Assembly (NCBI GenBank): GCA_030295235.1 | Contig: AP026173.1 | Location: forward strand, 434,001 to 498,000 | Direction of reading: 5' to 3' | Source of the DNA: Fistulifera solaris | Taxonomy: Eukaryota | DNA: 64,000 bases | In this document: positions 1 to 64,000 of the stretch, one piece after another | How the letters are laid out: the number at the start of each line of letters is the position of its first letter | How positions within the stretch are numbered: position 1 is the stretch's first letter | The notes under the pieces: generated by a model | Seen by the model: the letters and a program-made list of their open reading frames with translations, nothing else | Databases searched by the model: none | What the model was told of the DNA's origin: nothing | Translations under genes and position numbers: made by a program

Positions 1-361
1 GCCGTCACTTTCTCTCGCAATCGGATGCTCATCACTAAGTTGTTCAAAATTTCTTGCGGAGCCACAATAAAGCTTTCGGGACTTTTGTCAAGTAGATACT
101 TCGGTTGTGATCTAAAATGTGCTGGACTCCCTTGCGGTAATCGTCGACAGCCGTCATTCGAAGGTTAGGGCAAGCTTCCTGCGATATCCAGTTGTGAAAG
201 AGCAACGTCGCTTCTTTCTACATGCTATAAATCCCTTTACTTTCGGTTTTTGAAGAGTCGGGGACTGTTTTCCTGCTGTACAACGTGGGAACAGAAAGGA
301 TAGGATGCCCTGCGGCTGCGGTCGCCTTCTTGCGGCCCTTATTTTTCTTGTTTGGAGACAT
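1..361 (-). pseudogene. 5' part of a degenerate paralogue of the DUF6604-like gene at 50548-53399 (runs off the left window edge)
   Basis: Manual minus-strand translation from ATG 361: MSPNKKNKGRKK...GIYSM*KEATLLFHNWISQEACPNLRMTAVDDYRKGVQHILDHNRSIY/..IVAPQEILNNLVMSIRLREKVT. It aligns to YAVYKEATLKFHNWMSFHACPNLKMTSVNDYRNGVQLILDHNRSVY...PPEIMSSLSSSVRLREKVT. In-frame TAG at 218-220 and a frameshift near 90. Confidence 0.8.
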
Positions 362-951
362 TTTGCTTCAAATCAAAAGCAAACAAGCTCAGGCTTTCGA
401 ATGCGGGCACAAAAAATGTGTCAAAAGAGTTGCATTGCCTTAAGGCGAGAGGGAACCGAAAGCTTCGCTCGATCACTGCAACGAAAACACTCCGTCCGAA
501 TGAATAGAAAACGAATGAGGCGTTTGTTGCTTTTCAAGGGAATAACCTGCAGTCTTTTTTAGAGTCTTTCGTGCGGGAGGCAGGGGGACACTGGCGAGAG
601 GTGTACCCAGAACCAGAATAACCGTTCAATTTATGTAGGAAACGAAAATAATGATTCGTATTTAATGATTTAGTGCCACTGCGCGCTAGGTGGATACGCT
701 CTTGTCCGTTGTCGGTTAATGGCGGTTATGCGTCGGTCGATGAAAGGAAAGGACGACCGCCATCGATGAAAGGCAAAACAGAAGCGTAATAACAACGACT
801 CTATAAACATCTGTTGTTGCTTCTAATATACCAATTCAATCAATTCGCTACTTATGAAATAGGTGTATAAGCATTCATTCATCCAGATTTCTGCAGAAAA
901 CTACTGGCTCTCGAGTACACGATCCGTATCGGAAGGAAAGGTGACCCGTTG

Positions 952-2961
952 ATGTTCGCCAGAGGTACTGCCATGCATTCGGCGCGCAAAGGCTCACCCA
1001 ATACCGGTAGTCACACGTCCGGTGATAAATTTGATCGCTTCGAGAAATGGTTGCGTGACAACGGTGCAAGATTCGATCAGGTAAGGGAAGCCGGCCATCC
1101 ATCAGTGAACACTCCATCGAACATCTTATCGCTGACTTTCGTTACTGTTGAATGATGTATGCAGCTTGAAATAAAAGTATACGATGATGGATCTTCATCG
1201 TCTCGTGGGAGAGGAGATGACAGCAACGAGGAGAAGAAAGACACGGTGACAAAGGACGATGGAGAAGAATCCGAAATGCGCGGAGTTCACGCTCTGTCTC
1301 ACATTCCTCCGAATACTCTCGTTATGACAATTCCGCGAAAATGTCTCATTACGGTCGAAATGGGCCAAGCTACACCAATAGGTCAAGCTATTCTCAATTC
1401 CGATCTGGACCTTGACGCGCCAAAACACATCTTCCTTATGGTCTACTTGTTGTGGGATCGGAAAGTGAATGGAACGAATTCCTTCTTTTATCCTTATTAC
1501 GAAGTCTTGCCGAAAACACTAAAAAATATGCCTATATTCTGGTCCATGGAAGAATTAGCCGAGTTAAATGGAAGCTATCTGCAGCAACAGATTGCGGATC
1601 GTAATCAAGCTATAGCGGAAGATTACCGTGCCATATGCGAAGTGGCACCTCAGATGCGCGAATTGGCCACGTTGGAGGAGTTTAAATGGGCACGCATGTG
1701 TGTCTGCTCGCGTAACTTTGGTCTACAAATTGATGGGCACCGCACGAGCGCCCTTGTTCCGCACGCCGACATGCTCAACCATTATCGTCCCCGTGAAACA
1801 AAGTGGACGTTTGACGAGGATCGACAAGCATTCACAATCACATCACTGCAACATATTGGGAAAGGCTCCCAAATTTATGACTCGTACGGACAAAAATGTA
1901 ATCATCGTTTTTTACTCAATTACGGCTTTGCTGTGGAAGACAACCGCGAACTGGATGGCTTCTGTCCCAATGAAGTCCCTTTGGAGCTTTATGTCTCTCC
2001 GGATGATCCCCTATTAAATGAAAAGCTTGAATTTTGGACGAGAGGCGAAATTAATGACAAAAATCACGGACCTCCCGGGCGAGCGACGACTCGACTACAA
2101 TCGACTCACGCAGCCGAACCATTAGGTGTTCCGCCTCTTTTGAAACGTATCAGGGTTTGCGTTTCGAGTAATGAGAACACGCGTCTTCTGTTCAGTCTTC
2201 TAAGAGCTTTAGCTTGCAATGGCCCGGAACTACATGCTCTGGCATCGCCAGTTTCTGCTTCCTGCGGTCCTATCGTGCGGGGCGACGACCGCAGTTCAAG
2301 CAACGTTGCGCGCAGCTTGTTTGGATTTCCTGAGTTGCCATCGTCGAATAGCGTCTTAACTGGCAGCCCTATGCCATTCGGTGCTACCTATCATCGCTCT
2401 TGTCGTGACATACGCCACCCTGTGAGCTTGCGAAATGAGCGCGCCGCACTTCGGTTGTTATTGCAAATTGTAGAACGACACCTTTCGGCATATTCGACAA
2501 CACTGGCCGAAGATGAGACCGACCTCCTTGACGAACTAGCATATCCTCGATTCAGTAATAAACGCCACGCCAAAATACAAGTTCGTGGAGAGAAGGAAGT
2601 TTTGCACCATTTTGCTCGCTGGGCAACAACGGCACTGGAAGTTTTGGACGTAATAGAGGAAGAGTTACAGGAAGAAAGGGGATCCATTGAGGTTTCCAGC
2701 ACAGGTCGTGTTTCAGTGGTTAATCATGAAGAACGACCTTCCTTCGACTTCCTGATTCAGCGTATGGAGGATGATGCCGAATCTCGTGACATCGGACACC
2801 ATACAATAGTTCGTTATTGTGCAGATGTACTGGGAAGTCTGAGGCGTGAGGAGTTCAAAAATATTCGACGACAAAGAGTCCTGCAGCAAGAGCAGCCGCG
2901 AGCTCGAACGTCATCCGGGCGTATCTGGAGATCCCATGAACCTGGTAGCAGTAAAAGATAA
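952..2961 (+). CDS. SET-domain protein methyltransferase (Rubisco-LSMT/SETD3-like)
   Basis: Exon 952-1080, GT-AG intron 1081-1164, then ORF to 2961. Motifs FEKWL..NGA, MRGV, VCSRNF, ALVPHADMLNH, IYDSYG...FLLNYGF and a C-terminal substrate-binding-like region (YSTTLAED...VRGEKEVL). Confidence 0.85.
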
Positions 2962-3331
2962 CGCAGCAGTCCCTTGTTACTACGAAGTCTGCGTAATTTT
3001 GGGTACTGGCAATGCTTACCAAGCTACGTTATGTTAAGAAGCATGAAGCAAGCAGTCCTGCTACCTTAGAGGGAAGTCGTCGCCAACTAAAAAGTTAGTA
3101 GCAGCTTATGTTGTAACTATGGATGTTCGTCTCTTTGCTCTTTATTGCTGAATATCCCTTGTCTCTATCGCTTGGGTTGACAAAAGATCTCGCAAATACC
3201 AGGTACGGAGTAATAACATTATTGGTATCTAGGCGACTTTCTTTGCGTCGCAGCGAAACCCAAATTTCAAAACTATTACTCCGGAGTACTGTACATTTAA
3301 ACGGAAGACAGACAGTCTCTCGGACGCAAGG

Positions 3332-3504
3332 ACGTCACACGTCACCTGTTGTCCACGCCAACGCTGTTCTCCCACACACACAAAAAGACACAGTGGTAAT
3401 CAGGCAGCACTGACGTACTTCGGTCTTCCCATCGTTCATCGCTCTCTCTTCGTGCTTTGCCTCGCAGATCCTCGTTCTCGTGGCAACGCAGGGATCCAAC
3501 GTCA
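3332..3504 (+). promoter_or_regulatory. Cluster of four CRE/CCRE-like hexamers upstream of the gene at 3611
   Basis: ACGTCA at 3332-3337, 3339-3344 and 3499-3504, and TGACGT at 3411-3416. These match the bZIP-bound CO2/cAMP-responsive elements described for the Phaeodactylum ptca1 promoter. Function here is inferred only. Confidence 0.4.
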
Positions 3505-3610
3505 CCGTGCGCACGTCGCAAGAACTGTTTTGCCTTGTCGTCGTTCATTGTCATCAGCGTTCACTTTTCAACTCTAATAAATAAATTACGGATTTACATT
3601 GAAAGGCACC

Positions 3611-4252
3611 ATGAAGTTCTCTGCTGCTTTCGTTGCTTTGATTGCCGGAGCTACGGCTTTCACTCCGGCTCAGCCAAGCTTTGCTCGCACTTCCGTCAAG
3701 GTATACAACCTTGAGAAAGGTGCCGGTAAGTCATCTCAACAAATGATGTGTTTAAATATTTCAAATTCTGAATGCAGTTGGATTCTCACGCAATTCGACA
3801 TTACAGGAGGTATGTTCGACACACGCAACCCCGACCCTGTGAAGCACGAAGATGCTCGCAAGTCGATCAGTGAGGCTCCGTCGTTCGAAGAGTACATGAA
3901 AATGCGAAGTGGCGGTGCCCCTGCTGCCCCTGCCCCCGCACCGGCGGCTTACACACCTCCCGCTGCTCCGGCCTGGGCTCCTCCGGCTGCCCCCGCTTGG
4001 GCTCCCCCGGCCGCTCCGGCCTGGGCTCCTCCGGCCGCCCCCGCTTGGGCACCTCCCGCTCAAGCGCCCGCCCCGTGGTCGCCACCGGCCGCCGCCCCGG
4101 CTCCTGCTGCCCATGGCGGTGCCCCAGTCAAGGGTGCCGGTGGTATGTTCGATACCCGTGATCCGGAACCAGTCAAGCACGAGGACCCTCGCAAGTCGAT
4201 CAGCGCCGCTCCTTCCTTCGAAGAGTACATGAAGATGCGTAACAACCAGTAA
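3611..4252 (+). CDS. Plastid-targeted Pro/Ala/Trp repeat protein with a duplicated ~37-aa terminal motif; function unknown
   Basis: Signal peptide MKFSAAFVALIAGATA|FTP (ASAF-type). Intron 3726-3806. Two copies of KGAGGMFDTR(N/D)P(D/E)PVKHED(A/P)RKSIS(E/A)APSFEEYMKMR flank a PPAAPAWA repeat tract. Confidence 0.85.
   Translation: MKFSAAFVALIAGATAFTPAQPSFARTSVKVYNLEKGAGKSSQQMMCLNISNSECSWILTQFDITGGMFDTRNPDPVKHEDARKSISEAPSFEEYMKMRSGGAPAAPAPAPAAYTPPAAPAWAPPAAPAWAPPAAPAWAPPAAPAWAPPAQAPAPWSPPAAAPAPAAHGGAPVKGAGGMFDTRDPEPVKHEDPRKSISAAPSFEEYMKMRNNQ
3950..4110 (+). repeat. Coding tandem repeat, 24-bp unit encoding (W/Y)APPAAPA, about 6 units
   Basis: YTPPAAPA-WAPPAAPA-WAPPAAPA-WAPPAAPA-WAPPAQAPAP-WSPPAAAPAP, with synonymous variation between units. 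Confidence 0.9.
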
Positions 4253-5252
4253 TCAAATTCTTCTAAAGTAGTCTTATGTCTAATAGGTGCTCAATGTGAT
4301 AATTTTGTCAGTTCTTTTAAGATCATTGACATTGCAACTTGTTCGAGCAAGTAATAGAATGACTTGTTGTTGTTGATGGCTAACAATTGAATGCCAAGCC
4401 ATCAGCTTCGTCTGTCGTGCACCGCAAGGTGTGGAGGTGAGACATGAGACGAGCAAACAAAGAGTGAGGGCAGTTAAACACTCTCCTTTGTTTGGAAAGG
4501 GTTGCTTATCGCTGGAATAGGATAGGGTAGCTCGTTCCGACCTTCAAGCGTTTCAAGCTTTAACCCACGATGATAATTTCCCTCGCCCTTGCTACAATGA
4601 CAAAATAATTCTCGATTATTTCATTATGATGACGAAGAAGCGAAATCTTTGAATGTCGATTAATGACGAACAAAGATCGTTATGACGAACTAAAGCTAGA
4701 GCGATTTTGCTAGATGATTAAGGTTAAGGAGTGTTCTGCCCAACCGACAACCGACAAACCGACAAAAAATGGCGGACGTCGGACAGTCTTTGATTGGGTA
4801 AGTCTTCAAAATATTTTGAAATTTTGTGTACTAAAAATGTATCGATTCGTGAGGGTAAATAAATTACATAGAACATGTCACTGTGACGTGATTGTATACT
4901 GTAAGTAGGATATTGCTTTTGGAAAATCACTGTTTGAGTGTCAGTCGAACAACGTTTCCGTTTGACGTTTTGCCGTTAGTACTGCACACGTGGTCAACTG
5001 AACCTCACACTACTCACAGCCAATGATTTTCGTAAAGAATGCAACTTGCACCAATCGCGATGGTTCACAAACTGGTGGCTGGAGGGGCTTTCTCCCTTCA
5101 CACGAGAATGTTTTCTCCGGTTCGTGGCCATTCAAAAAAGTTTTAGTAATCGATAGAAACCTTTCTGATGAACAGATACTCATGAAGACTTGAACGGAAT
5201 AGATCAATCAATTGTAGCCATTAGATCTCCTGTCATCGCAACCCGCAGTGCG

Positions 5253-6186
5253 ATGAAGACGATGGACTCGGCACCAAGCAGTGAAACAGAACATGCCGTT
5301 GTGAATCAAGTCGCGCAACCGACCAACAATAAGCAAACAGGTCGACCTCGGTCACAATCGGTTGCGACCGCTCAACCCAGTGTGGAAACAGTCGTAGCCA
5401 AGTCCAAGCGCGCTGCTTCCACTCTCTGGCTTCTCCTCCATGCTCAGGTAAGCACTACTATTAATTTTCGTCGTCCATCGTTTTGGCGCGAGTCAACGTC
5501 ATGCTGACTGTATACTTTCACAGAATTGTGTTTTAGGCAACACCTGTCCTTATTCCGGCTGTCAAGAAGCCAAGCGACTTCACTTGCATCTGAAGACCTG
5601 CCCGGCCAACTGTTCTGCCAACAAAAGTGAAGCATGTCCCTCCCATTGCAATGGCTGCGAACAAGCACGTCAGTTGCTGAATCATTATCGCCGCTGTCGC
5701 GGTGAACGGGCGCGTCAAGGGTGTCGAAAAGAAAGTCAGCACTGTCTGATTTGTTCCCTCGTGGCCCGTCAAGCCAAATCCATGCTCGGCAAAGACAAAT
5801 TGGGTCAGTCGTCATCGCGGAGCAGTACTAGTAGCATGATTTCGGTATTCAACAAAGACATGACACTGGGCGATGCCGCCATGATGTCGGGTCCGTCTCC
5901 GAGTCTTCACACGATGCCTCCACCGCCACCGCGTCGGGGAATTTTGGCCCACCGTGTCGCGGACGCGAGTATTCTCAACGATCGTCCGCTCAAATCAATT
6001 TCGTTTGCGGACGAAACCACGCGTCCGCGATCGTCTTCGGTGGCGGAACCCAAAAAAGAAATGTTGGTGCGATCGCGCAGTTTGTCCGTAGGATCCTCTC
6101 CCACGACGTGTGAAACGATTCTGGAAGAAGACGGGAGCTGCTCGGTGGATCCCGTCGGAGAATATCCCTCCGACTCTATGCTATAA
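5253..6186 (+). CDS. TAZ-type zinc-finger protein with disordered Ser-rich C-terminus
   Basis: Exon 5253-5447 and intron 5448-5523 give LWLLLHAQNCVLGNTCPYSGCQEAKRLHLHLKTC...CEQARQLLNHYRRC...CLIC, the repeated HxxxC..C..C pattern of TAZ fingers. Confidence 0.7.
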
Positions 6187-6300
6187 TTTACAGTATTTAT
6201 TTTGATTAATTTCCCTCTTTTTTGTTGCAGCTTTTTAAAATTATTACTACGAGTCGTAAGAGTCCCGACTATTTTAGAATATTCTCTTGGTTGCGCCATC

Positions 6301-7250
6301 TCACGCCGTTTGATAATGTGGTTCGTGCGGTGCCAACAGGACACCATCTTCAAACACGACGGTCCGAAAGCCAAAATCGGGTTCAATGGCTTCCCACCAC
6401 GTAAATTCACACGGAACCGACACTTTGCGAGGCACCCCAAAGACCGCTTCTTCGTTGGGACCCCGCTCTTCTTCTTCGAGACTGTAATCTAACACCAGAG
6501 TTTGTACCAATTGTCGGACATCTTCCAGTGACAAGGCGACATTACTGATTTCTTTTTGTTCCAATTCGTGATGCAATTCTGCTAAAGAGTGCGGTCGTTT
6601 CCGACAGGTTTGGACCAAAAAATAGCGCAATTTGGAAATGAATTCATGATCAAATTCCAAATTACTGTACCAAACACCTCCGGTCAATTCTTTGGAGGGT
6701 TGTAAATCGTACAACATGTACAGTTTTTTGGATTTGGCCGTGACACTTTTGACGGGTTTAATGAGACGTCGACTTTCGAGGGTTTTCAGTATTTTGGTCA
6801 AGGCATTTTGCTGAATATTGGTTTGGAGACGAATATCTTTCGTCCAACAGCCCATGGTTTGGGTCCGTTCAATGACTTGGTACACCATCCGTGCAGAAGG
6901 ATCCAAACCCACAAATTGGAGCGCGACTTGATCTTCCACGAGCGTGTAATGCAATTCTTTGGCGGTCCGACTCATGACCAACCGCGAGGTGGCCGTCAAT
7001 TCATTGATGATGGGGACTAATTGCAAGTATTCCTCATCGGGAAAATATTTTTGAGCGTCGAATTGGAAATTCCTGCGGTAGCGTATTCGCTTTGTGTCAA
7101 TAAAGCGATGAAGCGGTCTTTTAATGTATTAGTCGAAGTCGAAGACGATGAGACGACGGTGGGTTCCGGAATCGCCAGGGCTTGTCCGGTTTTTATTTTC
7201 TTCGCCGTCGTGGCTGCTGTTTCAGCAATCCTCTTTTGAGTTGGAGGCAT
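6301..7250 (-). CDS. RPC34: RNA polymerase III subunit RPC34/RPC6
   Basis: Motifs GCWTKDIR..TNI, KILKTLESRRLIKPVKSV...KKLYMLYDLQPSKELTGGVWY..EFD.EFI. One frameshift at about 7040 (missing base in a C run on the coding strand) joins MPPTQKR... to the main ORF. Confidence 0.9.
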
Positions 7251-7588
7251 GATGAAGAATTGGAAATGAAAGGGAAGGAAGGAATTGCTTACAAGCACGT
7301 TTACTCTAGAAGAATTACGACGGGAAGTTTGACAACAACGAACCTTTGCGGTTGTTTTGTGAGGCGGCTGGCGGAAAGACGCCAAACGTGAACGGGGTAC
7401 CGGATAGACAAGCAGTTGACATTTTGACACGCCACGTCACTCATGACTCAGAGATTATGCCGACTGACCTATTTTCGACGACGATGAGAAAAAAGATCGT
7501 CGAGACGAGATCTTTTTCACTTTTGCGCCGCGAGAAGACAGTTCCTATTCACTTCTTTTCCTTTCTCATTCATTCGATTGCAATTAAC

Positions 7589-10418
7589 ATGAGATTCCCG
7601 GCATCCACGCTCACGACCGCTTTGTTGTGCATGTCTCGTTCGGCCGCCTTCGTAGTGGCCAAGAGAGGGGCCTCGTCGGTGTGTCGTCGTAGTTCGCTCA
7701 TGCCTTCCTTCTTGCAACTGCCTCGAATGATGACGGTATGTCATCTTTCTTCTTCTACAACTAGTAGTAGTAGTAGTAGTAGTGGTACAGAAGTATCGAA
7801 ACCCATCGAAGTCTTTCGCAAAGATTATCAACCGTTACCCTACAAAGTCGATACCATTGAACTCGATATTCAATTGGAACCTCGGAAAACCACCATTACC
7901 ACGCAAATGACCATCATTAGTTCCTCCCCGACCGTGACACTCGATGGTGACCGCTCCGTTATCGAATTGCAACACGTCCTATTGAATGGAACGCTCTTAC
8001 AAGAAGGCACCGATTATCAAGTGACGGCATCGGAATTGACCTTGTTGCAGGTTCCTCTCCACACTCCCTTTCAATTAACCATTCAAGTCACGACGATTCC
8101 GGAAGACAATACCGAATTGTCGGGACTCTATCAAGACAGTTCCGGCATGTATTGTACACAAATGGAAGCCATGGGATTTCGACGGTTCACGTACATGGCC
8201 GATCGTCCCGATCAAATGGCCACCTTTTCGAAAGTGCGCATTGAAGCTGACAAGGAACAGTATCCTGTCTTATTGAGTAACGGCAATTTACTCGAACAAG
8301 GCTCTTGCAATGACAACAATAACCGACATTACGCCATTTGGCAAGATCCGTTTCCGAAACCGACTTATTTGTTTGCCATGGTGGCGGGGAATCTGGGCAA
8401 GATACAAGACGAGTACACGACGAAATCGGGACGACGCGTGGATTTGCAAATTTTGCCGAACCGCATCAAACGCATTTACTGCACTACGCTATGCTTTCCC
8501 TCAAAAGAGCCATGCAGTGGGATGAAGATCGATACGGGTTGGAGTATGATTTAGATTTGTACAACATTGTCGCGGTCGATTCCTTCAATATGGGTGCCAT
8601 GGAAAATAAGGGACTCAATGTTTTCAACACGGCCTACGTTTTGGCGGATCCGGCCACGGCCACTGACACGGATTTTGAACGGGTTGAAAGTGTCATTGGA
8701 CACGAATATTTTCACAATTGGACCGGCAATCGTGTCACGTGTCGCGATTGGTTTCAACTTACGCTGAAAGAAGGATTGACCGTCTTTCGCGACCAAGAAT
8801 TCTCGGCGGACATGAACAGTGCGGCGGTGAATCGAATTGAAAATGTCCGCGCCCTGCGAGGACGACAATTGCCGAAGATGCCGGACCCATGGCACATCCC
8901 ATTCGTCCCGAAAGTTACATCAGTATGGATAATTTCTATACGGCCACGGTGTATTCGAAAGGAGCCGAAGTCATTCGAATGTATCAAACGATTCTCGGAG
9001 TGGAAGGTTTCAATCAAGGATTGAAACTCTATTTGGAACGTCACGATGGACAAGCGGTGACGTGTGATGATTTTCTACAGGCCATGGCGGATGCCAATCC
9101 TGACATTGATTTGACATTGTTTCGTCGATGGTATTCGACACCCGGGACTCCGGTCGTCAAGTACCGGGGAGAATGGAACGAAGATGGGACGTATCAATTG
9201 CAGTTGGAGCAGGAAACCAGTGATGGGGAACCCTTGCACATTCCTGTCGCGGTGGGTTTGTTGGATCAAGCTACCGGCGAGGAGGTGGTGTCGACCCAGG
9301 TTCTCAATTTGAAAGAGTCTCAACAGACCTTTACGTTTTCTGATTTGGCCGGACCGGTCGTACCCTCCATTCTTCGTACGTTTTCGGCCCCGGTCAAGCT
9401 GGTACCTTTGGAAAAAGACAACGAGTCGTTGGCATTGGCGTTTTTGGCCGCACACGACACGGACGGATTCAATCGTTGGGAAGCAGTACAACGATTGTAC
9501 ACGAGCTTGATTTTTCAACATTTGCCTTCCAAAGAAGAGTCGTCGTCGTCCTCCTGGAATTACGTTGAACAAGCCTTTGCCCGTACTTTGGATACTTGCT
9601 TGGACAATAGTGATTACTCCATTTCGGCCTATGTATTGACTTTGCCTTCCGAATCGACGTTAGCCGAAGAGATGGATATGATTGATCCGATCGGATTGCA
9701 CCAGGCTCGTTCCACTGTCAAACAACAACTGGCTCGGCGTTTTGAATCGGTGTTGATGGAGAAATATTCCGCATTGACCGAGTTGTTATCTCAGACCAAG
9801 GAATTGAAATTTGATGCCACATCAATTGGTTTGCGCCGTTTGCGCAACGTTTTGCTCGATTACTTGTGTTCCTTGACCGACACGCCGGAAGAACGTGATC
9901 GTGCGGCGCAATTGGCCATGAATCACTATCAGGCCGCCACGGGCATGACGGATCAAATGGCCGGTTTGTCTTCGTTGGTCTCGATCGATACGCCCCACCG
10001 ACAAGATGCTTTGGATCAATTTTATCAACAAGCCGTCGGTAATTCCTTGGTCTTGAACAAATGGTTCACCGTGCAAGCTCTCGCCAATACTCCGAACAGT
10101 TTGGAAACCATTCAACAGTTGTATCAGCATCCCGACTTTACCTTGAAGAATCCCAATCGCGTCCGGGCCCTCGTGGGTGCGTTTACGATGAATGCGGTCG
10201 CCTTTCATCAACCGGCCGGGTATCAGTTTTTGGGGGACGTCTTGTTGGCAGTGGACGCCTTGAATCCGCAACTCAGTAGTCGTTTGGCTTCTCCACTCAT
10301 TCAATGGCGCAAATACGTCACAGGAAAGTTAATGAAGGAACAGTTGGAACGATTGTTGGCACAACCGAAGCTGAGTGACGATTTGTACGAAATAGTGAGT
10401 CGGGGATTGAAAGAATAA
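7589..10418 (+). CDS. pepN: Aminopeptidase N (M1 family, PepN type) with organellar presequence
   Basis: [101 protein letters not shown]. Frameshifts at about 8452 and 8870. N-terminal signal ending SAA|FVV. Confidence 0.93.
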
Positions 10419-10625
10419 TATAGCTAGGATAAGGTTGCGTTGAAAGCTGTAAAACACATTCTAGCTAGTATCATGCCTGATGCGAACCCTAGCCGGAAAC
10501 AGACGTTCATGTCGTAGCGTGACAAACAGCAGGCCGTGTATAGATCGCGTTCATCATTCCTATTATTTATTCATTATTCATTCGTTTCTTTCATCCTCCT
10601 ATAATCAATAACAGTTCCATAAATA

Positions 10626-11201
10626 ATGTCCAACGCACCACCCAAGACCGACAAACTGGCCGCCATGGCCGCTCGACAGCAGGGCGATGGACGTGAGACT
10701 TCCGAAGAAGCACCCGTGATAAAACGCGACAAATTTGCGGCCCTGGCGGCGCGGCAAGTGGAGGAAACTACTACAACGACGACTTTACCGAAACGCGACA
10801 AATTTGCGGCCATGGCCGCACGACCGATCATCGAACAGCAACCCACGGAAGAAGCCACGAGTAAAGAAAATCGAATTTCCGAACTGCAACAACGGTGTCA
10901 ACAACGCGATGCAATTTATGCCGATCTCGATCAAGCCGAAGCCCTTGTCATTCAATTGTTGCAAGTCGCACAAGACACGGCTACCGCCTTGTCGAGTAAT
11001 CAAGAAGTTTCTGTTTCGCAATATCAATCCACGTTGCAACACATTCATGCCCTATTACAACCGCATGCGCAATACGTCCAAGCCTATCAAGCGCCATCGA
11101 CAACGACCCGCATGTATCAAACACGCGTCGAATGGCGACTCGCGGTGGAAGCCCAAGAAATTTTACAAGATTATCGTGCCTTGGAACGCATGGAGCCGTG
11201 A
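10626..11201 (+). CDS. Probable Mediator subunit Med11-like protein with N-terminal DK(F/L)AA(M/L)AAR repeats
   Basis: The C-terminal helical part (LDQAEALVIQLLQVAQDTATALS...YQSTLQHIHALL...MYQTRVEWRLA) resembles the Med11 pattern from memory. Single exon with coding-like composition. Confidence 0.5.
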   Translation: MSNAPPKTDKLAAMAARQQGDGRETSEEAPVIKRDKFAALAARQVEETTTTTTLPKRDKFAAMAARPIIEQQPTEEATSKENRISELQQRCQQRDAIYADLDQAEALVIQLLQVAQDTATALSSNQEVSVSQYQSTLQHIHALLQPHAQYVQAYQAPSTTTRMYQTRVEWRLAVEAQEILQDYRALERMEP

Positions 11202-11380
11202 GGCAGGATCACCCAGAGCTTTGTCTTTAGTGAAAATGAAGCCTACTGCAGTACGAAGATCATCATCATTCCAAGATCATTCCAAATAATAGAATACTAC
11301 AACCGATCGCAACCATTTCTGTACAGAGTTTATCCTCGAAAGCAATAACAGTTAAAAAACTATATTTTTAATCTATCTAT

Positions 11381-12792
11381 CTAAGATTGAAACCAACCCA
11401 AATATTCCTGAGAACATTCACGCGTAAATTGAATAGCGTCGACATTCCCCGGAGTCCACAGGGATCCGTACGACGAGGCAGGAACCGACACGTGGTTCCA
11501 GGACGGCTGCGGGGTGTTGTGCAAATACAAGAGACCGGGCGACATGTGGTCATAATCGGCCAAATGATCCCGCCAAATACGATACTCTGTGGCGGAATCG
11601 GCCCGTCGTCGCGCGTATTCGGTCACCGACAAGGGAGACGCATTGGTGAATAAGAGCGCGCGTCCGAAGCCTGTCGGCGGGTAGACACCGTCTTTGGCAA
11701 AGAATTCCGAAACCATGGCCAATTTCCCTCCCGGTTCCAGTAGGCCATTTTGAGCTTGCTGCAGAATGGCTTGTACTACCGCAGCTCCGGAAGGACCACC
11801 CGACGAAAACCAACCATGACGATGGACCGGAATCTGCGGTGGAACCGGCAAGAACGGCGGATTGGCGGTGATGACCTGGTAGTTTCCCGGCACAGGATCG
11901 TCTTGCAACAAATCTTTTGTAGGAAGGTAATTTGATCATCCTCAACTTGATTCAATCGGGCATTGAAAGCCGCCAAGCGGAGCGCCCGTGGATTGACGTC
12001 GACGCCGACGGCGTGGAGACACAATTGTCGTTTGACGGCGAGAATGGCTTGAATCCCCGATCCGGTACACAGATCCAACCACTGTTCGACGGTTTCTTCT
12101 ACTCCCAAAATAAAGTGATGCGCCAAGGCCAAGGAATCCGGTCCCAAATACATGACGGGTTCTTCTTCTGCCAGAAAACGAGTCGTCATCGATAAGACGT
12201 GTGGATGCCAATCCGTGACAAAATAGAGAGTTTCTCCCGTCGGTAGATCGAACGGATACAGGGAAACATACGCCATGACGAGAGAGGAATCAAAGTCACA
12301 GGGAACGACCATCCCTGTCTGGAGCCACTGCTCGGGCAAGGATGCCCGAGGTACCGCCAATCCCAACAAAAAGAGTGCCACCAAGACCGATACAGGTGTC
12401 GTCAACTTTTCTTGCGTCGTCGTCCAATTTGTTTGACCGGCCCTGGCGGGTTTGACGTATACCGGACAAGGACATGTGCGATGAGCCCCCAATACAGCAT
12501 TCACGGAAGCACTGGTATAATTGGCTTGTTGCAACAGGGTTCGTATCCTATCGGCGGTGTCATAAGAACCAATGTGTTGCAACCGTTGCATTGCCCAGGG
12601 ACTGGCGGCTATTCGTGTCGCGGTCGTTCCATCGTGTGGATTTTCCTCCAAGAGGGCTTGATACAAGGGTGCCGCCGCATCGTGTCCTTGGAAACAACGG
12701 ACGTGTCGGGCTGCCGCGTAAGAGAGCGATGATGATACAATAGGAGAGGTCAGGAGACATCCAAATAACACCAGAAGCGTCCCAAAGCGCAT
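11381..12792 (-). CDS. SAM-dependent methyltransferase (MTS/HemK-like) with N-terminal signal
   Basis: VMYLGPDS, LDLCTGSGIQA (motif I), VDVNPRAL, ITANPPF.PVP. Frameshift at about 11915 joins the two ORFs. Confidence 0.8.
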
Positions 12793-13206
12793 TTTCTGTC
12801 AAGGCAGTGGAACCATGTTACGACTTTGTAAATGAATGAATGCTGGTAAACTTTGAAGGAAGATCAATGGAAGCAAATGCGGAGATGCATCGTCGCAACA
12901 AAAAAATGAAGGCTCGTAATGTCACCCGTTGCGACACGAACAGATTCTGTTGCGATGAGTAACCAACGGAAAGAAACACGATTTTTACAATATCAGGAAT
13001 ATTTTGGTGTGACTTCCATCGACACCGAGATGGAAAGTACTGGACTTTCGCCGATCGAGAAAAATGTCCGAACGAACGAGACAGCTTTTATTTTTGTTTG
13101 TCTATGATGTTGATTGTCAACTGTCAACATCGAATGACTCGAGTCTGAATTACAATTCTACCAGGTATTATACGAAAGAGGCTCCATTCTAACATTATCT
13201 CAAAAA

Positions 13207-15163
13207 ATGTTCGGCAATCCGCAAGATGACGAGCTGTTGCCCAAGACGAGAAGTCCGTCTCGACAATCGCAAGCGACCAATCTACCGCTCGGCATACGAG
13301 CGAATTTGCAGATTTCGTTACACGACGAAAATCCGAAAGAGGAAGATCAACAGCCTTTGTTGTTATCCGCCAGTGTACCCGTACGACCACGACGTCGCAG
13401 ACGCAGACGAAGGGATCACGCAATCGAAGAACAACCTCCGTCGGCATGGAGTCGTCGGATACCTTGGAACTGTTTGCGCTGGTTGGGGCGATTGGTCGTG
13501 TGGACCATCATTTTGAGTTTAATTGTGGCCGTCTTTTGGCATTCGTACGAATTGCACAAACACAAGTACGTACCCCCGTCGAGAATATGTATTGCTTCGT
13601 GTCGTTCGTTCATCTCTCTCACACTGTGTCACACAGAACGGAACCCATCAAAATTGCTTGGTTCAGTGCCGGAGCCTTTGTCTTACTGACATTCCCCATT
13701 TCCATGTACGGCATCATCCAGCATTTGTTGCATTACAACCAACCGCTCACGCAAATGTACATTGTTCGTATCTTATGGATGGTTCCCATTTATTCGATCG
13801 AATCCTGGTTGGCCATGCGCTTTCATGAACACGCCATTTATATTGAGACGCTACGAGATTTTTACGAGTCCTATGTCCTGTATTCGTTTCTCCAATTCTT
13901 AATTCAAGTACTGGGAGGAGAAGAATCGCTCATATTGATGCTGAAGGACAAATCACCGACACGGGGATTTCATATGTGGGGATTGCAATTTTGTTTAAAG
14001 CCGTGGATTATGGGACAACCGGTCCGCAAAACGGTCGGTCGATCGGTCAAACGCGTCCATTGGATGTCTCCCTTTTATCGAAGATGCAAATTCGGAGTCT
14101 TGCAGTACGTGTTACTCAAATTTCTTTCCGCCATCGTGGTCTTGTTGTTGGAATGGAAAGGTCGTTATAAAGAAGGCGATTTTTCTTGGTCCAGTGGCTA
14201 TCTGTACATTTGTATTGTTACGAATCTTTCGCAATGCTGGGCACTGTATTGCATGATTTTCTTTATTATGCCACCAAGAATGAATTGGCACCGATCCGGC
14301 CCGTGGGAAAATTCTTGTCGGTCAAGGCCTTGGTCTTTTTCACGTGGTGGCAATCGGTCGTTTTGGCGATATTGTATCAGTGGGGCATGATCCCGGAACA
14401 GTTGGTGAATTTGGAACAAAATTATACGGAAGAAGATGCCGCGAAAGGAATTCAAGATTATTTGATTTGCATCGAAATGTTTGCGGCGGCTTTGGTCCAC
14501 AGCTGTGTCTTTCCGCACACCGAATATTTGTCACACGCGGTCCGGGCCCGGAATCGCGCCTTGCAACGAAAAGGAGAGGACTCCTCGCACCCGACGGGAA
14601 AATGGAAATCGCGGCGATTGGGTCGAAGCAAATTTCATTCGTATGCGAGAAATTGGAAAGACGATGCCAGTAAAACATCGTCGAATGGCATTGAATTGGC
14701 ATCCTTCGAATCCGCGGTGGATGCCCGATCGATTGAAACATGGGAAGACTCTTCCATGTGGCAAAATGTCCAACCCCAACAGGAAGAACCTCGTTCCCGG
14801 ACCTGCAGTTTGGAGGATCCTTGGGAATTTTCACCGCATCACGCGGAAATGGACGAGGCTGAAGCACTGTCACCCGTGCTAGACGATTCCCACCGACTGA
14901 ACGATGATGATGATGATTCGGCCAGTGAAGGTGACGATCAATACACTAGCAGTGAGGAAGATGATGTACCAGAAAAGACTGGCTTTATTCGGGCGTTGAT
15001 TGATTCGGCGATTCCGCGGGATCTCGGAGACAGTACATTGGGCATTGTGAAAGGTGATTATCATGTCGAGAAGAAGACGCTACTCAGTGTCGCCGCTACA
15101 TCCGATCAATACGATCTTTTTGCCATGAAGAGACTACTACCGCGCAAAGAAATACCGCCGTGA
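13207..15163 (+). CDS. TMEM184/OSTalpha-family membrane protein, copy A
   Basis: Intron 13566-13636. IVRILWMVPIYSIESWL, LRDFYESYVLYSF, CKFGVLQYV, PVGKFLSVKALVFFTWWQ, IQDYLICIEMF. Frameshift at about 14265. Confidence 0.9.
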
Positions 15164-15797
15164 ATCATCCGCATTATGCATTTGCACAAAATAGATTCCT
15201 TCCAACCTATTTCGCGAGGCAACACACACCTACAGCATTCGCGATGCGGCTGGGCGGATGCATCGGACCAATAATCCGATCATGTTGCAATCAGGTTGCG
15301 ATGGTCACACAACTATAGCTGCATGTGACAAGCCATTGTTAATGTCGATGCCTCAACCTTTGTTGAAATAGCCAGCAACACACGATAGAATGGAACCCAA
15401 TCAACTGTTTTGTTGACTATGATTTAATAACCAACAGCGGATTGTATACCAAATTTGACGCGTTTTTGACTTATCTTGGCTAGAGAGTGGATGTTTTAGG
15501 AGGTCAACTCGGAACGTAGGTCTACTTGTACCGGGTACGACTGTTTTTGAGTTGTTCTTTGTCCTTAGCCCGATGCATTGTGTCGTGTGTGACATGAAGT
15601 GGTACTGACAGCACACTCGCCATAGGAGTACTCGCCGTCAAAAAATTTGCCCTCGCCTCGACACGAACGACACCGACACCACGACAACAAAGCGTTTTAT
15701 TTTTGACTTTTACATCCTGTTTACGAGAATAATTGCTCGGTTTGTCTTGAATGAAGTGACAAGTCTCACCTAAATCCGTTAAATTGCGAGCAGTATC

Positions 15798-17932
15798 ATG
15801 AGTGAAGCATGGGAGGAGTTTGACGAGCGTCGAAGCAGCAATAGTAACTTGACATCACAGATCGACGACTCGACAACATCGAATTCCCTTCATCCTACAG
15901 CAACAAACGTACGATCTGATTTATTATCGCAACCAGATGACAGTCCAGATGCTGATGAAGAGACTGTACCGTTGACGTCGCGAGGTTCTTTCGAAAGTAA
16001 CTCTTCGACCGTCGATCCCCATCCCGTGATACGCTCGCGGAGTACGATTGCGAATCAACGAAAGCGTTCGAAACGAAGAAGAGCCAAAGATACTGCCTCG
16101 GAAAGAGGATCCAAGTCCTGGGTGCGCACGTGTTTATTGTGGTTTTGTCGGAATACTCGAGCGGTGCAGTCGACTCTTTCTTGTATGAACCTTTTGGCCC
16201 GTTTGTTGTTCTGGTCCTCGATGCTGGCGTCCGTTTTGGGAGTGTTTTGGTATTCGTATGAGCTTTACAATCATGGGTAAGTTTCACCGACAATAAGAAG
16301 TAGTAATTAGGTCCCAGCTGACGCTGTTTGATTCAGAACGGAACCACATTTGATTGCCTGGTTCAGTGCGGGTGCGTTCGTGTTGCTCGGATTTCCGATA
16401 TCGATGTACGGTATTGTGACACATCTGGCCAATTACAACCAACCGGATACGCAAATGTATGTTGTACGGATCCTGTGGATGGTGCCCATTTATTCGATTG
16501 AATCGTGGTTAGCGATGCGCTTTCACAAACAAGCTATCTACATTGAGACGTTACGAGACTTTTACGAGTCCTATGTTCTTTATTCGTTTCTTCAATTTTT
16601 AATTCAAGTACTGGGAGGAGAAGAAGCACTCGTGTTGATGTTAAAGGATAAATCACCAACCCGAGGGTACCACATGTGGGGGCTGCAGTGGTGTGTGAAG
16701 CCTTGGATTATGGGTCAGCCGATTCGCAGGCCGTCCTTCACACAAAACGATCGAAACAACGGAAAGAAACCCGTACGATGGGTTTCTCCCTTTTCATGCG
16801 CTGCAAGTTCGGGGTTTTGCAGTATGTTTTGCTCAAGTTCCTCTGTGCTCTTTCCGTCCTCATACTTGAATGGAAGGGCCTTTACCAAGATGGCGATTTC
16901 TCATCGCATTACGGCTATCTTTACATTTGCATCGTCACGAATCTTTCTCAATGTTGGGCCCTCTATTGCTTGATTTTGTTTTATTTTGCCACCAAGAATG
17001 AGCTAGCGCCTATTCGGCCGGTCGGGAAATTTATGAGTGTCAAAGCTTTGGTCTTTTTTACTTGGTGGCAATCGGTTATGATCGCTATTTTCGATCAGGC
17101 TGGGATGATACCGGAGCAGCTTGTGAATGTGGAGCAGGACTGGACTACGGAAGATGTGGCAAAAGGATTTCAAGATTATTTGATTTGCATTGAAATGTTT
17201 ATTGCTGCAGTGGTGCACTCATTTGTGTTTCCGCAAACTGAATACTCTCCCGATGCTGTCGCCGCCCGCCAGCAGGCCTCACAAGGCCACCACTCCGATT
17301 TGTCTCCAACGGGAAACGGTATCAGGAGATTTCGACGGCGATTGGGGCGCAACAAATTGTTTCCGGCGCAATATCATCGCATTCATCCTTACAAAGACAG
17401 TGTCGGTAAGATATCGCCTGCACATTCAGGTTCTATGGTAGAAATGGCATCCCTTGGTTCTTCGTCACCGCATGCGCTGGAAATGGTGGAGGACCACATT
17501 CCTTGGCAGACATTCCAACCACAACAAGTCAATGGATACAGTCAATATGTGGATCCCCCGCCGATAGAAGCAGATCAATTGGACATAAACGGCGTGGGAA
17601 CAAAAATACCCGGATGGTCAACAATTCCTGGTATTATTGAATACAGCGATGACGAAGAAAACAATCACTTAGATGACACTAGCATAGATGACGAAGGAGA
17701 GAATAGCGATTCGCATGACTCACCGATTGCCCGCCATAAACGCGGATTTGTTCGGGCGCTTCTCGAATCCACTATTCCCACCGATCTAGGCAGTAGTACT
17801 ATGGGAATTGTCAAAGGTGATTATCACGTTGAAAAGAAGACTTTGCTTCATGTTGCAGCAGCGTCGGATCAGTACGATCTGTTTAATAAGCTACGACGGA
17901 ATACGCCAAAAGATGATGAGCTCATGAAATGA
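15798..17932 (+). CDS. TMEM184/OSTalpha-family membrane protein, copy B (tandem paralogue)
   Basis: Intron 16277-16336 at the same position as in copy A. Same family motifs. Frameshift at about 16790. Confidence 0.9.
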
Positions 17933-18048
17933 TTTCATTTCATAAATTGCTAAAAATTGCTACATAGATGATGCGGATTGCGGGATGAAATTCTGTATTT
18001 ATGGGGTGTTAAATTTAACGCGTAGCGATCAACGTTTTCTCCACGTAG

Positions 18049-20161
18049 CTACGATGACGAGGTATGGTGTGCTTCGTCAACGCCATGGATATGTTGACCC
18101 TCACGCTGAGAAAAATTCTGATCTGTAATAAAAGGAGCGTGCGTAGGGTAGGCTGCTGTAGGCGGAAGAACCATACGTTGACTCATCATAAACTGTGCCT
18201 GCCATACGCTTTGCGCCGTGGGTCCTTTTATTTTGACAATTCTTGATCGAGTTCCTGGTACGAACTCGCCTCGTTGGCTCGCTCGAATGCGAGTTCCTGA
18301 CAGGTTCTCCAGCTCCGTGAGCGTACTGCCCCCGCGCCCAAGTATGGAACCTATCATTGAGTCCGGTACAAGTAATTGAACACTGAAAACTCCAGGCGCC
18401 ACCAGTGCTGGCGGCTGAGGTACGAATGCTTCGCTAAAATCTTGGCTTGGCGTAGGGCGGATGGGCGCTGACAAGCTCATCGACTGTTCAAATTGCATCG
18501 CAAGTAGCTCAGGAGCTGATGCACTATGTGATACCGTGCGGCTTTCAGACGAGGAAGATTCTGTTCGTTCTTGAGGCTGCGGAAGCAAATAAAGCTGTTG
18601 GTTTAAACTGCTTGGAGTAGCACTAGGCAGTCCCGAGCTTGGCAAGTAAGAAGCCTGTGGAGTCCTGTAGCTTCCAAGAAAATCGGAAGTCGGAAGGTGA
18701 CCGAAAGGAAGCCGCTGATTGAGCATGATCCCTGGTAAATCGGGGGACGAGGAAATTCGCCTTGGTATGCTTGGAGTCTGAGAGAAAAGATTTACTTCAG
18801 GTGCGGCGCTCCAGTTGGTTGAATCCGTCGCGAGTATTCGACTTTGATTTGAAGAAATAGGTAGAAGTACCGGCTGCAATTGTCCTCCAAACGAGTCGGG
18901 GACTGCTTTCGTGTAGCTTGTCGTCATGTTGGCATACCGACAAATATCAGGATGCGAAATCATACCGTCCAAAAATCAAATAAACGCAGCTAAGACACGA
19001 ATCCAAGGATTGACCTGTGATCGTAACGATGCGCTCCGAGGTGTTCAGCATTATGGACGATAATGCGTAGCCACCGGCATTGTCGACGGCATCTTTCGCC
19101 GACAATCGAACAGACGAAACACCTGTGCTTTCTTCCATGAATTTAATGTTCGATCCAGATTTACCGATGATCATTCCACAACTTGACGCAGGGACTAGTA
19201 ATCGCACGACGAAGTCGAACGCTGGCGTTACTCCTCTTTGGCGCTGCAGCTGCCAAGCTATGTGTTGGGAGTGCTGCTGTTCCTGTAGCATGTGAAGTCT
19301 GCCTAGGAGCAGTCTAAGCGCAGCTTTGCAGTTATCGGGCTCCCCTTGGACCAAACAAACACGGTCTTGAGTACCTGGATAGTAGTCCCCAGTCTGACTC
19401 AGCTTAATCCTCGTTGACGATTGCTTTTGAAAGTCCGAAATCGTTTGCCCGGATCGCCCAATGATTGAACCAGCGACATTGTTTGAGACTAGCAGCTTAA
19501 ATGCTGCTGCGTAGGTTGCTGAATTCGATCTCGCGTATTGGTCAGCTTGATGGGATGGAGACGAAGATTGAGTAGGAGCCACAATGTCTCCGTAGCTCGT
19601 TGGTTGAGCAAATGAAGTAAAGTCGGATTGCGAGCTTGCCGACCAACCGGACGCTCCTTCTTGTGTAAAGTTACTAGTGTGATGTTGAGGTTGAGATGTA
19701 TGAGTACGGGATGAATGAGTGTGTGGCGTGTGAGAGGCTAGCCCCTCTCTTGCAAAGTCAGGCTCTTCTTCGCTTGTGCTCAAGTGAGGTGGCGAAGAAT
19801 TTCCTAAACTTGTTGGTGTTGTGGTGGTTCCGGTTGTAGGAACCGATGAATGTTCGGGCGAGGGGGACTTCGATGTGCCGACTGGCCCCACTTCACATTT
19901 AATGGTTGTTGTGCCCTCAGGAGCTAGTAACGCTATATTTGTAGTAGTGTGGGAAAGGGGCTGACTATGTGAGGGAGCTGTGCTGTGAGAGTGAATGTCG
20001 TGTGCTAAGGATGATGTGAGGTGCTGATTGTGTGATGGATTTTGAGATGTAGAGTTTTCCTTAAGTCAAAATAGTAGCAAAGAATGTGAGAACTAGAAGC
20101 AACCAACAAAGCCCGTCTCTCAGAAAAGGGTTCTGCATCAACGTACACTCGATAAGGACAT
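18049..20161 (-). CDS. Three-KH-domain RNA-binding protein (Nova/PCBP-like)
   Basis: KH motifs AGSIIGRSGQTI, CGMIIGKSGSNI and IGSILGRGGSTL, plus YYPGTQDRVCLV. Inferred start MSLSS at 20161 with intron 20060-20146. Frameshift at about 18972. Confidence 0.85.
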
Positions 20162-21243
20162 AATTCGCTGTTGACCTGTCTGCGAATGTTGACGTCAACG
20201 AGATTGTCCAATTTATAATGTGTTCAGGCACAAATCACAACTAGCAGGAACTACGATGGATTGACAATGCATCCATTCCTTCCAATTCTGCGGAAGAATT
20301 ACAAACTTGGTGAGTGCATCCACTTGTGGAAACGGCTATACGGCTATGAAGCAACAAATTCAGTTCTTTCGCAGGTCACGCATTCTTTACAATAAAGCTC
20401 TGTCTCTCTCTGAAGAAACATTGAAAAGCTTTTCATTTTATCCACCCAAAAGTGAGAAAGGAACGATTTCGCCTGCTTAACGGCGGGATCTCAGGGCCTA
20501 CGTTTGACGAACCGCCGAAGCTCTTCCGACAACAGTTGAAGTCGTTCTTACCAGCAACAATAGACCTTCTTTGTGAAGCGATTGCTCCTTTTGCCATTGG
20601 ATCGAAAAGATGGGAGCTCCAAGAAGATGCACGCACTTTTTGCTCCTTGTCGTCTTCGAAGTTTCATGTCGTTCGTTGCTGACTGACGTGCGTACTTGCT
20701 ACTTGCGTTTGTAGTCTACGTCCGACGTCAAAACATGAGCCATTTAGTCGCGGATACGAAAGGCTCTGTGCATAGTCAAGAATGTACTGCCCTTTTCACT
20801 ATTGGTTTTAGTGTATTTCCACTGACGACGGATGACGTCGACTGTGACTTTGTCTCGTGATTGATTCGTGGTATCACAAACCGGGACTTGATTTACCTTG
20901 TAAATACCTATAGCGATAATGTCTAAACCGGTAAGATAATATCGCCTTAAGTATTCATGAGTATGGTCTAATTTCTCCTACTTAAATCCTTAAATAATTT
21001 TTTTACTATGATGAGCAAAATGCAGTTACTTAGAAGAAATAAAACCGTTCAGGGACACCGAAACGCGAAGAGACATTGATAGATCGATCGAACAACATCA
21101 AAAAAATTCGACCGTCGTTTGCATCCTTCATTTTCTGCGATCCGATTGTGTCAACAGTTCTGGTCGCTCGCTAGCTCAAATTGCTCATTATTTCACAACA
21201 AAACCCAATCAAACAACTTCGTTATCAGCAACAGAACAAAACT

Positions 21244-22311
21244 ATGTCGACAAATCGCATTTCGGTTTACAGTCAATACACCCGCAGCAGCTCAAGTTCC
21301 AGCACCAGCGAGAACTTGCCTCCGCGAACTCTGGCTCGTTTATCGCGAGAAGTCCGTAGTTTGCAGAAATCTCCGCCCGAAGGTGTTCGGCTTGTTGTAG
21401 ATGAAGAGACTGGTTTGCCCACGAACCTGGGAGAGCTCATGGTACGTCGTTCTCCGACTGCAAAGAGAGGTTGCTTTCGCTGCAATTGAATTCGCTGAAA
21501 TGGAAGGTGACCTTCAGTCCCAACGTGTTTGAGTGTCTTCATTAGTGTACCGTCACACTGTTTCCGTTGAAACGCTCTTGTACACAATTCTCTATACCGA
21601 CTTGTTCACGGAAGTCCTGATGTTGTTTTATGTTATTATGGCTAAGAACTTTTGTGTACAAGTTTGCAGCTAAATAACCGTATTGCCGCCGGGGGGTGTC
21701 GTTTCGGAAAATCACGTCTCACTCTAAGCTTGTTGTCGCTGCTATTTAGGCTGAAATGCAAGGCCCCCAAGGGACTCCTTATGAGGGCAAATATTTTCTG
21801 CTGAAGCTTGTGTTTGGTTCGGAATTTCCTGCAGTTCCGCCACGAGGATTTTTTTCTTACCAAGATTTTTCACCCGAATGTCGATCTGTCTACGGGGGCT
21901 ATTTGCGTCAACACACTCAAGAAAGATTGGACATCGGAGACGAAACTTAGTCACGTTTTGGCTGTGATTCGCTGTTTATTGATCGTCCCGTTCCCGGAAT
22001 CAAGTTTGAATGACGAGGCAGGGAAACTATTTATGGAGTCGTACGATGAATATGCGAAGCGAGCTCGTTTACTTGCCGATGTCCACGGACGATCCTCATC
22101 AATGACAAAAGAAGGAGCTGATCCCGCTGACGATGTCACTTTGTCAAAAAGTATAGCAGACGAACGAGGGGTGTTGCAGTCTTCTTCCGATAGTAGCCGC
22201 AACAACAGTCAAAAACCGGCTAGCTCGCCCGATTCTCCTTCAAAGAAACTTGCTGCAGGAGCTGTTGGTGCAAAGAAAGTTAACAAGAAGAAAAGCCTCA
22301 AGCGATTGTAG
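21244..22311 (+). CDS. UBE2S: Ubiquitin-conjugating enzyme E2 S
   Basis: ENLPP, GP.GTPYEG, PPRGFFLTKIFHPNV...GAICVNTLKKDW, CLLIVPFPESSLNDEAGKL and the UBE2S-type C-terminus KKKSLKRL. Intron 21442-21749, frameshift at about 21852. Confidence 0.92.
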
Positions 22312-23111
22312 CAGGCTTGTGTAAACAACGCTCGACGATGACCAGCAGCGATTTCATGCAGCATCTTTTCATCGGCTTTCGAAATATTAACGATGCGCCC
22401 TAGCATTAAATAGCTGAGACTTTAAAAACAGCTAATGTTATTACAATTCTTATTTAGAATTATTATCACATTTTTTATTAAAATGTTTCGGTAACAGACA
22501 CATTCTTATATCACAGCCTATAAGAGCCCACTAAATGGTACTACCCATTACGTTTGATTCTGTCGTAATTTGTAATTAGCATGTCAAAACTTCTTCTTGT
22601 GATCTCTGCGAGTCTACTTCTTCTTGTCACTCTTGTCATCTTTACCTTTTGCCAGCCTCTTCGAGTTAGCTAATAGGAAGAGAACGAGCCTGGTGCTCGG
22701 TGCTCGAACGACACGTACTGCCGACATGGTAGTACAAGGTGTTTCACCAAATCTTTCGAAGGGAACGTTCAATACCGCAAGGAAACCGCTCCGAGCTTCA
22801 TTAACTAATTTGACGTATACACGCCAGACGGTGTCCGTACATTTTTTAAGATCAGAAAAATCCGATGGACGTCGAGCAGAGAAGCCTCGATCGACGGCAA
22901 CATTTTGCAGTCGAAGAAAAGACGCGTTGTCATCATTGTTGCATACCTTGTCAAGGCAACGAAAGAAAACGCCGCTCTTTTCGAGAAAAATAAATTTTCT
23001 TTTGCAGGACCCTTTATCAGCAATATACAGGCCTGCTAGCACGAGAGGAGTCGCGCAATCTCAGTGAAAGTTCATTGTTTCGTGCAAGGTATTAATTCTC
23101 TACTCGAGAAA

Positions 23112-26100
23112 ATGTCGGCATTGCCGAAGAAAATACCGCGAAAGCTGTTTAGCTACGACGACGTCGAACCTACGCCTGCGACAGAGCCCCCGCGACCGAC
23201 GTCCGAAGCCGCTCAGAATTATATTCCCAACTCGTATCAAAATTCCAAGTTGTCGCATGCCAGCATCCAAGCCATCCGAGACAAAAGCACTCTCTCGCCG
23301 GAATTGCGAAGCCAGATCGACTATCAGCAGAGTGACGGATTGTATCCGGCTTCGTTCCCTCACTATGTTCGAGGCCGTGACAGTTTGCGCAAACACATCA
23401 CTCAACTCTTCACCAGCCGAATCGCCATCTATGACGGTGCGATGGGGACGATGATTCAAAATTATGCCAAGAAGAACAAGCTGGAAGAGGACGAGTACCG
23501 CGGAGACCGCTTCAAGGATTGGAAGTGCAACGTGAAAGGCAACAATGATATGTTGAGCATCACTCAGCCGCACATCATTCAGGGAATCTACCGCCAGTAC
23601 CTCGAAGAGGGAGGATCTGACTTGATTGGCACCAACACGTTTTCGTCAACGACCATCGCCATGGCCGACTACGAGATGGAGGCGTACGCGTACGAACTGA
23701 ACTACTGGGGTGCCCGCTTGGCCCGCGAGGTTTGTGACGAAGTAACGGCCAGAGACCCCACCAAGCCGCGTTTCGTTGTGGGTGCGATTGGTCCAACGAA
23801 CCGCACCGGTTCGATTTCTCCTTCTGTGGAAGACCCGTCCGCCCGGAACGTGACATTCGACGAGTTGGTGGAGACGTATTTCGAGCAGGTGGTTGGATTG
23901 ATGGATGGTGGTGCCGATATATTGATGGTAGAGACCATCTTCGACACGTTGAATGCCAAGGCGGCTTTGTATGCGATTGGGGAGTATTTGGAGTTTAGCG
24001 GCTTGGATATTCCTGTGTTTGTGTCTGGTACTCTCGTTGATCAGTCGGGCCGCACGCTTTCGGGTCAGACCGGCGAGGCGTTCTACGCCTCGATCCGCCA
24101 CGCGAAGCCGATGTGCGTCGGATTGAACTGCGCCCTTGGTGCCCAACACATGACCCCGTTTGTGGAACGATTGGCCGGTTGCGTCGAGTGCTTTATGCAT
24201 GTTTGTAAGTATATGGAACTGGAAATAATGCAGGTGTATACGCTGCCCTGCTTTGCTTACCCTTTTGACACCTTGTCGTTTCAGACTCGAACGCCGGTCT
24301 CCCGAATGCAATGGGCGGGTACGACGACTCTCCGGAAACGATGGCGGAACAGAATCGGTTGTTTTTTGAGAACGGTTGGCTCAATATGGTGGGCGGTTGT
24401 TGTGGGTCTACTCCCCCTCATATCAAGGCTATTCGTGAGGTCTCGGAGGGCTACAAGCCGCGAAAGCTTCCGGATGTCGGCCGTCCCAAAATGTGGCTAT
24501 CGGGCCTTGAGGATATGAAGGTAGAGGACGTGCACAACCACCTCGGTCTTCCGTTCTTGAATGTTGGCGAGCGCTGCAACATTGCGGGCTCGATCAAGTT
24601 CAAGAAGTTGATGATGGCGGGAGACTACGGTGCAGCGATGGACATTGCCAAGCAGCAGGTCGAGGACGGAGCGCACGTGATTGACATTAACGTTGACGAC
24701 GGCATGCTTGATGGTCTGGCAGCTATGCAAAAGTTTGTCAAGATAGCTGTGACAGAGCCGGAGGTAGCGAAAGTACCGTTCATGTTGGATGCCTCGAAGT
24801 TCGAGATTGTGTTGGCCGGCTTGAAGTGGTGCCAGGGCAAGCCCATCGTGAACTCTATTTCGCTGAAGGTCGGCGAAGAGATGTTTATTGAGCACGCGAC
24901 GCTGCTGAAGAAACACGGTGCGGCTGTTGTTGTGATGGCGTTCGACGAGGAAGGTCAGGCAGCGACAGAATCGGAGAAGGTCCGCATTTGCAAGCGTTCT
25001 TACGATATCTTGGTGAACAAGGTTAAGTTCCCACCTGAGGACATCATCTTCGATCCGAATGTGTTGACGATCGGTACGGGCATGGAAGAGCACGCGAACT
25101 ACGGTGTGGACTTCATTAATGCCTGCAAGACAATTAAGGAAGAGTGTCCGTACGTTAAGATTAGCGGTGGTATCTCGAATCTGTCGTTCGGCTTCCGTGG
25201 TGTGACGAAGATTCGCGAGTCGATTCATGCCGTGTTTCTGCACCACGCCATTTTGGAGTCCGGTATGGATGTCGGTATCGTCAACGCAAAAGAAATGCTT
25301 GCTATTGACGAGCTGGAACCTGATATGCTTGATTTATGCGAGAATCTAGTTTTCAATAAGACTGAGACCGCTACAGATGACATGTTGGAACGTACCGCTT
25401 TCGAACGAGCCGTTATTGATGCCCATAAGAAAGGATTGCCTCCTCCCCGAAAGCCTCGTGGCAAGATTGTGAACAAACCTAGAATGATGTTCAACTATGA
25501 CAATGTGGAACCTTCGCCTGCGACAGAGCCCCCGCGACCGACGTCCGACGCCGCTCAGAACTATATTCCCAACTCGTATCAAAATTCCAAGTTGTCGCAT
25601 GCCAGCATCCAAGCCATTCGAGACAAAAGCACGCTCTCGCCGGAATTGCGAAGCCAGATCGACTATCAGCAGAGTGACGGATTGTATCCGGCTTCGTTCC
25701 CTCACTATGTGAGAGGTCGCGATAGTTTGCGCAAACACATCACTCAACTCTTCACCAGCCGAATCGCCATCTATGACGGTGCGATGGGAACGATGATCCA
25801 AAATTATGCCAAGAAGAACAAGCTGGAAGAGGACGAGTACCGCGGAGACCGCTTCAAGGATTGGAAGTGCAACGTGAAAGGCAACAATGATATGTTGAGC
25901 ATCACTCAGCCGCACATCATTCAGGGAATCTACCGCCAGTACCTCGAAGAGGGAGGATCTGACTTGATTGGCACCAACACGTTCTCGTCAACGACCATCG
26001 CCATGGCCGACTACGAGATGGAGGCGTACGCGTACGAACTGAACTACTGGGGTGCCCGCTTGGCCCGCGAGGTTTGTGACGAAGTGACGGCCAGAGACCC

Positions 26101-29100
26101 CACCAAGCCGCGTTTCGTTGTGGGTGCGATTGGTCCAACGAACCGCACCGGTTCGATTTCTCCTTCTGTGGAAGACCCGTCCGCCCGGAACGTTACATTC
26201 GACGAGTTGGTGGAGACGTATTTCGAGCAGGTGGTTGGATTGATGGATGGTGGTGCCGATATATTGATGGTAGAGACCATCTTCGACACGTTGAATGCCA
26301 AGGCGGCTTTGTATGCGATTGGGGAGTATTTGGAGTTTAGCGGCTTGGATATTCCTGTGTTTGTGTCTGGTACTCTCGTTGATCAGTCGGGCCGCACGCT
26401 TTCGGGTCAGACCGGCGAGGCGTTCTACGCCTCGATCCGCCACGCGAAGCCTATGTGCGTGGGCTTGAACTGCGCCCTTGGTGCCCAACACATGACCCCG
26501 TTTGTGGAACGATTGGCTGGTTGCGTCGAGTGCTTTATGCATGTTTGTAAGTATATGGAACTGGAAATAATGCAGGTGTATACGCTGCCCTGCTTTGCTT
26601 ACCCTTTTTGACACCTTGTCGTTTCAGACTCGAACGCCGGTCTCCCGAATGCAATGGGCGGGTACGACGACTCTCCGGAAACGATGGCGGAACAGAATCG
26701 GTTGTTTTTTGAGAACGGTTGGCTCAATATGGTGGGCGGTTGTTGTGGGTCTACTCCCCCTCATATCAAGGCTATTCGTGAGGTCTCGGAGGGCTACAAG
26801 CCGCGAAAGCTTCCGGATGTCGGCCGTCCCAAAATGTGGCTATCGGGCCTTGAGGATATGAAGGTAGAGGACGTGCACAACCACCTCGGTCTTCCGTTCT
26901 TGAATGTTGGCGAGCGCTGCAACATTGCGGGCTCGATCAAGTTCAAGAAGTTGATGATGGCGGGAGACTACGGTGCAGCGATGGACATTGCCAAGCAGCA
27001 GGTCGAGGACGGAGCGCACGTGATTGACATTAACGTTGACGACGGCATGCTTGATGGTCTGGCAGCTATGCAAAAGTTTGTCAAGATAGCTGTGACAGAG
27101 CCGGAGGTAGCGAAAGTACCGTTCATGTTGGATGCCTCGAAGTTCGAGATTGTGTTGGCCGGCTTGAAGTGGTGCCAGGGCAAGCCCATCGTGAACTCTA
27201 TTTCGCTGAAGGTCGGCGAAGAGATGTTTATTGAGCACGCGACGCTGCTGAAGAAACACGGTGCGGCTGTTGTTGTGATGGCGTTCGACGAGGAAGGTCA
27301 GGCAGCGACAGAATCGGAGAAGGTCCGCATTTGCAAGCGTTCTTACGATATCTTGGTGAACAAGGTTAAGTTCCCACCTGAGGACATCATCTTCGATCCG
27401 AATGTGTTGACGATCGGTACGGGCATGGAAGAGCACGCGAACTACGGTGTGGACTTCATTAATGCCTGCAAAACAATTAAGGAAGAGTGTCCATACGTCA
27501 AGATTAGCGGTGGTATCTCGAATCTGTCATTCGGCTTCCGTGGTGTGACGAAGATTCGCGAGTCGATTCATGCCGTGTTTCTGCACCACGCCATTTTGGA
27601 GTCCGGTATGGATGTCGGTATCGTCAACGCGAAGGAGATGCTAATGATCGAAGAAGTCGAGCCCGAACTCTTGACGGCTTCTGAGAATTTAGTTTTCAAT
27701 AAGTCCGAGGATGCAACCGAAGTTATGCTCGAGCTTACTCGAAAAGAAAAGGAAAGACTTGAAGCTTACAAAGCCGGAGGGGGTGTTGCAATGAAAAATG
27801 AAGCATCATGGCGTGATCAAGATGCTGTGAAGAGGCTCGAGCACGCCCTTATTAATGGAATTTCCGAGTTCGTCGATCAGGATGTTGAAGAAGCTCGTCA
27901 GAAGTGCGCTAAACCCCTTGATGTCATTGAAGGACCGCTCATGGACGGAATGAATGTTGTCGGTGACCTCTTTGGAGCCGGGAAAATGTTTTTACCACAA
28001 GTTATTAAGTCAGCTCGTGTTATGAAGAAGGCCGTGGCATACCTGTTACCGTTTATGGATGAAGAAAAAGGCAAAACCTGATTGCCCAGGGACTCAATCC
28101 TGATGACTTCGACCAGAACGATGATTCAAATTACGCCGGAAAAGTGCTGATGGCAACGGTGAAAGGCGATGTCCATGATATCGGCAAGAATATTGTCGCA
28201 GTTGTTCTCGGCTGTAATAATTTCAAAGTTTACGATATTGGCGTGATGTGTTCATGTGAAATGATTCTTGAAAAGGCAAAGGAATACAACGTGGATGTGA
28301 TTGGATTGTCAGGCTTGATTACTCCTTCCTTGGACGAAATGGTCGTTGTAGCTAAAGAGCTTTCCAAGGGCGGTTTCAAGCAACCTCTGCTGATTGGTGG
28401 TGCCACGACATCTAAAATGCACACTGCTGTAAAGATTGCTCCTAATTATTCCTCCGCAGAACATCCAGTGATCCATGTGCTGGATGCCTCTCGCTCTGTA
28501 ACGGTGGTGTCGTCACTTCTTGGTAACGCCAAAGAAGACTACGTGGCTGACATACACGAAGAGTACGAGGAAATGCGCGAAGATTACTATGCTGGTCTTG
28601 AGGACAGATATTTCTTAACTTTTGAGCAAGCAAAGCAACAGAAATTCAAAATCGATTTCGAGAAATCACCCCTGCTCCACAACCTAAGCAAATCGGTACA
28701 ACGTTGATAGACAAAGTGAAGCTATCAGACGTCGTTCCGTACATCGATTGGGTAAGCAGAACCGAACGATCGATTTAGGGCTTGTTTGTTCATCGCATCG
28801 TATCTCACTGTTTTACGCTATATTCAACAACAGAATCCTTTCTTCCAAACTTGGGAATTGCGTGGACGATATCCAAACCGTGGATATCCAAAGATTTTTA
28901 ACGATGAAGCTGTAGGCAAAGAAGCAAAGAAGCTTTTTGACGATGCTCAATCAATGATGAAGGAAATCATCGCAGATGGAAGCATGTGGTTGACTGGTGT
29001 TGTTGGGCTCTTCCCTGCAAATCGCTCGGACGATGGTGAAGATGTCGAAGTTTACGAAAATGAAGCAGACAGAGAGGCAGGAACACCCAAAGCGAAATTC

Positions 29101-29700
29101 TGCATGTTGCGGCAGCAAGCTGAGAAAGAATCGGACGACCCGTTCTTTTCTCAAGCTGACTTTGTAGCTCCAAGAGGAATGAAAGATCACCTGGGAATGT
29201 TTGCCGTTTCCTGTCTAGGCTGCGACGCTCTCGTTGACAAGTATGAAAAGATCAACGACGATTATTCCAAGATCATGGCCCAGGCCCTGGCTGACCGCTT
29301 TGTAGAAGCCTTTGCTGAGTATCTTCACCGAGAGATCCGTGTCAACATGTGGGGCTACGCACCGGACGAAAAGTTGAATGAGGCCGATTTGTTGAAGATC
29401 AAGTACGATGGAATTCGTCCGGCCCCTGGATATCCCTCCCAGCCGGATCACACAGAGAAAACCACTATGTGGGAGCTTATCAAAGCTAAGGAACTTGCAG
29501 GGATCGAGCTTTCCGAATCTTTGAGCATGATGCCGGCTAGTTCGGTTTCAGCTCTGGTATTCGCTCATCCCCAAGCGGAATACTTTGCCGTCGGCCAGGT
29601 GGGCAAAGACCAAGTCGTAAGTTACGCGGAACGCAAGAACATGAAGCTGGAAGTCTGTGAGCGATGGCTGTCTCCCATCTTGAACTATGAGCGAGACTGA
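23112..29700 (+). CDS. METH: Cobalamin-dependent methionine synthase with duplicated homocysteine- and folate-binding domains (about 2,100 aa)
   Basis: [13 protein letters not shown] and GGCCG (Zn ligands), VGERCN, DINVD, NSISLK and SGGISNLSF each occur twice. A single cap (LIEGPLM-type VIEGPLM, KMFLPQV), DVHDIG B12 motif and RPAPGYP activation domain follow. Introns 24205-24284, 26547-26627 and 28752-28833. Frameshifts at about 28070 and 28670. Confidence 0.96.
23173..25287 (+). repeat. METH internal direct repeat, copy 1 (about 2.1 kb)
   Basis: Near-identical to 25515-27630 (offset 2342-2343), including the intron. Confidence 0.95.
25515..27630 (+). repeat. METH internal direct repeat, copy 2 (about 2.1 kb)
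   Basis: By eye, about 22 substitutions versus copy 1, all but one (E/D) synonymous, plus one T-run indel in the intron. Confidence 0.95.
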
Positions 29701-29809
29701 GGATGAAACAATCAAAAATAATTAAATAAAAAAAAGAAAATAGCTATAATATCCTATATGTGTCGTAGGTCTCGCCCCGTCATTCAGTTGGAATGGACTG
29801 CCCGTCGAA

Positions 29810-30091
29810 TCAAGGACATATCGGCTCACCACATTCGTATCCACGTCCGTAAAAGAATCGCACCCATCGTGTGCATCGAATCACTCCTTGTGGACCACAT
29901 GGATCGTCCGGATCGTACATACTGAATTTGTTGAAAAGAAACCCTTCCTCGCAAATGTCTTCTTTTTCACAAACGCGGGTCGCCGAGACGACCGTCATGC
30001 AGAATAGCAAGAATACGAAATGCTTGAGCACTGCAAAAAATGAGACAGGAGCCCGACACGTGAGAGACCCTTTGCGGAAAATACAGATCAT
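29810..30091 (-). CDS. Small secreted cysteine-rich protein
   Basis: Hydrophobic stretch ending TVVSA, followed by a ~56-aa mature peptide with six Cys that ends GYECGEPICP. Start codon uncertain. Confidence 0.55.
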   Translation of the reverse strand: MICIFRKGSLTCRAPVSFFAVLKHFVFLLFCMTVVSATRVCEKEDICEEGFLFNKFSMYDPDDPCGPQGVIRCTRWVRFFYGRGYECGEPICP

Positions 30092-30847
30092 CCTTTCCGT
30101 CAGACTTACTGTTCCTTTTGTGATAGATCAAAAATGAATTCAAAATGCGAGGTTTCTGATTGCTTTGAAGCGATTATACGAAGACAACAATGAGCGTATC
30201 TTCGTTTGGCGTTAACGCCAGTCGATTCTTTGGGTCACTTTTGTGTTGCATGTCGCATGTGGATTATTTGCTGCGCGCTGCGCCATTCCAAAAACTGCAC
30301 AGAGAAAATTTGCAACGGAAAGTCTTTTACATAAAAAGGCTATACTATGAATGCCGGTGACACACCATTACACAATACGCAGTATAATGCGATATCGCAA
30401 GGATGCACAAGATCGTTGAAGCTGTAGAGCTGCTTTGCACCAAGCTAACGTTTAAGCGACGATCTCTACAGTAGCCTACTTGTACCAGGTAAAGGGAGCC
30501 TTATTTCTTATTTCTCGATGCTACCAGGTATATTTCTTTGTCAACAGCCTACGCTTTGCTTTTGAACATCGGTGGTAAAGCATTAAGTACAAGAGAACAA
30601 AGAAAGATTAAGAAACTTATCGCGTATCACTAAATAGCATTCATGAGATGTATCCTCCGTTCATCATGTATCTTAAAGACTTGAGAGTGAAGTGAAGTTT
30701 TCGACCTTTCAATTTTTTCACGCTCACGTTTACGCGATCTTCTCGATAACTAACGATGCGCTGCTTCGATTCCGAGTCGTAGACAGAAGCTGAAAAGCAC
30801 TTTAAAAGCAGGATGTAACCAATGCAAGCAATAAACGCCTTCCCCCC

Positions 30848-31262
30848 TCAAGCCAATTCAACGGTACTAACTCGATCAAAAATCGGACCGTCTTTATCTT
30901 CGTTTTCACTCGCCACACGGTTCGCGAGTGCGTACAATTGCCGGGCGCGGAACAACCACCGGACCGCCACAAAGGACGCGAAAAAGGGATAGAGGAGCAA
31001 GGGCGGTGTGCCGCAGGTACATCCATCCGCGCACTGGGGAAAAAAAGACGGCAAAGATGGTCAAGACGAGGATGAATTTAACGGTTCCAATGACGGTGAA
31101 AAATTGCGCTGCCAATTGCGGGGCACCATCCAGTCGCGACTTGAGACAACAAATGTAGAGAGATGTCGCGATAGCGGTAAAAGCAAAGGATGCGATGCAC
31201 GCAAAGTTGTAATTGTCGACTTGCATCGACCAATCGGCCGAACAACTCAACGATTGGCTCAT
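30848..31262 (-). CDS. Small multi-pass membrane protein, unknown function
   Basis: MSQSLSC...IFAVFF joins through an A-run frameshift (about 31042) to PQCADGCTCG...VELA. Three hydrophobic segments and a CxxxCxC loop. Confidence 0.6.
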
Positions 31263-31752
31263 TCGGATGAGATCGAGCGTTCTGTAAATAAAAAACAAAG
31301 ACGACCTGATCGCTTATCAGCCGTTCTGTGCGTTTTATCCTGGTGAAAAAAGAAGTTGAGTCAATATTTTATGATAAGAGCACCACTTTTCAAATGTAAG
31401 GTATGCAGACGCGCACAACTTTTTGCTTTCGGTTTCGTGTTTCTTTCTTTTGCGTGAGAAAATCAATCTGGCCTGCAGGCGCGACGACGTTTTTTATAGT
31501 CAGGTTTGTGACGCCACAACCTCATACCGGTACACCGCCGTAGTCACAGTCACACCAACACACGACCGACCCTCTTCTTCCCAATTCCCAAGATGAAGAC
31601 ACTTTTGAATTTTGCAAGGATTCTTTTTAACCTTACATTATTTTATTGAATCACGACTTCTTATAACCAACAAACGACGCTAGCTTCCGATTACTCTGCG
31701 GCCCCGTTTTTGAGACGATATAAATCTGAGCACAAAGGACGTTGCTGTATTC

Positions 31753-32652
31753 ATGAGCCAAGCCGCTTCGCTACCCCACAACTCGGTTCCAGCTGAACGA
31801 GTGGATGACTGGTGAGTCGTCCAAAAGGATTCTGATGGTCCATCGACTGTTCTGTAGCTCTCACAAAGCATTATGATACAGCTACTGCTGTCCCTATGGA
31901 AGCTCACATGCACTTCCGGGGATTCTTTCCGGATTCGCTCTCTTTTTTACCCTCGCCGTTTCCGGAGGCTGTACGTTTCTTCGTGTTTCCGACGCCGTAC
32001 CCATTGACGAATTATTCAACAACAACCCCGCCGGTACGGTTGGGGCCGGGATTTGGTTCTTTGAGGATGTGAATGCCGTTGGTACGGACGCCACATCGTG
32101 CATCGAATACCCCGAATTCTTTCCGACCGACACGGCGTTTCAATTTACGCGATTTTTTTCGACACTGTCGTCGTTCGGAGGAACGGCCCTGTTTGTCATG
32201 TTGATGATTGCGGCCTGTCGCGATTTTTCGAAGTCAAAGTATTTGATGGTGGTGGCCGCCGGATTCTTTGCCGTGTCGTTGGTCTGCATGCTACAGCTGG
32301 TAAGTCGGATGTAAGCGTTACAAAAAGAGTCTTTCTTCGAAGCCTCATAGATCCGATGTTTTTCCTTGGTAAAAGATACTACTGGCGTCCGACCTTTGTA
32401 AAGAAGCATCGGCATGTGAAATGGGTGGGAACGCGAAATTGATCATCATTACATCGTTATTATGGATGCTCGCCGGGGGTCATGACGGCAAAAATGAAAC
32501 GAAAACCAATGCCGAATCGAACCAACGCAACAATGGAACTTCCTCCTCATATTTATCCTCCCGATGATCGAAGTACGGCATTGACCGAAGCAGATCCCGA
32601 CGAGGAGATTGTTGTACCCAATTCGCAACACAGCACACATAATTTAACTTGA
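31753..32652 (+). CDS. Four-TM claudin-like membrane protein, unknown function
   Basis: Reconstructed with introns 31812-31881 and 32300-32374: TM1 (GILSGFALFFTLAV), GIW..C loop, TM2-3, SDLC...CEMG, TM4. The 3' end is uncertain because of a possible G-run slip at about 32477. Confidence 0.6.
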
Positions 32653-32986
32653 TGGTTGAATCTCGATCTCATTACAAATCTTTTCATAGATGAAAGAAAG
32701 GTAACATTGGCTGTTATTTTATTCTCCCAAAGAGTTCCAGCTAGATGGAGGAGCTATTATGTTGTTAGTTGTTATGGTGTTGTGACATGCACCGGTACTA
32801 ACGGACGCCTCACACACCCGTTTCAGTTTTCAGCCGTCCGTTTGCCGTTTCGCCGATTGAATTTGAATATAGGAAAGACACGAAAGTTATTGATCCGAGG
32901 AGAAAAAATATCAAGGAAGGCAATAAACGGTTAACCTATACAATACAATCAACGCGATTCTTCAGATATATACTTTGTAGTGAAAT

Positions 32987-34407
32987 ATGGTGAAGAAGGG
33001 AAAGAAAGACGCCGAAGATCTCGGAGCTATGCGCGCAGCTCGCTTCGGCCGAGTCAAAAATACTCTGTCAATGGGATTTGGTGAGTTTCTATAAATCGCC
33101 CGTCGCGTCTGTTGAATACTGTAGCTCATTTCTTTCGTCTTTCCTGCAGTCGGTCTTCCTAATGTCGGAAAATCCAGTCTCACCAATCTCTTGGCCGGCG
33201 CCAATCACGCCGAAGCCGCCAATTATCCTTTCTGTACCATTGACCCCAATGTGGTGCAGTGCGTCGTACCCGATCAGAAATTCCGTTACTTGGTGGATGT
33301 TTGGAAACCACCCTCGGTTGTGCCCGCCATGCTCAAAGTCACCGATATTGCGGGATTGATTCGGGGCGCCAGTGAAGGAGCCGGTTTGGGAAACGCCTTT
33401 TGTCGCACATTGCGGCCGTCGATGGGATCTTTCACTTAATTCGGGCCTTTGAGAGTGATGAAGTCATTCACGTCGATGATTCCGTCGATCCCGTCCGAGA
33501 CTTGGAAACCATTCAGGGTGAATTGTGTGCGAAAGACAAGGAAACACTCACCAAAGTGATGGAAAAAGAAAAGGAACGCGTGCGCAAAGAGAAGGGGCTA
33601 TCCCGTTCCGCCGATGTTCCCTTGGCCGAAAGCTTTCTGGAGGCCTATGCCAAGTGTGAAAAGCTCATCAATGACAACATTCCGGTGCAAACACATGAAG
33701 ATTTTTCGATGGCCGAAGTGGAATGCATCAAAGATTGGGGTCTCATTACCACCAAGCCGATGATTTATGTAGTCAACTTGTCACAGAAAAACTTTATCCG
33801 CAAAGGCAGCAAATTCCTTCCCAAAATCAATCAATGGGTCAAAGAACATGGCGGTGGTCAAATCATTCCCGTCTCGTGTGAGTTTGAAGAAACATTGCAA
33901 GGTATGCAGGATGACCACGCACAACAAAAAGGTACGTCGGCTGGTTCTTGACACAAACTTTTCGTGGATTGGTTCTTACAAAACACTGCTATTTGGAAAG
34001 CCTTCTTGCAACAGTGCACAGAAGAGGCCGAAGCGGCCGGTTTAAAAGGTCCGCAAGCCGAAGTCAAATCCATGATTCCGCGTTTGATCCGCGCTGGCCG
34101 ACAAGCACTTTGCTTGCAATCGTTTTACACGGCCGGCCCCAAGGAGGTCCGCGCCTGGACCATTATGCAAGGAACACTGGCACCCCAAGCGGCCGGTGTC
34201 ATTCACACGGACTTTGAACGCGGCTTTATTAAAGCCGAAGTCTGTGCCTTTGATGACTTTAAGGCATTGCATCAGGGACAGGCGAGTATGGCCAAAATAA
34301 AGGAAGCGGGCAAATACCGACAAGAAGGCAAGACGTATGCCATGCAAGAAGGTGATATTGTCGTGTTTATGCACAATGTGACTACAGCGAAAAGAAATAA
34401 TAATTAA
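32987..34407 (+). CDS. OLA1: Obg-like ATPase OLA1/YchF
   Basis: [11 protein letters not shown] (across intron 33081-33149), [59 protein letters not shown]. Second intron 33932-34000, frameshift at about 33400. Confidence 0.95.
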
Positions 34408-34656
34408 ATGACTAAAAATTTGGGTTTACAAATTAGATGGGTTTCCTCTATCGTCTTGCACACGTTCGCGTTTTAACACCATTGGCAAATATACGTATTG
34501 AATTCGATCTTCGAGAGTAGACGCTCAATGATTGATATCTTTCATCTTCTTGAAGATGCGATCCTTGTGCTCTAAGAAAAGTGGAAGCTTGTCTCGCATC
34601 GCAACCACGTGTCCTACTTGAGAAATAAGCACCATCTCCTTTTGATCTTACTCGAA

Positions 34657-35061
34657 TCAATCCGCTTGAATACGAAAAGCCCATCGATACAATCGCCGAT
34701 ACCACACATTCTTTCGTTCTCGTTCCAGTCGTCGTTCTTCTAATATCTCGTGCGGTCGTTTGATCCGTTTCGTATTATCAAAATCCGTCTGAACAATTTT
34801 GTTCAATCGATCCATCATTTCGTCGTGTTCGGTTTGGAGGGCGGCTTGCCGCAACGATTGAGATGTTTTTCCTTGCGCCGCTTCCATTTCTTTTAATTTT
34901 CCCTGCAAAGCGCGACTGACCACCCACGCGCCCAGGATGGAAAAGAGAACAAACGGCAGTCCGGCACGTATCATCTCGTTCGTATTGCTGCGTCGATCGG
35001 AAAACCGACGAATCATCTGTCGGTGAGTATATTGTTGTAAGGCGCGTTTGACGAATAGCAT
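34657..35061 (-). CDS. COX16: Cytochrome c oxidase assembly protein COX16-like
   Basis: Basic mitochondrial-type N-terminus, single TM GLPFVLFSILGAWVV, then SL..E...L....DFDNTKRIKRP. Confidence 0.65.
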   Translation of the reverse strand: MLFVKRALQQYTHRQMIRRFSDRRSNTNEMIRAGLPFVLFSILGAWVVSRALQGKLKEMEAAQGKTSQSLRQAALQTEHDEMMDRLNKIVQTDFDNTKRIKRPHEILEERRLERERKNVWYRRLYRWAFRIQAD

Positions 35062-35606
35062 TCTTCCTTTCTGTATGAGGCAACTACTAAATGACAATCA
35101 CTGTTATTCCTTGGTTAGTTCTCTGTTTTCTATTCTCCGTATCATCTTTCGTCAATCAATAAACGACGACGAATGATGTGTACTCCGTACAGGTATGAGA
35201 AAGGGTTCGAAGTTCGAACTGCGTGAAGCGGAATAATCGGCGGACGGACGGACGCTCGATTTCGTGCGTACGGCGTACGTTGGGCGGCAAAAGATTTCTC
35301 CAACTATGATAGTTCAAGTAGAGAGTGAGAGTTATCTCGTGGCGTAACAGCGTCGTACTCATTTGGTTTGAACACACTTTAAATACCGATGACTTCCCAT
35401 TCTAGATCATTGTGCTTCCTGCAATGATGAGTTGTTGTCATGATGTTGTTTTATCATGCGTTGCATGCACCTCTTCAAGGCGTTTTGACTTTCAACTGGC
35501 TTCGGAAGGTTTGATTCTTCATTCTAGGAGTCAACGAGAAAAACATATATTGGGTGAATGATCGTTGGGGAGGGAACTTTTGAAGTTGACGCAATAATAT
35601 CCGCAA

Positions 35607-38295
35607 ATGATCCGGTCCAACATTGCTCTAGCAGTATTTCTGTTACTCTCCGGATGTAGTGATGCCTTGACAATTCCGGGAGGACGATCCGTGCGATCTT
35701 CATTCGTTCGTCAATCGGTTATGTTAGCGGCGGAACCGAAAAAAACGAAATCGATATCGCCGCGGTGCAGAAAGAAGCCGATGATGCTCTCAAGGCTGCG
35801 GAAGCCGCCCTGTCGAAAGGAAATAATGACAAGCCTCCAACACCCCCCACGCCCCCACGGCCCGTACAATTAGACCCCAAAGTCGTCGCCGCGACGAAAG
35901 CCTTTCAAAAAGCCGCAGCCGAATTTCAAGTCGAAGCCGTCGCGGCCGCCGTCGGTGCCGCGGCCGTGGGTGGAACCCTCGGTTTGACGTTGTTGGTGCA
36001 ATATCCTTCCATTACGGCCTCTGTCGATCCTCTGTACCGCCCTTGGCGGGGGCAACCTTGTTAGCGGGATCCGCCTTGGCCGTCGGCTTGCAAGATTCGC
36101 AACCGGGCCGGATTGTGCGCAATGTGCTCGGCAAACCAACCAAGGCCATTGGCACCGGTATTGCAAAATCCATCAAAAATTCGATCGATCGAACCGTAGA
36201 TCGTGTTGTTTCGTTCCCGGGATACGTCGCGGAGGAAACAAAGAAGAAGGTGACGACGACGGTCCAAGAAATCGAGTCGGATATTAAAGCATTTCCGAAA
36301 AAAGTCTCGGAAGCGGCTCTCGATGCTGCCGAAGACTTGAAGGAAGAGATCATTGCCACTCCGGGACGCATTGTGGAAGGAACGAAAGAAAGTGTACGTA
36401 AAACGGTGGAAGGAACCAAACAGGCAGTGCAACAGAAAACTAAGGAAACACAGGAGAAGATTGTGAAAAGTGTGGAGGAAGTGGTGGCCATTCCTACCAA
36501 AACAGTCGAAAGCATTGCTTCATTACTAGAAGGAGGTGAAAAGCGTGATCCGGAAGTCCCGAAACCGCCGAAATTACCACCACCGGAAGAGGCCATTCGG
36601 CAGGGAAGCAATCAAGTGCAACTTCCACGCTTGGCCGTACCCAAGCTGAGTACTTCTCCTGCTCCGCCCAAAGTTCAGCCGCCTGCTCCGAAAGCGGCGC
36701 CCAAACTGGATGCGCCCAAGATCGAGATCCCCAAAGTAGAAATACCAAAGATTGAGATTCCCAAGGTGGAAATCCCCAAAGTAGAAATTCCCAAAGTCGA
36801 AGTACCCCGTGTCGACCTTCCCAAACTGGATCTTCCCAAAGTGAAAGCACCGGAGGAAACAAAACCAGTTGCTAAGAAACCAGCCAAGAAAAAAGAAATC
36901 TGTTAACGAAGGAGCACAAGTCACGGCTTCGGTCAAAGCCCTCATGGCAGAATTGTCTGCTGAGAAGGTTACACCTGCCGTTGCGAAAACAGACAATACC
37001 GTAGCAGAACGTCGTCGTGCGGAAGAACAGGCTGAAAAGGCAAGATTAGAGCAAAAACAAAAGCAAGAACAGTTAAATGCCCAGAAAGCTGCCGAACGTG
37101 CCAAGGCTGCGGAGCAGCAACGTCAGCAGCAAGAAGAACGCAAGAGACAGCAAGAAGCTCAACAAGCTGAAAAGGCCCGACTTGCCATGGAGCAGAAACA
37201 GAGGCAAGAACAGGCCATCGCTCAAAAAGCAGCAGAACGAGCCAAAGCATTGGAACTCCAGCGCCAAAAACAGGAAGAGCGCAGAAGACAGCAAGAAGCA
37301 AAGCAAGCAGAGACGGAAGCTAAGCGTGCTGCTCAGCAGGCTCGTCAAGAGGAGCAGAATCGCAAGGCGGAACAGCAGCGCGCCGAGCAAGCTGAGAAAC
37401 GACGAGCTGCAGCGGAAGCGGCTCGTCTAGAGGCTGAGCGTCGACAGCAAGAACAAGCACGTCTTCGTGAAGAAAAACTAAAAGCTAGTCAGCAAAGGAA
37501 AAGCCACAAGCAGTCGCGACTGCACCGCGGCCCAGTTTCTTGCTTGGTACTTCTAGTCAAAGAGCATCTGCCGCAGCACCCCGTGGAGTGCCAACTATTG
37601 CATACTGGCGGAAACGCGCCGACAACGGTATCTCAGGAAAGATCTACGGATCGCCCAATTTTAAGGACGGGGAACGCGTGGAAACATCCGCAATCACGTT
37701 TGGGCAAATAGAGAACGGATATGTGGTTAAGACGAGCAGCGGTTCTCGTTACTTCCTCAGCAGCACCCCACCTGCACCTGGCAAAGCTGAAAAGGCTCTT
37801 GAATCCGCAAAGCCTGGGGCTACCATAAACTTGAGTAATATATTTAGCGGCAGTGCAAATGATGCCCAGGCACAGAAGGCAAAGCCACGGTCCACTCAAG
37901 CTAGCCCACAGCCCAGTACGACATTCTCTCTGTTTGGAAGCAGTGGAACAGTAACCGTAACGCCGCCGAAGAAAGAATCCGTTTCCAAATCAGTTAGTGT
38001 GAAAGCCGACAGTCCACCCCGTGCCACGTTTTCTTTGTTTGGGCTTGGTCAGGCAGATCCAGAAAGTGCACCTACGGTAAGTAAAGTTACGAAAAGCAAA
38101 CCCCGCGCCCCGCGCGGCGTGCCGACCCTAAAAAATTGGAGAAAAAATGGAGACAAATCCGTCACGGGGAACATCTCGGGTTCACCCAATTTTAAAGAAA
38201 ATGAAAAAGTGACAACAAGCCCTATTGTCAAGGGCAACATCGCTGCAGGAGAAGTTGTGACCACAGGAAGCGGATCGCGCTACTTTCTGAACTAG
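35607..38295 (+). CDS. Large plastid-targeted protein (about 900 aa): membrane hairpin, PKxEI repeats, coiled coil and two C-terminal PyShell-like beta domains
   Basis: Five consecutive ORFs join through single-base slips (about 35745, 36033, 36895, 37497). Signal MIRSNIALAVFLLLSGCSDA|L plus an Arg/Ser-rich transit region. Two copies of PRGVPT...W....D..(I/V).G.I.GSPNFK..E.V.TS.I..G.I..G.VV.T.SGSRYFL. Confidence 0.75.
36706..36845 (+). repeat. Coding pentapeptide repeat PK(I/V/L)(E/D)(I/V/L), about 9 units
   Basis: PKLDA-PKIEI-PKVEI-PKIEI-PKVEI-PKVEI-PKVEV-PRVDL-PKLDL-PKV. Confidence 0.85.
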
Positions 38296-39162
38296 AAAAG
38301 ATTTTACGGTTCATCGAACGATCCGGTCTTTCTAGTGTGGTGCTACTGATTGTCAACAGTTTTAACCACGAGAATGCCAAAATAGAATTATTCCGCAATC
38401 CAAAGCATAATCATAATGCCAAGTTAGTGAAGTTTGTGTTTAATTTGTTATAATTTGAATTTCGTTTCACTAGTTCATTGCAAACACCTCAGAGCTTCGG
38501 AAGTGTTATGCTCCCAGCTATGCTAGAGTTATTCGACCCCCTCATCAACATCCCCCCTCGAAATTCCTCGTAAGTCGGGACCGTAGGTTATTAGTTATTA
38601 GTTTGTAACCAGAGCTGCTCCAGGTCCCGAAGACGAATACCAGTACCAGGGACGAATGAATAAACAGAATGTTTTCACTCATCCTCCAGCCGCAAGTCAC
38701 CTTGGATCTTTGAAGCATCACTCATCATTCTCATTCGGACTTACGGCTTCGAACTCTGCCGGCAAAGTAAAATTGATTTACTGTATGGAACAACTGTACT
38801 TGATTATTTCCGATTTCAGAATGACCTCGTCATTCCAGATTACAATCTGCGGAATTTAGAGCACGAACATAGATAACGGCGTATCACTACGACCGTTAGC
38901 GGATTGTCGGTGTCCGATGCTAGTACGGTATCTACTTAAAGCTTGACAGTAATGTATTCTTTATCACCGGCCGAAACTCCAACGAACAGGGAAAATTGCG
39001 AAGGATTTAAAGACGGGATTGCCTTTCCTCTTGGAAGTTTGATTAGGACGAAAACTCGAATAACACCGTCCTTCATAAATAAAACATTTTAGTCGACATA
39101 AATTAAAGAACGACCAAAGCATTCATTAGCTAGGGAATCAATTGATAAAACATACGCATACT

Positions 39163-39661
39163 ATGGGATTTACACCGCCAACATTTGTTTCTCTCCAGCG
39201 ACAACACTCCAGGCGAAAGCGCGTAGCCTTTTCCGCCCAGAACGAGACGATTTATGTTCCATCTTTTGTCACCTCCTTCTTTCCCAACGAGGAGGAAGCA
39301 AGCTCGAGAAAGTCCGATTTATGGTACCGACCAGCCGACTTGGCTGGATTCCGTGAAGAAGCCCGCAGCTTATGCCGTCGATGTCCGAGCCTGCTCTCCC
39401 AAGAAAGCTTACGCGGCTTGGAACAGCGACTTTGCCCGGAACGCAAACGTCGCAAATATGTATCCAACCGATGCATAGTGCATGCTTCCAAAAAGAGGGA
39501 CGCGGACGACTTGGCGGCCCTTTGCCGAAAAGATCAATGAGTGGTCTACCGAGCTGGCCGTGATCGAAGGTGCTCGAGATTTTGACCGCGCCTGGCGTGA
39601 CGAACGCAAGCGCCTTATCGAGACGGATCGCTCTCGTTGTGTCCGACAACGACTTTCATGA
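39163..39661 (+). CDS. Hypothetical protein of a diatom-type family (RVxFS / LWY / RGLE motifs)
   Basis: KRVAFS, DLWY, LRGLEQR. An A-run frameshift at about 39530 extends the ORF to TGA 39659-39661. Confidence 0.6.
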
Positions 39662-40259
39662 GATTGGTATGCAATTTTCTCATCCACGATTTCGTCGGTG
39701 GCAATCAGATAATCTTTTGCAACAGGTTCACGAACCGTAGCCATCGCTCTTTGTACACACATGCATATAAACAGCTCGCAAACCTTTATTTGATAAACGC
39801 TGGTTGTCAATTCGAATGCACTTTTAAAGTGCGGAATATTTGTTAGGCTAAGAGATTCTTTTCCCTTTCTCGGTATCGTGACCGTGACTGGGTCACGTGT
39901 CCCGAGTGTACAGGAACTTGTGGAACAACTCTGTCACAAGGGTACCTGAGGATGGACATAGTGAGTACCGGTTCCGCTATCTCGCCATAAAAAATGAAAC
40001 GGTTCTTTTTCATCGATCATCGATCATCGTCATCGGCAGCTCCATCGTCCATCGTGCCTGTAGTAATCATAACTGCCATTATCTACCGGTAGTTTAGACT
40101 CTATTGTTCTGTTTTTATCAACAGAACATCTCTAGCATCAAAGTAAAGAAATAAGTGGCTTTGTAAGGTTGCGTCATTCCAAGGAATCACACATTTCTTC
40201 TCACTCAAGCCAATTGCCCCTCGACCACCACATCACCAAACACATTACTCGACAAAGAG

Positions 40260-41327
40260 ATGTTCAAAGCCACACTCACCATTGCGTGGATCACATGTGT
40301 CACGCAGGCATGGATCGTACCCCGTCCACAGAACCGCCACAGCACACAACTGCAAGTGGCTGCCAAAATCGGACGTGGCGTCCAACGCGTCAAAGATTCC
40401 TTGACTTCCGCCGAACGCAGTCGCGAAGATTTGAAGATTGGGATTGCCGGTTTCTACGATCGGAGCACCAAGTTGTGGGAGGAAGTGTGGGGTGATCATT
40501 TACATCACGGCTATTACGTTCCGGCCGATCGTACGGATCACAAACAGGCACAAATTGATATGATTGATGAAGTGCTGAAGTGGGCCGGTGTCGATCAAGC
40601 GACGCGTGTCGTCGACGTGGGTTGCGGTATCGGTGGATCGAGTCGTCATATTGCTCGTAAATTTCCCGGTTGTCAAACCGAAGGTATTACTTTAAGTCCC
40701 TATCAAGCCGGACGAGGCAATGAATTGGCAGCGGAACAGGGATTGGCGGACCAGTGTCGGTTTCAAGTGGCCGATGCGTTGGATATGCCGTTTGCCGACG
40801 ATTCGTTTGACTTGATCTGGAGTCTCGAGTCAGGAGAGCACATGCCTGACAAAAAGCAGTTCATCAATGAACTCTTTCGTGTCTGCGAGCCGGGTGGACG
40901 TATTATAGTGGTGACCTGGTGCCATCGTGATTTGGAGCCCGGAGAGACCTCACTCACCAAATCAGAGGAAAAGTTACTCCGAAAAATAAATCGGGCGTAT
41001 TATCTTCCACAATGGTGCAGTGTAAAGGATTATGTTGATTTGATGGAAGCACAAGGGGCGACAGACGTGAAGAGGGATGATTGGTCGTATATTATTGCTC
41101 CATTTTGGAAAGCGGTAATCAAGTCTTCACTCAATTTGAAATCGGTCATTGGATTGCTTCGATCAGGTTTCAGCACCCAGCGCGGAGCTTATGCCATGTT
41201 CCTTATGCTGCGAGGCTACAAGAAGGGACTCATCAAGTTTGGTTGCCTAACTTGCACCAAACCATTGTCAAAAAAGACTGAAAAAACGGAATCACCATCC
41301 GTCGACAAGGATAGCGAGGTTCTTTAA
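40260..41327 (+). CDS. VTE4: Gamma-tocopherol methyltransferase, plastid-targeted
   Basis: GIAGFYD.S..LWEEVWGDHLHHGYY, VDVGCGIGGSSR, FDLIWSLESGEHMPDK, VTWCHR, AYYLP.WCS, APFW.AVI. Signal ending TQA|W. Confidence 0.93.
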   Translation: MFKATLTIAWITCVTQAWIVPRPQNRHSTQLQVAAKIGRGVQRVKDSLTSAERSREDLKIGIAGFYDRSTKLWEEVWGDHLHHGYYVPADRTDHKQAQIDMIDEVLKWAGVDQATRVVDVGCGIGGSSRHIARKFPGCQTEGITLSPYQAGRGNELAAEQGLADQCRFQVADALDMPFADDSFDLIWSLESGEHMPDKKQFINELFRVCEPGGRIIVVTWCHRDLEPGETSLTKSEEKLLRKINRAYYLPQWCSVKDYVDLMEAQGATDVKRDDWSYIIAPFWKAVIKSSLNLKSVIGLLRSGFSTQRGAYAMFLMLRGYKKGLIKFGCLTCTKPLSKKTEKTESPSVDKDSEVL

Positions 41328-41396
41328 TTTCAAAGCATTTCTCCTATTCAGAGATTAACTTATCGTTGTATCATCTAGCTTTAGTCTAAACGAATT

Positions 41397-42589
41397 TCAT
41401 ATTCCTCCCCCGACGTAGAATTCCTTATGAAATTCGTATTGACGCATGTCTTCCTCTAGCCTTGCTTTCGTCAACACTTTGCCATTGTTGTCCAACCCAT
41501 GTCCCTGCATTTCGACACGGAAAAGTTCCCGTGGTGAAACATGCGGAAGCCCTTCGTCAAACAAAATCAACTCTCGTGGCTTTAACTCAATCCATTCTTC
41601 GTCATTGGTCAAAGGGGTAGTGGCCACGATACAAATTTGTCGGCTTCGAGATGTCTCGTCGTTGTTGAAATCATGCAAGAATGAAGACTTGTCGCATCCA
41701 TTCGTAGAATTTCCCGGTATCGATACAGTTACCGCATAGTCCTCATCCCCCAAACAGGTCGAACGAGAGCGTACCGTGTAATGGAGACCATTCCACGTCG
41801 AGGAACCCGGTCGTCTTCCGGGATAACTATACACCCACAACGCGTGTGGCCCACAAGCCAACAAGAAGTTCAAAATAGTCCCCTGCGGATCATATTCGAT
41901 AATTTCGTCGCACAAGGCACGGATACGATCGTGGAGGACCGGTAAACTTGGCATCGACCCCGTAAACTCGGCCCGCAACGAATTGAGAATGGCACAGAAA
42001 GCTTTCTCCGAGTCGGTGGTGCCGACCGGATAATACATGCGATCTCCCGGGATATTGCCGAGCCACGTATCGGGATGATCATCAAATAAGGGAATCTGTC
42101 CATTGTGACAGAAACTCCAATTTAGAGCCCACATTCTGATAAAGCGAGTGGATCGAGTCATTAGTACGGTGTAAATTCCTTTCGAGCAAACCAAGCACAT
42201 CATGAAACAACTTACTCTCGACAAAAGGGATGAACATTTGCCAAATCCACTTGCCCCGAGGTCGCATACCGTATATGTGCCAACACATTGCTGGCTTGAA
42301 TATTCTGTCGACCCAAAAATTGTGCCAAGGGACTCGTCGAAGCCGCTTCGACGTCATGAAATTGTCGGAGACCATTGTTGGCGTAATACACGAGACCCCA
42401 TCCATCGGCATGCACGTCGGTCGCACCACCTCGTTGACAAAAATCCGGCCACGACAAACCAAAATCGGTCGGTGCGGCACAATTCATTCCCAGCAGTTGG
42501 CAAAATAATAATGGATGGTTTCGTTTCGCCGGTCGTGACACGGAAAAGGCCTGGCCGGTTGGGAGCAGTGTCACAAGGATGACGCACAA
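41397..42589 (-). CDS. Class II glutamine amidotransferase/Ntn hydrolase, YafJ-like, with presequence
   Basis: CQLLGMNC..PTDF, RGG.TDVHADGWG, AHIRYAT.G...LANVHPF.RE, FCHNG, GTTDSE.AFC, VATTPLT.DE.W. Intron 42136-42215. True start uncertain (possibly 42636). Confidence 0.85.
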
Positions 42590-43010
42590 GAAATCAACAA
42601 CTTTTCTTTTGCGCCCGAATTTCGTTGTCGCTTCATTCTTCTGTCTTGTTGTCCCTTGGAGTTTAGCTTGTCTTTTGTTTTAGGGAAAGTTATGCACCAT
42701 TATTGACTTGGGGTCGTCGGAATAAAAAGCGAACCGCGAAAAAACTTTTTCTTCTCCACGTCTCGCAAACGTGTCTTTTGTGCGCCGCGAATGACGCTAA
42801 GTGGCGTACCGGTACCTAAAAGTCTAGTTAACACGAATTGGGAATGCCTCAAAAACGGGACAGTACGTTTGTAAGTACAATGAAAAATTCCGCGACCCCT
42901 CGCGTCTTCGCACACGTTTCGCACACATCACGCATTCTTTCGTCCGTCGCCATTCATCCCTTCAACAAACCAATTAAACACCTTTTCTCTTGTTTCAGTG
43001 ATGCCGGGTC

Positions 43011-44205
43011 ATGTCCACCACCCAAGATTTGTTTTTATCACCCGATGAACGATACGATGTTTGGGTTGTCAAGGCGGCCGAACGTCCTCATCTTCTTGAA
43101 GTACATTCGGACGAAACAAAGAATGATGCCGATCCTCCCTTGACCGATGGCTGTGATATACCGGGTTGGCGCCACGAACAGTTGGGCTCGCAACATCATT
43201 TAGAAGTCATACTGGAATCCATCGGCCCCGGAAGTACGTTGCTGCGACGGGAAAGTATGCTTCCTGTAAATTCGAACAAAACACCGTGGGATGACTTGCG
43301 ACAACGACTGTTACAAGAACCGGTTCAAACACCCCAACGATTTGCTTACCAACAATTACAAGGAACATTGCATCCGGTCTTTGAAAGAGAAAATTTCCCC
43401 GCCATCATCGATGGCTGTACGGAATTTTGGCCCGCGATGGAAACCTGTCGGTTCCAAAATCTTTTGCAGAAATATGGTCACCTGGAATGGCGATTCTCCG
43501 ACACGCACGGAGAGACGATGCGCTTGGACACCTACCAGAAATATATAGCGAGTTTGGAAGGTCAGAGTGATGATGCCCCCTTGGCCATCTACGATTCACA
43601 GTTTCACCACGACGAACGTGCTGCTCTCCTGGACGAATACCAAGTGCCTTCCTGTTTTGATACCGATCTCTTTGAGTATTTGAGTGATGACGACGATGAC
43701 GATGAATCCTCACAGAGACCGCCCTATCGATGGATCTTGATCGGACCTTCGCGTTCGGGGACCGGTCTTCATGTGGATCCGGTCGGTACGCATGCGTGGG
43801 TCACTCTCGTGGAAGGCTGTAAACGCTGGATATTGTTTGCACCCGACACAGATCGGCGCATAATACATATGCAAGACCCTCAAATTCCTTCCTCCATATG
43901 GTTTCACAAATATTATCCCGACGTTTTGGAAACAAGTGGACGAGGAAGGGCGAATCACTTATGTGGAAGTTCTACAACGTCCCGGAGAGACTGTCTATGT
44001 GCCTGCAGGATGGCCTCATTTGGTCCTCAATTTGGATTTGTCGGTCGCCATTACTCATAACTATGCAACTGAATACCCTTCCATGGCTGCTCTGTGGAGC
44101 GAAATCAATGAGGCTGAACCTGCTTTGGCACGTCGTTTCCAGGCAGCCATTCGAAAGATGCGTCCGGACTTGCTTCATGATAACGCCTTGACCGCGCAGC
44201 TATGA
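43011..44205 (+). CDS. JmjC-domain protein (JMJD6-like)
   Basis: PLAIYD, RPPYRWILIGPSRSGTGLHVDP, G.KRWILF, QRPGETVYVPAGWPHLVLNL..SVAITHNY. Frameshift at about 43933. Confidence 0.88.
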
Positions 44206-44661
44206 AAATTTACTAATCGGTGTGCCAGTATACGTAGCACTCGCATCTAGAATCTACAAATAGAGACTACCTACCAATAAGACCCGAGACTTCTTTGCTT
44301 GTCGCCATAGTCAAGCGCTCTGTACTGTAAGCAAGGTAAGGATAACGGATACCAGATTCCAGATTCCCATCAAACAAAAACACGTCAGCCGTCCGTACCT
44401 TGTCCGTAGTGGTAGAGTTTAAGCACCTTTCGTAGCAGGATAGAAGTTAATTTTCTGAGGATTTCTTGTAGTAAAACAAAAAAGCACAGTTGAAGAACCC
44501 ACGGAATGTGGAGTAGGTCAGACTGTGAGGAAACAGGTGTCACAACAAAAACATCGAAAGAAGCGAGATCGCTGGTTCAACAACAACACATGCAAATGCA
44601 ATCGGGCCCGCTGCGAAGATACTTACAACTATCTGATACAATCAACACCATAATATTCACC

Positions 44662-44971
44662 ATGAAATCGTTTATTGCTACATTGCTTCTAGCACTCTTG
44701 GTCGCCTCGTGCAGCGCCTTCCAATCCGCACAGAACCCTCGTTTGGCGTCCACCAGCCTCGATGTGTTTGGAGGCAAAAGGCCCCGAAAAGGAAGACAAC
44801 GCGTGGCTACAAGGACGAGGCAAACGTATCACGATCCGTGATGATGAAGATGCAGCCATGTGGATTGAGGAACCCAAAGATAACAAGAAGAAAGCCGCTG
44901 CCCCTGCCGGAAAGAAGCCCGTGGCCAAGAAAGCAGAAGCTCCGAAGAAGAAGGGATGGTTCAACTTTTAA
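44662..44971 (+). CDS. Small plastid-targeted Lys-rich protein, unknown function
   Basis: Signal ending SCSA|FQS and transit peptide ending TSLDVFGG. A frameshift at about 44778 gives WLQGRGKRITIRDDEDAAMWIEEP...KKKGWFNF. Confidence 0.7.
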
Positions 44972-45530
44972 GTATCCATTTACAATCACCCCCTTCGGTT
45001 CAATTGATCATTTTTGAACTGATTTGCGAAACGTAAGATTCTTACTTTTCGCTGATTCTATTGGTGGCGATCCTTGTTCACATAGCCACGAAGGAAAGCT
45101 AATTATAGTGCCGCCGCTTGAATTGCTTTTCATGTTCAATTCTTAGCCGTCGAGCTGTCATTCTATCGTTCTAGTTGCGCTCGAGGCATCGTTGCAACAT
45201 TAGTTGCGTCTCATCGTGCGACAATTGTTGCGTTGCTCATTATTTGGTTCCTTACCGCTGCATAGTTCTGACGCTGAGTATCCTTCTGTGAGTCCCTAAT
45301 CGCCGTGACTCCCGTCATTGATTATGCTCCTTTTAGTACGCTCGATTTGCCGATACCTGGTCAGGTCGTTTTCTGCGCAGAAAGCAGAAACATCAACAGC
45401 ATCGATCATCATCAAGAACGTATAACATCGCTAAGTCAATAAAGAATGCGACCTTCTTCCTTGGACTTAATGCAGTCAACATCTCATTCATTCATAGCTT
45501 GTTCGCTTCATTCGTATTGAAGAAGGGGCC

Positions 45531-46984
45531 ATGTTTAGCCCTAAGTGGCGGTCTTCACCTTCTTTGAGACGATCCTTTCGGCACATTGAAAGAACGCAGA
45601 AACGCTGTATGTCGACGAAAGGATACCAATCCATCGGGAGCTTTCATTCCGAAAATCTCGCCGATTTGATCAAGGCTTCCGATGATACTTACATTGCACC
45701 TGCATTACCCTTTTCGGATGATGTACGAGAAGTAGTTTCTTCTCCGTATTCACTTGATCTCCAACAATGGACTTTTCTCAATCACGGAGCATTCGGTGCG
45801 GCCTTGACTGTGGGGACACGACGTGCCGAACAGTGGCGCCATTACTTAGAACGTCAGCCACTGCGATTCTTTGACCGTACATTACTGCCACACCTCGCGT
45901 ATTCTACCCGACGCTTATCCCAATTCGTTAATCTTTCTCGGAGAGAAGAAATGGCGCTCATTCCGAACGTAACAGCGGGCATGAATAGTATCATTAGCAG
46001 TTACTTTCGGGAATACGGGAAGAGCGGGCATGTCATCCTTTGGGATACGTCGTATGGAAGCGTCAAGAAAATGGCACATCATTACGGCTCGGGTGCGGTG
46101 ACCAAAATTCCGTTTCAACGCTTGTACCTGAATGCCTTGGCCGAATCATCGGACCCCGAACAAGTCTTTTGCGAGCTTTGCATGACTGTTTGAACTACTT
46201 TACAGCTTCTCCAGAACCTCTGGTGATTCTCGATCATGTGTCATCGAATACGGCCTTGACTTTTCCCATAGAAAAACTAGCTTCCGCCATTCGCAGATGG
46301 AATCCGCATGCTATCATAGTAGTGGATGGTGCACACGGGTTGTTGGCTCAGCCCCTGGATTTGGATGGACTTTATAATAGTGGCGTGGACTTCTATTTGT
46401 CGAATGCTCACAAATGGCTATCGGCTCCGCGTGGGGTGGCCTTTATGGCGGTCAACCATTACGAATTGCTATGGAAAGACATTTTGCATCCAGCAGTCTA
46501 TTCGCACGGCGGCGACGCGGACGATTTGCTGAGTCGCTTCGTGTGGGATGGGACTCGTGACTATGCTGCTGCCTTAAGTTTACCGGTTGTCTTGGATTTT
46601 TGGGAACAACAAGATCCGTTCAAGGTACGAGACCAAATTCGACAGAAACTGCGCGAAGGCATTCGCATTTTAGCAAATTACTGGCATCCCGACTTTGCCG
46701 ACGACACGGACAAGTGGCCAGGAAACATTACACTAACAAATGTAAACTCGACTGTACTCTCTTCGCCCATGATACTGGTCAAACTGCCTTTTCAATCCGA
46801 TCATATGTATGATTCCAGTGATGCGAAAGCGGTGCAAGACTATTTGTATTCCAAGTACATTGAGGCACCCATCAAATGCATTAACGGAGAGCTCTATGTA
46901 CGAGTATCATACCATATCTATAACATCTCCGAGGATTTTGTGATGTTGGCGAAGGCGATCCAGTCGTTTCCTGCAGTTAGGTGA
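45531..46984 (+). CDS. Class V PLP-dependent enzyme (L-cysteine desulfhydrase / Egt2 / isopenicillin N epimerase-like)
   Basis: FLNHGAFG, E.QPLRF, PNVTAGMN, LDHVSSN, VDGAHG, SNAHKWL.APRG, GTRDY, YVRVS.HIYN. Frameshift at about 46168. Confidence 0.88.
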
Positions 46985-47352
46985 CGGGAAAGGATATATG
47001 GTAACATTGGCTGCCAGTGCAGACTTACCGGGGAATGTACGAACATGATCACAGACACTAGAGCATAGAAATCAGAAGACCCATTAAAGTGAAAGCTCAG
47101 AAACTGCATCTACGGAATGCTCAAGTTTAGCTATTACGAAAGATCCCTAAACCTGAAACGTTGCTTTTCTCAACAAAGGGACAATAGCCCGATCATCAGC
47201 ACAGATACGGGTACCGCTATGACATAAGCTTCTTTTCGTTTAGCCGGACGAGGATCGACATCGAAGATCGATGTGAATTTGCTCATTGTTGATCTTGTTG
47301 ATGATGGTGTATCTATTCTGATCGTCATCCTTTACATGAATGAAAGAATACA

Positions 47353-47871
47353 ATGGGTCAAACATGCTGCAAGACCAAAGAATCTGACTGGAGAGAGGCC
47401 AAGAAGGACGAAGGCGGAGATAGTACGTTGCGCGTCATGTTCAATCGATTTGACAAGGATCGGAAGGGTTATATAAGTAAAGATGATCTGCAAAAGATGA
47501 TGCGCGATGATAAAACACATTTTCAGGGGAAAGATGCGAACCATATAAGTAAGTGTTTCATTCATCGCTGAATGATCTTTTCAAGAACTCGTTTCTTGTG
47601 CGACGAATGTACTCGTGTTTTCTTCGTCTACTGCTGCTGTTCTAATCGAGTTCTTTGCCGCGCTCTTGCTTCAGTGGAGAAGTACGGCACGGGCGATAAA
47701 ATGAACTTTTCTGCTTTCGAGCTTTGGTGGAAGTCGACCTATACAACCTACAGCGATGATGCTCTTTCCAGAATGGTGGAAGAAGTCGAAGCATCACCCA
47801 GTTTACTAGATCCAATACCCGAATTGCCGGATGTGCCGCACAACTCCAATATTGTTGTGAGTCGATCTTAA
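47353..47871 (+). CDS. Small EF-hand protein with N-terminal MGxxCC acylation motif
   Basis: MGQTCCK, canonical EF loop DKDRKGYISKDDL, intron 47549-47674, and a degenerate second loop (KYGTGDKMNFSAFELWW). Confidence 0.8.
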
Positions 47872-48118
47872 AAGAAAAACAGTTGCTGTACTTACATTCA
47901 TTTTCGATAAATCATCTATCTTAGAGTATTTGCCCAGTAAATAGAGCAAGTAAACTGGAATCATAACTGATATTCGTACTCGATCAGCATAGAAATCTTG
48001 CTGGGACGTTTTGAAAAGTGAACTTCTAACAATAGTATTGATGAATGACTCTTAGGAGATAACGCGCGAGGCGCAAACTGCAATCGGGGCGTTCTCGTTC
48101 CGTTTTACCACATTTCGA

Positions 48119-49024
48119 CTACTTCTTCGGAGACGACTCGGAAACAACACTCGCTGGCAACGCCGCATCGACTGCGGGAGGTTTGCCTTGCATCCAAGCA
48201 CGAATGTACAAGAACAAGATACTCAAACTACCCCACGTCAAACCGGCCACGACTCCCGCATCCACAATGTTCCTCCAAGGATACGGAAAGCGTTTCACTA
48301 AAGCAACGATGGCCGCGACACCCATTGTTACACTCCAACTGACAATGGCACGTTTGCGCGTCGCGTGGATCATTCCCATACTGTACAACGGAGCGAAAAG
48401 AAAGTGATACCATTGGGTGCCATTTTTGCCCGGAATCAAGGTAAAGGATCGTGTCACTACGAGGGGGCTGAATTTTTGCTGAAAGCCTTTGTAGCCTTCC
48501 ACGTACGCGAACCACAAGCACGTGACAATATACGCTCTGGTGACCGATTGTATACAATAATTATGGATAAGAAAAACTTTGAAAGAACACGACCGTCAAG
48601 CTGAGGCACTCACCCTAATTGAAATTGTGTCAAAGGTACGGCTCCAGCGAGGAATGGCTCCTGAGCAATCGGCATGACTCGTTTGATAGCTTTGGCTAGT
48701 ATATACAATACACCACCGGTTCCCCAAATAGAGCCACTGATGAGACAACGCGATCGAGCGAGAAAGAAAAACGACAGCGGATGAGAAAGAAGCAACGTTG
48801 TGTACGCGCGAGGGCAAGATAACTTACAAGATGGTAACAGTACTCGTAAAAGGGCATTTCGTTTCGGCTTGGTAGGGAGAAGACGCTTTTAAGTATCCAC
48901 CTCGCAAAGGCGCCGGTTTGATGGTGTGAATTGACGGTGCGTGATGGATCGGTTGTAGATTGGAAAAGCCGTACGTTATCTGTACCAGCAAAGCTGTCAG
49001 GGACATGAGAAACGACAACCGCAT
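48119..49024 (-). CDS. Membrane protein with bipartite presequence, unknown function
   Basis: Introns 48737-48827 and 48537-48613 join WGTGGV, FAYVEGYKGFQQKFSP.VV.R, APLYSMG..HA and PWRNIVDAGVV.GL.WG. Signal ending TYG|FS. Confidence 0.75.
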
Positions 49025-49351
49025 GATAACTGGTGCTTGTAAGGATAAGAAGAAGAATAAGACAACCGATGTCCTGTTGAGGTGCGAAGGGCGAAGGTTT
49101 GTGGAGGAAACGGGTCGGATCGACGGATCCGTCGCGGATCTTTTGCGGCCAAGAACACGTTACCTATGCGACAACATGTCACACCACATCTAACGTCTCT
49201 GTCAGATGCAAAACGTGTAGGACTGTACGAAGAGAGAGTACGAGCTTTCTTTTTTCGTCCCTGCATAGAAACACGCGTCAACAGAACATCATCGACATTA
49301 TTATTTATTCGTTCTGCTTTCGTTGCATTACAACTCAAGTCTCTGCATAGT

Positions 49352-50455
49352 ATGAATAAATCGCTACCACCTTGCCCCTGTCATTCCAAACGACGTGTAT
49401 TGTGTCACTATTGCGTAGAACGAGCGCTAAAACCGCTTCAAGAACGACACCGAGAAGCTCGCGAACGGTGGGAAAATGCACGCACGAATTGTATCATTCG
49501 TTCGGAAGACACGACGTTGGCCGAATTGCAAGAAACCAGTCGACGATTGCGACAGCGACTCGAATTTTTGAAGGAACTGACTTCCTCGACGGCTCTGGAA
49601 GTGTGTGCTGCGGCCGTGGCGAACGAGCGGTCGCCACAAGAAACCGCACTCGAGGTACAAGAAGTTTATCAACGTCTGCAGGCATTTCAGCAAGCCAGTT
49701 ATCCGGCATTGCAAGATGCGTATGACTCGGCACAACAACAAATAAGAGCTTTGAGGATACAATGGGCTTTAGCAGCGTTTCGGATTCATAAAATAGTCGT
49801 CGATCCTATCATCAAGACCGATCACAAACAGGCACGGGGAATTGGAAAGATCGGGGGACTGCCTCTTCCCAACGCCGGTCCCGAACTATTTGCGGTACTT
49901 CCGGCGTCGGAATTACAATCTGCGTTGCGTATGGTGGCGTCATCGACTTGTTTAGTGGCAAGGTGTTTGGGAATATCGTTGCCTCATCCCATTTTGCTAC
50001 GACCTTCTCTGCAACGGGACGACATTATCGAATGTAATGACACCCCGAAAGTCGAAACCAGCAACATATCAACGAAGCTCTCGACTACAGTGGCACTGGC
50101 AGCTCAGAAAGTGTCGCGGTCGGTATTTGCGTCTCCCAGAGCGGAAAGCGAAAGTGTTTTATCCGCGCCACCTTCCATGGACCCCGCCAAAGTTCAGCAA
50201 CGACTCCGGCACAGTCGTGCCGCGATCTTGGCCGAAAATACGTCCCCCAATAGTTCAACGTACGCACTCGAAGCCTCAGTCTTAGGAGAAGAATTTGCCA
50301 CCGCTTGGCAGTTGTTACAGAACAATGTCGTTCATCTTTGTATTCGAGCCGGTGTCCCCGTATCCAATTTGTGGCCCGCACAGGCCGTGTTACTCAATTT
50401 ACACGCCCTATATCTGTATTGCAAAGAAGAAGAGGAGATCAACGAACATACATGA
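49352..50455 (+). CDS. ATG14/UVRAG(Vps38)-like autophagy PI3K complex subunit
   Basis: N-terminal CxC..CxxC, coiled coil, then IGGLPLP, SALRMVA....VARCLGISLPHPI, F..AWQLLQNNVVHLC...GV. Confidence 0.6.
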   Translation: MNKSLPPCPCHSKRRVLCHYCVERALKPLQERHREARERWENARTNCIIRSEDTTLAELQETSRRLRQRLEFLKELTSSTALEVCAAAVANERSPQETALEVQEVYQRLQAFQQASYPALQDAYDSAQQQIRALRIQWALAAFRIHKIVVDPIIKTDHKQARGIGKIGGLPLPNAGPELFAVLPASELQSALRMVASSTCLVARCLGISLPHPILLRPSLQRDDIIECNDTPKVETSNISTKLSTTVALAAQKVSRSVFASPRAESESVLSAPPSMDPAKVQQRLRHSRAAILAENTSPNSSTYALEASVLGEEFATAWQLLQNNVVHLCIRAGVPVSNLWPAQAVLLNLHALYLYCKEEEEINEHT

Positions 50456-50547
50456 AAGACCTTGTTGTGGTCGCGTATGATTGATTCTTCAGATGGATGA
50501 TTTAGTGAAAATTGCGTTTCATAAACTTTCTAAAATTTATACACTAT

Positions 50548-53399
50548 CTAATTATTCGATTGCACATGAGCGCTAGGTACTGCATTTGATTCTTCGTCGG
50601 CGTGGAAAATATAGCGACTTCTTTCTAGGTTGTCGAAGAACGACTTGGTGAAGACACAGACTTTATCAACGTCGAACTCCGTGCCGTTCTTGTCGATGCA
50701 CGACATTAAACGCCCCCAAACGTGGGTAATACCTATATGCTTCAACTCTAGATCGGATAGCTTCCCTTTAAATAATTTTCGAAAGCGCATATCCTCTTGG
50801 ATCATGTCGGACCATTCCATATGATCGGACAAAGCGCTCATGAACTCTAATAAAATCGATCCGACGACAGGAAAATTGACGGGGAGAACATACGAGCCAT
50901 CGTCTCGAGTGGCGCTGCGAGCAATATTGATTCTCGTCATATGAGTAGCTGTAAAACCATGATGCCTGTCTGCTTCGCCACTTTCCTCGCTAAATTTTCT
51001 CTTTTCATTTTCCTGCTGATTTTCCGAGTCAAAGTCGTGTTGGACAAGTCGCCGATACGTCATACTGTAATCTTTGGGGCGGATTCCATCCATTATTCTA
51101 AGGAAACATTGTCAGGCCAAAACGTTTCAGTTTCACTTAATAAATTCGGTGTCGAACTTACTTCCTTATGTCACCTGGTCCAAAAGGATATCAGGAGAAC
51201 CAGCCTTAATTGCTTCATAGTCAGAAGTCAAGCGGCTAGCTCTCTTGGCATTTATTCCACGCGACATCCAAAATGCCATGCAGGAAGATCCTTTTTCCGG
51301 CTTCCCTCCAATCCAAACTCCTTTTGTGTTATTAAATATGTCATCCAGTATCTGCAGAGACGGAACATCGAAAGTCGGATCACGAAGCTTGAGTGCGTGG
51401 TGCAAGTGAAGCACGGACTTTAACTGACCAATCGAATCAATAGTGGCAGATCCCAAACCGATGGAGCATATAGTTGTTGCAAAAGAACGTATTCCCCTCC
51501 AATAAGAGGATTCCAAAGAGCAAACATCTCGGTTTCGACTGGATTCAGAGCTTGCACTTGATCGAGCTTTGCAGGGATCAGCTTGGCCAGCCCTGCCAAA
51601 CAACCAAACTTTTGAATTTCTTCGTAAAACTTAGGAGTATTTTCAGGTGACTTTGGCTTATCTGCCGCGGCTTTAAATTGCTCGAAGAGAGTGTTATAAG
51701 ACTGTTTTGCGCACCCAGCGACACGATACAAGTCGCCATCTCCCTGGAGTACAAAAATCGACATCAACACCGCATGCAGGCCAAAGCTAAGGGCAACGGG
51801 CACTGGTCTTGTAAGATCCCCCTTTAAGTGACGGTGCAACAAATCAAAAACGGTTATCAGATATGACCGAGTGGGTAGCTTGTCCATGTGTGCAAATCTG
51901 CAAATCTTCGATAATTCTGGTAAAATAGTAGTCGCAAAAAGACCATCGAAGTCGTTTCGTATGCCGCGAGCAAGACTCTTCTTTTCATCGAATGGCGGTC
52001 CAAAAGATCCTGCCCGCCCAACCGGTATTTCATTATCTTTAACGATGCCCATGAACATCTGCACAATCCTTTGTGTGCTAAGGATACAGAAGTTTCCTCC
52101 AATGTATTGACAATAACGGAACCACACGTGCGGTTGCATTCCCGCTGTAGCGAATTTTTCAGCAGCACTCGGATTGCTAACGTTGCGTGCATGGAACTCG
52201 ACATCACGAAGAGTTTCAAAGCAGGTGAGCCCATGAATGAACCGCGCATAATCTTCCGCTACTCGCGGTTCCAAACCAGACCGCTTGACAAACCGATTGA
52301 TAATGGAGGGCATTCTTTCGTGCCCATTTTGGTTGTGAAAAGGACATTCGATGACTTCTGCCAAAAACTGAAGACTCATATGAGGATGCTTCCGTAAGCG
52401 AGTTTTATCGATCAACTTGTTGATTTCCGCGATGAATTCCGTCATGAAAACAAGGGCCAGGACGCGATAGAATGACGAAAGGTGAGGGTGTTCTACCGCC
52501 AGTTCATTTTCCGCTCGATTCACGCTGTCGATAGCGACATTCGCTACAACTGTACATTCCATAAGTAGCTGCATGCAGCTGGAAGACGGATGCGTTGCCT
52601 TGTCCCCCCTCATGCAACTTTTTAAAAGCTTATATTGTTGTTGAATAGTCCCCATTAACTCATCCATTGTGTGCAGAAAAACGGCGGCTTGAAATCGATC
52701 GTCACCTTTCAAGAGCGCCTCATAAATGTCGATTGGTTCCTCTACTTCGATTCCGGAGTATTGTGGCAAATTGCCCTCCTTGATATCACGGTCCATATCT
52801 TCCCAATTTACTTCTTCATCATCATCGCGATCGTCGAGCGTTAACGCGCCAAATCGGCCGCCTATTGTTTGTGGAATATTTTCGTCATTTTCGGTTGTAT
52901 TGATGAGGGCATCCGCCATTCGATTCGCAAATTGCAGAGCACTTCGACAATATTTGAGAACGTCGATAATGTAACGGTGCCCGAGATCGCCGCCGTCCTT
53001 CGACCCAAAATGCTTCGCCGTCACTTTCTCTCGCAAGCGTACACTCGACGATAAGCTGCTCATGATCTCTGGTGGGGTAACAATAGGGTCCTTTTCCTCT
53101 TTCAGATACACGCTCCTGTTGTGGTCTAAAATTAGTTGCACTCCGTTGCGATAATCATTCACCGACGTCATCTTCAGGTTAGGGCAAGCATGAAACGACA
53201 TCCAGTTATGAAACTTTAACGTCGCTTCCTTGTACACAGCGTAGTGCCCACCGCTGCTCGCTGACGGAGCATGTTTCTGTTTGTCATGGAACGTAGGGAG
53301 CGTATTCTGGATGCGCTGCAGTAAAGGCTGCTCACTCGCTGGTGCTGCCGACTGCGTGCGGCCTTTATTCTTGCCGTTGCTGACTTTTTGAAGCGGCAT
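50548..53399 (-). CDS. Large uncharacterised protein with DUF6604-like N-terminus
   Basis: 659-aa ORF (Y..YK.AT..F..W, R.REKV, H.Y.I.VL, RF.AL) continued by ORFs 51166-51603 and 50548-51093 through a frameshift at about 51485 and a probable intron ending 51098. The DUF assignment is from motif memory. Confidence 0.65.
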
Positions 53400-54039
53400 A
53401 TTAACTTCCTTAAGTCACTTGGTTAGCTGCTAACGATCAATGCAACGAAGACGTAGATGAAAGAGGAATGAGATTATCTTGCTGCAATAATATTTTTCTT
53501 CAACAGAGGCGGTCATCGCCGTGTCGCGGACAACGGAATCAGAGTACCCAGTATTTACAGACTAAAATACCAGTATGGGTCAATAAGTATAAAGAATCAA
53601 ATGATTTGGGGATTCGGTATTCAATTCTACTGATCGGAGCAACAGGTCACAATCGAAGGCTTAAATACTTATCACTTCTTTCAGTGATACGTCATACTGT
53701 ACATGACGAACAAAACAGCTCAGTATGAAGTTTACTGTATGCAATAAACAAGCTGCATCCATACAGTACGAAGTACGAACCGTCAACCGTGTGCAAACAG
53801 ACGCTCACAAATCAAGGGCCTATAACCAGGTAGAGGGCTATAAGGGGCAAACGGCAAGCGTTAGTTCATGGTTCATGGTTCATGCCATCTTAGCTCCATG
53901 AAGCATGATTGATTGACGTAAAATAACAGCCTTCGTATTTCTAATTCAGTAAGTTATTACATGATGGCAGGTGGGCGTATACTTGCGCCACAAGAAAAAT
54001 AACGCAAATGCCTGGTGACTGGTGAAGAATCCCGCAGTA

Positions 54040-55203
54040 TTAAGCCATTTCTAGAGTGCCGCCCTGTGCAAACTGCACCACCCACTCTAGCCAGCGTGGG
54101 GCTTCTAACTGACAGTGCACCGTGTCTCCCGAAACCGGATGCGAAAATCTTATTTCCATGGCCCAAAGACATAGCTTGGAACCGTACGGATCCGGTTGCG
54201 GTTTACCGCCTCCATACCGCAAATCACCCACAATCGGATGCTTCAATCCCTGCAAATGTTTCCGAAGTTGATGTTTGCGACCCGTTTCCGGCCACAGATC
54301 GAGGACCGTCACGAAGGTGTCGGGCAAGCAAATGGATGTGTCCTCTCCCCGCGAATGTATCGGTATTACGTGCACCGGTTTGTATTCCGTCTTGGCGGGT
54401 CGGCCTTGAATCGACTCTTCACAAATTCCACCGCTTCGACACGCGCCCCACACCAACGCACGGTATCGTTTGTGACATTGGCGTGTCGCGAATGCGTCGC
54501 GGAGTTTCACCTCGGCGGAGCGTGTCTTGGCCACGACCAGCAATCCACCCGTGGCACTATCCAAACGATGGACCGGACGTGGTTTGCGAAAAATATTGGG
54601 GACTTTGGTTGCGACCGAGACGGCTAGTGGTAATAATAGGTCCGATTTCCACAAGGTTTCTTTATCTCCTTGAACTGGCATGCCCTGTGGTTTGTCAATC
54701 ACTGCCAGTGCATCGTCGCTGTATATAATCCGTAAGGGTTGTTGGTAGATTGAATTTGTTTCAATGGTCGGATGTATCTGGTTCACATGCGTTTGAACGG
54801 CGGTGATGGTAGCAAAGGCTTTCCGACAGGTCGCGCATGCTATGTGTTTGATCGGCAGTGTTTCGGCTTGTCGGATCCATTGTAACTTCCACCGACTTAC
54901 GACATTCGTTTCGTGGCTCGTTTCAATAGAGATGACACGCACATCACATTGTTTTGGGAGTATTATAAGTCTGCCGTACTGGGATGAATGGAGGATGTCG
55001 TCCTCGATACGGAACGGCAAATCATGGTGAAGAAAAGTGTTTCCTCCCGTTCTTATCTCCATTCGAGCCTTTTCTAACGACGACGCCCAAACAAACGAGT
55101 AAAGACCCGTCTTTTGGACATACTGTGATTCTTGTAACTGTTTCCAATCCGATTCCCAAGACCGATCAGAAACAATCGTCAGAGTTTCTTCGATCGCTGC
55201 CAT
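54040..55203 (-). CDS. RluA-family RNA pseudouridine synthase with a C2H2 zinc finger
   Basis: VIDKPQG, VHRLDSATGGLLVVAK, TGRKHQLRKH, HPIVGD.RYG. CATCRKAF......THVNQIH lies upstream of the catalytic domain. Confidence 0.88.
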   Translation of the reverse strand: MAAIEETLTIVSDRSWESDWKQLQESQYVQKTGLYSFVWASSLEKARMEIRTGGNTFLHHDLPFRIEDDILHSSQYGRLIILPKQCDVRVISIETSHETNVVSRWKLQWIRQAETLPIKHIACATCRKAFATITAVQTHVNQIHPTIETNSIYQQPLRIIYSDDALAVIDKPQGMPVQGDKETLWKSDLLLPLAVSVATKVPNIFRKPRPVHRLDSATGGLLVVAKTRSAEVKLRDAFATRQCHKRYRALVWGACRSGGICEESIQGRPAKTEYKPVHVIPIHSRGEDTSICLPDTFVTVLDLWPETGRKHQLRKHLQGLKHPIVGDLRYGGGKPQPDPYGSKLCLWAMEIRFSHPVSGDTVHCQLEAPRWLEWVVQFAQGGTLEMA

Positions 55204-55671
55204 CTGGGTGCCCGGAGAACGCGAGTTGCGAATAATAGGACCTAATTCAAACACTGCGAGACAAGACTGCTTTCGTTAGAGCTGGGAAAGCGTTGAACAT
55301 TAAATGCTAGTAAAATGAATGGTGTCGGCATCATCGCCAATATCTTTCATTTTTGTTTTGTTGATGGAAACACGCGCGACGTTGAAAGGAGACACAAGAC
55401 TACATTATTTGTAATTATATTGAAAATTTTATTTTTTAGTATGACTTAAAATGTATATTACCTTTTGATGTGAATAATAAGTAAGCAACATGTTACCAAA
55501 AATGGAGTCCTGTTACGACGTATAGGACTACTAATTTGGCTATAGCGTAAATGGGACGCTACTGGAAGTGCTCAGTGCGCTCATAGAGTTGCGTTTTCTT
55601 CATTCAAGGCAGTGAAAAGCAATAAGCTGTCTTACAATTGCTCTTTATCTTCTTTCTTTCATTTTTCCATA

Positions 55672-58600
55672 ATGACACTCCGGATACAATGGATTTTATT
55701 AGCGTGGCTTGCAGTGTGGTTCCCGGGATGTGACAGCTCCGGCGACTGGACGTATTGCGACCGCGCCTTTTGGATCCGTCGCGATGACCACGGCGACGTG
55801 TACGTGTACGCGCATACGCTCGACAACGGCCTGCTCATTCCTCCGCAATTTTATCCTCCTCCGGAAGAAGTATTGACGCACGCACGGTTCTTTGAATTGC
55901 TAGGAAAAGTCACGCAATACAATTTCGAAAAGACCCTCGATCAACACACGTCCATTCGTCATGAGGTAGCGGAGCCCTTTGTGTATCCGGAATTTTTGGA
56001 GTTTTTGCGCATCAAAAAGTTTGAATGTGGGAGTCCGTGGACGCAAACGGAAGAAAGTCAAGTGACGCGCATGGTGCTGTCGCACTTTTACGCGGAAGTA
56101 GAAGGAATGAAAGGTTTGACCAATTGGGTAAATCCGTTGACATCGTTTTGCACATGGAAGGGCATTCACTGTGATAGTCAATGGAAATTTCAGGAACTCA
56201 AATTGACGCACCTGTCGCTAAAAGGGACTTTGCCGACGGAACTGGGATTGATCCCGTCTTTGCCGGTCCTGAATTTGTCGGGCAATCAATTGCATGGGAC
56301 TATTCCGGCGGCACTCCTTTCCAATATTCAACATTTAGACTTGTCCGGGAATCAGTTTACTAGTATAGCTTGGGAAAAGAGTCAAATCAATACACATGGT
56401 TCAAAGGAACCTGTCATTGAGTATCTGGACGTTTCCGTGAACCATTTGTCCGGGTCATTGCCGACTCGATGGAACTCGCAACTCGCGAATTTGCGCATTC
56501 TCGATGTCAGTCGGAATGCGTTCAACGGATCAATCACGTCCTTAGCCAATGGTGACTTGCCGTCACTGGAAATGCTCTTCTTGGGTGCTAACTTGTTTAC
56601 GGGCACTCTACCGACCTTCACCGGGTCTTCCTTGCGATTGCTAGATGTCGGTCTGAATTTGTTGACGGGGACGATTCCTGCACCCTTACCTACATCACTG
56701 GAAGCTGTGATTCTAGCCGACAATGACTTAGAGGGAGAAAAGACATTAGATTTGTTTTTACCGCTATCCAGGTTGGAAGTTTTGCAATTGCAAAATAATC
56801 ATTTGCGCGGTTCTATTCCCGCTTCAGCGCCGTGGTCCGAGCTCGGAACCTTGTCGTTTCGAAACAACGAATTCACGGGACCGATCCCTCCGCGCTTTTT
56901 ACAGACCGTTCAGCACACAATGCAGTCGTGAGTATTTCCTTGTTCAGTAGCTTTCTGTGGGCATGTTCGTTGCGATGATTCTGACACGGTTCGTCCTCTC
57001 GATACTATTGTGTTTAGTCTGGATGTAGCTTTCAATAGGTTGACTGGAATTCTTGCTCCTGACGTTGGGCTGCTGAAACGTATGCGGACCATAGATGCTG
57101 CTGTGAATCGACTGCGCGGAACGCTTCCCAATGAAATGTTGGGACTGGAACCGAACCTGCGATTGAATTTTTCGGACAACAATCTCATCGGAACAGTTCC
57201 GCACCTCTTTTGTGGCTACGGTACCGCGAATATGCTGTATCGAGAATTCGGGTGTGACGCTGTTTTGTGCCGGGCCGGCACGTTCAATCCGCATGGCCAT
57301 GCGACACTTCACTCAGCCTGTCGACCTTGTCCTGACGGCAATCCCATTATTGGGCGCACTAACTGTGAAAATGTTAAGTTTGTTCACGGGGACTTGAATG
57401 GCGACGGGATTCTTTCTGCCCGGGAAGTGCTTAGAATGGTGTACATTGACTTGATGGGTCGGTTTTGGGGGAAAAACTTTCAGCAGTGGGCCGATATGAG
57501 TATTCATGAGTGTAACTTGATGGGAATTACTTGTAATGACGACGGACAAATTACAAAAATCGATCTTTCAGCTGCTACGATTTGTTCCGACGGTGATGGA
57601 AGACCTGGGCCTGTTCACTACTGCAACGGGCTACCGGGTGAAATCGGTACATTGAGCCATCTGGAGGAATTCTCAGCAAAGTCTAGCCCCTTTCTCACGA
57701 GGGACACTTCCGCCGGAATTGGGGAATCTTGAGAAGCTGCAAATACTCGACCTAGCGGGGCCGAATGCTATTTCTGGTTTAATTCCTCCTGAACTAGGAA
57801 ACCTGACGATGTTGCACTCTTTGGATCTTTCGAACACGCGGTTGCGTGGAAGAATGCCCACAGAGTTATTTACAATTACGAGCCTAAAGAGGCTGCAACT
57901 AAACAACAACAAGCTGACGGGAACTATTCCTTCTTCGTTGGGAGACCTTTCAATCCTGCAGACGGTGCTGTTATCAAGGAATCGACTTAACGGCACTATA
58001 CCTTCCGAAATATCTGGCGCTACCAATCTAGAAAACTTTGAAGCGTATGCCAACTCGCTTAGCGGATCTATACCAACGGAGATTGGAATGTGCACGAAGC
58101 TGAAGCGTATCGGTGAGTTGACAAACTAAATGATCTGTATGGTTCATTTCACCTAAGCTTTCTCAATCCTTTACAGACCTCTTCAGCAACAAATTAGAGG
58201 GGACGATTTCCAGCGAGCTCGGCAATGCACCTTGGCTTCAAATCATACATTTGAAAAAGAATCAACTTACTGGAACGATCCCGTCTTCTCTTGGGAACCT
58301 CGAGTATCTCAGCTGGTTGGATGCGTCGGACAACATACTCATCGGCACAATCCATCCCTCGTTTGCGGAAATTAGGGTTCTCCGCGATCTTCGACTCGGC
58401 GGGAATCGAATCTATGACCCTATTCCTCCCGAGCTGTGCAGAAGCGCGATTTTGAATGGCGGTGCGGCGAAGCGGTTCGGTTGTGATGCCATACTCTGTC
58501 CACTCGGCACGTATGCCCACGATGGGCTCGCAACAAATGATATTGGTTGCAAGCCGTGTCCGGAAGGCAAGACCACCATGTACTTGGGATCGAATCGTTG

Positions 58601-58829
58601 CATACAATTGTCAGAAAAAGACATCTTGTCTATTTTCTTTGAAGTAATGAACGGGAACGAATGGCCGGATGAGGCGAAAAAGAACTGGGGGGATCATTCG
58701 GTGAATTTATGTGAATGGGGTGGTATCACCTGCGACGAAAATGGTGAGGTAAAAGTTTATCGTTCCCCACTCTTGGAGCGGTTCATGCATCGTGAGGCCG
58801 AGAATGCGATGGTTCTGTTCTATAGATAA
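55672..58829 (+). CDS. Secreted leucine-rich repeat protein (plant-type LRRs) with Cys-rich modules
   Basis: Signal peptide, many LxxLxLxxNxLxGxIP repeats, three CxWxGIxC-type caps and two FGCDA(V/I)LC..GT...C.PC modules. Introns near 56928-57017 and 58113-58175, frameshifts at about 57672, 58205 and possibly 58752. No TM or kinase domain seen. Confidence 0.8.
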
Positions 58830-59844
58830 AATGTAAACGAAGGAGGAAATAAACGCGACATCGGATGATGAAGCTCGTTCACGACAAGCTAATTTCACTC
58901 CGAATGCTAAAACGCCTGAGCAAGCTTGGGGAAAAATATGACGAAGACTTCTAACTTCAATAACAATATCAGAGTAAAGTAACCTTTGATTGACACATTT
59001 CGTAAAACCCAACTTATTATCTTATATCTAGAGAATATCAAGAAAATAAGAGCACATCTCTTATTAATTTATAATGTCTAATGATCCGGTGCCCCTCCGT
59101 GCTTTTCATAATACTCATGAAGAGCTTTCTTTTGCACGTCTCGCTTGTGCGAAGTCACTTGGCCTGTGTTAAAAAAAAAGCACGTAGTAAGAAACAAAAC
59201 AGCGGGCATTCCGACTTCCCCATTCTTTTCAGCACTTACCCTTGTAAGCAATGTAACTCGTGGTGTACATGATGAAGGATACAGCCATCATCGTGTGCCA
59301 CAAAGGCTTGGGACTGCAAAGGAAACAACAGTTGTTAGCATCTTTAAAGTCTTTTGTTCGCTTTCAATACAGCGGTTGTACGCACCTGCCCTGGCGAATG
59401 AGCGGATGGTAATAGTTGTGCATGGCCGTTTTGATAGCCGAAAGATCAGGAAGACTCGCCATGATGATAATATAATTTATTCCAGGTACTTGCAGAAGCC
59501 AAAGGATAATAATACAATCCTGTGTTTGTTTTATTGTTGCGCAACAACCAACAACAACAACAAAACCGCGGGCAGCCGCAAAAATCGCTGACGAACCGAC
59601 GACATTTTGCCTACATTCTAACAGATAGTAATATTTGAAGACCCGGATATTTAATCGGTCATGATTTGTCCTGAGACAACATCATGACGTCATCTAACTC
59701 TGTTCGTCCGTCCATCGCACGGCACGATTGACATCATCCGCTGGCGTCGCACTATCTTTCGACTTATTTCGACATCAACAACAACTTTTTTCCGTCAAGC
59801 ACACAAAAGACGATGCTTGCGTCAATATAAGCTCAAAGAAAAGC

Positions 59845-60918
59845 ATGATAGTTACAACCGCACTCCTATTAATCTTTATAGAACGCGCGAACGGCTTTGG
59901 GTTGAGCCGGTTGCCTCAGCGAGCTCATTGCTTGGGCTTCTCTTCGACCAGCATCGAACTTCCACCCACCCATCCGTCTCCTCCCCACACATTTGCAGGA
60001 TTGGTCGAACAAGCCATTCAAGAACGTTATCAAAATGTGGATCGAGTTTTAGAATCGTGGCGGTTGTTGGAACTGGGATACCAGCACAAAGTATTTGTTG
60101 GGGAAGATAAGACTAGCGAGGACAATCCCATGCTGTATCAGGAATGTCACTCGTACGTACCAGGCTTGACGATACAACCCTTCTGGAATGTTGATACAGT
60201 CTCGTGGGCACAGAAACTCGAAGCCAAGTATCCCATCATATTGAAAGAATTTCAGAAAGCGACAGCGAACCGAGAACAGCTGCAACAACAAGGCAACAAC
60301 ATTTGGACGGGGGCGTTGACGGAAGATGCCAGTAGCTACGGCGTGGGATGGAAAACTCTGGTTCTCATGGATCGGGGTGTTTGGGATCCTGTCAATGTCG
60401 AATTATTCCCGAAAACGGCGCAAGCTGTACGAGATGCGGGTGTTCCGGCGGTCGAAGTCTTTTTTGCCAGTATGGAGCCCCATTCGAGAATACAACCGCA
60501 TTCAGATTTTACCAACTTTGTGTTGACGAGTCATCTGGCGCTTGATATCCCTTATTCAGGGACAAATCAGTGTCGCTTGACAATTGCGGATCAGACGCGG
60601 GAATGGATCAATGGCGAAGTGATGCTTTTTGATACATCTTTGATGCACGATGCCGTCAACGACAGCGATCGAACACGGTATATTCTAATGTTTCGCGTGT
60701 GGCATCCTGATTTGACTGATTCTGAACGCCAGGCGTTGCAATTCATCTATGATTGTTTGAATGCACCCGAAATTGTGACGGGAGCGACAGCGGAAGAAAG
60801 GGAACGAACTGAGTTGGCAATGCTTGCCGCAAGAACGTTCCCCGCCAAGAAGAATGGATCCCAAGGGTTTGGAGTCCAAAGTACAACTAGCAAGTCTTCA
60901 AAGAAGAAAAGGAAATAA
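59845..60918 (+). CDS. Aspartyl/asparaginyl beta-hydroxylase-like 2OG-Fe(II) oxygenase with presequence
   Basis: GL...PFW, FPKT, FFA.M.P.S.I.PHSD.TN..LT.HL.L, W..G....FDTS..H.A.N, R.IL...VWHPDL. Signal ending ANG|F. Confidence 0.85.
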   Translation: MIVTTALLLIFIERANGFGLSRLPQRAHCLGFSSTSIELPPTHPSPPHTFAGLVEQAIQERYQNVDRVLESWRLLELGYQHKVFVGEDKTSEDNPMLYQECHSYVPGLTIQPFWNVDTVSWAQKLEAKYPIILKEFQKATANREQLQQQGNNIWTGALTEDASSYGVGWKTLVLMDRGVWDPVNVELFPKTAQAVRDAGVPAVEVFFASMEPHSRIQPHSDFTNFVLTSHLALDIPYSGTNQCRLTIADQTREWINGEVMLFDTSLMHDAVNDSDRTRYILMFRVWHPDLTDSERQALQFIYDCLNAPEIVTGATAEERERTELAMLAARTFPAKKNGSQGFGVQSTTSKSSKKKRK

Positions 60919-60943
60919 GTACTGTGATTCATAACGAATTACT

Positions 60944-62962
60944 TTAGTCGAAAAGAAACTGATCTTCGTTTTCTACTCGAAGTATGCTTCCCTGAGGTAG
61001 TGTCTTTATTAGCTCATCTAATGCCACCTTGACGTTTCGATCCATCAGGTCCTTGCTTGAAAAACCCTCTCTCTTCGTTACAGTCGAGTTCCGCACTCCA
61101 TTCATGGCAGGCAGTAGACGGCCTTCTACAGTGATCACGGTCTTGACTTCGGGATGGCTCAAGTACGGGTAGCTCCCAATCGTTACGCTAGGATGATTTT
61201 CAACCACTTTGTTGAGGACAGAGACAATCAAGTTTTCGTCCACCGATAGGACAACTTTGTACGCTTCGCTGCGCTCAAGTTGACATGACAAGTATTCTGC
61301 CACGTTCTCGATTTTCTTCTCAAAAAATTCGGGGACACCAGGAAGAATAAATATATTTTGACATTGCAGAACAGGCCAATCTTTCGGATTTTCCGACAAA
61401 TATCGCAGTTTGGAAGTTCGAGGAAGTGTCGCCATTTTCACTTGTGCTTCTGTGAGTTCAGCGGAATGATCCGTGTTCATCTTTTCTCGCAACAAATCCA
61501 CCATTTCATCGTGGAGCTCCAGGTCACACTGTAATGCAGCGGCCACGCTTTTGATCGTTACATCGTCATGAGTAGGGCCAACTCCTCCTGAAGTAATAAT
61601 AATATCCACTTGTTGCTCAAGTCGCTGAATTTCGTGACAAATGTCTTCAAGATCATCCGAAACTACCACCACGCGTTTTAGATGAACATTGTGCTTCCGA
61701 AGCGCCTTGGCTGCCGCATGTGTGTTGGTGTCGGCTGTTCGACCCTTCAGAATCTCATCGCCGATCACCAGCATGCCTACAGTACGGGGTGAATCGTTGT
61801 CAGGTTGGTAGGAAACACAAGATTCGTCTTCTGCCTGCACTGGGACTGTAACACCGTTCTGCGTTGGCTTGACGATAGAGTAGGACGACAAATGAGCGCT
61901 CGAAGACTCTGGGGAAGACAAATCAGTCTGTTGCACGGTGCTATTGCTTGCTTTTGCCTTTTGTCTAGGTATTCTTCCTGCTCGCTCCTGATCGTAGTCT
62001 CGCAGCATATATGCCGGCCAGTATTCCGGAACATTGTTTTCGCCGTCTCCTTCGTGTATTCCAGCCACCGCTAACGCTGGGCACGGCAGCGTATCAAGCA
62101 CAGTCCCCAAGCTTGTGTAACCTTGATCGTACAACGAGCAATATGGCAGGTGAAAGAACCGTAGGAAGTGCCAAATGTGTCCGTAGGACCAGTCTAAAAT
62201 TGGATTGACGCGCATGAATGGAGGCATGTAGGAACTGCTCGGAGCGAAAATTCCCTGATCCCCAGCGTTCGGATCTGTCGTTCGAGTACCGAGCACAAAA
62301 GCCATGGGTGATGTTTGTGATGAGGAAACGTCCAAGCAATTGTTTGATACGAGCACATCCAATCCTTCCGCAAATTTAACTCCCCGTTGAAACGCAATCA
62401 TTTCAAGCTCATAATCCTCTACTGACTGCCGTACAAAGTCCAGAATTTCTGGAAACTCGTCGGGATTATCAAAATAGATAACGCGAGGCCGATAGCGTAG
62501 AACGTGTGGATTCTCAACATAGTAATGAGCCAGGGCGGCTCGTAATAAATGTAAGATCGCCACCGCATCTTTGCCGCCATTAAAGGAGCAAATCACAGAA
62601 GCCGCTCCGTACAAGCGCAGTGCTTGATGAAGCACTTTTAACGATGAATCAAAGTAGTCTTTGATATAGCTGTCATTGCATTGAGTAAGCTTTTGATAGA
62701 GCGTGTGCGCATCGAGGATCTGAGCTTCCGTCCAGAGTCCTCGGTGTTGCAAAGCAGCCGTAGGATTTTCTCGATCCAACGTTCGCCAAGAAGGTATCGT
62801 TTCCTGACAGCGAATAGTCGCCATAGTAGCAATATTTCCGACGTTTATAGCGTTTCTGAAACGATGGGGCGCGAGGAAAGCGTTCGATTGGAGGAGTAGA
62901 GATAATAAAAAAACGACCGAAAGCGCGTATCTTGTTGTAAGCATATTCGAGGACTTTCGCAT
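60944..62962 (-). CDS. Bifunctional FAD synthase (PAPS-reductase domain plus C-terminal molybdopterin-binding/CinA-like domain)
   Basis: SFNGGKD, GTR.TDP, MRVNPILDW.Y, YCSLYDQGYTSLG, ERAGR, then IGDEILKG...DTN, SGGVGPTHDDVT, ILPGVP. Signal ending SNA|FLAP. Confidence 0.92.
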   Translation of the reverse strand: MRKSSNMLTTRYALSVVFLLSLLLQSNAFLAPHRFRNAINVGNIATMATIRCQETIPSWRTLDRENPTAALQHRGLWTEAQILDAHTLYQKLTQCNDSYIKDYFDSSLKVLHQALRLYGAASVICSFNGGKDAVAILHLLRAALAHYYVENPHVLRYRPRVIYFDNPDEFPEILDFVRQSVEDYELEMIAFQRGVKFAEGLDVLVSNNCLDVSSSQTSPMAFVLGTRTTDPNAGDQGIFAPSSSYMPPFMRVNPILDWSYGHIWHFLRFFHLPYCSLYDQGYTSLGTVLDTLPCPALAVAGIHEGDGENNVPEYWPAYMLRDYDQERAGRIPRQKAKASNSTVQQTDLSSPESSSAHLSSYSIVKPTQNGVTVPVQAEDESCVSYQPDNDSPRTVGMLVIGDEILKGRTADTNTHAAAKALRKHNVHLKRVVVVSDDLEDICHEIQRLEQQVDIIITSGGVGPTHDDVTIKSVAAALQCDLELHDEMVDLLREKMNTDHSAELTEAQVKMATLPRTSKLRYLSENPKDWPVLQCQNIFILPGVPEFFEKKIENVAEYLSCQLERSEAYKVVLSVDENLIVSVLNKVVENHPSVTIGSYPYLSHPEVKTVITVEGRLLPAMNGVRNSTVTKREGFSSKDLMDRNVKVALDELIKTLPQGSILRVENEDQFLFD

Positions 62963-63384
62963 CTAATTCCTCGTTCCTTGCTCCGCAAACAATCTCTGTT
63001 ATTGCCGTTGCTATCTCGTGATGAATTCAAATCGGCAATTCTTCTTTTGTCAACCAATGGCAATAGCAATAACGATCCGAGTCTCGCAAAGGTATATAAA
63101 GACAAAAGAATTTTTTGCCAGCTGCGTTACCGTCACAACTTTATTCACTCTAAGGTTTAGGGTTAATAATACTAGGGACTCAAAAAGTCGCGATGATGGT
63201 TGGCGCGATATGCTTATAACGATGCAGCGCAACTAATCGTAAGTTTCATTTCCAGTCCGTCTTTATGAAATCGATAAGCTACATCAATCTACTTATGAAG
63301 CGCAGCTTTAACTTTCGCTTCCTTCTGCATGGCAGTAACTGCTGCAAGCCAGTGCGGGGAATTGACACAAACAAACCGACTTTG

Positions 63385-63880
63385 ATCTTCAACTGTTAAC
63401 GCACTGAATCGACCACCGGCCGTATTCTGATATCAACACATCAGTGATGTAACGATGTCCAAGATCGCCTTCGTTTGTGCACCAAAAGTCTCACTGTCAC
63501 CTTTTCTCTCAGTCATACATTCGATGACAGCCTCGCTATGATGTCCGGTGGCGCTGTAACGAAATCATTTTTCTCTTCGCTTTGAAAGTGAACATTCTTG
63601 TTGTGATCTCATATATGGTGGACTCCTTCACAATAATCGTTCACCGCGGACATTTTAAAGCAGGGCGGACACGCCGATTTCATCCAATTGTGAAACCGAA
63701 GGGTTGCTTCTTTGTACATGTTGTAGTAATCCGCCACTTTCGATTGTGGCAGAGTTATTAGATTTCACGTTCTTGCCGTGATATGTGCCCGGAGTGAACT
63801 GCTTCAGAGACGGCGGCTGCCCGCTCTGAAGCACAGCCGGCGAAGCTGACTTTATGCCGGCCTTGCCCCTTTTCTTGTTG
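63385..63880 (-). pseudogene. Decayed, internally deleted paralogue of the DUF6604-like gene
   Basis: Minus-strand translation YNMYKEATLRFHNWMKSACPPCFKMSAVNDYCEGVHHI*DHNKNV...PPDIIARLSSNV*LREKVT/..DLGHRYITDVL..AGGRFSALTVED. Stops at 63609-63611 and 63513-63515, frameshifts, and loss of roughly 25 codons between DVL and GGRF. Confidence 0.85.
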
Positions 63881-64000
63881 ATAAGGATTTTACTTGTGCG
63901 GATTCGCAGGATCCAGTTTTTTTATTTCAAACAAAGTTGATGTTGTTGTGGGTGGCGGTGTTTTTGTTTCGTTATTTCTTGCGCGCGTCGTTCACAATCT

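What the first reader, a model, noticed from the sequence alone, without database searches (positions are those of the whole stretch)
3611..4252. Candidate multivalent plastid linker: two near-identical end motifs joined by regularly spaced Trp stickers
Seen: a bipartite plastid presequence, then motif - (WAPPAAPA)n - motif, where the ~37-aa motif ends in a probable amphipathic helix PSFEEYMKMR. Aromatic residues recur every 8 aa in a Pro/Ala spacer, including WAPP and WSPP. Established: pyrenoid Rubisco linkers (EPYC1, diatom PYCO1 with KWSP stickers) are disordered sticker-and-spacer repeat proteins. Inference: an uncharacterised condensate or cross-linking protein of the pyrenoid or thylakoid. 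I do not recognise it as PYCO1 itself.
Basis: partly seen in the sequence, partly recalled or inferred. Interest (0 to 1): 0.7.

Follow-up and report, generated by a model that had tools for sequence, protein, structure and literature searches.

The report
Two-headed diatom plastid tether protein
This is a real, spliced diatom gene for a floppy chloroplast protein with the same conserved 36-residue docking motif at each end; the motif also sits on bicarbonate channels, a carbonic-anhydrase-like protein and several enzymes in diatoms and brown algae, so it may be the unknown address tag and cross-linker of their CO2-fixing pyrenoid, though its binding partner is not yet known.

Summary
Window 3611-4252 (+) encodes presequence, motif, a Pro/Ala spacer with Trp every 8 residues, and a second motif. 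The spliced protein has 186 aa.

The two motif copies are 29 of 33 aa identical, with 13 synonymous and 4 non-synonymous codon differences. AlphaFold2 finds no fold apart from a short helix (FEEYMKMR) in each motif.

The motif matches no Pfam or PDB entry, but it defines an undescribed family: 145 clusters among 1.84 billion representatives. Named members come from diatoms, Ectocarpales brown algae and Tribonema.

The motif is modular. It occurs:
- 2 to 3 times in spacer-only proteins, and as about 10 helix-only copies in Nemacystus;
- on fasciclin proteins, RCCR/bilin-reductase-fold proteins and a CPGC domain;
- on 5 bestrophin channels, always at the C-terminal tail;
- on a membrane-anchored iota-carbonic-anhydrase-like protein.

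Best reading (about 0.4): a shared docking tag for the pyrenoid Rubisco matrix, with this protein as a bivalent cross-linker. This would be analogous to the green-algal Rubisco-binding motif system. It is not PYCO1.

Rubisco binding is untested. A thylakoid, FNR or PSI target is a serious rival.

The parts
3611..3725 (+). Exon 1: signal peptide (3611-3658, cleavage predicted before Phe17), transit-peptide-like stretch, and the first residues (KGAG) of motif 1
   Evidence: ORF and translation. [A/G/S]-F is conserved in 23 of 23 homologues with an N-terminus. Splice donor GT at 3726.
3726..3806 (+). In-frame 81-nt intron (GT..AG), open in frame and so invisible to an ORF scan
   Evidence: Contigs of X2, X3 and X4 (2 studies) skip 81 nt between 3724 and 3806; X1 keeps it. 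Homologues read EKGAGGMFDTR without the 27 extra residues.
3807..4252 (+). Exon 2 with stop codon: rest of motif 1, spacer, motif 2
   Evidence: Translation P0001. 157 near-length homologues at E<=0.01.
3809..3907 (+). Motif copy 1 (GMFDTRNPDPVKHEDARKSISEAPSFEEYMKMR); predicted helix at 3884-3910
   Evidence: Direct repeat D1. 29 of 33 aa identical to copy 2. Helix H26-34.
3908..4126 (+). Uncharged Pro/Ala spacer with Y, 4 x AWAPPAAP (24-nt tandem repeat 3956-4060) and PWSPP
   Evidence: Tandem Repeats Finder: period 24, 4.4 copies. Aromatic positions 48, 56, 64, 72, 80, 90. 83% Pro+Ala, no K/R/D/E. pLDDT 50-74, no secondary structure.
4127..4249 (+). Motif copy 2 with its lead-in and tail (VKGAGGMFDTRDPEPVKHEDPRKSISAAPSFEEYMKMRNNQ); predicted helix at 4217-4243
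   Evidence: Used as the 41-aa query that found 145 clusters at E<=0.001. Helix H137-145.

Best explanation
The gene encodes a stromal, intrinsically disordered adaptor of 186 aa (before the import presequence is removed). The core that remains is motif, a spacer of about 70 aa, and motif.

The motif has a consensus of roughly G-x-G-G-M-x-D-T-R-[DN]-P-x4-H-E-D-P-R-K-S-I-S-x-A-P-S-F-E-E-Y-[LM]-K-x-R. It is a long linear docking element whose last part forms a short helix. The same element is used across ochrophyte algae as a portable tag on unrelated plastid proteins.

The inferred mechanism is as follows. Each motif docks onto one copy of a highly conserved, multi-copy plastid receptor, so the two-headed protein cross-links two receptors. 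The uncharged Pro/Ala spacer sets the reach. Its regularly spaced Trp/Tyr-x-Pro-Pro elements add weak extra contacts.

The most likely receptor is the Rubisco matrix of the pyrenoid. The family would then be the red-lineage counterpart of the green-algal shared Rubisco-binding motif. Multivalent members would act as Rubisco linkers, and single-motif members (bestrophin channels, a membrane-anchored iota-CA-like protein, enzymes) would be docked to the matrix or to the thylakoid that crosses it.

Shown here: gene structure, splicing, disorder, motif duplication under selection, family size, modular architectures.
Inferred: stromal location, cross-linking, and the identity of the receptor.
For: 1. 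Real expressed gene with a plastid address.

2. Disorder with two short helices: mean pLDDT 63, pTM 0.16.

3. The motif is strongly conserved. In 268 distinct instances from 270 proteins, positions that my search pattern did not fix are 92-100% conserved: G, G-G, P, D, R-K-S-I, A-P, K and R.

4. Family size: 145 clusters at E<=0.001 and 56 at E<=1e-10 among 1.84 billion representatives.

5. Valency series: 53 proteins have two or more full motifs, with a median spacer of 52 aa (range 20-98). This lies inside the 20-120-residue spacing used to define Rubisco linkers (PMC11570498, passages). P0324 has 3 motifs. P0327 has 3 full motifs plus 2 helix-only copies. Nemacystus decipiens P0388 has 9 helix-only copies 23-36 aa apart, then, 45 aa on, the helix of one full motif.

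6. Modularity. By my sequence signatures, the 287 motif-bearing proteins split as follows: 43 spacer-only multi-motif, 32 CPGC-domain, 30 fasciclin-like, 26 RCCR/FDBR-like, 5 bestrophin, 2 peroxidase-like, 1 methyltransferase, 1 iota-CA-like, and 147 single-motif fragments or others. Pfam confirms Bestrophin_2, Fasciclin, CaMKII_AD x2 and Methyltransf_11.

7. CCM link. The 5 bestrophins carry the motif at the extreme C-terminus after a Pro/Ala linker. P0403 reads motif, hydrophobic segment (mean hydropathy 1.9 over 19 aa), then two iota-CA-type domains with HHHSS/NHHSS (HHHSS signature in PMC8395977, passages).

8. Published parallel. PtBST3 is pyrenoid-localised and loses that location when its C-terminal extension is removed, and the authors found no motif in it (PMC11142338, passages). 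No linker is known for Thalassiosira pseudonana (bioRxiv 10.1101/2023.10.26.564148, passages).

9. Within closely related bestrophins (68-83% identical to P0158) the tail ends either in the full motif, in a short [LM]SFE[ED]FLKSQG helix, or in LNxxWAxAS. By eye the last resembles the large-subunit-binding helix AAEWGSMNQ of PYCO1 (PMC10288592, passages).

10. All named brown-algal members are Ectocarpales: Ectocarpus, Pylaiella, Nemacystus, Scytosiphon. This is the pyrenoid-bearing order (recalled).
Against: - No experiment or computation here ties the motif to Rubisco.
- I could not obtain PtBST3, TpBST1/2 or the DPC1-4 sequences, so the link to published pyrenoid proteins is unverified.
- No hit carries a Phaeodactylum tricornutum or Thalassiosira pseudonana name. 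Only about a quarter of database proteins carry names.
- The protein is near-neutral (pI 6.3), unlike the basic EPYC1 and PYCO1 (recalled).
- It has only two strong stickers.
- Only 4 of the 121 bestrophin-like proteins examined carry the full motif; a fifth, P0397, came.
- Several motif-bearing enzymes (ferredoxin-dependent-reductase fold, peroxidase-like) would fit the acceptor side of photosystem I at least as well as a Rubisco matrix.
- A member occurs in Tribonema minus, a genus I recall as lacking pyrenoids (unverified).
- The resemblances to PYCO1 stickers are by eye only. phmmer against PDB chains found nothing.
Confidence: 0.4

Rival explanations
1. The motif docks onto a thylakoid-surface or electron-transfer protein rather than Rubisco, for example ferredoxin-NADP reductase or the stromal ridge of photosystem I. 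The family would then tether enzymes and channels to thylakoids, as Tic62 and TROL tether FNR in plants. The two-headed protein would bridge two such receptors or two membranes.
For: - Fusion partners include an RCCR/ferredoxin-dependent bilin-reductase fold: Foldseek best hit 2zxk_B, E 3.5e-8, TM 0.63 on the target, and an Atlas lead at 0.90.
- Other partners are a peroxidase-like fragment (P0121, P0401) and a domain ending in CPGC.
- P0403 (stromal motif, membrane segment, lumenal-type domain) has the layout I recall for TROL.
- The brown-algal helix copies LSPYEEYMASR share L-S-P-Y-x-x-Y with the FNR-binding repeat of Tic62 as I recall it (not verified: one search found no paper with the recalled strings).
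- A member exists in Tribonema minus.
Against: - Spacer-only multivalent proteins with no membrane anchor (43 of 287) make little sense as membrane tethers.
- Bestrophins and the iota-CA-like protein are already in the membrane.
- The element is predicted helical, not polyproline.
- No detectable similarity to any PDB chain.
- Named brown-algal members come only from the pyrenoid-bearing Ectocarpales, although FNR and PSI are universal (sampling is thin).
Confidence: 0.3
2. The motif binds itself. Motifs would oligomerise, so that two- to five-headed proteins form a homotypic network, and single-motif proteins join that network. The receptor would be the family itself.
For: - Multivalent and single-motif forms coexist.
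- Precedents are self-associating stickers in PYCO1 (PMC10288592, passages) and the coiled-coil STAR extension of hornwort RbcS (PMC13655443, passages).
Against: - In the AlphaFold2 model the two motifs of one chain do not pack on each other (pTM 0.16, no tertiary structure).
- The helix is only about 9 residues long and highly charged.
- Nothing here tested oligomers.
Confidence: 0.1
3. The motif is a regulatory or sorting element and not a structural tether. For example it could be a kinase or 14-3-3-type site (invariant R-K-S-I-S) or a signal read by a plastid sorting or chaperone factor. The two-headed protein would then be a decoy or buffer for that factor.
For: - R-K-S-I is 97-100% conserved and looks like a basophilic kinase site (inference).
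- Linker-Rubisco binding is controlled by phosphorylation in Chlamydomonas (PMC13086578, search listing and abstract only).
Against: - A 36-residue stretch that is conserved nearly throughout is far more than a phosphosite needs.
- Copy numbers up to about 10 and regular spacing point to multivalent binding.
Confidence: 0.1

Closest known systems
PYCO1, the Rubisco linker of the Phaeodactylum tricornutum pyrenoid (PMC10288592)
   Same: - Diatom, plastid-addressed, disordered, sticker-and-spacer build.
- Trp-Ser/Ala-Pro elements (PWSPP, AWAPP here; KWSPR in PYCO1).
- Some relatives carry GR[ND]YSPFSYSPRGG in the spacer (P0034, P0121), which by eye recalls KWSPRGGS.
   Different: - No KWSPRGGS, GTGYNP or AAEWGSMNQ motif.
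- No detectable sequence similarity.
- Two main stickers of 36 aa instead of six short ones.
- Near-neutral charge.
- The family spans centric and pennate diatoms and brown algae, whereas PYCO1 is reported absent from centric diatoms (bioRxiv 10.1101/2023.10.26.564148).
Green-algal shared Rubisco-binding motif system (EPYC1, BST4, RBMP1/2, SAGA1/2 of Chlamydomonas; SUPA1 of Ulva; CsLinker of Chlorella)
   Same: - One short helical element is reused on a disordered multivalent linker and on unrelated proteins.
- These include a bestrophin C-terminal tail and membrane proteins.
- Spacing falls within 20-120 residues.
   Different: - Unrelated sequence.
- The conserved element is much longer (36 aa).
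- Red-type (form ID) Rubisco lineage.
- Binding to Rubisco and pyrenoid targeting are unproven here.
Tic62/TROL FNR-membrane-recruiting motif of land plants
   Same: - A repeated short motif after Pro-rich linkers on otherwise unrelated proteins, one of them a thylakoid membrane protein.
- Brown-algal copies start L-S-P-Y-x-x-Y, like my recollection of the Tic62 repeat.
   Different: - Predicted helix rather than polyproline II.
- No detectable similarity in PDB searches.
- Spacer-only multivalent forms exist.
- The diatom form reads P-S-F-E-E-Y.

Membership tests
PYCO1 | Repeated KWSPR(GGS) small-subunit sticker | tested here: not met
   The translation has 4 x AWAPPAAP and one PWSPP. No KWSPR is present.
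PYCO1 | GTGYNP tyrosine motif and the AAEWGSMNQ-type large-subunit helix | tested here: not met
   Absent from the translation. The motifs are taken from PMC10288592 passages.
PYCO1 | Detectable sequence homology | tested here: inconclusive
   phmmer against PDB chains found no PYCO1 chain at E<=10. I do not know whether the PYCO1 fragment chain is in that library, and I had no PYCO1 sequence to compare directly.
Sticker-and-spacer Rubisco linker (functional class: EPYC1, CsLinker, SUPA1, PYCO1) | Largely disordered with repeated short structured elements | tested here: met
   AlphaFold2 gives pTM 0.16 and only two 9-residue helices. This protein has just two copies. Relatives have 3, 3+2, or about 10 helix copies.
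Sticker-and-spacer Rubisco linker (functional class) | Sticker spacing of 20-120 residues | tested here: met
   The spacer here is 76 aa. The family median is 52 aa, range 20-98, over 53 proteins. The criterion comes from PMC11570498.
Sticker-and-spacer Rubisco linker (functional class) | Binds Rubisco and demixes with it | not testable with these tools
   This needs purified diatom Rubisco and recombinant protein.
Sticker-and-spacer Rubisco linker (functional class) | Pyrenoid-matrix localisation | not testable with these tools
   This needs fluorescent tagging. The proteome tables of the T. pseudonana study were not visible to me.
Shared pyrenoid-targeting motif system (Meyer et al. 2020 type) | The same motif on the linker and on functionally unrelated proteins, including thylakoid membrane proteins | tested here: met
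   The motif is found on bestrophin, an iota-CA-like protein with a membrane segment, fasciclin, an RCCR fold, a methyltransferase and a CPGC domain. This holds at sequence level only.
Shared pyrenoid-targeting motif system (Meyer et al. 2020 type) | The motif is necessary or sufficient for pyrenoid targeting | not tested
   The C-terminal extension of PtBST3 is necessary for pyrenoid location (PMC11142338). I could not obtain its sequence to see whether it holds this motif.
Tic62/TROL FNR-binding motif | Ser/Pro-rich polyproline-II motif that binds the FNR dimer | tested here: inconclusive
   There is only a recalled likeness (L-S-P-Y-x-x-Y). No PDB chain was hit, and no paper holds the recalled strings. 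The element is predicted helical.
Heterokont plastid-targeted proteins (bipartite presequence) | Signal peptide followed by Phe at +1 of the cleavage site | tested here: met
   The window reads ...GATA|FTP. 23 of 23 homologues with an N-terminus have [A/G/S]-F. No dedicated predictor was available.

The most novel reading that the evidence does not exclude
The 36-residue motif is the universal pyrenoid address tag and Rubisco-docking element of ochrophyte algae (diatoms and pyrenoid-bearing brown algae). The spacer-only two- to ten-headed members, this gene among them, are then the missing Rubisco linkers of lineages that lack PYCO1. The same tag pins bestrophin bicarbonate channels and a lumenal iota-type carbonic anhydrase to the thylakoid that crosses the pyrenoid. 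This would be a red-lineage system that evolved independently of the green-algal Rubisco-binding motif.
Probability: 0.3. Interest if true: 0.9.

Novelty: new variant of a known kind. Interest (0 to 1): 0.68.

Why it matters
Diatom pyrenoids carry out roughly a fifth of global CO2 fixation. Only one linker, PYCO1, is known, and it is absent from centric diatoms. No targeting rule is known for red-type pyrenoids, and the authors who showed that the tail of PtBST3 directs it to the pyrenoid could not find a motif in it.

A strongly conserved, portable element that is shared by multivalent disordered proteins, bestrophin tails and a membrane-anchored carbonic-anhydrase-like protein, across diatoms and brown algae, gives a concrete and cheap hypothesis to test. 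The tests are one peptide pull-down, one GFP fusion and one gel shift.

If the receptor turns out to be FNR or photosystem I instead, the result would still be new: a tethering code for ochrophyte thylakoids.

Tried and rejected
**Searches that found nothing**
- Pfam found nothing for the protein: best E 0.22, below cut-offs.
- PDB sequence searches found nothing with the whole protein, the 41-aa motif, a bestrophin tail, P0034 or P0388.
- Paper full-text search for the motif strings gave 0 papers.
- Searches for a diatom or brown-algal Rubisco-binding motif or a new linker found only green-lineage work and reviews.
- The Atlas search of the CPGC domain gave no usable hit.
- Earlier notes of this scan, searched by sequence and by place (near), returned nothing.

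**Data I could not reach**
- The window's own genome is not held.
- The supplement of PMC11142338 held as text has no PtBST3 alignment.
- The Cell version of the T. pseudonana blueprint paper is not held, and bioRxiv supplements are closed. I therefore could not compare with DPC1-4 or the Rubisco co-IP lists.
- The bestrophin search listed no named P. tricornutum or T. pseudonana protein among its best 120 of 498. So I could not test whether PtBST3 and TpBST1/2 carry the motif.

**Tests without a verdict**
- Complex prediction with diatom RbcL, RbcS and motif 2 returned no verdict: score 0.00, mark 0.34, controls not run, alignments not used. This says nothing either way.
- The look-up of sequencing runs listed no RNA holder on record.

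**Negative result**
- The hydrophobic-moment test of the terminal helix was not above shuffles.

**Considered and dropped**
- CP12-like protein: no Cys pairs and no AWD-VEEL core (from recall).
- Lumenal protein: no second hydrophobic targeting domain.
- Chance repeat: excluded by conservation.
Full report
**1. What is in the sequence**

Window 3611-4252 (+) is an open frame of 213 codons. It starts with a hydrophobic signal peptide ending ...GATA|FTP.

Exon-2 translation P0001 (147 aa) reads: motif (GMFDTRNPDPVKHEDARKSISEAPSFEEYMKMR), a Pro/Ala spacer, and a second motif (GMFDTRDPEPVKHEDPRKSISAAPSFEEYMKMR) followed by NNQ and the stop.

The two motif-coding stretches form a 101-nt direct repeat, 81% identical. 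At protein level 29 of 33 residues agree. Of the 17 codons that differ, 13 are synonymous and 4 are not. Both copies are therefore old and under purifying selection.

The spacer is 83% Pro+Ala and has no charged residue. Aromatic residues sit at positions 48 (Y), 56, 64, 72, 80 and 90 (W) of P0001. They are encoded by a 24-nt tandem repeat of 4.4 copies at 3956-4060.

**2. Gene model**

GTAAGT at 3726 and CAG ending at 3806 bound 81 nt that stay in frame. Removing them turns ...EKGAG|KSSQQ... into ...EKGAGGMFDTR..., which is exactly the lead-in of motif 2.

Contigs of three public runs from two studies (X2, X3; X4) join 3724 to 3806 with GT..AG ends. Run X1 holds the unspliced form in two versions, one identical and one with 11 differences in 147 nt. 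Whether these runs are RNA is only a guess in the record.

Homologous proteins from other assemblies read EKGAGGMFDTR without the insert (P0004, P0005). The product is 186 aa.

Earlier notes of this scan name the genome as the allodiploid diatom Fistulifera solaris. That fits the 97%-identical second copy P0003 and the two versions in X1, but I did not verify it.

**3. Targeting and fold**

In alignment A1 (27 sequences), 23 of 23 homologues that keep an N-terminus have [A/G/S]-F at the end of the signal peptide. This is the heterokont plastid-import signature (recalled knowledge). No second hydrophobic domain follows, so a stromal location is inferred.

AlphaFold2 with A1 gives mean pLDDT 63 and pTM 0.16. 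The only secondary structure is two helices, residues 26-34 and 137-145, i.e. FEEYMKMR.

A simple hydrophobic-moment test does not single the helix out as amphipathic: 841 of 2000 shuffles reach the observed value. The exon-2 protein has pI 6.3.

**4. The motif defines a large undescribed family**

- Pfam has no match.
- PDB sequences have no match.
- No paper in the library holds the motif strings.

The word-indexed search found 157 proteins of 80-258 aa at E<=0.01 (120 listed) and 66 proteins of 259-2000 aa at E<=0.001. The exhaustive search with the 41-aa motif alone found 145 clusters at E<=0.001 and 56 at E<=1e-10 among 1.84 billion representatives.

Named members come from:
- centric and pennate diatoms: Coscinodiscus, Odontella, Trieres, Cyclotella, Licmophora, Cylindrotheca, Amphora, Nitzschia;
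- a source whose name is cut off at 'Kry' (probably the diatom-bearing dinoflagellate Kryptoperidinium, by recall);
- Ectocarpales brown algae: Ectocarpus spp., Pylaiella, Nemacystus, Scytosiphon;
- the xanthophyte Tribonema minus.

No listed hit is named as P. tricornutum or T. pseudonana.

Across 268 distinct instances from 270 proteins, positions not fixed by my search pattern are 92-100% conserved. The consensus is .GaGGMaDTRdP....heDpRKSIsaAPSFEEYlK.R.

**5. The motif is modular and its valency varies**

| Class | Proteins |
|---|---|
| Spacer-only, two or more motifs | 43 |
| Domain of unknown function, marked by NFNPFE (seen members end in CPGC) | 32 |
| Fasciclin-like | 30 |
| ~260-aa domain with an RCCR/bilin-reductase fold | 26 |
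| Bestrophin | 5 |
| Peroxidase-like fragment | 2 |
| Methyltransferase | 1 |
| Iota-carbonic-anhydrase-like | 1 |
| Single-motif fragments or other | 147 |

Pfam confirms:
- Fasciclin (precomputed on 25 of the 66 long hits);
- Bestrophin_2 on 3 of the 41 long hits scanned, with the other 38 having no family;
- Methyltransf_11, and two CaMKII_AD domains.

The RCCR fold rests on an AlphaFold2 model with pLDDT around 90 over residues 181-443. Foldseek's best hit is 2zxk_B at E 3.5e-8, with 41 hits at E<=0.001, nearly all RCCR or ferredoxin-dependent bilin reductases. An Atlas lead scores 0.90.

Multivalent members are:
- P0324: 3 full motifs;
- P0327: 3 full motifs plus 2 helix-only copies;
- P0328: 3 variant motifs plus one helix;
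- Nemacystus decipiens P0388: 9 helix-only copies (LSPYEEYMASR and variants) 23-36 aa apart, then, 45 aa on, the helix of one full motif at the C-terminus.

Among the 53 proteins with two or more full motifs, the spacer median is 52 aa (range 20-98). 50 have at least one aromatic residue in the spacer, and 41 have [WY]-x-[PA]-P. The window's protein, with six, is at the high end.

**6. Link to the CO2-concentrating machinery**

Five bestrophin-family channels carry the full motif at the very C-terminus after a Pro/Ala linker: P0158, P0168, P0197, P0222 and P0397.

Of the 121 bestrophin-like proteins examined (the listed hits plus P0197):
- 4 have the full motif;
- 15 more end in a short [LM]SFE[ED]FLKSQG-type helix;
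- 8 end in LNxxWAxAS;
- 4 end in SYLDxL;
- 4 end in KRFFKR;
- 86 have none of these, and some of those end within or just after the channel domain.

Close relatives of P0158 carry different tail types: P0222 (83% identical) has the full motif, P0209 (78%) the short helix, and P0208 (78%) LNxxWAxAS. This suggests the tails are interchangeable.

P0403 reads presequence, motif, a hydrophobic segment (mean hydropathy 1.9 over 19 aa), a Pro/Ala linker, and two iota-CA-type domains with HHHSS/NHHSS. HHHSS is the iota-CA signature (PMC8395977, passages).

Published work shows that PtBST3 is pyrenoid-localised and spreads over the plastid when its C-terminal extension (407-519) is cut. The authors could find no motif in it (PMC11142338, passages). 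No linker or PYCO1 homologue is known in T. pseudonana (bioRxiv 10.1101/2023.10.26.564148, passages). A 2026 review still lists PYCO1 as the only diatom linker (PMC13655443, passages).

I could not obtain the sequences of PtBST3, TpBST1/2 or DPC1-4, so this link is an inference.

**7. Most likely mechanism**

A 36-residue, almost invariant linear element that is portable between unrelated proteins, and that varies in copy number from 1 to about 10, is best read as a docking tag for one conserved, abundant receptor.

The two-headed protein would cross-link two receptor molecules. Its uncharged Pro/Ala spacer gives reach, and its Trp/Tyr-x-Pro-Pro elements add weak contacts.

I rank the Rubisco matrix of the pyrenoid first (about 0.4) for four reasons:
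- spacer-only multivalent forms exist;
- bestrophin and iota-CA-like membrane proteins carry the tag;
- the PtBST3 result is a published parallel;
- the brown-algal members come only from Ectocarpales.

It works like the green-algal shared Rubisco-binding motif (Chlamydomonas and Ulva; PMC7673724 seen as listing only; bioRxiv 10.64898/2026.07.16.738900, abstract and outline).

**8. Rivals**

- (a) A thylakoid-side receptor such as FNR or the PSI stromal ridge (about 0.3). The ferredoxin-dependent-reductase fold, the peroxidase-like fragment, the TROL-like layout of P0403, the Tribonema member and my unverified recollection of the Tic62 repeat (L-S-P-Y-x-x-Y) all point this way. Spacer-only forms and the Ectocarpales-only distribution point against it.
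- (b) Self-association of the motif (about 0.1). It is untested, and the monomer model shows no packing of the two motifs on each other.
- (c) A regulatory or sorting element built around the invariant R-K-S-I-S (about 0.1).

**9. Comparison with the known**

It is not PYCO1. KWSPRGGS, GTGYNP and AAEWGSMNQ are absent (against the passages), and no similarity was detectable. The likeness of some spacers (GRNYSPFSYSPRGG in P0034 and P0121) and of some bestrophin tails to PYCO1 stickers is by eye only.

It meets the structural criteria of a sticker-and-spacer linker (disorder, repeated helices, spacing). It has only two strong stickers and a neutral charge. Rubisco binding and localisation could not be tested.

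**10. What led nowhere**

The one complex prediction (diatom RbcL and RbcS from a metagenome plastid contig, plus motif 2) gave no verdict and counts neither way. See Tried and rejected for the rest.

**11. Verdict**

The main new result is that this gene is the two-headed member of a widespread, undescribed motif family that also tags CCM-type membrane proteins. That makes the question of how red-type pyrenoids are organised directly testable. The receptor remains unknown.

Noticed in passing
window 1159-2961 (+): The gene 650 nt upstream on the same strand encodes a SET-domain protein with a Rubisco-LSMT substrate-binding domain (Pfam E 1.3e-13 and 2.5e-6). The ORF shows no plastid presequence. 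Adjacency in a eukaryote may well be coincidence.
   Followed up: partly
P0158, P0204-P0321 (bestrophin-like proteins): Some diatom bestrophin C-termini end in one of at least four short, apparently interchangeable elements: the full motif, [LM]SFE[ED]FLKSQG, LNxxWAxAS and SYLDxL. A fifth group ends in KRFFKR. This looks like a tail code for sub-plastid sorting.
   Followed up: partly
P0156 and 25 relatives: A family of about 450 aa, apparently of diatoms, joins the motif and an aromatic-repeat linker (e.g. YDYSSWGQPAA x3) to a domain with the red-chlorophyll-catabolite-reductase / ferredoxin-dependent bilin-reductase fold. Pfam does not recognise the domain.
   Followed up: yes
P0388, Nemacystus decipiens: This brown-algal 356-aa protein has 9 helix-only copies (LSPYEEYMASR-like) 23-36 aa apart, then one full motif at the C-terminus. 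It is the most linker-like member of the family.
   Followed up: partly
P0403 / P0444: An iota-carbonic-anhydrase-like protein (two CaMKII_AD domains with HHHSS/NHHSS) has the motif at the N-terminus and a predicted membrane segment between the motif and the enzyme domains. This suggests a lumenal CA pinned from the stromal side.
   Followed up: partly
P0045, P0046, P0050 and others (32 of 287): A conserved domain of about 100 aa (YGKYD...NFNPFE...GNSPDASG.YPGE.RYKDP...GCPGCR) follows the motif in many diatoms. Neither Pfam nor the Atlas identifies it. The terminal CPGC hints at redox chemistry.
   Followed up: partly
window 3688-4087, run X1; P0003: Two versions of the locus coexist in one run (11 differences in 147 nt and 11 in 209 nt), and a 97%-identical second protein exists. 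This is consistent with the two subgenomes of an allodiploid diatom, as earlier notes say.
   Followed up: no
P0108 (Trieres chinensis): This protein is labelled 'PS II 12 kDa extrinsic protein' by its source, but it consists of the motif followed by GRGSYLDSIQGPGR-type repeats. The label looks wrong, and SYLDxL recurs on bestrophin tails.
   Followed up: no

What the first reader, a model, noticed from the sequence alone, without database searches (positions are those of the whole stretch)
23112..29700. Double-headed B12-dependent methionine synthase: two catalytic halves feeding one cobalamin domain
Seen: the architecture is [ext-Hcy-folate]-linker-[ext-Hcy-folate]-cap-B12-AdoMet in one reading frame, about 2,100 aa after splicing and fixing two slips. 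Established: E. coli MetH and human MTR are about 1,230-1,265 aa with one of each domain. Both copies keep the Zn ligands (GLNC, GGCC). The junction is a unique in-frame linker ([31 protein letters not shown]) absent elsewhere, so this is not a simple collapsed or duplicated read. Inference: one scarce cobalamin module could shuttle between two sets of substrate barrels, a possible adaptation to B12 limitation. I cannot say whether this is already known in other diatoms.
Basis: partly seen in the sequence, partly recalled or inferred. Interest (0 to 1): 0.82.

Follow-up and report, generated by a model that had tools for sequence, protein, structure and literature searches.

The report
Two-headed vitamin B12 methionine synthase gene
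This diatom gene really does encode a methionine synthase with two complete sets of substrate-binding domains and one vitamin B12 domain, but the same layout, with two to four heads, is widespread in algae and related protists, so the gene is one conserved example and its function has not been tested.

Summary
A 2,343-base in-frame tandem duplication (23140-25299 vs 25482-27642, 98.4% identical) gives one gene of four exons. It encodes 2,115 aa: [N-extension, homocysteine barrel, folate barrel] twice, then cap, B12-binding and activation domains. The two "slips" are homopolymer errors of the window: all 4 laid runs restore the missing A and C. Spliced contigs show the gene is transcribed, and contigs bridge the linker.

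Both heads are constrained. All 25 differences in codons 33-703 are synonymous, and the zinc cysteines are kept.

The layout is not peculiar to this genome. Of the 120 best long homologues, 87 have two heads, 20 three and 2 four. These include diatoms, labyrinthulids, pelagophytes, green algae and dinoflagellates. Heads group by protein in 28 of 29 cases, while the linker motif [11 protein letters not shown] is conserved by position across stramenopiles. That fits an old duplication homogenised by gene conversion.

A 2015 paper already noted the doubling in Phaeodactylum. Nine full-text searches found no functional study.

That one cobalamin domain serves both heads is inference. An exon-2-skipped single-head isoform is not excluded.

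The parts
23112..24204 (+). Exon 1: start codon, N-extension of head 1 (about 100 aa) and most of the homocysteine (Hcy) barrel of head 1. The zinc-ligand Cys of GLNC is at 24129-24131.
   Evidence: ORF and translation. Pfam S-methyl_trans at aa 106-357, E 1.4e-62. Coordinates checked.
24205..24284 (+). Intron 1 (80 nt, GT..AG), inside the Hcy barrel of head 1.
   Evidence: Sequence. Spliced joint 24204>24285 in one contig each of X3 and X4.
24285..26546 (+). Exon 2 (2,262 nt, exactly 754 codons). It holds the end of Hcy barrel 1 (GGCC Cys at 24398-24403), folate barrel 1, the inter-head linker, the N-extension of head 2 and most of Hcy barrel 2 (Cys at 26471-26473).
   Evidence: Stop-free frame. 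Pfam Pterin_bind at aa 94-333 and S-methyl_trans at aa 495-746 of the exon product. Coordinates checked.
25370..25489 (+). Inter-head linker [40 protein letters not shown]: a helix followed by a proline- and base-rich stretch predicted to be flexible. The non-repeated DNA is 25300-25481.
   Evidence: Translation. In the AlphaFold2 model, residues 362-381 of the exon-2 product form a helix and residues 387-401 have pLDDT below 50. K381 is invariant and P387, K389 and P390 nearly invariant (90% or more) in 25 aligned stramenopile sequences. Motif conserved across taxa. Bridged by contigs of X3 and X4.
26547..26627 (+). Intron 2 (81 nt), the duplicate of intron 1 with one extra T.
   Evidence: Alignment of the two copies. 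Inferred by identity with intron 1. No joint 26546>26628 was listed. One X1 contig (26512-26887) holds it unspliced.
26628..28751 (+). Exon 3: end of Hcy barrel 2 (GGCC Cys at 26741-26746), folate barrel 2, B12 cap and B12-binding domain (DVHDIG at 28168-28185). It carries the two assembly slips, in the A-run 28065-28069 and the C-run 28669-28672.
   Evidence: Pfam. Sequence. All 4 of 4 runs insert A behind 28064 and C behind 28668. Coordinates checked.
28752..28833 (+). Intron 3 (82 nt, GT..AG).
   Evidence: Sequence. Spliced joint 28750>28833 (cut +1) in X3 and X4.
28834..29700 (+). Exon 4: AdoMet-dependent activation domain (RPAPGYP at 29416-29436) and the stop codon.
   Evidence: Pfam Met_synt_B12, E 1.3e-104. 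Coordinates checked.
23140..25299 (+). Copy 1 of the highly similar repeat core.
   Evidence: blastn, 98.38% over 2,161 columns. Identity profile.
25482..27642 (+). Copy 2 of the highly similar repeat core.

Best explanation
This is an intact, transcribed, cobalamin-dependent methionine synthase (METH) gene whose N-terminal catalytic module has been duplicated in frame. That module is an N-extension, a zinc homocysteine barrel and a methyltetrahydrofolate barrel.

SHOWN. The 2,115-aa product has two heads that are 99.8% identical in protein, joined by a helix plus a roughly 20-residue proline- and base-rich tether predicted to be flexible. The heads are followed by a single cap, B12-binding and activation tail. 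Both heads keep all three zinc cysteines and the invariant folate-barrel residues, and both are under purifying selection. The junction is present in RNA-derived contigs. The same layout with the same linker motif occurs across stramenopiles. Green algae and dinoflagellates have three or four heads with linkers of their own.

INFERRED. The duplication is old, predating the split of diatoms, pelagophytes and labyrinthulids. The heads are kept alike by gene conversion, which also homogenises the intron, while the junctions escape conversion and evolve by position.

INFERRED, the mechanism. Each polypeptide offers two homocysteine sites and two methyl-folate sites to one cobalamin. The mobile cap-B12 domain in ordinary MetH must swing between the two barrels and the activation domain. 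Here it can dock on either head. While one head exchanges products for substrates, the other can be used. This would raise methionine made per bound B12 in organisms that must scavenge the vitamin.
For: Architecture and integrity.

Slips are assembly errors: 4 of 4 runs.

Transcription, splicing and junction-bridging contigs.

End-to-end alignment: residues 1-2115 align to Nitzschia inconspicua methionine synthase residues 1-2113 at 82.4% identity.

Constraint between the copies: 35 differing codons, 29 synonymous. All 25 of 25 in codons 33-703 are synonymous.

Constraint in a second, divergent allele seen in the runs: 33 of the 40 listed differences are synonymous.

Distribution: of the 120 best long homologues, 87 have two heads, 20 three and 2 four. 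Ten are one-head models that begin in an upstream folate tail or linker. One is a fragmentary model.

Catalytic columns: 71 of 71 heads from 29 multi-head proteins keep the 3 Cys columns and 5 invariant folate-barrel columns.

Concerted evolution: heads within a protein are 85-100% identical, against 88-89% between the window and Nitzschia. Heads are monophyletic by protein in 28 of 29 cases.

Shared junction: the window's linker matches the linkers of Mucochytrium, Epithemia and Hondaea at 23, 20 and 19 of 30 positions. It matches any Fol-to-Cap linker at only 5-9 of 30.

Tether: pLDDT is below 50 at linker residues 387-401, while the N-extension scores 64-93.

Fold: the folate barrel of the model matches solved MetH folate domains (3k13_A, TM 0.94, rmsd 1.9 A).
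Against: No protein, activity or structural data exist for any multi-head METH in what I could search. That the B12 domain uses both heads is pure inference.

One X4 contig joins 24204 to 26628 (GT..AG, skipping 2,423 nt). That would remove exon 2 exactly and give a normal 1,361-aa enzyme. The placement is ambiguous, because 24285-25128 and 26628-27471 are identical.

The database also holds 17 diatom-type models of 1,359-1,367 aa with one head and a proper N-terminus, among 33 models of 1,100 aa or more. These could be real single-head genes, skipped isoforms or collapsed short-read assemblies.

Head counts taken from short-read assemblies and transcriptomes may be wrong.

If chemistry or cap movement limits turnover, rather than substrate exchange at the barrels, extra heads would not raise the rate.
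Confidence: 0.55

Rival explanations
1. Cassette-exon reading. Exon 2 is exactly one repeat unit and 754 codons long. It is skipped in much or most of the mRNA, so the working enzyme is an ordinary single-head METH of 1,361 aa. The double-head form would be a minor or regulated isoform.
For: A joint 24204>26628 with GT..AG ends occurs in one X4 contig at depth 237. Skipping keeps the frame, since 2,262 nt is 754 codons. The Phatr2 gene model of P. tricornutum treats the equivalent stretch as a 2,280-base intron (PMC4523565). Seventeen single-head models of 1,359-1,367 aa exist among relatives, two of them MMETSP transcripts called complete.
Against: The joint cannot be placed. The sequence after 24285 and after 26628 is identical for about 840 nt, so the same contig fits the ordinary exon 1-2 or exon 2-3 junction. 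RNA-derived contigs contain the linker. All 25 of 25 differences in the catalytic part are synonymous, and the linker motif is conserved across distant lineages. Neither is expected for sequence that is normally spliced out. Short-read assemblers collapse 99%-identical tandem repeats. Ten models's list begin inside the upstream folate tail or linker, and seven more's list begin there or carry linker remnants.
Confidence: 0.17
2. Tolerated duplication without kinetic benefit. The heads multiply by unequal crossing-over and are kept alike by gene conversion. Extra heads fold and may work, but they give no gain per B12. The layout persists because losing it is not favoured.
For: Head number varies from 2 to 4 between lineages. 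Introns are homogenised along with exons, so the likeness is a DNA-level process.
Against: Purifying selection acts on both heads. All 71 of 71 heads keep the catalytic columns. The linkers are conserved by position within stramenopiles and within green algae. The layout is retained across very distant lineages. A costly extra 750-2,200 aa would be expected to decay or be lost if it were neutral.
Confidence: 0.15
3. Polyprotein. The basic, proline-rich linker is cut after translation. This would release a free Hcy-folate module and an ordinary METH.
For: The linker carries conserved basic residues (KK...RKPR) and is predicted to be exposed and flexible.
Against: No known cleavage motif was tested or found. 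The linker differs completely in green algae and dinoflagellates, which have the same layout. A free head has no cobalamin of its own.
Confidence: 0.06
4. Assembly artefact. A single head was written twice by the assembler.
For: The window has homopolymer errors. The central 866 bases of the two copies are identical.
Against: There are 34 substitutions and one indel between the copies, and both edges are diverged. A unique junction is present in contigs of X3 and X4, and the junction bins also have depth in X1 and the wetland metagenome run X2. Orthologues have the same junction.
Confidence: 0.01

Closest known systems
Canonical cobalamin-dependent methionine synthase (E. coli MetH, human MTR; EC 2.1.1.13)
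   Same: It has the same five Pfam domains in the same order, the zinc cysteines, DxHxxG and the activation-domain motif. The folate barrel of the model superposes on solved MetH/MTR structures: 9ssp at 51% identity, and 3k13_A at TM 0.94.
   Different: Canonical enzymes have one Hcy barrel and one folate barrel per cobalamin and are about 1,160-1,290 aa. That is the length range of the single-head representatives; the figures of 1,227 and 1,265 aa for E. coli and human are recalled. This protein has two of each barrel, a roughly 100-aa N-extension before each Hcy barrel, and 2,115 aa.
Phaeodactylum tricornutum METH (Phatr2 protein 23399), as remarked on by Bromke and Hesse 2015 (PMC4523565)
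   Same: The paper states that the gene model's 2,280-base 'intron' encodes, in frame, a further MetH domain and a pterin-binding domain, that ESTs cover it, and that this is a 'doubling of the domain' (passages of section 11). This is the same layout in another pennate diatom.
   Different: The remark is a few sentences, left 'to be verified experimentally'. The deposited P. tricornutum protein is a 1,245-aa single-head model that starts inside the Hcy barrel (P0297). I did not see the P. tricornutum DNA itself.
Annotated double-head METH of other stramenopiles: Nitzschia inconspicua (2,113 aa), Epithemia clementina (2,119 aa), Hondaea fermentalgiana (2,120 aa), Mucochytrium quahogii (2,102 aa)
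   Same: The module order and spacing are identical, and the inter-head linker [11 protein letters not shown] is homologous. The window's protein aligns end to end with the Nitzschia protein at 82.4% identity.
   Different: These are orthologues from other species. In Mucochytrium the heads are 92.1% identical to each other, against 99.8% here.
Three- and four-head METH of green algae and dinoflagellates (Chlamydomonas reinhardtii CHLRE_06g250902v5, Volvox carteri, Chlorella sorokiniana, Polarella glacialis; four heads in Haematococcus lacustris and Bryopsis)
   Same: The principle is the same: tandem Hcy+folate heads before one cap-B12-activation tail, with heads nearly identical within a species.
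   Different: They have more heads, no stramenopile-type N-extension, and unrelated linkers (LDPKSxPT...DPLAPD..LPPVPxYKAW in green algae). Whether the duplications share an origin with the stramenopile one is open.
MetE, the cobalamin-independent methionine synthase: a double barrel that arose by intragenic duplication (Pejchal and Ludwig 2005; title seen in the reference list shown)
   Same: It is a methionine synthase enlarged by internal duplication of a barrel.
   Different: In MetE the duplicated barrel lost its catalytic site (recalled). Here every head keeps all catalytic columns. The two families are unrelated.

Membership tests
Cobalamin-dependent methionine synthase (MetH/METH) | Homocysteine S-methyltransferase barrel (PF02574) with three zinc-ligand cysteines | tested here: met
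   The Pfam hit occurs twice. GLNC lies at aa 337 and 1091, GGCCG at aa 401 and 1155.
Cobalamin-dependent methionine synthase (MetH/METH) | Pterin-binding barrel (PF00809) | tested here: met
   Two hits, E 1.4e-50 and 4.5e-51, each covering the full profile 1-244. The modelled barrel matches 3k13_A at TM 0.94.
Cobalamin-dependent methionine synthase (MetH/METH) | B12 cap (PF02607) and B12-binding Rossmann domain (PF02310) with the DxHxxG motif | tested here: met
   One hit each. DVHDIG lies at 28168-28185. A second DxHxxG match at aa 743 lies in the linker (IDAHKKG). Other species have K in place of the H there, so I read it as chance.
Cobalamin-dependent methionine synthase (MetH/METH) | AdoMet-binding activation domain (PF02965) | tested here: met
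   E 1.3e-104. RPAPGYP lies at 29416-29436.
Cobalamin-dependent methionine synthase (MetH/METH) | Uninterrupted reading frame | tested here: met
   The window as written has two frameshifts. All 4 of 4 runs supply the missing A and C. Read with X at both places it gives 2,115 aa and no internal stop.
Cobalamin-dependent methionine synthase (MetH/METH) | [quoted passage not shown] | not testable with these tools
   This needs an enzyme assay.
Multi-head METH, stramenopile type | Two complete [N-extension, Hcy, folate] units in one frame before a single cap-B12-activation tail | tested here: met
   Domain map of the window's protein: Next 10-101, Hcy 102-425, Fol 451-705, Next 764-855, Hcy 856-1179, Fol 1205-1459, Cap 1515 onward. 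The map is identical to those of the Nitzschia and Epithemia proteins.
Multi-head METH, stramenopile type | Conserved inter-head linker (helix, then KKGLPxPxKPR) distinct from the Fol-to-Cap linker | tested here: met
   In the 25-sequence alignment K381 is invariant and P387, K389 and P390 are nearly invariant (90% or more).
Multi-head METH, stramenopile type | mRNA that carries the junction | tested here: met
   Contigs X3 25270-25591 and X4 25337-25611 bridge the junction. These runs show spliced GT..AG joints elsewhere in the gene. Whether one molecule carries both heads from end to end was not shown.
Multi-head METH, stramenopile type | Protein of about 235 kDa in the cell | not testable with these tools
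   This needs a blot or proteomics.

The most novel reading that the evidence does not exclude
Multi-head METH, with two to four complete homocysteine-plus-folate catalytic modules tethered to one cobalamin module, is an old architecture kept uniform by gene conversion. It occurs in aquatic protists that must scavenge B12. It works as a B12-sparing device: several substrate-loaded heads queue for one scarce cofactor, which raises methionine output per cobalamin. Head number would be tunable by unequal crossing-over. This would be an uncharacterised mode of catalysis for a textbook modular enzyme, and a new variable in models of algal B12 demand.
Probability: 0.33. Interest if true: 0.8.

Novelty: new member of a known kind. 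Interest (0 to 1): 0.57.

Why it matters
MetH is the textbook case of one cofactor domain swinging between fixed substrate modules. Natural enzymes with two, three or four substrate modules per cobalamin are ready-made experiments on what limits its turnover.

For ocean biology, B12 co-limits phytoplankton growth. If extra heads raise methionine output per B12, then head number becomes a trait that affects B12 quotas and competition.

There is also a practical point. Gene models, short-read assemblies and transcriptomes often collapse or skip the repeat. METH lengths and copy numbers in algal surveys are therefore unreliable, and frameshifts in this assembly are often homopolymer errors.

Tried and rejected
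Genome of the window: none is held, so METE presence and the copy number elsewhere in the genome could not be checked.

RNA runs: no RNA holder is listed on record for the stretch. X3 and X4 were recognised as RNA-derived only from their spliced joints.

Uncovered parts: several depth bins have no contigs, for example 23511-23984 in X1 and X3. I draw nothing from this.

Contig depths: the depths of the linker contigs (X3 247, X4 78) resemble those of the unique 3' contigs (X3 174-354, X4 95-133). The tool warns that such depths cannot rank parts of a gene, so I do not use them.

The joint 24204>26628 could not be resolved with the single read-laying run allowed.

Earlier notes of this scan, searched by place, words and sequence, gave nothing.

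A DxHxxG match in the linker (aa 743) was rejected as chance.

My fixed-register count for the Nitzschia linker (3 of 30) is a one-residue register slip of my regular expression. The printed sequences share [12 protein letters not shown].

The relative placement of domains in the AlphaFold2 model (pTM 0.76) was not interpreted. The folded piece is the exon-2 product, which holds the tail of one Hcy barrel and the front of the other.

Internal initiation at the MM that ends the linker was considered. The Met is not conserved in Nitzschia, Epithemia or the others.

The MetE-fusion protein of Phaeocystis (PMC10861871, passages) is a different family.

Supplements were not opened. The Pfam table in dataset S1 of PMC11439496 may list duplicated METH domains.
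Full report
WHAT IS THERE. Between 23112 and 29700 on the + strand lies one gene for cobalamin-dependent methionine synthase (METH). It contains a tandem direct repeat, 23140-25299 against 25482-27642, with 2,161 aligned columns, 34 mismatches, one gap and 98.38% identity. The period is 2342/2343. The identity is not flat. It is 100% from 24263 to 25128, 95-99% on either side, and drops to 57-66% and below at both edges. A single stop-free frame (24269..26611) runs from copy 1 through the junction into copy 2. Pfam finds S-methyl_trans and Pterin_bind twice, then B12-binding_2, B12-binding and Met_synt_B12 once each.

GENE MODEL. There are three short GT..AG introns: 24205-24284, 26547-26627 and 28752-28833. 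The first and third are removed in contigs of runs X3 and X4 (joints 24204>24285 and 28750>28833). This also shows that those two runs derive from RNA. The second intron is the duplicate of the first, with one extra T, and is inferred.

All four laid runs put in one A behind 28064 and one C behind 28668. They are undercalls of the window, not mutations. Read with X at both places, the product is 2,115 aa without an internal stop and about 235 kDa. It aligns from residue 1 to residue 2115 with the 2,113-aa methionine synthase of Nitzschia inconspicua at 82.4% identity. By similarity the window comes from a raphid pennate diatom (inference).

IS THE DUPLICATION REAL? Yes, on three independent grounds.
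- The copies differ at 35 places and have diverged edges and a unique junction.
- Contigs of X3 (25270-25591) and X4 (25337-25611) bridge that junction, and the junction bins also have depth in X1 and in the wetland metagenome run X2.
- Other species have the same junction. An Aureococcus anophagefferens protein (P0001) and an unnamed fragment (P0137) both run folate barrel, linker, N-extension, Hcy barrel in one chain.

BOTH HEADS ARE KEPT WORKING. Within the repeat core, 35 codons differ, 29 of them synonymously. The six replacements all lie in the first 32 codons. In codons 33-703, which hold the rest of the N-extension and both barrels, 25 of 25 differences are synonymous. The runs also carry a second, more divergent allele. 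Of the 40 differences listed, 33 are synonymous. Both heads keep GLNC and GGCC.

IT IS A WIDESPREAD ARCHITECTURE. I searched with the exon-2 product, which only a multi-head protein can cover in full, among proteins of 1,319-3,765 aa. This found 1,605 proteins at E of 1e-30 or better, and the best 120 were listed. I mapped them with the window's own domains:
- 87 have two heads.
- 20 have three heads.
- 2 have four heads (Haematococcus lacustris, 3,657 aa; Bryopsis, 3,361 aa).
- 10 are one-head models that begin inside the upstream folate tail or linker ([12 protein letters not shown]...[12 protein letters not shown]), so they are truncated multi-heads.
- 1 is a fragmentary Aureococcus model.

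Named two-head examples are Nitzschia inconspicua, Epithemia clementina, Hondaea fermentalgiana and Mucochytrium quahogii. Named three-head examples are Chrysophaeum taylorii, Chlamydomonas reinhardtii (CHLRE_06g250902v5), Volvox, Chlorella sorokiniana, Dunaliella, Botryococcus, Polarella and Prorocentrum. All 71 heads taken from 29 such proteins keep the three cysteine columns and five folate-barrel columns. These columns are also invariant in 8 single-head proteins. That these five are the pterin contacts is recalled, not tested.

CONCERTED EVOLUTION. Heads within one protein are 85-100% identical, mostly 97-100%, and 99.8% in the window. The window's heads are only 88-89% identical to those of Nitzschia. 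In a FastTree of 79 heads, the heads of a protein form a clade in 28 of 29 proteins. Mucochytrium is the exception.

The junctions behave the opposite way. Over 30 residues after the folate barrel, the window's inter-head linker matches the linkers of Mucochytrium (23), Epithemia (20) and Hondaea (19). It matches every Fol-to-Cap linker, its own included, at only 5-9. So the junction is inherited and the heads are homogenised. The intron is homogenised too. This points to gene conversion acting on an old duplication, not to many recent duplications. Green algae share a different conserved linker, and dinoflagellates a third. Whether these are separate origins is open.

CAVEATS. The search was limited to long proteins. 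A second search with the activation domain among proteins of 505-2,000 aa listed 33 new models of 1,100 aa or more:
- 17 have one head and a proper N-terminus (1,359-1,367 aa). They include Skeletonema potamos, Mediolabrus comicus, Nitzschia sp. Nitz4 and two MMETSP transcripts.
- 7 begin in, or contain remnants of, the linker (Cyclotella atomus, Corethron hystrix and a Proboscia transcript among them).
- 7 start inside the Hcy barrel, including the deposited P. tricornutum model of 1,245 aa.
- 2 belong to other lineages.

A length of 1,361 aa is exactly 2,115 minus the 754 codons of exon 2. These models may be true single-head genes, exon-skipped mRNAs, or repeats collapsed by short-read assembly. 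I cannot tell which. In the window itself, one X4 contig joins 24204 to 26628 with GT..AG ends. That would be exon-2 skipping. However, the 840 bases after 24285 and after 26628 are identical, so the placement is ambiguous.

LINKER AND N-EXTENSION. An AlphaFold2 model of the exon-2 product, built with 24 homologues (mean pLDDT 76.7), has three features:
- a helix at residues 362-381 ([20 protein letters not shown]);
- a low-confidence stretch at 387-401 ([15 protein letters not shown]);
- a confidently modelled N-extension, with block pLDDT of 64-93.

K381 and F402 are invariant and P387, K389 and P390 nearly invariant (90% or more) in the 25-sequence alignment. The modelled folate barrel matches solved MetH and MTR structures. 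Pfam has no family for the N-extension.

HOW IT PROBABLY WORKS. From established knowledge of MetH (recalled; the title of Evans et al. 2004 on large domain motions was seen), the B12 domain must visit the folate barrel, the Hcy barrel and the activation domain in turn. The sequence shows the stoichiometry here: two Hcy sites and two folate sites per cobalamin, joined by a tether predicted to be flexible. I infer that the B12 domain can dock on either head, so substrate exchange on one head overlaps with chemistry on the other. This raises output per cobalamin only if exchange at the barrels limits the cycle.

The taxa found, which are aquatic algae and labyrinthulids, fit a B12-sparing role, but nothing here tests that role. 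The rivals are a skipped cassette exon, a tolerated duplication without benefit, and a cleaved polyprotein. An assembly artefact is excluded.

WHAT IS IN PRINT. Bromke and Hesse 2015 (PMC4523565; passages of section 11 read) state that the P. tricornutum METH model has a 2,280-base 'intron' that encodes, in frame, a MetH domain and a pterin-binding domain. They note that ESTs cover it, and that the two domains remain to be verified.

Nine full-text searches found nothing further on duplicated METH heads. Neither did the passages I read in PMC11439496, PMC11197592, PMC10861871, PMC11244166, PMC10828217 and PMC12803021. The library lacks most subscription journals, and I opened no supplements.

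VERDICT. The gene is an orthologue of a layout already present in public annotations and noted once in print, so it is a new member of a known kind. The breadth of the layout (two to four heads), its concerted evolution and its untested consequence for B12 economy make the class worth an experiment.

Noticed in passing
window 22841, 22991, 28064, 28668, 29728: The window has single-base homopolymer errors. Runs put in a T, an A, an A and a C at the first four places and vary in length at the fifth. Other frameshifts in genes of this assembly should be suspected of being artefacts.
   Followed up: partly
window 23160-26089 (variant positions listed by read laying): Runs X1, X3 and X4 carry a second version of the gene beside the one in the window. 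For example, there are two X1 contigs over 28715-29126, one with 0 and one with 34 other letters. Of the 40 listed differences, 33 are synonymous. This could be a divergent allele or a second genome copy.
   Followed up: partly
proteins P0013 (2,076 aa), P0051 (1,982 aa), P0095 (2,014 aa): This is a separate family, 33-37% identical to the query. It has about 450-500 aa of unknown N-terminus, then Hcy-folate-Hcy-folate, then a C-terminal KR (ketoreductase) domain, and no cap, B12 or activation domain. It is a two-head methyltransferase without its own cobalamin module. P0013 comes from a eukaryote transcriptome and the others carry no names.
   Followed up: partly
proteins P0187 (Haematococcus lacustris, 3,657 aa) and P0192 (Bryopsis, 3,361 aa): These are four-head METH proteins. 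In green algae the first head is usually the most diverged: 85-87% against 94-99.5% between the later heads in Botryococcus and Chlamydomonas eustigma.
   Followed up: partly
proteins P0260 (Corethron) and P0353 (Proboscia transcript): These transcriptome models jump from the linker or a partial second N-extension straight into the end of a folate barrel or the cap. That is the signature of a collapsed tandem repeat. It warns against reading METH lengths from short-read assemblies.
   Followed up: partly
window 21805-22311 (+): The open frame upstream of METH matches the ubiquitin-conjugating enzyme family (PF00179, E 4.9e-18, profile positions 66-137 only). It is probably one exon of an E2 gene.
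   Followed up: partly
window 3954-4060 and 36718-36806: There are two short tandem repeats: a GC-rich array of period 24/48, and an array of period 30 with three copies. No tRNA genes were found in the window.
   Followed up: no
window 25463-25489 against 23112-23156: Head 2's N-extension is preceded by Met-Met ([10 protein letters not shown]), at the place that corresponds to the start region of head 1 (PRKLFSYDD). The Met is not conserved in other species. Internal initiation is therefore unlikely, but it was not tested.
   Followed up: no

What the first reader, a model, noticed from the sequence alone, without database searches (positions are those of the whole stretch)
35607..38295. Possible membrane-anchored pyrenoid-shell (PyShell-like) tether protein
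Seen, once four slips are bridged: presequence, a hydrophobic hairpin (about 35930-36090, AVAAAVGAAAVGGTLGLTLLV...LAGATLLAGSALAVGL), an amphipathic K/E/V helical region, PKxEI repeats, a ~160-aa Q/E/R/A coiled coil, and two tandem ~60-aa domains (37579-37757 and 38110-38292) with W..DxxIxGxIxGSxxF..GExxxTS....VxTxSGSRYFL. Established: diatom PyShell/Shell proteins are plastid proteins built from two conserved beta domains that tile the pyrenoid surface. My match to that family is from motif memory. Inference: a much longer member with a membrane anchor and rod-like spacer could link the shell lattice to thylakoid membranes, for example where the penetrating thylakoid enters.
Basis: partly seen in the sequence, partly recalled or inferred. 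Interest (0 to 1): 0.75.

Follow-up and report, generated by a model that had tools for sequence, protein, structure and literature searches.

The report
Diatom plastid membrane scaffold, not PyShell
This is a real diatom gene for a long chloroplast protein with a membrane anchor, a lipid-hugging belt, a long helical rod and two small interaction domains; the domains are not pyrenoid-shell domains, but the same domain also sits on some diatom carbonic anhydrases, so it may be a chloroplast address module.

Summary
Window 35607-38295 is one gene broken by four one-base assembly errors: five pieces tile a 896-aa database protein letter for letter. Its two 64-aa domains are not PyShell. The Pfam PyShell model scores a true shell gene of this genome at 311 bits and this protein not at all, and profile-profile probability is 0.02%. 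They are six-stranded beta domains related to small phage proteins (TM 0.84) and weakly to the SANTA core (TM 0.60). The 'coiled coil' is a single alpha-helix (~25 nm); the amphipathic region is a proline-punctuated 22-residue belt. Best reading: a thylakoid-anchored, multivalent scaffold or tether, built like Chlamydomonas RBMP2; location and partner are not shown. The same domain sits on other diatom proteins, many with plastid-type presequences, including theta- and iota-type carbonic anhydrases, so it may be an address module of the CO2-concentrating machinery. Against: this genome's three theta-CA gene pairs lack it. The scan noted the domain before, on a kinase and another scaffold; my look-ups found no note of this architecture or the carbonic anhydrase link.

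The parts
35607..35732 (+). Bipartite plastid-type presequence: signal peptide (res 1-20, Leu at +1) and Ser/Arg-rich transit peptide
   Evidence: Sequence. An x-x-A/G|F cleavage motif is in 45 of 93 Met-starting long homologues against a shuffled mean of 11.7, max 24. ASAFind was not run.
35742..35815 (+). Conserved short acidic/amphipathic helix (res 46-70) followed by a Pro-rich spacer
   Evidence: Alignment of 20 relatives; hydrophobic moment 0.44
35930..36090 (+). Gly/Ala-rich hydrophobic hairpin (res 109-132 and 144-162) with a short acidic loop; holds the second assembly slip near 36031
   Evidence: Kyte-Doolittle peaks 1.87 and 1.61. Present in 17 of 20 aligned relatives, loop net negative in 17 of 17, following flank net positive in only 9 of 17.
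36091..36534 (+). Belt of proline-punctuated 22-residue amphipathic repeats (apolipoprotein-like in design)
   Evidence: Spacing 22 in 70 of 99 intervals and a multiple of 11 in 90 of 99, over 24 proteins; mean moment 0.43 against 0.19 in the rod. 107 pairs 22 apart in 38 proteins against shuffled mean 0.5, max 4. Pfam Apolipoprotein E 0.00086 on the frame piece, far under its cut-off.
36556..36834 (+). Pro-rich spacer with eight PKxEI-type pentapeptide repeats (36715-36834)
36998..37495 (+). Charged single alpha-helix, 166 aa, about 25 nm if fully helical
37570..37761 (+). Beta domain 1 (64 aa; phage-related, SANTA-core-like)
   Evidence: Domain HMM 95.5 bits; pLDDT 95-98; PHROG 8840 E 0.00039
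37762..38100 (+). Disordered linker with three short hydrophobic motifs of the T-[IF]-S-L-F-G type (37822-37836, 37921-37938, 38026-38043)
   Evidence: pLDDT about 45-56; motif counts; coordinates
38101..38295 (+). Beta domain 2 (64 aa) and stop codon
   Evidence: AlphaFold2 pLDDT 95.3, six strands; fold searches

Best explanation
A nuclear-encoded, plastid-imported membrane scaffold. After import the Gly/Ala hairpin inserts into a plastid inner membrane, most likely the thylakoid, with its short acidic loop in the lumen and both ends in the stroma (inferred). The proline-punctuated 22-residue amphipathic helices lie on the membrane surface and sense or stabilise curvature (design shown, action inferred). 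A Pro-rich spacer and a ~25 nm single alpha-helix hold two independent beta domains and three short hydrophobic motifs away from the membrane (shown by sequence and model). The beta domains are interaction modules shared with other plastid proteins, so the protein tethers its membrane to a stromal structure or gathers partners there (inferred). The partner is unknown; the pyrenoid is one candidate.
For: One ORF. The architecture is conserved: 34 of 107 long homologues have belt plus hairpin, with 1-7 domains per protein across the set, in pennate and centric diatoms by source names. Loop acidic in 17 of 17. 22-mer belt and single-helix statistics. Domains fold independently. The domain recurs on unrelated proteins, many with plastid-type presequences: in this genome on 5 gene pairs (this one, a SnoaL-like type, a motif-rich arm, a WW-repeat protein, a kinase), and elsewhere on 21 kinases and 2 theta-CAs among 130 representatives scanned. 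The solved SANTA core is proposed to bind an extended motif (PMC12953894, passages). RBMP2 uses a helical membrane-contact region, transmembrane helices (possibly a hairpin) and C-terminal binding modules to shape pyrenoid tubules (10.64898/2026.06.29.735335, passages). A P. tricornutum paralogue with the domain (B7FW47) is detected with 16 peptides and listed as predicted chloroplast.
Against: I found no localisation, mutant or binding data for this protein or its orthologues. Three of 20 aligned relatives lack the hairpin at a shared junction, so a true anchor is dispensable in one lineage. The positive-inside signal is weak (9 of 17). The presequence has Leu, not Phe, at +1, and no targeting or transmembrane predictor was run. 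The SANTA likeness is weak: Z 4.1, tied with the DNMT1 RFTS domain at Z 4.5, so a function cannot be carried over.
Confidence: 0.55

Rival explanations
1. Pyrenoid-specific version: the protein builds or anchors the pyrenoid-penetrating thylakoid, and the beta domain is an address module that binds a pyrenoid component (Rubisco matrix or shell). This is a special case of the best explanation.
For: The same domain lies between the plastid presequence and a hydrophobic, lumen-transfer-like segment on theta-CAs: P0288, P0306, P0421, L030, L031, all PF18599. It lies at the same place on an iota-CA-like protein: P0344/P0429, 3h51 E 4.7e-12 (that 3h51 is of the iota-CA family is recalled). 11 of 130 representatives have such a segment after the domain. 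A lumenal theta-CA is confined to the penetrating thylakoid in both model diatoms.
Against: None of the three theta-CA gene pairs of this genome carries the domain within 1.5 kb flanks, including the pair that shares its downstream neighbour with L031. The known iota-CA LCIP63 lies at the chloroplast periphery. The PYCO1 motifs KWSP and GTGYNP are absent here, and KWSP is in 0 of 107 long homologues. I could not check whether TpthetaCA2 or Pt43233 has the domain.
Confidence: 0.2
2. Coat protein of plastoglobules or plastid lipid droplets: hairpin and apolipoprotein-like belt wrap a lipid monolayer, and the domains recruit enzymes.
For: The 22/11-mer proline-punctuated belt is the design of exchangeable apolipoproteins (established knowledge). 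Relatives without the hairpin keep the belt.
Against: The hairpin loop is acidic in 17 of 17, which suits a bilayer-spanning hairpin better than burial in neutral lipid. A 25 nm rod has no clear use on a droplet.
Confidence: 0.12
3. Membrane anchor for the plastid nucleoid or for RNA, with the basic beta domains binding nucleic acid (outline like plant MFP1; recalled, not checked).
For: Domains are basic: +4 and +6, family median +2 over 799 domains. The nearest solved folds are chromatin proteins, M18BP1 SANTA and DNMT1 RFTS.
Against: The same domain sits on carbonic anhydrases, kinases and SnoaL-like proteins with no nucleic-acid link. The fold matches are weak.
Confidence: 0.08
4. A long, membrane-anchored member of the PyShell/Shell family.
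For: Two tandem beta domains in a plastid-targeted diatom protein.
Against: Pfam, BLASTP, HMM and profile-profile tests all negative with a working positive control; domain size, strand number and packing differ.
Confidence: 0.02
5. A pseudogene or several separate genes joined by the reader.
For: Four frameshifts in the window; the sister copy on C29 shares the first.
Against: An intact identical 896-aa protein is on record; public contigs correct the breaks; the sister copy is in frame at three of the four and has two slips of its own.
Confidence: 0.02

Closest known systems
PyShell / Shell1-6 of diatom pyrenoids (Pfam PF25192 DiatomPyrShell; PDB 8WQP)
   Same: Nuclear-encoded, plastid presequence, two repeated beta regions.
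   Different: No detectable sequence or profile likeness. PyShell is about 300 aa in this genome (209-position Pfam model), has 16 strands in two packed halves and no transmembrane helix; this protein has two separate six-stranded 64-aa domains on an 896-aa chain with a hydrophobic hairpin.
SANTA domain of M18BP1/KNL2 (Pfam PF09133; PDB 9R6H)
   Same: Small beta core: Foldseek TMq 0.60, 21% identity over 63 columns, E 0.02; Z 4.1, rmsd 2.9, 53 aligned. One family member passes the Pfam cut-off narrowly. Both have phage look-alikes.
   Different: No C-terminal helices in the model, no Pfam SANTA hit for this protein, plastid instead of centromere context, 1-7 copies per protein.
Small uncharacterised phage proteins (PHROG 8840, 11960, 7165; Rhizobium phage AF3 A0A7G7WW81)
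   Same: Closest fold (TMq 0.84, rmsd 1.6, E 5.4e-5) and sequence profile (PHROG 8840: P0126 E 1.6e-6; 25 of 48 family members at E <= 0.01, best 5.5e-16).
   Different: Function unknown; mostly short phage proteins (the best fold rows are 66-135 aa), whereas here the domain is a repeated module of long eukaryotic proteins. tblastn of domain 1 against phage records found nothing.
Chlamydomonas pyrenoid membrane shapers and tethers RBMP2, SAGA1, MITH1
   Same: Outline and likely way of working: membrane-contact helices, transmembrane helices and distal binding modules that shape membranes or stick them to a matrix.
   Different: No rhodanese or starch-binding domain; a folded beta module in place of linear Rubisco-binding motifs; pyrenoid role unshown. 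Sequence kinship was not tested.
Exchangeable apolipoproteins (apoA-I/A-IV/E 22-mer repeats)
   Same: Proline-punctuated 22-residue amphipathic repeats with an 11-residue sub-period.
   Different: Only a sub-threshold Pfam score (19.5 of 90 bits); most likely convergent; joined to a hairpin and a rod.

Membership tests
PyShell/Shell (PF25192) | Match to the DiatomPyrShell profile / CR1-CR2 sequence | tested here: not met
   Control L001 311 bits, P0126 no hit at E <= 1; 27 genome matches, none on C27; BLASTP best E 5.4 (57); domain HMM no positive score on 6 shell ORFs (58); hhalign 0.02% (65)
PyShell/Shell (PF25192) | 16 strands in two halves packed by pseudo-two-fold symmetry | tested here: not met
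   Model: six strands per 64-aa domain, about 110-aa disordered linker, pTM 0.39 against the paper's description
PyShell/Shell (PF25192) | Structural superposition on 8WQP | tested here: inconclusive
   Library fold searches cannot exclude a family; no direct superposition was possible
PyShell/Shell (PF25192) | No transmembrane helices | tested here: not met
   Two hydrophobic segments by hydropathy, conserved in 17 of 20 relatives; paper statement
PyShell/Shell (PF25192) | Plastid presequence | tested here: inconclusive
   Signal plus transit-like region; family motif enrichment 45 of 93 against 11.7; ASAFind not available
PyShell/Shell (PF25192) | Pyrenoid-periphery location and lattice self-assembly | not testable with these tools
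   Needs imaging and reconstitution
SANTA domain (PF09133) | Pfam profile match | tested here: inconclusive
   P0126 none; 1 of 117 relatives at 21.8 bits, cut-off 21; not among the 25 families shown for 120 and for 48 alignment members; the genome search rang nowhere, controls included
SANTA domain (PF09133) | Beta core of three plus four strands | tested here: inconclusive
   TMq 0.60, Z 4.1; top Foldseek hit but E 0.02 and tied with RFTS by Z
SANTA domain (PF09133) | Three helices after the core; centromeric KNL2 context | tested here: not met
   Domain 2 ends the protein; only one short helix follows domain 1; paper description
Phage small beta domain (PHROG 8840/11960/7165) | Profile and fold match over the whole domain | tested here: met
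Rubisco linkers (PYCO1) | KWSP and GTGYNP sticker repeats | tested here: not met
   Motifs; absent from P0126, whose only Trp are in the two domains; KWSP in 0 of 107 long homologues
Pyrenoid membrane tethers (RBMP2/SAGA1/MITH1 kind) | Membrane-binding part plus matrix-binding part, located on traversing membranes | not testable with these tools
   Membrane part inferred from sequence; matrix binding and location unknown

The most novel reading that the evidence does not exclude
The 64-aa domain is a phage-related address module of the diatom CO2-concentrating machinery. It binds one pyrenoid structure and so brings lumenal theta- and iota-type carbonic anhydrases, a kinase and enzymes to the same place. 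This protein, with hairpin, 22-mer belt and 25 nm rod, is the diatom counterpart of RBMP2/SAGA1/MITH1 that shapes the pyrenoid-penetrating thylakoid and ties it to the matrix or shell.
Probability: 0.2. Interest if true: 0.85.

Novelty: new variant of a known kind. Interest (0 to 1): 0.56.

Why it matters
How the penetrating thylakoid is shaped and held in the diatom pyrenoid, and how the lumenal carbonic anhydrase is confined to it, are open questions; the green-algal answers (SAGA1, MITH1, RBMP2) have no counterpart named in the diatom passages I read. This conserved family has the parts such a protein would need, and its small domain is shared with carbonic anhydrases of two unrelated classes, which gives a cheap test: tag the protein, and delete the domain from a theta-CA that has it. 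If the pyrenoid link fails, it remains an undescribed plastid interaction module, related to phage proteins, on many diatom proteins.

Tried and rejected
PDB sequence searches with the domains and two profiles gave nothing significant. No PyShell entry was among the rows shown in three PDB fold searches; this does not exclude the fold. The ESM Atlas gave only phage hypothetical clusters at 0.76-0.79 for the domain, and nothing for residues 90-310. No stand-alone form of the hairpin/belt region among 5729 shorter candidates. Complex prediction of domain 2 with a linker motif returned no verdict (score 0.00, alignments not used, controls not folded), and the motifs stayed disordered in the single-chain model: the idea that the domain binds the T-[IF]-S-L-F-G motif is untested. 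No RNA holder was listed on record (X1 and X3 are only guessed to be RNA), so expression of this copy is not shown. STROBE1 was considered for its red-lineage range, but the sections read give no sequence. The SANTA search in the own genome rang nowhere, controls included. B7FW47 was not found in the PYCO1 supplements by UniProt or RefSeq id (they may use other ids). Coiled coil rejected. Literature searches that found no description of this family or domain: (listings only; most subscription papers are not held). The theta-CA paper of Kikutani et al. 2016 is not held.

Full report
Observation. The region holds five consecutive + strand reading frames. A search for longer relatives of the last frame returned P0126, 896 aa, 100% identical, named by its source Fistulifera solaris FisN_24Hh190. 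The five pieces tile it exactly from residue 1 to 896. The four breaks lie near 35738, 36031, 36889-36894 and 37493, three in A runs. Of 7 listed runs I laid 4. Their contigs show the correcting base at 35738 (X1, X2), 36889/36894 (X1, X2, X3) and 37493 (X1, X2, part of the depth). For 36031 no row is shown (39 rows cut), but two contigs cross it with no mismatch and one gap. The sister copy on C29 is 92% identical, in frame at three of the four breaks, shares the first and has two slips of its own. The gene is real and the slips are assembly errors. Expression of this copy is not shown, since no run is on record as RNA; relatives with the whole architecture come from MMETSP transcriptomes (P0177, P0179, cluster of P0131).

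Anatomy. Residues 1-42 look like a signal peptide plus transit peptide, with Leu at +1; the cleavage motif with Phe is in 45 of 93 Met-starting long homologues against 11.7 in shuffles. Two Gly/Ala-rich hydrophobic segments (109-132, 144-162) enclose a loop that is net acidic in 17 of 17 relatives that have it; the flank after it is net basic in only 9 of 17. Three of 20 aligned relatives replace the hairpin by an amphipathic stretch. Residues 163-310 are amphipathic (mean moment 0.43) and carry a proline motif every 22 residues: 70 of 99 intervals are 22 and 90 are multiples of 11 in 24 chosen proteins; 107 such pairs in 38 proteins against a shuffled mean of 0.5. That is the design of exchangeable apolipoproteins (established knowledge); the Pfam score is far under cut-off. 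Eight PKxEI-type repeats follow. The Q/A/E/R/K rod is a charged single alpha-helix of about 25 nm, not a coiled coil. Two 64-aa domains close the chain. AlphaFold2 gives six strands at pLDDT 95 and, for the pair, independent domains with a disordered linker (pTM 0.39) that holds three short T-[IF]-S-L-F-G-type motifs.

PyShell test. The shell papers describe 16 strands in two packed halves and no transmembrane helix (10.1101/2023.10.25.564039: abstract, sections 5 and 7, passages. 10.1101/2023.10.26.564148: abstract, sections 6-8, passages). An earlier scan note gave the Pfam accession, which I checked. PF25192 finds 27 matches in this genome, none on C27. It scores a shell ORF at 311 bits and P0126 not at all. 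BLASTP (57), the domain HMM at maximal sensitivity on six shell ORFs (58) and hhalign (0.02%; 65) agree. The protein is not a PyShell.

What the domain is. The closest folds are small uncharacterised phage proteins (5 at E <= 0.001, best TMq 0.84, rmsd 1.6), and PHROG 8840 matches by sequence (P0126 E 1.6e-6; 25 of 48 family members), though tblastn on phage records found nothing. Among solved structures the top Foldseek hit is the M18BP1 SANTA domain (E 0.02, TMq 0.60); by Z it ties with the DNMT1 RFTS domain (4.1 and 4.5), values that can reflect a common arrangement only. The SANTA paper itself reports phage look-alikes and proposes an extended motif as ligand (PMC12953894, passages). One of 117 relatives just passes the Pfam SANTA cut-off. 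I call it phage-related and SANTA-core-like, not a SANTA domain.

The family. Of 107 long homologues 34 have belt plus hairpin, 4 belt only by my filter, 32 an N-terminal SnoaL-like region, 37 other or partial; domain number runs from 1 to 7. Source names are all diatoms where given. In this genome 12 matches fall on 5 gene pairs (a lower bound): this one, a SnoaL-like type (102), a motif-rich arm (51), a WW-repeat protein and a kinase (56). A search with the kinase's domain found 265 representatives at E <= 0.001, 150 listed. Of the 130 new ones, 21 carry a kinase domain and 2 a theta-CA domain; many start with a plastid-type presequence by eye. In the theta-CAs the order is presequence, beta domain, a hydrophobic lumen-transfer-like segment, CA domain; P0421, L030 and L031 repeat it, and 11 of 130 have such a segment after the domain. 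P0344/P0429 show the same order before a domain matching 3h51 at E 4.7e-12, which I recall as the iota-CA family. Against a general rule: none of this genome's three theta-CA pairs has the domain within 1.5 kb flanks, including the pair with the same downstream neighbour as L031, and LCIP63 lies at the chloroplast periphery (PMC6776030, one passage). A P. tricornutum SnoaL-type paralogue, B7FW47, is detected with 16 peptides, is raised in cpftsy mutants (log2 0.93 and 0.57) and is listed as unknown, predicted chloroplast (PMC10269134, table row and legend).

Mechanism. Shown: one ORF, the order of parts, the belt periodicity, the single-helix signature, independent folded domains, and their spread over other diatom proteins. 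Inferred: plastid import; insertion of the hairpin in the thylakoid with both ends in the stroma; curvature sensing by the belt; binding of a stromal partner by the domains. This gives a membrane-anchored multivalent scaffold or tether (0.55). It would work like RBMP2, whose helical membrane-contact region and transmembrane helices narrow pyrenoid tubules (10.64898/2026.06.29.735335, abstract and passages), or SAGA1/MITH1, which stick membrane to matrix (PMC11649565, passages). A pyrenoid-specific role gets 0.2: the carbonic anhydrase fusions point that way, since a lumenal theta-CA is confined to the penetrating thylakoid (PMC13655443, passages), but the own-genome theta-CAs lack the domain and PYCO1 stickers are absent (PMC10288592, passages and supplement search). 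Lipid-droplet coat (0.12) and nucleoid anchor (0.08) remain open.

Novelty. Nine literature searches (listings only) showed no description of this family or domain; the bioRxiv supplements with pyrenoid candidate lists were closed and may contain orthologues. Earlier scan notes, AI-written and unchecked, report the SANTA-like domain on a kinase in another genome and a non-PyShell beta domain on another scaffold of this genome; my own fold searches came before those look-ups. Look-ups by sequence and for the carbonic anhydrase link found nothing. New variant of a known kind; interest 0.56.

Noticed in passing
P0288, P0306, P0421, L030:51-1253, L031:197-1417: Theta-type carbonic anhydrases (PF18599) with the same beta domain between the plastid presequence and a hydrophobic lumen-transfer-like segment; about ten shorter hits look like first exons of such genes.
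   Followed up: partly
P0344, P0428, P0429: Presequence, beta domain, hydrophobic segment, then a domain matching 3h51 (iota-CA-like by recall): a second carbonic anhydrase class with the same module.
   Followed up: partly
L031 and L023/L024 (G000:C16, C15): A theta-CA gene lies tail to tail with a GOST seven-transmembrane gene in both; the L031 copy has the beta domain, the own-genome copies have a twin-arginine-like signal and no domain.
   Followed up: partly
L019/L020 (G000:C25, C26): Protein kinase with a plastid-type presequence and the beta domain at its N-terminus; 21 of 130 representatives are of this kind.
   Followed up: partly
L016/L017 (G000:C3, C4): WW-repeat protein ending in the beta domain; WW domains bind Pro-rich motifs, which the scaffold has in plenty.
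   Followed up: no
L011/L012, L033 (G000:C34, C35); P0463 = P. tricornutum B7FW47: Plastid-type protein with a duplicated SnoaL-like region, a charged helix and the beta domain; 32 of 107 long homologues; detected by proteomics and raised in cpftsy mutants.
   Followed up: partly
P0170, P0173, P0178 (and P0370 by eye): Relatives that lack the hydrophobic hairpin but keep the 22-mer belt: a natural test of anchor against surface binding.
   Followed up: no
P0236-P0244, P0253, P0258: Proteins, most with plastid-type starts, made largely of 4-7 copies of the beta domain.
   Followed up: no
G000:C15:804236-804856 and C16:780166-780786: PyShell matches inside unusually long open frames (517 and 501 aa); possibly extended shell proteins.
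   Followed up: no
window 33125-34407, 34657-35097, 40167-41327, 41397-42679, 43002-44205: Neighbours by Pfam: YchF GTPase, COX16-like, a methyltransferase with a plastid-type start (tocopherol methyltransferase-like by recall), class II glutamine amidotransferase, cupin/JmjC protein; several show frame slips too. No functional link seen.
   Followed up: no
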